NCBI GenBank assembly: GCA_007693505.1
Contig: REDL01000052.1
Coordinates: 51,748 to 75,747 of the forward strand
Length of the DNA: 24,000 bases
Source: Desulfovibrionales bacterium
Lineage (GTDB): Bacteria > Desulfobacterota > Desulfovibrionia > Desulfovibrionales > Desulfonatronaceae
Direction: 5' to 3'
This document shows positions 1 through 24,000 of the stretch, piece by piece. Under the pieces are notes generated by a model that searched no databases, was not told the origin of the DNA, and saw only the letters and a list, made by a program, of their open reading frames with translations. The position numbers were made by a program, and so were the translations under genes. Numbering within the stretch: the stretch's first letter is position 1; the number at the start of each line of letters is the position of its first letter.

Positions 1-243
1 ATCATGCTCGGTTGCAAAACGGATATGGGCAAAGTCAGCCTCCCAGCGGCGTACCGCCTGATAGACCAACCTGCGCCGACCACCAACGTCCAGGTAAACC
101 ACGGCGTCACGATGGTATCTCGCCCAGAACAGCTCTCCCCAGAGCAGCAGTGACTGATCCACGGGAAGCCCAACCACGGATGGCAACGTCCCCACATCCA
201 GCCACCACTGATTCCAGGCCAGATCGTTCAGTTGGATGGCCAT
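1..243 (-). CDS. hypothetical protein, partial (3' end runs off the left edge)
   Basis: Absent from the ORF track because there is no stop inside the window. The reverse frame from ATG 243..241 is open to base 1: MAIQLNDLAWNQWWLDVGTLPSVVGLPVDQSLLLWGELFWARYHRDAVVYLDVGGRRRLVYQAVRRWEADFAHIRFATEHD. Hand-counted third-position GC is about two thirds, like neighbouring genes. The overlapping + ORF 12..335 is Pro/Arg-rich and looks like a shadow frame. No family recognised. The same frame stays open up to 444, so the start is uncertain. Confidence 0.4.
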   Translation of the reverse strand, partial: MAIQLNDLAWNQWWLDVGTLPSVVGLPVDQSLLLWGELFWARYHRDAVVYLDVGGRRRLVYQAVRRWEADFAHIRFATEHD

Positions 244-389
244 CCGTTCAGGCCACGTTTGATGTGTTGATTGCGGTGCGACATGCCAGGACAAGGTCCA
301 GCAAATTCGCCCTTGGTGATCGGGAAGAATCGTAACATCAGCCGGACCACATTGCGCCGGTCGTGACGCATCAAAGAAAAACCGAACAT
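228..389 (-). CDS. possible small ORF (53 aa) downstream of nusB, or the frameshifted 5' part of the gene at 1..243
   Basis: Hand translation gives MFGFSLMRHDRRNVVRLMLRFFPITKGEFAGPCPGMSHRNQHIKRGLNGWPSN*. Hand-counted GC3 is about 62% in this frame versus about 44% in the alternative open frame over the same bases. There is no convincing Shine-Dalgarno. It overlaps the ATG at 243 by 16 nt. Confidence 0.25.
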   Translation of the reverse strand: MFGFSLMRHDRRNVVRLMLRFFPITKGEFAGPCPGMSHRNQHIKRGLNGWPSN

Positions 390-412
390 GACGAACGTTG
401 TCCGGGCATTGG

Positions 413-946
413 TCAGAATTGCTGAGGAATCCCAAGTTCACCATGGCTCACCGCCTTGGCCACAGCATCAAGAATGCCGTTCACAAAGGGAAAGGAATGG
501 TCGTCGGCGAATTCCTTGCTCAATTCTATGGCCTCGTTGATGCTGACCCGCAAAGGGATTTCCGGCTCGTACAGCAATTCATAGACAGCCAGGCGGAGCA
601 CACTCAGCTCGGCCTTGGCGATCCGCTCGATTTTCCAGTGTCTGGAAAAGCGGCGAATAACGCCATCGATCTCATCCAAATGGGCAAAAGCACCTGAAAC
701 CAGTTGCAATGCGAATTCCTGGTCCTCCACGGGAATTGCTGTTGACGTGGAGTCGTCAAAGGAGGCACTCGTCGGCTTGGAAGAGGGTTCAGTATGGTCG
801 AACGCATCTTCGTCGTCGTCCTCAGGCAAAGCCCAAAAGGTCCTTCGGACCTGCTCAACACTTTTTACCTTTTGAAAATCCAAGGCAAAAATACACTGCA
901 GTGCTCGCCTTCTCGCGAGTCGTCGATGTACCTTCGGGGAGTCCAT
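413..946 (-). CDS. nusB: transcription antitermination factor NusB
   Basis: 177 aa ORF. The N-terminus RRLARRRALQCIFALDF and the C-terminal half (WKIERIAKAELSVLRLAVYELLYEPEIPLRVSINEAIELSKEF...FVNGILDAV) are typical NusB. It sits directly after ribH, the conserved ribH-nusB arrangement. Confidence 0.9.
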   Translation of the reverse strand: MDSPKVHRRLARRRALQCIFALDFQKVKSVEQVRRTFWALPEDDDEDAFDHTEPSSKPTSASFDDSTSTAIPVEDQEFALQLVSGAFAHLDEIDGVIRRFSRHWKIERIAKAELSVLRLAVYELLYEPEIPLRVSINEAIELSKEFADDHSFPFVNGILDAVAKAVSHGELGIPQQF

Positions 947-970
947 GATTCCTCGCGCCGTTGCCGTGAA

Positions 971-1441
971 TCAGAATTGTTCCAGGACACGGATCATTTC
1001 CAGAGTTGCGGCTGCTGCGTCCACGCCCTTGTTACCGGCCTTGCTCCCGGCTCGTTCCACGGCCTGTTCCAGGGTATCCGTCGTCAGGACGCCGAACCCC
1101 ACGGGTATTCCGCTGTCCAGCATCACCTGGGCCAAACCTTTGGAAACCTCGGCAGAGACATAATCAAAATGCGGCGTTGCACCGCGAATCACCGCCCCCA
1201 GGCAAACGATGCCGTGAAACCGCTTCGCCTCGGCCAGTCGCTTGGCCGCGAGAGGCATTTCGTAGGCACCAGGGACTCGAATCAAGGTGATGTTTGTTTT
1301 TTCGGCACCGTGCCGAACGAGATAATCCACAGCCCCGCCGACAAGACGATCCACGATGAAGTCGTTGAATCGGCTGGCCAGGATGGCGAATCGCAACCCT
1401 GTGGCGTCCAACCGGCCTTCAATGGTCTCAAGATGCTGCAC
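971..1441 (-). CDS. ribH: 6,7-dimethyl-8-ribityllumazine synthase
   Basis: 156 aa: [33 protein letters not shown]...VPGAYEMP...[14 protein letters not shown]. This is the classic RibH signature. It overlaps the ribBA stop by 14 nt. Confidence 0.95.
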
Positions 1442-2666
1442 CGGCCTTCTCCTTGTCTGCTTTGAAATCCAACATGTGTCCCATTTTTTCCTTCTTGGTC
1501 AGCAAGTATTGCAGATTTTGCTCACACGCCTCGATCTCTACGGGAACCCGCCCGGCAACTTCCAGACCATATCCTTCCAGACCAACGATTTTTTTGGGAT
1601 TGTTGGTCATCATCCGCATCTTGCTCACGCCCAAGTCCACGAGGATCTGCGCGCCAACTCCGTAATCCCGCAGGTCAGGAGCAAAGCCCAGGTCCACATT
1701 GGCTTCCACGGTGTCCCGGCCGCTGTCCTGCAGGCAATAGGCCTTGATCTTGTTGGCCAGACCGATGCCGCGTCCTTCCTGGCGCATATACAGGATTACA
1801 CCGCTGCCTTCTTCGGCAATGATCCGCATGGCCGACTGGAGTTGTGGGCCACAGTCGCAGCGCAATGAGCCGAAAACATCACCTGTCAAGCACTGGCTGT
1901 GCACACGAACCAGGATCGGTTCCTCTGGTTTGATCTCCCCCTTGACCAGGGCCAAGTGCACATTGTTATCCACTTCGCTTTCGTAGGCATAAACCCGGAA
2001 ATCACCACCGCTGCAGGTAGGCAGATTGGCCTCCCCCACACGGCGTACGGAGAGCGAGTCGTGCTTCATCCGGTATCGGATCAGGTCAGCGATGGAGGCA
2101 ATCTTCAGTGCATGCTTGGCGGCGAACACTTCCAGGTCAGGCATTCGGGCCATATTTCCGTCATCGCGCATGATCTCGCAAATCACCGCTGCCGGCTTCA
2201 TCCCGGCCAGACGAGCCAAGTCCACGCTACCTTCGGTCTGCCCAGCCCGGACCAGCACTCCCCCCTTTCTGGCCCGCAACGGGAAGACATGCCCGGGGGA
2301 AACGATGTCCTCGGCCTTGGCGTCGTCGGCAACAGCGGTGAGGATCGTCGTGGCCCGGTCATACGCGGAAATCCCTGTGGAGACTCCGGAACGGGCCTCA
2401 ATGGATACGGTGAAGGCCGTTCCAAACCGCGACTCATTCCGTGAAGACATCATCGGCAAATCCAGTTTCTCCACCAGATCCTGCTCCATGGACAGACAGA
2501 TCAGCCCTCGACCATGAATGGCCATGAAATTGATGATTTCCGGAGTCACGCTCTGGGCTGCAATGGTCAGATCCCCCTCGTTCTCCCTGTTTTCGTCGTC
2601 CACGAGAATGATCATCCGACCCTGCCGAATGTCCTCGATGGCCTCTTCGATACTGCACAGCGCCAT
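1428..2666 (-). CDS. ribBA: bifunctional 3,4-dihydroxy-2-butanone-4-phosphate synthase / GTP cyclohydrolase II
   Basis: The ORF track frame is 1428..2756. I place the start at ATG 2666 ([33 protein letters not shown]...), which is preceded by AAGGGAG 6 nt upstream. The DHBP synthase N-domain and the GCH-II C-domain ([24 protein letters not shown]...[13 protein letters not shown]) are both present. Confidence 0.93.
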
Positions 2667-2691
2667 ATATCGCTCCCTTGTTTCCGGGCGG

Positions 2692-3390
2692 TTAAAATCC
2701 ATGTTCGCGCAAAAACGCCTCGCTGATCCCCCCGGACCGAGCTGTGGTCGACCCACTGGCCGATGGCGAGGCCTCGGTCCAAGGCGTCAGCATGCGTTGC
2801 ACATATTTGCCGATCAGATCGGTTTCCATATTCACGTCCCGGCCCGGCTGCCATGCCGATATGGTCGTGTTCCGCCACGTTTCCGGGATGATGTTTACTT
2901 CAAGAAAGCCATCTCCGCAGGCATTGACCGTCAAACTGATCCCGTCCAGAGTCACGGACCCCTTGGTTACTACCAGAGGAGAAAAGGCGGCAGGGAACAG
3001 AAGTCGAAACCATCGGGATTGCCCAGTTTGGCGCATTTCTCCGACACGCGCCAGGCAGTCCACATGGCCGCTGACCAGATGCCCACCTAGCCTGTCGCCC
3101 AAAGCCAGAGCCCGTTCCAGATTGACGCGCATCCCGGTGCGCAGGCCACCCAGGTTGGTCAATCGCAAGGTCTCTGCCGAAGCAAAGACGGAAAAACGAT
3201 CCGCACTGAAGGATTCCACGGTCAGGCAAACGCCATTGACCGCAATGCTCTCCCCTCGGACATAGTCGTGAAACGGGATCTCTGGAGCAATCTCCAAGCG
3301 TGTTTCCCGGTCAGACTGTCCAGCCCTGTCGCCCTGCCTGCCTGCAATCCCCAGAACCTTGCCCGGCCCTTGAATCAGTCCGGTGAACAT
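2692..3390 (-). CDS. ribE: riboflavin synthase (alpha chain)
   Basis: 232 aa starting MFTGLIQG. It has the duplicated-barrel motifs [13 protein letters not shown] and [12 protein letters not shown]. Confidence 0.9.
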
Positions 3391-4607
3391 CCCTCTTCCC
3401 TTGCATGTGTCCTCAGCTCTTCAGCTTCAGAGGATGCCGTTTCCGGGCGCAAGACGAGCCGCAGATCTCCCTCCAGTTCCTCTATCCGGCTTGTTCGCCA
3501 GCGTTTGGCCTCTGCCATTCGGGAAATGCCGGCACCGGACAAAAGCGGCACGGCCTGGGCATCGCCCAGAGTCCGGGGAGCAAGAAATAGCCACCACTCC
3601 CCAACAAGGTCGGCGGAAACAAGACTCTGTGCCAATCCTCCACCGCCCTCGCACAGCGCGTCCATCACCCCCAACTCGTGGCGCAACCGGATCAGGCAGG
3701 ATTCCAGGTCAACAAGGCAGTCCGTGCCTGCTCCCCAAACCCGAACTCCGAGCTCACGCAGTTTTTCAGCTGCCTTGCTGTGGGCTGCGGCAGGAGTAGT
3801 CCAGAAAATCGTTTCCCCGGCCCGTTTTCGCAACAAATACCTGTCCTCGTGAGCATCCGGCAACTTGGTCCCGACAATGACGGCCACCGGCTGGACAACG
3901 TTTTCTTGTGTTTTTTCGTTGTCTTCATGGCCGGTAGTGGAATGATTTGTCCGACATCGGCTGGTTAACCGAGGATCATCCATCCGGAACGTGCCCGCCC
4001 CGACGATCACCGCCCCGACCCGACCTCGCAAATGGTGAACCACTTGCCGGGACCGGGCGTTGGTGATCCATTGGGAATCCCCGGAACGTGCAGCTATTCG
4101 CCCATCCAGTGTAGCGGCCATTTTAAGATAAAGGTAAGGGCGCGGAGTGGCAATCCATGTATGAAAATCCGCAATCAGGTCCAGGCAGTCCCGTTCGGCC
4201 ACTCCTACCGAAACCTGTACGCCCTGCTGACGCAAAAAAGCAATACCGCCTCCCGGAACACGAGGATTTGGGTCCGCCGTGCCTATAACGACCTGCCTGA
4301 TTCCGGCATGAACCACGGCCTGGGTGCACGGAGGGGTCCGTCCGGTGTGATTGCAGGGTTCAAGAGTCACCCAAAGCGTACAATCGCCGGGTGCAACCCC
4401 TTTTGTCGCGGCGTCACGCAGAACCTCCACCTCGGCATGAGGCAGTCCCGGCCCATGATGGTACCCCTGGGCCACGATTTGCCCTTTCCGTGTCAACACC
4501 GCGCCGACGCAGGGATTGGGAGCAGTGATTCCCTTGCCGCGTTCAGCCAGGGCCACGGCCTGACGCATGATCCAGTCGGCATTCTCAGGAAGCGGAAAGT
4601 TGTTCAA
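3375..4607 (-). CDS. ribD: bifunctional diaminohydroxyphosphoribosylaminopyrimidine deaminase / 5-amino-6-(5-phosphoribosylamino)uracil reductase
   Basis: 410 aa. Deaminase motifs are [16 protein letters not shown] and [14 protein letters not shown]. The reductase domain is [12 protein letters not shown]. It overlaps the ribE start by 16 nt. Confidence 0.9.
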
Positions 4608-5031
4608 AGTGAACTCCTGCCTCGCACAACATGTTCACGGCCAAGTCGTCGGGATAGCCCTGTTCAAAAAAGATCGCGCCAACACCGCAATTGATGAGCA
4701 TTTTGGTACAGATCAGACAAGGCTGGGTTGTACAGTAGATATGAGCACCTTCCAGACGCACACCATGAGTGGCCGCTTGGATGATCACATTCTGCTCCGC
4801 ATGCAGGCCGCGGCACAATTCATGGCGCTGGCCCGAGGGAATAGCCATTTTCTCCCGCAGGCACCCAATATCCAGACAATGCCCCAGGCCAGCCGGTGCA
4901 CCGTTGTAGCCTGTGGCAAGAATCCTCTTTTCCTGAACAGCCAATGCACCAACCTTGCGCCGCAGGCATGTGGAGCGTTCAGCCACAAGTTTGGCAATGC
5001 CCATGAAGTATTCCGGCCATGGCAGACGCAT
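4585..5031 (-). CDS. deoxycytidylate (dCMP) deaminase, ComEB family
   Basis: 148 aa. [18 protein letters not shown], the zinc motifs HAEQNVI and [10 protein letters not shown], and GYNGAP are all present. It overlaps the ribD start by 23 nt. Confidence 0.85.
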
Positions 5032-5104
5032 CAGCTCAGCGCGTCCTCAGCATCTATGCGTAACAGGTTGCAACCAGTCAGTCCCGTCCATAAAACAGCC
5101 GGCG

Positions 5105-6349
5105 TTATTCCACGAAAAGGGGAAACTGCGCGGCGAAATCCCGGACCTGGGATTCGATGCGTCGCAGTTCGTTCTCGTTTTCCCGCTGCTCCAGTGCGGC
5201 CACAATCCACTCCACCACGCGCAGCATATGTTCTTCGGTCATGCCTCGTGTGGTCAACGCCGGAGTCCCCAAGCGAATGCCGGAGGTCACAAAAGGTGAA
5301 CGGGTTTCGAAGGGCACCGTGTTTTTGTTCACGGTTATTCCAGCCTTATCCAGGGCGATTTCCGCGTCCTTTCCGGTGATGTTCTTGTTGGTCAAATCAA
5401 CGAGCATCAGGTGGTTGTCGGTTCCTCCGGACACCAGGGCGAAACCGGCATTTGTCAGGGCCTTGGCCATGGCCTGGGCGTTATTGATCACCTGTTGCTG
5501 GTAGCGAACGAATGATGGACGGAGCGCCTCGCCGAACGCCACGGCCTTGGAGGCGATCACATGCATCAAGGGTCCTCCCTGGATGCCGGGGAAAATTTGG
5601 GAGTTCAATAGCTTTCCAAACTCTTCGGTGGCAAGAATCATCCCCCCGCGAGGACCTCGCAAGGTCTTGTGGGTTGTGGTAGTGATGAAATGCGCGCTGT
5701 CTACTGGTGAAGGATGCAACTTCGCGGCAATCAACCCGGCGATATGCGCCATGTCCACCATCAGTTTCGCCCCGACCTCGTCAGCTATTTCACGGAAGGC
5801 TGGAAAATCAATTACCCGGGAATACGCACTGGCCCCGGCAATAATGACCTTGGGACGGTGTTCACGGGCCATGGTTCGGACCTGGTCGTAGTCGATGGTC
5901 CCATCTTCCTTGCGTACACCGTAAAAAACCACTTTGTAGAGTTTTCCGGAAAAATTCACCGGACTGCCGTGGGTCAGATGACCGCCATGGGCAAGATCCA
6001 TTCCTAAAATGACATCGCCCGGCTGAAGTGCGCCGAAATATACGGCCATGTTGGCCTGGGATCCGGAGTGCGGCTGAACGTTGACGTATTCGGTCTGGAA
6101 TAATTGCTTTGCGCGATCCTGGGCCAGGGTCTCGGCCATGTCTACGTATTCACAGCCACCGTAGTAGCGTTTGCCGGGATAACCTTCGGCATATTTATGC
6201 GTCAGAACGCTGCCCATGGCCATACGCACCGCCGGAGATGTAAAGTTCTCCGAAGCGATCAACTCCAACTTGTGCAGTTGGCGCTGCTCCTCCAGGCGGA
6301 TCGCTTCCGCGATTTCCGGATCAATGCGATTGAGGTCGTCAAGATTCAT
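5105..6349 (-). CDS. glyA: serine hydroxymethyltransferase
   Basis: The frame is 5105..6391. The start is placed at ATG 6349 ([17 protein letters not shown]...), with GGAG upstream. The family motifs [16 protein letters not shown] and [14 protein letters not shown] (PLP-lysine region) are present. Confidence 0.95.
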
Positions 6350-6478
6350 CTGTCTCGTCTCCAGGAATAAGATTTGCGATGCACCACGCAATGCCTTTTG
6401 GCCTGATTAGGGTGCAAAAAAGATAAGACTGGTGTGGTAACCGATGAGGTCGCAATCAGAACCTGTCAATTTTTTCGG

Positions 6479-7723
6479 TTAGCCATCCCAGCGTTTGTAG
6501 AGGATAGCGGCATTCGTGCCGCCAAAACCGAAGGAATTACAGAGCACATAGTTGACATCAGCCTTCCTGGATCCGTCAGTAACGTAATCCAAGTCGCACT
6601 CGGGATCCGGATCGACCATGTTGATCGTCCCAGGAATTATGCCGTGGTGCAGGGTCAGAATGGAAAAAACACTCTCCACCCCACCGGCGGCTCCAAGCAG
6701 GTGACCGATCATCGATTTATTGCCCGTAATGGGAATGGAGGCGGCATGCTTGCCGAAAACTCTTTTGATCGCTTTCGTCTCGGTAATATCATTGAGCTTC
6801 GTGGAGGTACCATGGGCATTGATATGATCCACATCTCCAGGAGCAACACCGGCCTCATCCAGAGCGGCCTGCATGGCCAGAGACATGCCCTCACCATTCT
6901 CTTCAGGGGCGGTGATGTGGTAGGCATCGCCTGAAGCTCCATAGCCGACAACCTCGGCCAGAATGGTCGCCCCACGAGCCTGAGCATGTTCCAATGTTTC
7001 CAGGAGCAACAAACCGCAACCCTCGCCCATGATGAATCCGTCGCGGTTGTTCTCAAAGGGCCGCGAAGCCAACTGCGGTTCGTCATTCCGTGTGGACAGG
7101 GCCTTGAGTGCGTTGAAGCCGGCCATGGCCAATGGGGTGAGACTGGCTTCGGTTCCACCGCAAATGGCCACGTCGGTACGACCCAGCAACAATTCGGAAA
7201 AAGCTGTACCGATTGAGTGCAGTCCAGATGCGCAGGCCGAGGTGGTTACCAGGTTGTTCCCCTTGGCGCCGGTAAAAATGGAAACCTGCCCGGCGGCCAT
7301 GTTGGAAATCAACGAAGGAATAAAAAATGCGGAAATTTTCCGTGGTCCGCTTTTGAGCATGGTGGTTTGGGAGCGCTCCAAAGCATCCAGCCCACCAATA
7401 CCGCAACCAATGATTACAGCGGTTCGATGGGCACGATCCGCTGGTATGGTCCAGCGGGCATCTTCCAGAAGCATCTTCGCACCGGCCACGGCAAACTGGG
7501 CAAACAACTCCATCCTGCGGGTCTGTTTTGCCGGCATGTATTTCTCAGGCTCAAAGCCCTTGACCTCCGCGGCGATTTTGGTTGCATGGTCCTGGCAATC
7601 AAAGCGGGTCAATGGGGCAATACCCGATACCCCCTGGATCAACCGCTCCCAACTGGTCTGGGCGGTCACCCCCAACGGGGTGACCGCTGACAGACCGGTA
7701 ACGACTATTTTCTTTCTGGACAT
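6479..7723 (-). CDS. fabF: beta-ketoacyl-ACP synthase II
   Basis: 414 aa: KKIVVTGLSAVTPLG, active-site TTSACASG, HGTSTKLND, and C-terminal NSFGFGGTNA. It is located after acpP. Confidence 0.95.
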   Translation of the reverse strand: MSRKKIVVTGLSAVTPLGVTAQTSWERLIQGVSGIAPLTRFDCQDHATKIAAEVKGFEPEKYMPAKQTRRMELFAQFAVAGAKMLLEDARWTIPADRAHRTAVIIGCGIGGLDALERSQTTMLKSGPRKISAFFIPSLISNMAAGQVSIFTGAKGNNLVTTSACASGLHSIGTAFSELLLGRTDVAICGGTEASLTPLAMAGFNALKALSTRNDEPQLASRPFENNRDGFIMGEGCGLLLLETLEHAQARGATILAEVVGYGASGDAYHITAPEENGEGMSLAMQAALDEAGVAPGDVDHINAHGTSTKLNDITETKAIKRVFGKHAASIPITGNKSMIGHLLGAAGGVESVFSILTLHHGIIPGTINMVDPDPECDLDYVTDGSRKADVNYVLCNSFGFGGTNAAILYKRWDG

Positions 7724-7834
7724 ACTTCCACCTTAGACTTGTCCGACTGACAGGAAAAAGACGAGCGCCTTGTGACCACGCCAAGGAGGATCACAAGACG
7801 CCCGAAACATCTTCGGCTACCCTGGAGAATCGGA

Positions 7835-8068
7835 TCAGGCGACCTTGGATTGAATGTAGGTCAGTGCATCCTTGACTTTGGTCATTTTTTGGGCGTCTTC
7901 ATCGTCGATCTCAACGCCGAACTCCTCCTCCATGGCCATGATCAGTTCCGTCAGGTCCAGGGAATCCGCGCCAAGGTCGTCGACAAAGGCCGCATCGGGT
8001 GTGACCTGATCAGCGGAAACGCCGAGTTGGTCGACTATAATCTTTTTGACCTTTTCTTCCATTGACAT
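7835..8068 (-). CDS. acpP: acyl carrier protein
   Basis: The start is at ATG 8068 ([17 protein letters not shown]...), preceded by GGGAGGAG. The phosphopantetheine site is [21 protein letters not shown]. Confidence 0.95.
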
Positions 8069-8330
8069 GATCGTTCTCCTCCCAGCTGAAAAAAGTAAGT
8101 GGTTTGTTTGCTTGCTCCGCACCGTGCTGCGGAATCCGGTCCATGCCGAACATTGTCCTTTGTATTCCTGCTCTCATCAGGTCGAAACCAGCACGCTGTG
8201 ATCTTCATGGCAGTCTCTTCAATCGTTGAGAACGAAGCGTACTGTGGCCAATTTGACCAGGCCCGCGAAACTCGTAAAAAAAAACGGCACACAGCAACTG
8301 GTTTCGGCAAAAGCATGAGCAGATACATTG

Positions 8331-9083
8331 CTACATGTACATCCCGCCTGTCACGCCGATAACCTGCCCGGTAATGTATCCAGCGCCTTCCGAGGCCAGA
8401 AACGCGACAGTGTCCGCAATTTCCTCGGCTTGGCCGAAACGACGCATGGGAATGCGATCCATGTAGATATTTTGAATTTCCTCGGACAAGGCGGACGTCA
8501 TATCCGTATCTATGAATCCTGGTGCAACGGCATTGACGGTGATCCCGCGAGAAGCCAATTCCTGGGCCGCTGACTTGGTCAGCCCGATCAACCCGGCCTT
8601 GGATGCGGCATAATTGGCCTGGCCGGAATTGCCCATTTGTCCAACCACCGAAGAAATATTGATGATCCGTCCGTAACGTTGCCGAATCATCAGTTTGGCC
8701 GCCTCCTGCAGGCAGACGAAACTACCGGTAAGGTTGACGCGCAAGACCGACTCCCAATCTGCCGGCTTCATTCGAATGATCAGGTTATCCTTGGTCATTC
8801 CGGCATTGTTGACCAGAACTTCCAGTCGAACCTTGTCCTTGATTCGCTCTTGAAAAAAAACACCAACCGCTTCGCTGTCCCCGACATCCAATCGAAACGC
8901 CGAGGCCTTGCCCCCACGAGACTGAATGACTTCCTGAACCGCCTCGGCCAACTCCGGCCTGCTGACGTAGGTTACGAAAACCTGATAACCGTCCTGCGCC
9001 AAACGCAGGGCCACGGCCCGGCCGATTCCTCGAGACGCCCCGGTAACCAGAGCCGTCTTGATCAGTTCACTCATACGCTCCAT
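8331..9083 (-). CDS. fabG: 3-oxoacyl-ACP reductase
   Basis: 250 aa SDR: ALVTGASRGIG, NNAG, the YAASKAG catalytic motif and a C-terminal GGMYM. An alternative start at ATG 9074 (MSELIK...) is equally possible. Confidence 0.92.
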   Translation of the reverse strand: MERMSELIKTALVTGASRGIGRAVALRLAQDGYQVFVTYVSRPELAEAVQEVIQSRGGKASAFRLDVGDSEAVGVFFQERIKDKVRLEVLVNNAGMTKDNLIIRMKPADWESVLRVNLTGSFVCLQEAAKLMIRQRYGRIINISSVVGQMGNSGQANYAASKAGLIGLTKSAAQELASRGITVNAVAPGFIDTDMTSALSEEIQNIYMDRIPMRRFGQAEEIADTVAFLASEGAGYITGQVIGVTGGMYM

Positions 9084-9194
9084 CCTGTTTCGTCATGATA
9101 ATTGGCTCACGGCTCTCGTGGGCGGGTATCAACCGGTTGTCCACTAGCCCGGCACGAGCGGTTCCCAGGTTTGTGGACGGCACATGCCGGCTTC

Positions 9195-10178
9195 TCAGTA
9201 ACGCAGCAATGCCGCGGCCCAGTTGAGTCCTCCCCCAAATGCGGTCAACATAACGTTGCTTCCTGGTGGAATCAATGCTTCCCGGCTGGCTTCAGCCAAG
9301 GCGATGGGGATGGAAGCCGCCGAAGTGTTGCCGTATTTTTCGATATTCACGAAAACCTTGTCCATGGGGATCTCCAAGCGACTGGCCAGGGACTCAATGA
9401 TCCGGATATTTGCTTGATGCGGGATGACCAAATCGATATCCGAGGCCTTCAGTCCATGCTTTTCCAAAAGACGCTGGGTTATGGTCGCCATGGATCGCAC
9501 GGCATGCTTGAAGATTTCCCGCCCTTGCATTTGGACGAAAAAATCATCGCCAACCGGCTCACCCAGTTTCAACGGAGCAGCCGAACCACCACCACGCACC
9601 ACCAGCAGTTCGCTGAGTGATCCGTCACCATCGAGCAGAACGTCCACCACTTCCGCACTCTGGGAAGTCGGCTTTGACGTGACCACCACGGCTCCTGCGC
9701 CATCTCCGAACAGCACGCAGGTTGAGCGGTCCTTCCAATTCAAGCGCGAGGAAATCACCTCGCTGCCAACGACCAGGACCACTGCTTCTGGATGCAGGGC
9801 GAGGATTGCCCGGGCGGTCTCCAAGGCAAACAAAAAACCTGAGCAGGCCGCGGAAACGTCCATGGCCATCCCCCGAGGAACACCCAAATGATGCCGCAGA
9901 GCATAGGCAGTAGCGGGGATGTAGGCATCAGGGGAAAACGTTCCCAGCAGGACGTGGGTGACATCCTGCGCGGGCACTCCGGCATCTTCCAGGGCATTTC
10001 TGGCCGCCTCGACGCCCAGCATGGAAGCGGATTCCCCAGGGGCAGCGATACGCCGCTCCTTGATTCCCGTGCGGCTGACGATCCATTCATCCGTGGTGTC
10101 CACATACTCTTGAAGAGCGGTGTTGGTCACAACCTGTTCAGGTACGTAAGCCCCGGTTCCGATAATATATGCCGTCAT
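9195..10178 (-). CDS. fabH: beta-ketoacyl-ACP synthase III
   Basis: The frame is 9195..10205. The start is taken at ATG 10178 (MTAYIIGTGAYVPEQVVTN). Also present are DTTDEWIVSRTGIKERR, the active-site region AACSGF, HQANIRI and FGGGLNW. Confidence 0.92.
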   Translation of the reverse strand: MTAYIIGTGAYVPEQVVTNTALQEYVDTTDEWIVSRTGIKERRIAAPGESASMLGVEAARNALEDAGVPAQDVTHVLLGTFSPDAYIPATAYALRHHLGVPRGMAMDVSAACSGFLFALETARAILALHPEAVVLVVGSEVISSRLNWKDRSTCVLFGDGAGAVVVTSKPTSQSAEVVDVLLDGDGSLSELLVVRGGGSAAPLKLGEPVGDDFFVQMQGREIFKHAVRSMATITQRLLEKHGLKASDIDLVIPHQANIRIIESLASRLEIPMDKVFVNIEKYGNTSAASIPIALAEASREALIPPGSNVMLTAFGGGLNWAAALLRY

Positions 10179-10259
10179 AAGTCTTAAGTATGCGCAAAAG
10201 CGCAAAATATTTTTTTGAAGGAGTCCTGGCTCGGTAGGTGCAGCTTATACCCTTTGCCC

Positions 10260-11459
10260 TCAGGTCGAGAGCGGCATGGAAAGATGTCCAAAAGCGCTGT
10301 CGTGACCGCGGCGCACCGAGACAAGCTTTTTGCGGGACTGATCAACCGGCATGTCTGAAGTAATCTCAGAAAAGTCCGGGGGAGAATCGCCGATTGTTTC
10401 CCGTCGCTCCCTGGATGAGGCGGAATTCGGTCCACGGAGAATCTGGACAAGGTCCCGATTCGCGCTGAGTTCCTCCAGCAGGTGATCGTTGGAACGATTT
10501 CGAATGAATGCCGCGGCCATATGGACCGCGCTGCTCAAGGCCTTGGCGTTGGACGCTCCGTGACAAACGATGCCGATGCCCTTCAACCCCAGCAAGGGCG
10601 CGCCTCCATATTCGGCGTAATCAATGCGTCGGGAAAAGCGTCGCAAGGCCTTGCTGGAGAACATACACCCGCAACGTGACCAAAATCCGGCGAGTAATTC
10701 CCGCTTAAGCAATCGCCCAAGAGATAGGGCGAGCCCTTCGCTCAATTTCAAGACGACATTCCCTACGAACCCGTCACAGACAACCACGTCCACATCGCCG
10801 GTAAAGACATCCCGGCCTTCGACGTTGCCCCTGAAATTCAGAGAAGATTTGCGCAATAGATCAAAAGCCAGCTTGACCTGATAGTTGCCCTTGCCTTCTT
10901 CTTCTCCGATGCTCATAAGGCCGATACGAGGTCGGGGAACACCCAGAACCGACTTGGCCAAAACATCGGCCATGATGGCGAACTGCAACAGGTTGTGCGG
11001 CTTGCAATCGACATTGGCACCAACATCGATGAGCACCATGGGCTTTTTCTCGGTGGGCAGGATACCGGCCAAGGCCGGCCGGTCGATACCCTCAATCCGC
11101 CCCAGGGTGAACATCCCACAGGCCAACGTCGCTCCGGAATTGCCGGCACTGACCATGCCGTCCGCCCGTCCCTCTTTGACAAGCCGAAAAGCGACCTGAA
11201 CCGAACTGTCCTTCTTGCGGCGCAGGGCATCCGAGGGCTTGTCATGCATGTCCACCACCTGTTCGGCGTGCACCACCTCCACGTCGACGCTCATCGCCTT
11301 GGCAGCGCTCAACTCCGCTTGAATTTCAGGCTCACGGCCGACCAGGATGACCTTGATGTCATCCGAGCCCAGTGCATTCAGCACTCCACGGACAACCACC
11401 GAAGGGCCGAAATCCCCACCCATGGCGTCCACGGCGATGCAGGGCTTATGCTGCTGCAT
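10260..11459 (-). CDS. plsX: phosphate acyltransferase PlsX (with an unusual ~60 aa C-terminal tail)
   Basis: 399 aa: IAVDAMGGDFGP, GNSGA, VCDGFVGNV and IVCHGASNAKA. It follows rpmF as in the conserved rpmF-plsX-fabH cluster. Confidence 0.92.
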   Translation of the reverse strand: MQQHKPCIAVDAMGGDFGPSVVVRGVLNALGSDDIKVILVGREPEIQAELSAAKAMSVDVEVVHAEQVVDMHDKPSDALRRKKDSSVQVAFRLVKEGRADGMVSAGNSGATLACGMFTLGRIEGIDRPALAGILPTEKKPMVLIDVGANVDCKPHNLLQFAIMADVLAKSVLGVPRPRIGLMSIGEEEGKGNYQVKLAFDLLRKSSLNFRGNVEGRDVFTGDVDVVVCDGFVGNVVLKLSEGLALSLGRLLKRELLAGFWSRCGCMFSSKALRRFSRRIDYAEYGGAPLLGLKGIGIVCHGASNAKALSSAVHMAAAFIRNRSNDHLLEELSANRDLVQILRGPNSASSRERRETIGDSPPDFSEITSDMPVDQSRKKLVSVRRGHDSAFGHLSMPLST

Positions 11460-11637
11460 CCGACTCTTTGACGGCGAGACGTTGGACGCCCTTGTACGTG
11501 CCGCAAGCGGAACAGATACGATGGGATCGCGTCAACTCACCGCACTCACAGTAAATGGGATTAGGAATGGCGACAGCATCGTGGGATCGGCGCATACCGC
11601 GCTTTGAACGGGAGGTTTTCTTTTTGGGCAATGCCAT
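11446..11637 (-). CDS. rpmF: 50S ribosomal protein L32
   Basis: 63 aa: MALPKKKTSRSKRGMRRSHD, with a CxC...CxxC zinc-ribbon-like segment. It overlaps the plsX start by 14 nt. Confidence 0.95.
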   Translation of the reverse strand: MALPKKKTSRSKRGMRRSHDAVAIPNPIYCECGELTRSHRICSACGTYKGVQRLAVKESDAAA

Positions 11638-11759
11638 GGTGAGGTGTCCTTAAAAGATGATAAGTGTTGTTGGGAAAGAAAAAAGACGGGACTATAGGGG
11701 TTTCAAAACATGAAAATTTTTACCAGCAGTGATTGTTGGTTGCCGATGTCCCGTTTCCA

Positions 11760-12281
11760 TCACGACAGCTTGAGAGAGTGCAGGGCGGCCAGCCGAGGAT
11801 CTCCTGTGGTTGGTGCGCAATCACAACTTCCGACGTTCTTGTTCGTTCCGCATTGCGCGCAGATACCTCGACACAACAAGGAGCACAGTGGCTTGTCCGG
11901 GTGGGCCAACTGGAGCTGCTCCCAAAGAAAGCCGGCCACATCCAGATAGTACAGACCATCTTTAGCAATGATCCACCAGGCGTCATCCGACCGGCTGGCA
12001 AGGTCCGGAAAGGCTTCGAACTCATGAAATTCCGTTTCAACGGACAAGATGAATTCCTCAGCACATCGACCACAGGGGATGGCCAGAGAACCGCGCAAAG
12101 AGCCTTCAACCGTACAGCCATCGGCATGGGGCACGATGCGCAGAACCGCGGAAAAGGGGTCGGCAATTCGATAGGGAAGGTGGAATTCATTGATGGGATC
12201 AACCCAAATCCGTTGGTCCTCAAAACAAAACTCCCGGCCTTCGACCGGGAGACTGGTTGTCTCGATATACATGTCTGTCAT
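11760..12281 (-). CDS. yceD: YceD/DUF177 family protein (large ribosomal RNA subunit accumulation protein)
   Basis: The frame is 11760..12344. The start is taken at ATG 12281 (MTDMYIETT...), preceded by GGAGAGAG. The C-terminal Cys-rich segment is [19 protein letters not shown]. It sits immediately upstream of rpmF, as is typical. Confidence 0.85.
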
Positions 12282-12337
12282 TGCTCTCTCCAAAAAAAAT
12301 ACGTATCCCCACCTGGCCCGGATTGTCAAGAAATCTC

Positions 12338-12366
12338 TTGCCAAACATGCAGAGTCCGGCTAAAAG
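12338..12366 (+). promoter_or_regulatory. candidate sigma70-type promoter for rpmB (TTGCCA-17-TAAAAG)
   Basis: Read directly: TTGCCA at 12338-12343, a 17 nt spacer, then TAAAAG at 12361-12366. Called by pattern match only. Confidence 0.3.
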
Positions 12367-12532
12367 ATTCTGTTTCGTACATGCCGATGCCCGGATTCGC
12401 TCCGGGAATGTACACTGGATGCAGGATTTGGGTATCAAGTTATGTGCCGCACATTCCGTGCAGCATTCGAATGTTCGCCATGCGCTTCGGCTCCGCCGTG
12501 AGCACAAGTCAACCACTTTGAGGAGTACTGTC

Positions 12533-12748
12533 ATGTCCAAGGTTTGTGACATCTGCGGGAAACGTCCCCACACTGGCAATAACGTCAGCCACGCCAACAA
12601 CAAAACCAAACGCCGCTTCCTGCCGAACCTGCAACAGGTCCGGGCTCAAATGCCCGATGGCGAGACCCAACGTCTGAAGGTCTGTACCCGATGCATCCGC
12701 TCCAATGCCGTGACCAAGCCAGTGGCCCATCCAGCCGCAGAAGCATAA
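12533..12748 (+). CDS. rpmB: 50S ribosomal protein L28
   Basis: An internal ATG at 12533 within ORF 12257..12748, preceded by GAGGAG (12521-12526). The protein is [34 protein letters not shown], the canonical L28 N-terminus. Confidence 0.93.
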
Positions 12749-12762
12749 TGCACTTCCCACTA

Positions 12763-12790
12763 GGGCGGCTCACAGGCCGCCCTTTTTTTT
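12763..12790 (+). terminator. rho-independent terminator after rpmB
   Basis: GGGCGGC (12763-12769), a 6 nt loop, GCCGCCC (12776-12782), then T8 (12783-12790). Confidence 0.75.
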
Positions 12791-12820
12791 CGATGCAATC
12801 TGCCTGGCCTTGAAGCCCTC

Positions 12821-14239
12821 TCAGCCTGTCGGCCCTGCCGCTTCCCCTTTTCGCTCCGCCCTGGCCAGCCTGCGGAGAACCCGATCCTTGCCCAGAACTT
12901 CCATAATTTCATAAATCCCTGGACTTTTGGTTTTGCCGGTCAATGCCACCCGCAGAGGCTGGGCCAAAACCTTGAACGCAACGCCCTGCTCGACAAGATA
13001 TTCCTTGAACATCGCTTCCAGGCTTTGCTGATCAAACACGACGACCTCGGCCAAACGGGGTCGCAGCCTGCCGAAATGACCTCTGGCCTCGGGCGTCAAA
13101 AACTTGTCCACCGAGGCCGGGTCCATGGGGAGCCTCTCGTCTTCGACAACGAAAAATTCGGCCATCTCGGCCATTTCGACCATGGTTCCAGCCCGAGGCT
13201 GCAACAGGGGTACAATTAACTGCAAATAGTTCTCGTCGGCTCTACCAAAGCCGCGTTCCGTCAAGTGTACGGCGAGGAGGGACGCTATCCGTTCAACGGG
13301 TTCGTTTTTGATGTAGTGATTATTCAGCCAGAGCAGTTTGCTCTGGTCAAAGACACAGGCCGCCGTCCCCAGGTGGTCCAGACTGAAAACCCGAAGCAAC
13401 TCGTCCAGGTGAAAAACTTCCTGGTCCCCATGGGACCAGCCCAGCCGGACCAGGTAGTTGACCATGGCTTCAGGCAAATACCCCATATCCCGATAAGCTG
13501 TTACCGATGTAGCCCCGTGTCGCTTGCTCAATTTCTTTTTGTCCGGGCCAAGAATCATTGGCACATGAGCGAAGCGAGGCAGATCCCGGCCAAAGGCTTC
13601 ATAGAGCAGAACCTGTTTTGGGGTGTTGCTGAGGTGATCGTCACCACGAATGACATGGGTCAAATTCATGGTCACGTCATCCACCACTACGGCCAGATTA
13701 TAGGTGGGCATGCCGTCCAGTCGACGCAGAACCATGTCGTCCAATTGGGCATTCGGCACGGCCACAGGGCCTTTGACCAGGTCTTGAAACGCGGTCTCCC
13801 CGCTTTCTGGAGTTTTGAACCGCACCACCCTGCCCGGGCCATTTTTCAAATCTCTGCCGCGGCACCGGCCATTGTATTTGGGTACGGCGCCGGTGGCACG
13901 GGCTTCGGCGCGCATGGCTTCCACCTCGTCCGGCGTACAAGCGCAGAAATAGGCATGCCCGGTTTCCAGCAGCTGATCAATGTACTGGTTGTATAAGTCA
14001 ATTCGCCGGCTCTGAAAATACGGCCCCTCATCCCAGTCCAACCCCAACCAGCGCATGCCGTCCAGAATGCCTTGAGTCATTTCTTCGGAAGATCTGGCCA
14101 CGTCCGTGTCCTCGATCCGCAAAATGAACTTTCCGCCGTTCTTGCGCGCCCAAAGCCAGTTGAACAAAGCCGTACGCGCCCCGCCCACATGCAGATGTCC
14201 GGTAGGACTTGGTGGAAAACGCGTGATAACCTGGGTCAT
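12821..14239 (-). CDS. gltX: glutamate--tRNA ligase
   Basis: The frame is 12821..14272. The start is at ATG 14239 (MTQVITRFPPSPTGHLHVGGARTALFNW), preceded by AAGGAG. The HIGH motif (HLHVGG) and the KMSKS-like motif KLSKR are present. Confidence 0.95.
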   Translation of the reverse strand: MTQVITRFPPSPTGHLHVGGARTALFNWLWARKNGGKFILRIEDTDVARSSEEMTQGILDGMRWLGLDWDEGPYFQSRRIDLYNQYIDQLLETGHAYFCACTPDEVEAMRAEARATGAVPKYNGRCRGRDLKNGPGRVVRFKTPESGETAFQDLVKGPVAVPNAQLDDMVLRRLDGMPTYNLAVVVDDVTMNLTHVIRGDDHLSNTPKQVLLYEAFGRDLPRFAHVPMILGPDKKKLSKRHGATSVTAYRDMGYLPEAMVNYLVRLGWSHGDQEVFHLDELLRVFSLDHLGTAACVFDQSKLLWLNNHYIKNEPVERIASLLAVHLTERGFGRADENYLQLIVPLLQPRAGTMVEMAEMAEFFVVEDERLPMDPASVDKFLTPEARGHFGRLRPRLAEVVVFDQQSLEAMFKEYLVEQGVAFKVLAQPLRVALTGKTKSPGIYEIMEVLGKDRVLRRLARAERKGEAAGPTG

Positions 14240-14309
14240 TGCCTGCTCCTTGTACATGTAAAAACGGGCCAAGGCCCGCTGACTATCTGTCTCGTATCCC
14301 GATATCCCG

Positions 14310-14531
14310 CTAAGCCGCCTGGACCGACCTGATCTCGGGCAATTCTTTCAAGATGGTCTTCTCTACGGCGTTTTTCAGCGTTGCCCCCGACATGGGACAT
14401 CCCTTGCAAGCCCCGGTCAACCGCACCGTGACCACGCCGTCCGCCGAGACGTCCACCAGCTCCACGTCCCCGCCATCCCGTTGCAAATGCGGCCTGATCG
14501 TCTCCAACACCGCCTGAACCTTTTCCCGCAT
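14310..14531 (-). CDS. NifU-like (Nfu-type) Fe-S cluster carrier domain protein
   Basis: The start is taken at ATG 14531: MREKVQAVLETIRPHLQRDGGDVELVDVSADGVVTVRLTGACKGCPMS. This is the typical NifU C-terminal domain with a CxxC motif. Confidence 0.8.
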   Translation of the reverse strand: MREKVQAVLETIRPHLQRDGGDVELVDVSADGVVTVRLTGACKGCPMSGATLKNAVEKTILKELPEIRSVQAA

Positions 14532-14815
14532 TATGCTCTCCCTAATATCCTTCGATCCGCCACTCCGCGAACAGAAGCCTAAAAAAACGAGCAATATAGC
14601 CGCTGCCCTTCAACGCGTCAAACAGCCTCGCGACCAGACACCGGCTTTTCCAGTTCCTATGGCCCAGCGAAGTCGGAAACGCGGATCGCTGTTTGGTGGT
14701 TATGTTGTTCCAGTCATGAAGGATTGCCGAGGCAATCGTCGAGCAGGAACATTTCTATCTGGTGCGTATGGCGGTCCGGACACAGGTGGGGAAGGAACAC
14801 CAAGGTTTGAGAAAA

Positions 14816-14845
14816 TTGACTTCAGGTCGATTTGTGGTCTAAATT
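14816..14845 (+). promoter_or_regulatory. candidate sigma70-type promoter for the toxin-antitoxin operon (TTGACT-18-TAAATT)
   Basis: TTGACT at 14816-14821 and TAAATT at 14840-14845, about 20 nt upstream of the antitoxin ATG. Called by pattern match only. Confidence 0.4.
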
Positions 14846-14864
14846 CAGTCTTATTGGAGGACAC

Positions 14865-15137
14865 ATGAAACTCTCGACGCAAATCAAGCCGATCAGTTAC
14901 CTGAAAGCACATGCCGCTGAAATCGTTCGTGGTTTGGCGGATCAAGGGCACCCCTTGATCATAACCCAGAATGGGGAGGCCAAGGTCGTGCTGCAGGATA
15001 TCAAGGCCTACGAGCAGATGCAGGAAACCATGACCCTGCTGAAAATTCTGGCCCTTGGCATGAACCAGATCGAGGCAGGCAAAATCCAACCCGTCGCGGA
15101 CGTCATCCAGCAGATTCGTGATCATCAAAAGGCCTGA
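14865..15137 (+). CDS. type II antitoxin, Phd/YefM family
   Basis: ATG 14865 is preceded by GGAGG. The protein is MKLSTQIKPISYLKAHAAEIVRGLADQGHPLIITQNGEAKVVLQDIKAYEQMQETMTLL, a typical Phd/YefM fold sequence. Its stop overlaps the toxin start (TGATGATG). Confidence 0.85.
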   Translation: MKLSTQIKPISYLKAHAAEIVRGLADQGHPLIITQNGEAKVVLQDIKAYEQMQETMTLLKILALGMNQIEAGKIQPVADVIQQIRDHQKA

Positions 15138-15466
15138 TGATGTCCTTTCGGGTGCTTTTGACCCACGACGCGGTGCGTGATCTGGAAGACATCTACGATT
15201 ACATCACCGAACACGTCGCACCCGGCAAGGCCGACGACGTTCTTGACCGGACTGAAAAGGCGCTTGCCGGCCTGAGGCACAGCCCGGAGCGCGGAGTATG
15301 GCCCAGGGAGCTGTCCGCCCTTGGAATGCGTGAGTTTCGGGAGATATTTTTCAAGCCGTACCGGATCATCTACAGGATCATCGGCCAGGACGTTTACGTT
15401 ATGCTGATCGCCGACGGCCGGAGAGACATGCAGACACTGCTTCAACGTAGACTGCTGCGAGCCTGA
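15137..15466 (+). CDS. type II toxin, RelE/ParE family (ParE-like)
   Basis: 109 aa: VLLTHDAVRDLEDIYDYI...FREIFFKPYRIIYRIIGQDVYVMLIADGRRD. This matches the ParE/RelE family pattern, and it is translationally coupled to the antitoxin. Confidence 0.85.
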   Translation: MMSFRVLLTHDAVRDLEDIYDYITEHVAPGKADDVLDRTEKALAGLRHSPERGVWPRELSALGMREFREIFFKPYRIIYRIIGQDVYVMLIADGRRDMQTLLQRRLLRA

Positions 15467-15631
15467 CCACTGCTGTGGAGCGTATCCGGGATCTGAAAAT
15501 GACCAGGCGCGAGTTTGAATGGCCGCGGAACGACACGACGTCAAACGCTGGGTCATGGGCATCGACGCGGGACCAATATCTTGGAGCCGAATAATTTGCG
15601 ACAAAAAACCCTGAATGAGCTGCGCCAAGCC

Positions 15632-15659
15632 TTGAAGAACATGAGGGGCGGAATATTTT
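15632..15659 (+). promoter_or_regulatory. candidate sigma70-type promoter upstream of hgcA (TTGAAG-16-TATTTT)
   Basis: TTGAAG at 15632-15637, a 16 nt spacer, then TATTTT at 15654-15659, in the AT-richer stretch just before the GC-rich block. Called by pattern match only. Confidence 0.3.
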
Positions 15660-15726
15660 CAGCCAGACTTTCAAACTTTTTACACATGGCTCGATTTGCA
15701 AACCTGATCACGGAACTGGAAGCATC

Positions 15727-15837
15727 ATGAAACCATTACAGCCCTTTCCCACGGCCCCTCCCTTGCCCGACACGATGCCTCCTGGCCTTTCCTCCGTGGT
15801 CGGACCAAGCCCGGGTTCAGCCGCTGCTCCCTGTTGA
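15727..15837 (+). other. 36-codon Pro-rich ORF in the hgcA reading frame, ending at an in-frame TGA (leader ORF or recoded N-terminal extension)
   Basis: Hand translation: ATG 15727 gives MKPLQPFPTAPPLPDTMPPGLSSVVGPSPGSAAAPC, then TGA at 15835-15837. The frame is identical to hgcA (15901-15835 = 66). TGGAAG lies 4 nt upstream of the ATG. The ATG overlaps the stop of ORF 15515..15730 as ATGA. Confidence 0.3.
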
Positions 15838-15847
15838 GGCCCGCCCC

Positions 15848-15868
15848 CGGCTCCCGGTGCGGGAGTCG
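15848..15868 (+). promoter_or_regulatory. strong RNA hairpin (9 bp stem, GUG loop) 10 nt downstream of the in-frame TGA and 33 nt upstream of the hgcA GTG
   Basis: CGGCUCCCG (15848-15856), GUG (15857-15859), CGGGAGUCG (15860-15868). There are 8 Watson-Crick pairs plus one G-U. Coordinates were verified against ORF-track anchors 15834 and 15857. Confidence 0.5.
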
Positions 15869-15900
15869 ACGATCTGCCGGGTTATCGGATCGAGCCCTAT

Positions 15901-16905
15901 GTGGACGGGTTCATCACTACCCCGTCGGGACGCGTTCCCCGCGTCAAGGCCCATCCAACGCTTTGGGACCGCCTTGGCGACTGCCGGGCCCGGCTGGGAC
16001 TGGATCGAAACAACTATACCGTCAATCCGGGGCTCTACGCCGTGGGCGACCCATCCCCCGACGCCCCGGTGGTGGTCACGGCCAACTACAAGCTGACCTT
16101 CGACACGGTCCGCTTCGCCCTGCGCGGACGAAACGCCTGGATTTTGGTGACGGACACCCGAGGCATCAACGTCTGGTGCGCCGGAGGCAAGGGTTCCTTC
16201 AGCGCCGAAGCCGTTGCCCTCCAGGTGCGCAAAGCCGGCCTGGACCGCGTCGTGTCCCATCGTCGGCTGATTCTCCCTCAACTGTCCGCCAACGGCGTCC
16301 GACTCCGGGACGTGCGCAAGGCCACGGGTTTCGAGGCCGTCCTGGGGCCGATCCGGGCCGAGGATCTGTCGCGCTTCCTGGACCAGGGTCCCGACGACGC
16401 CATGCGGGAAGTCACATTTACCTTCATGGAACGGCTTGCCGTGGTGCCCGTGGAACTGGTCCTGGGCTGGAAGATGGTTCTCGCGGTCCTGGCCGCGGCG
16501 GCGGTATTGAGCCTCATCGGAACAGAGCTTGCCCTTGGGGCTGTTTTCCAGCGCTGGATCCTGGCCGCCACGGCCACCCTTTTCGGCCTGTTGAGCGGAG
16601 CCATCGCCTTTCCATTGCTGCTGCCCCGACTGCCCACCCGCCTCTTTTCCCTGGCCGGAGCCGGTTTAGCGGCAATCCCGGCCCTGGCCCTGCCGCTGCT
16701 CTTCCCCTCCCCGGCCTGGCCCGCGCTGGTGGGGGTGGGGTTGTGGACCATGACCGTTTCCGCCTGGACTGCCCTGAACTTCACCGGATCCACGCCCTAC
16801 ACATCGCCCTCTGGCGTGGAGAAGGAAATGCGGGCGGCCATCCCCACCCTCGCCGGTTCCACGGTGCTGTCCGTGATCTGCTTCATCTGGGGAAACCTTC
16901 AGTAA
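15901..16905 (+). CDS. hgcA: HgcA, corrinoid-binding membrane protein required for mercury methylation
   Basis: 334 aa from GTG 15901. It carries the diagnostic cap-helix motif NVWCAGGKG (aa 90-98; Cys codon 16177-16179), preceded by VVVTANYKLTFD. The C-terminal half is hydrophobic, with several predicted TM helices (LVLGWKMVLAVLAAAAVLSLIG, ILAATATLFGLLSGAIAFPLLL, LAGAGLAAIPALALPLLF, ALVGVGLWTMTVSAW, IPTLAGSTVLSVICFIW). The start is uncertain: the frame is open upstream with no ATG/GTG/TTG back to the TGA at 15835. Confidence 0.9.
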   Translation: MDGFITTPSGRVPRVKAHPTLWDRLGDCRARLGLDRNNYTVNPGLYAVGDPSPDAPVVVTANYKLTFDTVRFALRGRNAWILVTDTRGINVWCAGGKGSFSAEAVALQVRKAGLDRVVSHRRLILPQLSANGVRLRDVRKATGFEAVLGPIRAEDLSRFLDQGPDDAMREVTFTFMERLAVVPVELVLGWKMVLAVLAAAAVLSLIGTELALGAVFQRWILAATATLFGLLSGAIAFPLLLPRLPTRLFSLAGAGLAAIPALALPLLFPSPAWPALVGVGLWTMTVSAWTALNFTGSTPYTSPSGVEKEMRAAIPTLAGSTVLSVICFIWGNLQ

Positions 16906-16916
16906 GGACGCATGCC

Positions 16917-23676: not shown

Positions 23677-24000
23677 TTATTCGTTGTTTTTGGTGGATGG
23701 CTGCGCTTCAGGGAGATGGAGATCATTCAGAAAGTTGCGCTTGGCTGGATGCTCCGCCCTGGTGGTCGTTGCCGAACGCCTGGAATCCGCCTTGGGAGTC
23801 CGTTCCGGGCGAAAAAATTGGCGCTCCATGCTCCGTTGGTACGAAGTCCAAGAGGTTTCTTCGGGCAGGTCTTCCACAAGCTGGGAGGTCATGTTCACCT
23901 TGGCGTCCAGGTTGTCGGCGTAGTGCAGGATCAGGGCTTCGGTGGTTTTGGGGCGACGCGGCGAGCCATACTCGTATTCACCGTGGTGGCTGACCAGCAA
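23677..24000 (-). CDS. HD-domain phosphohydrolase, C-terminal part (YhaM-like; 5' end outside the window)
   Basis: [34 protein letters not shown] is the conserved C-terminal HD-domain segment of YhaM/Cbf1-type proteins. The ORF runs off the right edge. It lies 17 nt upstream of tmk on the same strand. Confidence 0.75.

Follow-up and report, generated by a model that had tools for sequence, protein, structure and literature searches.

An in-frame TGA upstream of the annotated hgcA of a Desulfovibrionales bacterium most likely encodes selenocysteine and adds 58 residues with a Cys-Sec pair to the protein

HgcA is the maker of methylmercury, and the gene encoding it in the 24-kb stretch of DNA analysed here (hereafter, the window) is very probably a selenoprotein gene, in which the UGA at 15835-15837 is recoded as selenocysteine (Sec) to give an HgcA of 392 residues. 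The TGA upstream of the annotated gene most likely encodes Sec, such that the true protein would be 58 residues longer than annotated and would carry a Cys-Sec pair. The comparative evidence for this reading is far beyond chance; the hairpin that follows the TGA, by itself, is not. Sec-type HgcA has been described before (Haft & Gwadz, bioRxiv 2022; J Bacteriol 205:e00259-22, 2023), and the window contains one more ortholog. A preliminary description of this DNA had proposed that HgcA carries a Cys-Sec pair on an N-terminal arm rich in Pro, and this proposal is now supported by the alignment of the TGA with Cys, its occurrence in 45 loci, selection on both of its flanks, a Sec-specific covarying hairpin and the published conclusion on the family.

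Direct reading of the sequence places ATG 15727, the TGA and the hgcA body (to 16905) in one common frame (Table 1), which runs from MKPLQPFPTAPPLPDTMPPGLSSVVGPSPGSAAAPC through the TGA (15835-15837) into GPPPAPGAGVDDLPGYRIEPY, GTG 15901 and the hgcA body. The earliest ATG, GTG or TTG of this frame is ATG 15727-15729, which overlaps, as ATGA, the TGA stop (15728-15730) of the ORF at 15515..15730, and none of these three codons occurs among the 21 that separate the TGA from GTG 15901; all of this, as well as the hairpin, had been correctly described before. The read-through product has 392 amino acids with exactly one internal UGA, and the peptide expected across its Sec site is ...AAAPC-U-GPPPAPGAGVDDLPGYR. 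Gene callers begin hgcA at GTG 15901, preceded by a weak GAG 6 nt upstream, which results in a form of 334 amino acids in the record carrying the sequence. At the position of ATG 15727, the N-terminus M-K/E-P-L-Q/H-P-F-P is conserved in Desulfonatronum zhilinae and in Desulfomicrobium-like loci. A non-canonical start hidden at CTG 15874, which GGGAG (15860-15864) precedes, was also weighed and discarded, because conservation and selection reach far upstream and across the TGA. A promoter and terminator scan of 15300-16000 retrieved nothing, including any T-run or terminator-like site.

Two observations had been held against the N-terminal extension. Counting from GTG 15901, the cap-helix Cys (codon 16177-16179) is residue 93, as stated, but this numbering simply mirrors the truncated annotation of ND132. 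Likewise, the lower GC3 upstream, hand-counted at about 58-67% and below that of the body, is real and was recomputed as 0.58 upstream of the TGA, 0.67 from the TGA to the GTG and 0.81 in the hgcA body, although it is outweighed by the substitution pattern presented below.

Table 1. Features of the hgcAB region, in coordinates of the window.
Feature	Coordinates	Strand	Remarks
Shine-Dalgarno-like GGAAG	15718..15722	+	4 nt 5' of the ATG; inside the stretch from 15701 similar to D. zhilinae
Probable start codon of full-length hgcA, Met1 of 392 residues	15727..15729	+	First in frame; conserved N-terminus
Codons 1-36, N-terminal arm (MKPLQPFPTAPP...AAAPC)	15727..15834	+	Ends at Cys36 (TGT 15832-15834)
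UGA, very probably Sec37 in P-C-U-G-P	15835..15837	+	Aligned with the second Cys of the CCG motif
Codons 38-58 (GPPPAPGAGVDDLPGYRIEPY)	15838..15900	+	Coding, wrongly left outside the annotated gene
Candidate SECIS hairpin	15848..15868	+	9-bp stem; GUG apical loop 15857-15859, 19 nt past the UGA
Annotated hgcA body, Val59 to stop	15901..16905	+	NF040863 match; cap-helix Cys 16177-16179
hgcB, GTG start, 91 aa	16917..17192	+	NF040864, 124.4 bits (cut-off 99); ends in TGA

The read-through protein matches the NCBIfam profile of HgcA (NF040863) with 365.5 bits, for a cut-off of 275, and the profile spans residues 70-389 of the 392. It contains NVWCAGGK, in agreement with the HgcA cap-helix motif N(V/I)WCA(G/A)GK and including the Co-ligating Cys, and its hydrophobic C-terminal half, as required of the transmembrane region of HgcA, aligns throughout. 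The gap between hgcA and hgcB is of 12 nt, the same as in D. zhilinae L107, and HgcB is of the Cys-type at position 73 (Cys73) and has a Cys-Cys pair at its C-terminus. Among 20 ORFs of the window examined for Pfam content were a Phd/ParE pair, an ATP-grasp protein and genes with housekeeping functions. Pfam scans of these ORFs and an ARAGORN search found none of selA, selB, selC or selD within the 24 kb; ARAGORN detected no tRNA over the window, and hence no tRNA-Sec nearby, and literature searches on the use of Sec by Desulfonatronum gave no result.

In alignments of long-form HgcA, the TGA falls on the second Cys of a CCG motif that hardly varies, with C36, C37 and G38 each at least 90% conserved (69 sequences). 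We examined the codon at this column in 108 loci (80 GTDB loci together with metagenome and Desulfonatronum loci) plus the window, and found TGA in 45 and TGC or TGT in 40, which are the remaining ones with the motif, but never TAA or TAG; the first set of 81 sequences, consisting of the GTDB loci and the window, had shown the same pattern (TGA in 24, TGC or TGT in 34, no TAA or TAG). Such an exclusive exchange with Cys codons is a signature of Sec. The 45 loci with TGA span Desulfovibrionales, Desulfobulbales, Desulfobacterales and Geobacteraceae, and the distance from this column to the cap-helix Cys is 114 residues, or 110 in Geobacteraceae. In the window, the TGA sits within the pentapeptide P-C-U-G-P (...AAAPC-U-GPPP...). 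Sequences on both sides are also shared, since the PFPxAPP motif of codons 1-36 occurs as well in Cys-type long HgcA, and PGY and the subsequent positions, within codons 38-58, are nearly invariant in the HgcA family. Both outcomes that the preliminary description had suggested looking for upstream of hgcA in relatives, Cys in place of the TGA and conservation at the amino acid level, were thus found. Annotated starts vary among genomes with Sec-type HgcA (MDGF, MATP, MDDLPGY, MAGY, MPTAAG), as expected from arbitrary truncation by gene callers.

The peptide on both flanks of the TGA is under purifying selection. In the comparison of the window with D. zhilinae L107, pN/pS was 0.37 over codons 1-36, upstream of the TGA, and 0.07 over codons 38-58, downstream of it; the body gave 0.19. 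Codons 1-36 are of equal length in both, without indels, and 13 of their 24 differences lie at third codon positions; for codons 38-58, six out of seven differences do so, and the changes are six synonymous and one non-synonymous. Similarity between the window and L107 ends slightly upstream of ATG 15727: the 108 nt preceding this codon are unrelated, and nucleotide similarity resumes at 15701. A lack of protein conservation upstream, or frame-breaking indels, had been named beforehand as grounds for abandoning the Sec reading, and neither was apparent in this comparison. The same data bear on the proposal that an ancestral TGC or TGT mutated to TGA, that the 36 upstream codons are decaying and that HgcA starts at GTG 15901. 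This proposal agrees with the gene-caller annotation, with the lower GC3 upstream and with the in vitro activity of the short form of HgcA, but we consider it very improbable, because the TGA is kept in 45 loci of four lineages, there are no frame-breaking indels and pN/pS is low on either side of it, the 21 start-less codons that follow are almost invariant as protein, and the covarying hairpin described next is confined to TGA forms.

The hairpin begins 10 nt after the TGA and its arms (5', 15848-15856; 3', 15860-15868) form nine pairs, one of them G-U. Compared with dinucleotide shuffles, the 66 nt 3' of the TGA do not fold more strongly (z = 0.12), as expected of GC-rich DNA, and we therefore dropped the stability of the hairpin alone as an argument. 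The preliminary description had suggested a SECIS search in the region after the TGA, and we compared this region with the bacterial SECIS consensus (PMC13188914), which calls for an upper stem of 4-16 bp capped by a loop of 3-9 nt, for G at one or both of the first two loop nucleotides, mostly with G or U next, for 16-37 nt from the UGA to the loop and for an MFE no higher than -7.5 kcal/mol. The candidate agrees with all four criteria of this consensus: it has a 3-nt loop, GUG, that opens with G-U, on a 9-bp stem; its spacing is 19 nt (15838-15856), which is also the modal value among relatives (22 of the 38 with a scored helix); and its MFE is -16.0 kcal/mol (nt 10-42 after the UGA), ordinary with respect to shuffles of GC-rich sequence. 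Searches against Rfam gave no match over the whole window at gathering thresholds, and none at E values up to 10 for 15600-16100, which only means that no curated family matches the hairpin.

Comparisons among homologs indicate that the RNA hairpin is under its own selection. The 33 nt spanning it have a mean fold of -11.3 kcal/mol in Sec-type genes versus -5.7 in Cys-type genes (p = 1.4e-5), and 34 of 39 unique Sec-type sequences, versus one of 39 of the Cys-type, have a helix of 5 bp or more at the fixed position whose loop carries G as its first or second nucleotide. Among the Sec-type hairpins there are 22 different stem sequences. Within the clade of the window (13 sequences), pairing is preserved in 94% of cells, as opposed to 38-57% when the partner is slid, and none of 500 shuffles reached its covariation score. 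Three pairs changed on both sides (15849/15867, 15852/15864 and 15855/15861), and all of them join third codon positions, as the centre of the hairpin falls on such a position and wobble bases pair with wobble bases. The double changes at 15852/15864 and 15855/15861 leave the peptide unaltered, and that at 15849/15867 comes with a Val-to-Ala change at codon 11 in L107. Together with the lack of the hairpin in Cys-type genes, this covariation shows a structure that is conserved independently of the protein, and its position is tied to the UGA and not to a downstream start.

These results also bear on the alternative that had been offered along with the Sec reading, in which a 36-aa polyproline ORF ends at the UGA as a leader peptide, a regulatory hairpin in the 5'-UTR acts in attenuation or translational coupling, and hgcA is translated from GTG 15901. 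A stable hairpin behind a short Pro-rich ORF does look, superficially, like a leader-attenuator. We nevertheless rejected this alternative as extremely improbable, because the supposed leader, UTR and hgcA form a single uninterrupted protein with the same motifs, from one continuous ORF, in Cys-type homologs, and because the 21 codons of the UTR evolve as coding sequence, with a pN/pS of 0.07 and almost all differences at third positions. Furthermore, the region contains neither a T-run nor a terminator-like site, and the hairpin is locked to the UGA rather than to the downstream start.

The UGA could also be read through with no intervention of Sec, either by near-cognate insertion of Trp or Cys or because UGA is reassigned, considering that the Sec machinery of the genome is assumed. 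This is highly unlikely, since ordinary TGA stops occur elsewhere in the window (the ORF ending at 15730 and hgcB), the hairpin linked to the UGA fits the consensus of SelB-type SECIS elements and the TGA swaps exclusively with Cys codons, as for Sec.

In the Sec reading, translation of hgcA would begin at ATG 15727 and the 15848-15868 hairpin, with its loop 19 nt past the UGA, would serve as the recognition site of SelB together with Sec-tRNA(Sec), in such a way that the UGA is recoded as Sec; we infer this decoding for the present organism. The ribosome would then proceed past the UGA into the annotated body, to produce 392 residues instead of 334. The 58 added residues would make up a largely flexible, Pro-rich arm bearing P-C-U-G-P, which would meet the corrinoid-binding domain at a beta-strand starting exactly at the annotated start. 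This is suggested by an AF2 model of a Cys-type homolog (P0101), in which the arm is disordered to about residue 30, the counterpart of codons 38-58 is moderately ordered and the counterpart of the annotated start is the first residue of a beta-strand. Confidence near the CC motif in this model is only about 63, and we thus take from it no claim on distances or mechanism. The C-U pair may act in Hg(II) acquisition by HgcA, chelating Hg(II) or cycling as a selenylsulfide, and it might cooperate with the C-terminal Cys-Cys of HgcB, passing Hg(II) to the methyl-corrinoid. We found no report, in the literature on the family, of selenium incorporation at the Sec position of any HgcA.

In the bacterial systems studied, Sec decoding competes with termination. 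Decoding of the UGA in hgcA might likewise be partial, with full-length, CU-armed HgcA in Se-replete cells and, in Se-poor cells, a stop at 15835 that sets free a Pro-rich peptide of 36 aa, perhaps accompanied by weak re-initiation at GTG 15901. Such a dual output would tie the level or form of HgcA to selenium supply, and it is compatible with Sec insertion, which it extends, although we regard it as unlikely. A start with its weak GAG is indeed present at GTG 15901 and the short HgcA is catalytically competent in vitro, as the short ND132 form was active upon expression in E. coli (2024 in vitro work), which indicates that the arm is dispensable for methyl transfer in vitro. However, Sec-type loci share no conserved start codon after the UGA, and thus re-initiation is not conserved among them.

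If native HgcA has an N-terminal Cys-Sec pair, then the protein that has been annotated and studied, including the 334-aa call and the 2024 ND132 construct, is a truncation, and might be devoid of the site at which Hg(II) is captured or handed over. The Cys-Sec pair would, in addition, connect mercury methylation with selenium biology through translation; all of these points had already been made by Haft & Gwadz. A bolder, and quite improbable, proposal is that the UGA and its SECIS make the synthesis of CU-armed HgcA dependent on selenium, whose shortage would cause a stop at codon 37 and leave no HgcA, or a poorly initiated, armless short form; selenium availability would then directly gate methylmercury production in most methylators, and the truncated constructs used in biochemistry would lack the native acceptor site for Hg(II). 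In practice, gene calling of hgcA and surveys based on HMMs should run on through the UGA. The window contributes a clean Desulfonatronum ortholog with quantitative support from substitution patterns, and a description of the hgcA SECIS, with a fixed 19-nt spacing, a G-first loop, wobble-wobble pairing and its absence from Cys-type genes; we found no comparable description of this hairpin in the literature examined.

In the accessible text of the Haft & Gwadz preprint (bioRxiv 10.1101/2022.07.06.499078), Sec is reported in the HgcA of ND132 (DND132_1056), in GSU1440 and in 18 other homologs, with an invariant PCUGP and lengths of 363-400 aa for the Sec-type; candidate SECIS structures were inspected by hand, and we found none described there for hgcA. 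The selenoprotein status of HgcA is also listed in a 2026 review. The gene in the window belongs to the same family as those of Pseudodesulfovibrio mercurii ND132 and Geobacter sulfurreducens (GSU1440), with a lone UGA upstream of the annotated start, an identical P-C-U-G-P, a length of 392 aa that lies within the reported range and alignment with CC long homologs, and it shows no essential difference from them, being a Desulfonatronum ortholog annotated as 334 aa. The post-Sec peptide GPPPAPGAGVDD, the GUG loop of the hairpin and its register (i+j = 48) define a Desulfonatronum/Desulfomicrobium sub-type, distinct from those with GPRPDPRAGV (ND132) or GPKPEPRSGV (Desulfobulbales). Cys-type long HgcA (P0101, P0063, P0056) shares with the window the disordered N-terminus, a PFPxAPP-like motif, C-C/U-G-P-P, PGY and the corrinoid-binding domain, but has TGC or TGT instead of TGA, no hairpin at the matching position and, typically, PPxGPxSSPxE as the next peptide, and not APGAGV or EPRSGV.

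The candidate SECIS also resembles those of the Zhang & Gladyshev model (PMC13188914), with E. coli fdhF as prototype, in being a stem-loop within the coding sequence, directly 3' of the UGA, with a small G-first loop, a spacing within 16-37 nt and an MFE below the -7.5 kcal/mol limit. Unlike the fdhF element, with which it has no sequence similarity, it contains no bulged U, has a 3-nt loop and is centred on a third codon position. Finally, the SaoL, SaoB, SaoC and MerT selenoproteins and HgcB, at its C-terminal CC, likewise carry neighbouring thiol-selenol or dithiol groups on a flexible terminal segment, although these proteins are unrelated to HgcA, in which the pair is N-terminal and its role predicted. 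Vicinal Cys-Sec or Cys-Cys motifs occur as well in mammalian thioredoxin reductase (GCUG) and at the C-terminus of MerA (CC) and, by analogy, the pair in HgcA is plausibly a soft-metal (Hg) ligand or a redox-active selenylsulfide.

The ATG at 15727, the TGA at 15835–15837 and the hgcA body (15901–16905, starting with GTG and including the stop) lie in a single frame, as shown by translation of 15400–16300. This ATG is the first ATG, GTG or TTG past the preceding in-frame stop and overlaps the stop of an ORF (15515..15730) as ATGA, while the 21 codons from the TGA to GTG 15901 (GPPPAPGAGVDDLPGYRIEPY) contain no canonical start; all of this bears out what the preliminary description had read from the sequence. 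The read-through protein has 392 aa and scores 365.5 bits against the NCBIfam HgcA model NF040863 (cut-off 275), and its nearest database proteins are the HgcA of Desulfonatronum zhilinae (90% identity) and Desulfonatronum sp. SC1 (87%). The coordinates of the relevant features are collected in the table.

Features of the hgcAB region and segments compared between the window and D. zhilinae (locus L107)
Feature	Position	Strand	Remarks
GGAAG	15718–15722		Upstream of ATG 15727; read from sequence
108 nt upstream of ATG			pN/pS 1.00; 42% nucleotide identity, i.e. unrelated
Extension before UGA	codons 1–36		pN/pS 0.37; equal length, no indels; third positions account for 13 of 24 differences
Extension after UGA (supposed 5' UTR)	codons 38–58		pN/pS 0.07; 6 synonymous, 1 non-synonymous difference
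Hairpin	5' arm 15848–15856, loop GUG 15857–15859, 3' arm 15860–15868	+	9 pairs, one G-U
hgcA body	15901–16905	+	pN/pS 0.19
hgcB	GTG 16917..17192	+	HgcB NF040864, 124.4 bits (cut-off 99)
ATP-grasp protein (GSH-S_ATP/RimK-like)	17278–18213; L107 7379–8350		3' of hgcB in window and D. zhilinae

In HgcA homologs about 400 aa long, the N-terminus is extended by a segment containing a PFPMAPP-like motif and a ...(E/D)xxC-C-G-P-P...(E)RPGY... motif. The window reads LQPFPTAPP ... AAAPC-TGA-GPPPAPGAGVDDLPGYRIEPY, so its TGA aligns exactly with the second Cys of CCG. In a 69-sequence alignment, conservation reaches at least 90% at C36, C37 and G38, on par with many residues of the corrinoid-binding domain. 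The preliminary description had proposed looking for Cys in place of the TGA in aligned upstream regions, and translation of the hgcA frame upstream of the cap-helix motif in 80 loci from GTDB species genomes, plus the window, revealed TGC/TGT in this column in 34 cases and TGA in 24 (window counted), with no TAA or TAG. The distance from this column to the cap-helix Cys downstream is 114 residues, and 110 in Geobacteraceae. Adding 26 metagenome loci, the D. zhilinae locus and the record carrying the window's own hgcA (L108) brought the Sec-type sequences to 45, of which 39 are unique over 48 nt counted from the UGA; they belong to Desulfonatronum, Desulfomicrobium-like organisms, Desulfovibrio caledoniensis, Desulfobulbales, Desulfococcus and Geobacteraceae. 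Both forms are mixed within clades; Geobacteraceae, for instance, include Sec-type (L076, L080) as well as Cys-type (L050) loci.

Other N-termini depart from this pattern. In-frame TGA codons also occur in the contexts G-C-U-P-P (a Desulfuromonadales MAG), V-C-U-P-E (a Desulfobacteraceae MAG) and L-T-U-A-T (a Syntrophales MAG), the stop lying 131 aa (L062) or 110 aa (L074, L075) before the cap Cys; a clear hairpin follows a few nt past the TGA in L062 and L074 (−13.2 and −16.2 kcal/mol), and a more irregular structure (−11.0 kcal/mol) in L075. The published "perfectly conserved PCUGP" may not be valid across the whole HgcA family. In seven Desulfuromonadales/Desulfuromonas MAGs (L034, L039, L044, L063, L066, L077 and L079), 3–6 C-C-P-P repeats set apart by short spacers (e.g. 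GCCPPKPKPDGCCPPPKAEAPCCPPKPVTAPCCPPQ) replace the single CCG, making the arm a distinct, Cys-dense variant. Additionally, neither CC nor C-TGA was found in the hgcA frame upstream of PGY in loci from Desulfobacula, Desulfotignum and Desulfobacter (L046, L048, L051, L058, L059, L061, L069 and L070), indicating that the vicinal pair is not universal in HgcA.

Comparison with D. zhilinae, segment by segment, disclosed neither the loss of protein-level conservation nor the frame-breaking indels considered in the preliminary description (table). Nucleotide similarity picks up again at 15701, 26 nt 5' of the ATG, and the N-terminus M-K/E-P-L-Q/H-P-F-P is common to the window, D. zhilinae and all Desulfomicrobium-like loci. 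Both flanks of the UGA are therefore predicted to be translated. These pN/pS values, and the retention of the TGA by 45 loci, contradict the view that the interrupted upstream codons are the remnant of a dead extension. Likewise, the alternative offered in the preliminary description, a 36-aa leader peptide followed by a regulatory 5'-UTR hairpin, is contradicted by Cys-type homologs that are continuous across the region, by the coding-like evolution of the supposed UTR and by the lack of a terminator in a promoter/terminator scan of 15300–16000. The GC3 counted by hand in that description (about 58–67% upstream, lower than in the body) agrees with the computed values, 0.58 and 0.67 in the extension segments versus 0.81 in each of the hgcA and hgcB bodies. 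GC3 is thus clearly lower in the extension despite purifying selection on it, which may be caused by SECIS constraint and Pro/Ala/Gly composition.

The 9-bp hairpin with a GUG loop was confirmed as previously described. Its stability is unremarkable for its composition against dinucleotide shuffles (z = 0.12), so the case rests on comparison. Folding nt 10–42 past the UGA placed a loop at nt 21–28 in 22 of 24 Sec-type sequences, with a mean MFE of −11.3 kcal/mol versus −5.7 in 34 Cys-type sequences (Mann-Whitney p = 1.4e-5). A stricter test, which required five or more consecutive base pairs at a fixed position, a loop of 3–9 nt and G among its first two nt, was passed by 34/39 unique Sec-type but 1/39 unique Cys-type sequences. 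The 22 distinct stem sequences differ by clade (e.g. CUCCCG/CGGGAG, CCCCUG/CAGGGG, ACCCCG/CGGGGU, UCCAC/GUGGA, CCGCC/GGCGG, GAGGCC/GGCCUC), with loops GUG, GGUCCA, GUC, GGC or GGU and a modal UGA-to-loop spacing of 19 nt. In the 13 sequences of the window's clade (alignment A3), 94% of cells are paired, against 38–57% with the partner slid 1–3 columns; both sides changed at three pairs (15849/15867, 15852/15864 and 15855/15861), and none of 500 shuffles reached the observed covariation score. The hairpin has its centre at the third base of codon 8 past the UGA, so that all three join one third codon position to another; with this geometry the stem can drift through compensatory changes that are synonymous. 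The pairs 15852/15864 and 15855/15861 switch from U-A to C-G and from C-G to U-A while the peptide APGAG stays the same; codon 11, which holds 15867, encodes Ala in L107 versus Val in the window. Third-position pairing probably explains why APGAGV or EPRSGV follows Sec in Sec-type proteins, versus PPxGPxSSP in Cys-type ones. Rfam retrieved no matching family for the hairpin, either with the whole window at gathering thresholds or with 15600–16100 at E values up to 10. As summarized in a figure legend (PMC13188914, Fig. 2), the bacterial SECIS consensus has a loop of 3–9 nt, a stem of 4–16 bp, G in the first two loop positions, a spacing of 16–37 nt and an MFE of −7.5 kcal/mol or lower, and the window hairpin agrees with every one of these values. 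By comparative sequence analysis, the hairpin is a predicted SECIS-type element that is specific to UGA forms and under a constraint independent of the encoded protein.

In all, 15727–16905 forms a single ORF in which one UGA lies in frame. Sec and Cys replace each other at a conserved position, the protein sequence is constrained both before and after it, and the RNA hairpin is under a constraint separate from that on the protein. We predict that the UGA is very probably recoded as Sec, the reading already preferred in the preliminary description. Read-through without Sec is unlikely, since TGA serves as an ordinary stop nearby and the hairpin is of the SelB type; a selenium-dependent dual output from the UGA is the most interesting remaining reading, albeit a rather improbable one. 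No sel genes or tRNA-Sec occur within the 24-kb window, and a literature search on Sec use in Desulfonatronum found nothing; the maintenance of UGA and hairpin under selection in two Desulfonatronum genomes argues that decoding is functional there.

HgcA from D. zhilinae and D. sp. SC1 is annotated as starting at the codon equivalent to GTG 15901 or further downstream, and the exact window protein, in the Logan assembly of SRR7901804 (L108), was called as 334 aa. Because annotated N-termini of Sec-type HgcA vary by genome (MDGF, MATP, MDDLPGY, MAGY, MPTAAG), and because the Val codon serving as start in Desulfomicrobium is GTC in the window, we conclude that these starts are gene-caller artefacts, the first start codon available past the UGA. 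Public Sec-type records (proteins P0002, P0003 from D. sp. SC1, P0004, P0014 and P0046; locus L108) are still truncated at arbitrary downstream starts (330–349 aa), some under the names "CO dehydrogenase/acetyl-CoA synthase delta subunit" or "hypothetical protein".

The order gltX-nifU-(regulator)-hgcA-hgcB-ATP-grasp is common to both Desulfonatronum genomes, and the ATP-grasp protein has a DcsG_N domain among its precomputed hits. Immediately 5' of hgcA in D. zhilinae lies a gene for an ArsR-type HTH regulator (L107 5552–5830), whose stop overlaps the extended start as ATGA; Desulfomicrobium-like loci also keep the regulator (…GPRICYCADK.RLAELKNL…), which stops a few codons short of the extended start. 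In the window (14865–15466 and 15596–15730) just a C-terminal remnant is present (...RFANLITELEAS; 34% identity over 50 residues, E = 0.066), and a Phd/YefM-ParE toxin-antitoxin pair fills the site of the missing portion. This ArsR-like regulator of hgcAB may thus have been lost from the window's genome.

In an AlphaFold2 model of P0101, a Cys-type long-form homolog (mean pLDDT 85.7), residues 1–30 are disordered, pLDDT is about 63 around the CC motif and about 75 in the PGY segment after it, and the residue corresponding to the annotated start is precisely the first of a beta-strand. The hgcB product contains Cys73 and a C-terminal Cys-Cys. From what is known of bacterial Sec insertion, SelB with Sec-tRNA(Sec) would bind the hairpin as the ribosome arrives at the UGA and insert Sec37, and the flexible arm would display a thiol-selenol pair. 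By analogy with other vicinal pairs, namely those of the Sao proteins and MerT selenoproteins, the GCUG of thioredoxin reductase and the C-terminal CC of MerA, this pair might bind Hg(II), or cycle as a selenylsulfide, and cooperate with the HgcB CC in passing Hg(II) to the methyl-corrinoid, a role for which we consider the chances evenly balanced.

HgcA was predicted to be a selenoprotein in a preprint (Haft 2022; later Haft & Gwadz, J Bacteriol 205:e00259-22, 2023), whose available text includes the founding members DND132_1056 and GSU1440, an invariant PCUGP in 20 cases, extended lengths of 363–400 aa and Sec machinery in all species concerned. That text reports that candidate SECIS structures were examined by hand and that server predictions failed, and we found in it no description of an hgcA SECIS. 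A 2026 review also lists HgcA (NF040863, CU motif) among prokaryotic selenoproteins. A 2024 PNAS biochemical study mentioned the Sec prediction and used the short ND132 form, which, expressed in E. coli, methylated Hg with SAM; the arm is therefore not essential for in vitro catalysis. The window HgcA fits the described HgcA selenoproteins exactly, in P-C-U-G-P and in its 392 aa. Our finding re-derives a published result for the family and supplies a further ortholog whose annotation is still wrongly truncated; what it adds is evidence from substitution rates and an account of the hgcA SECIS.
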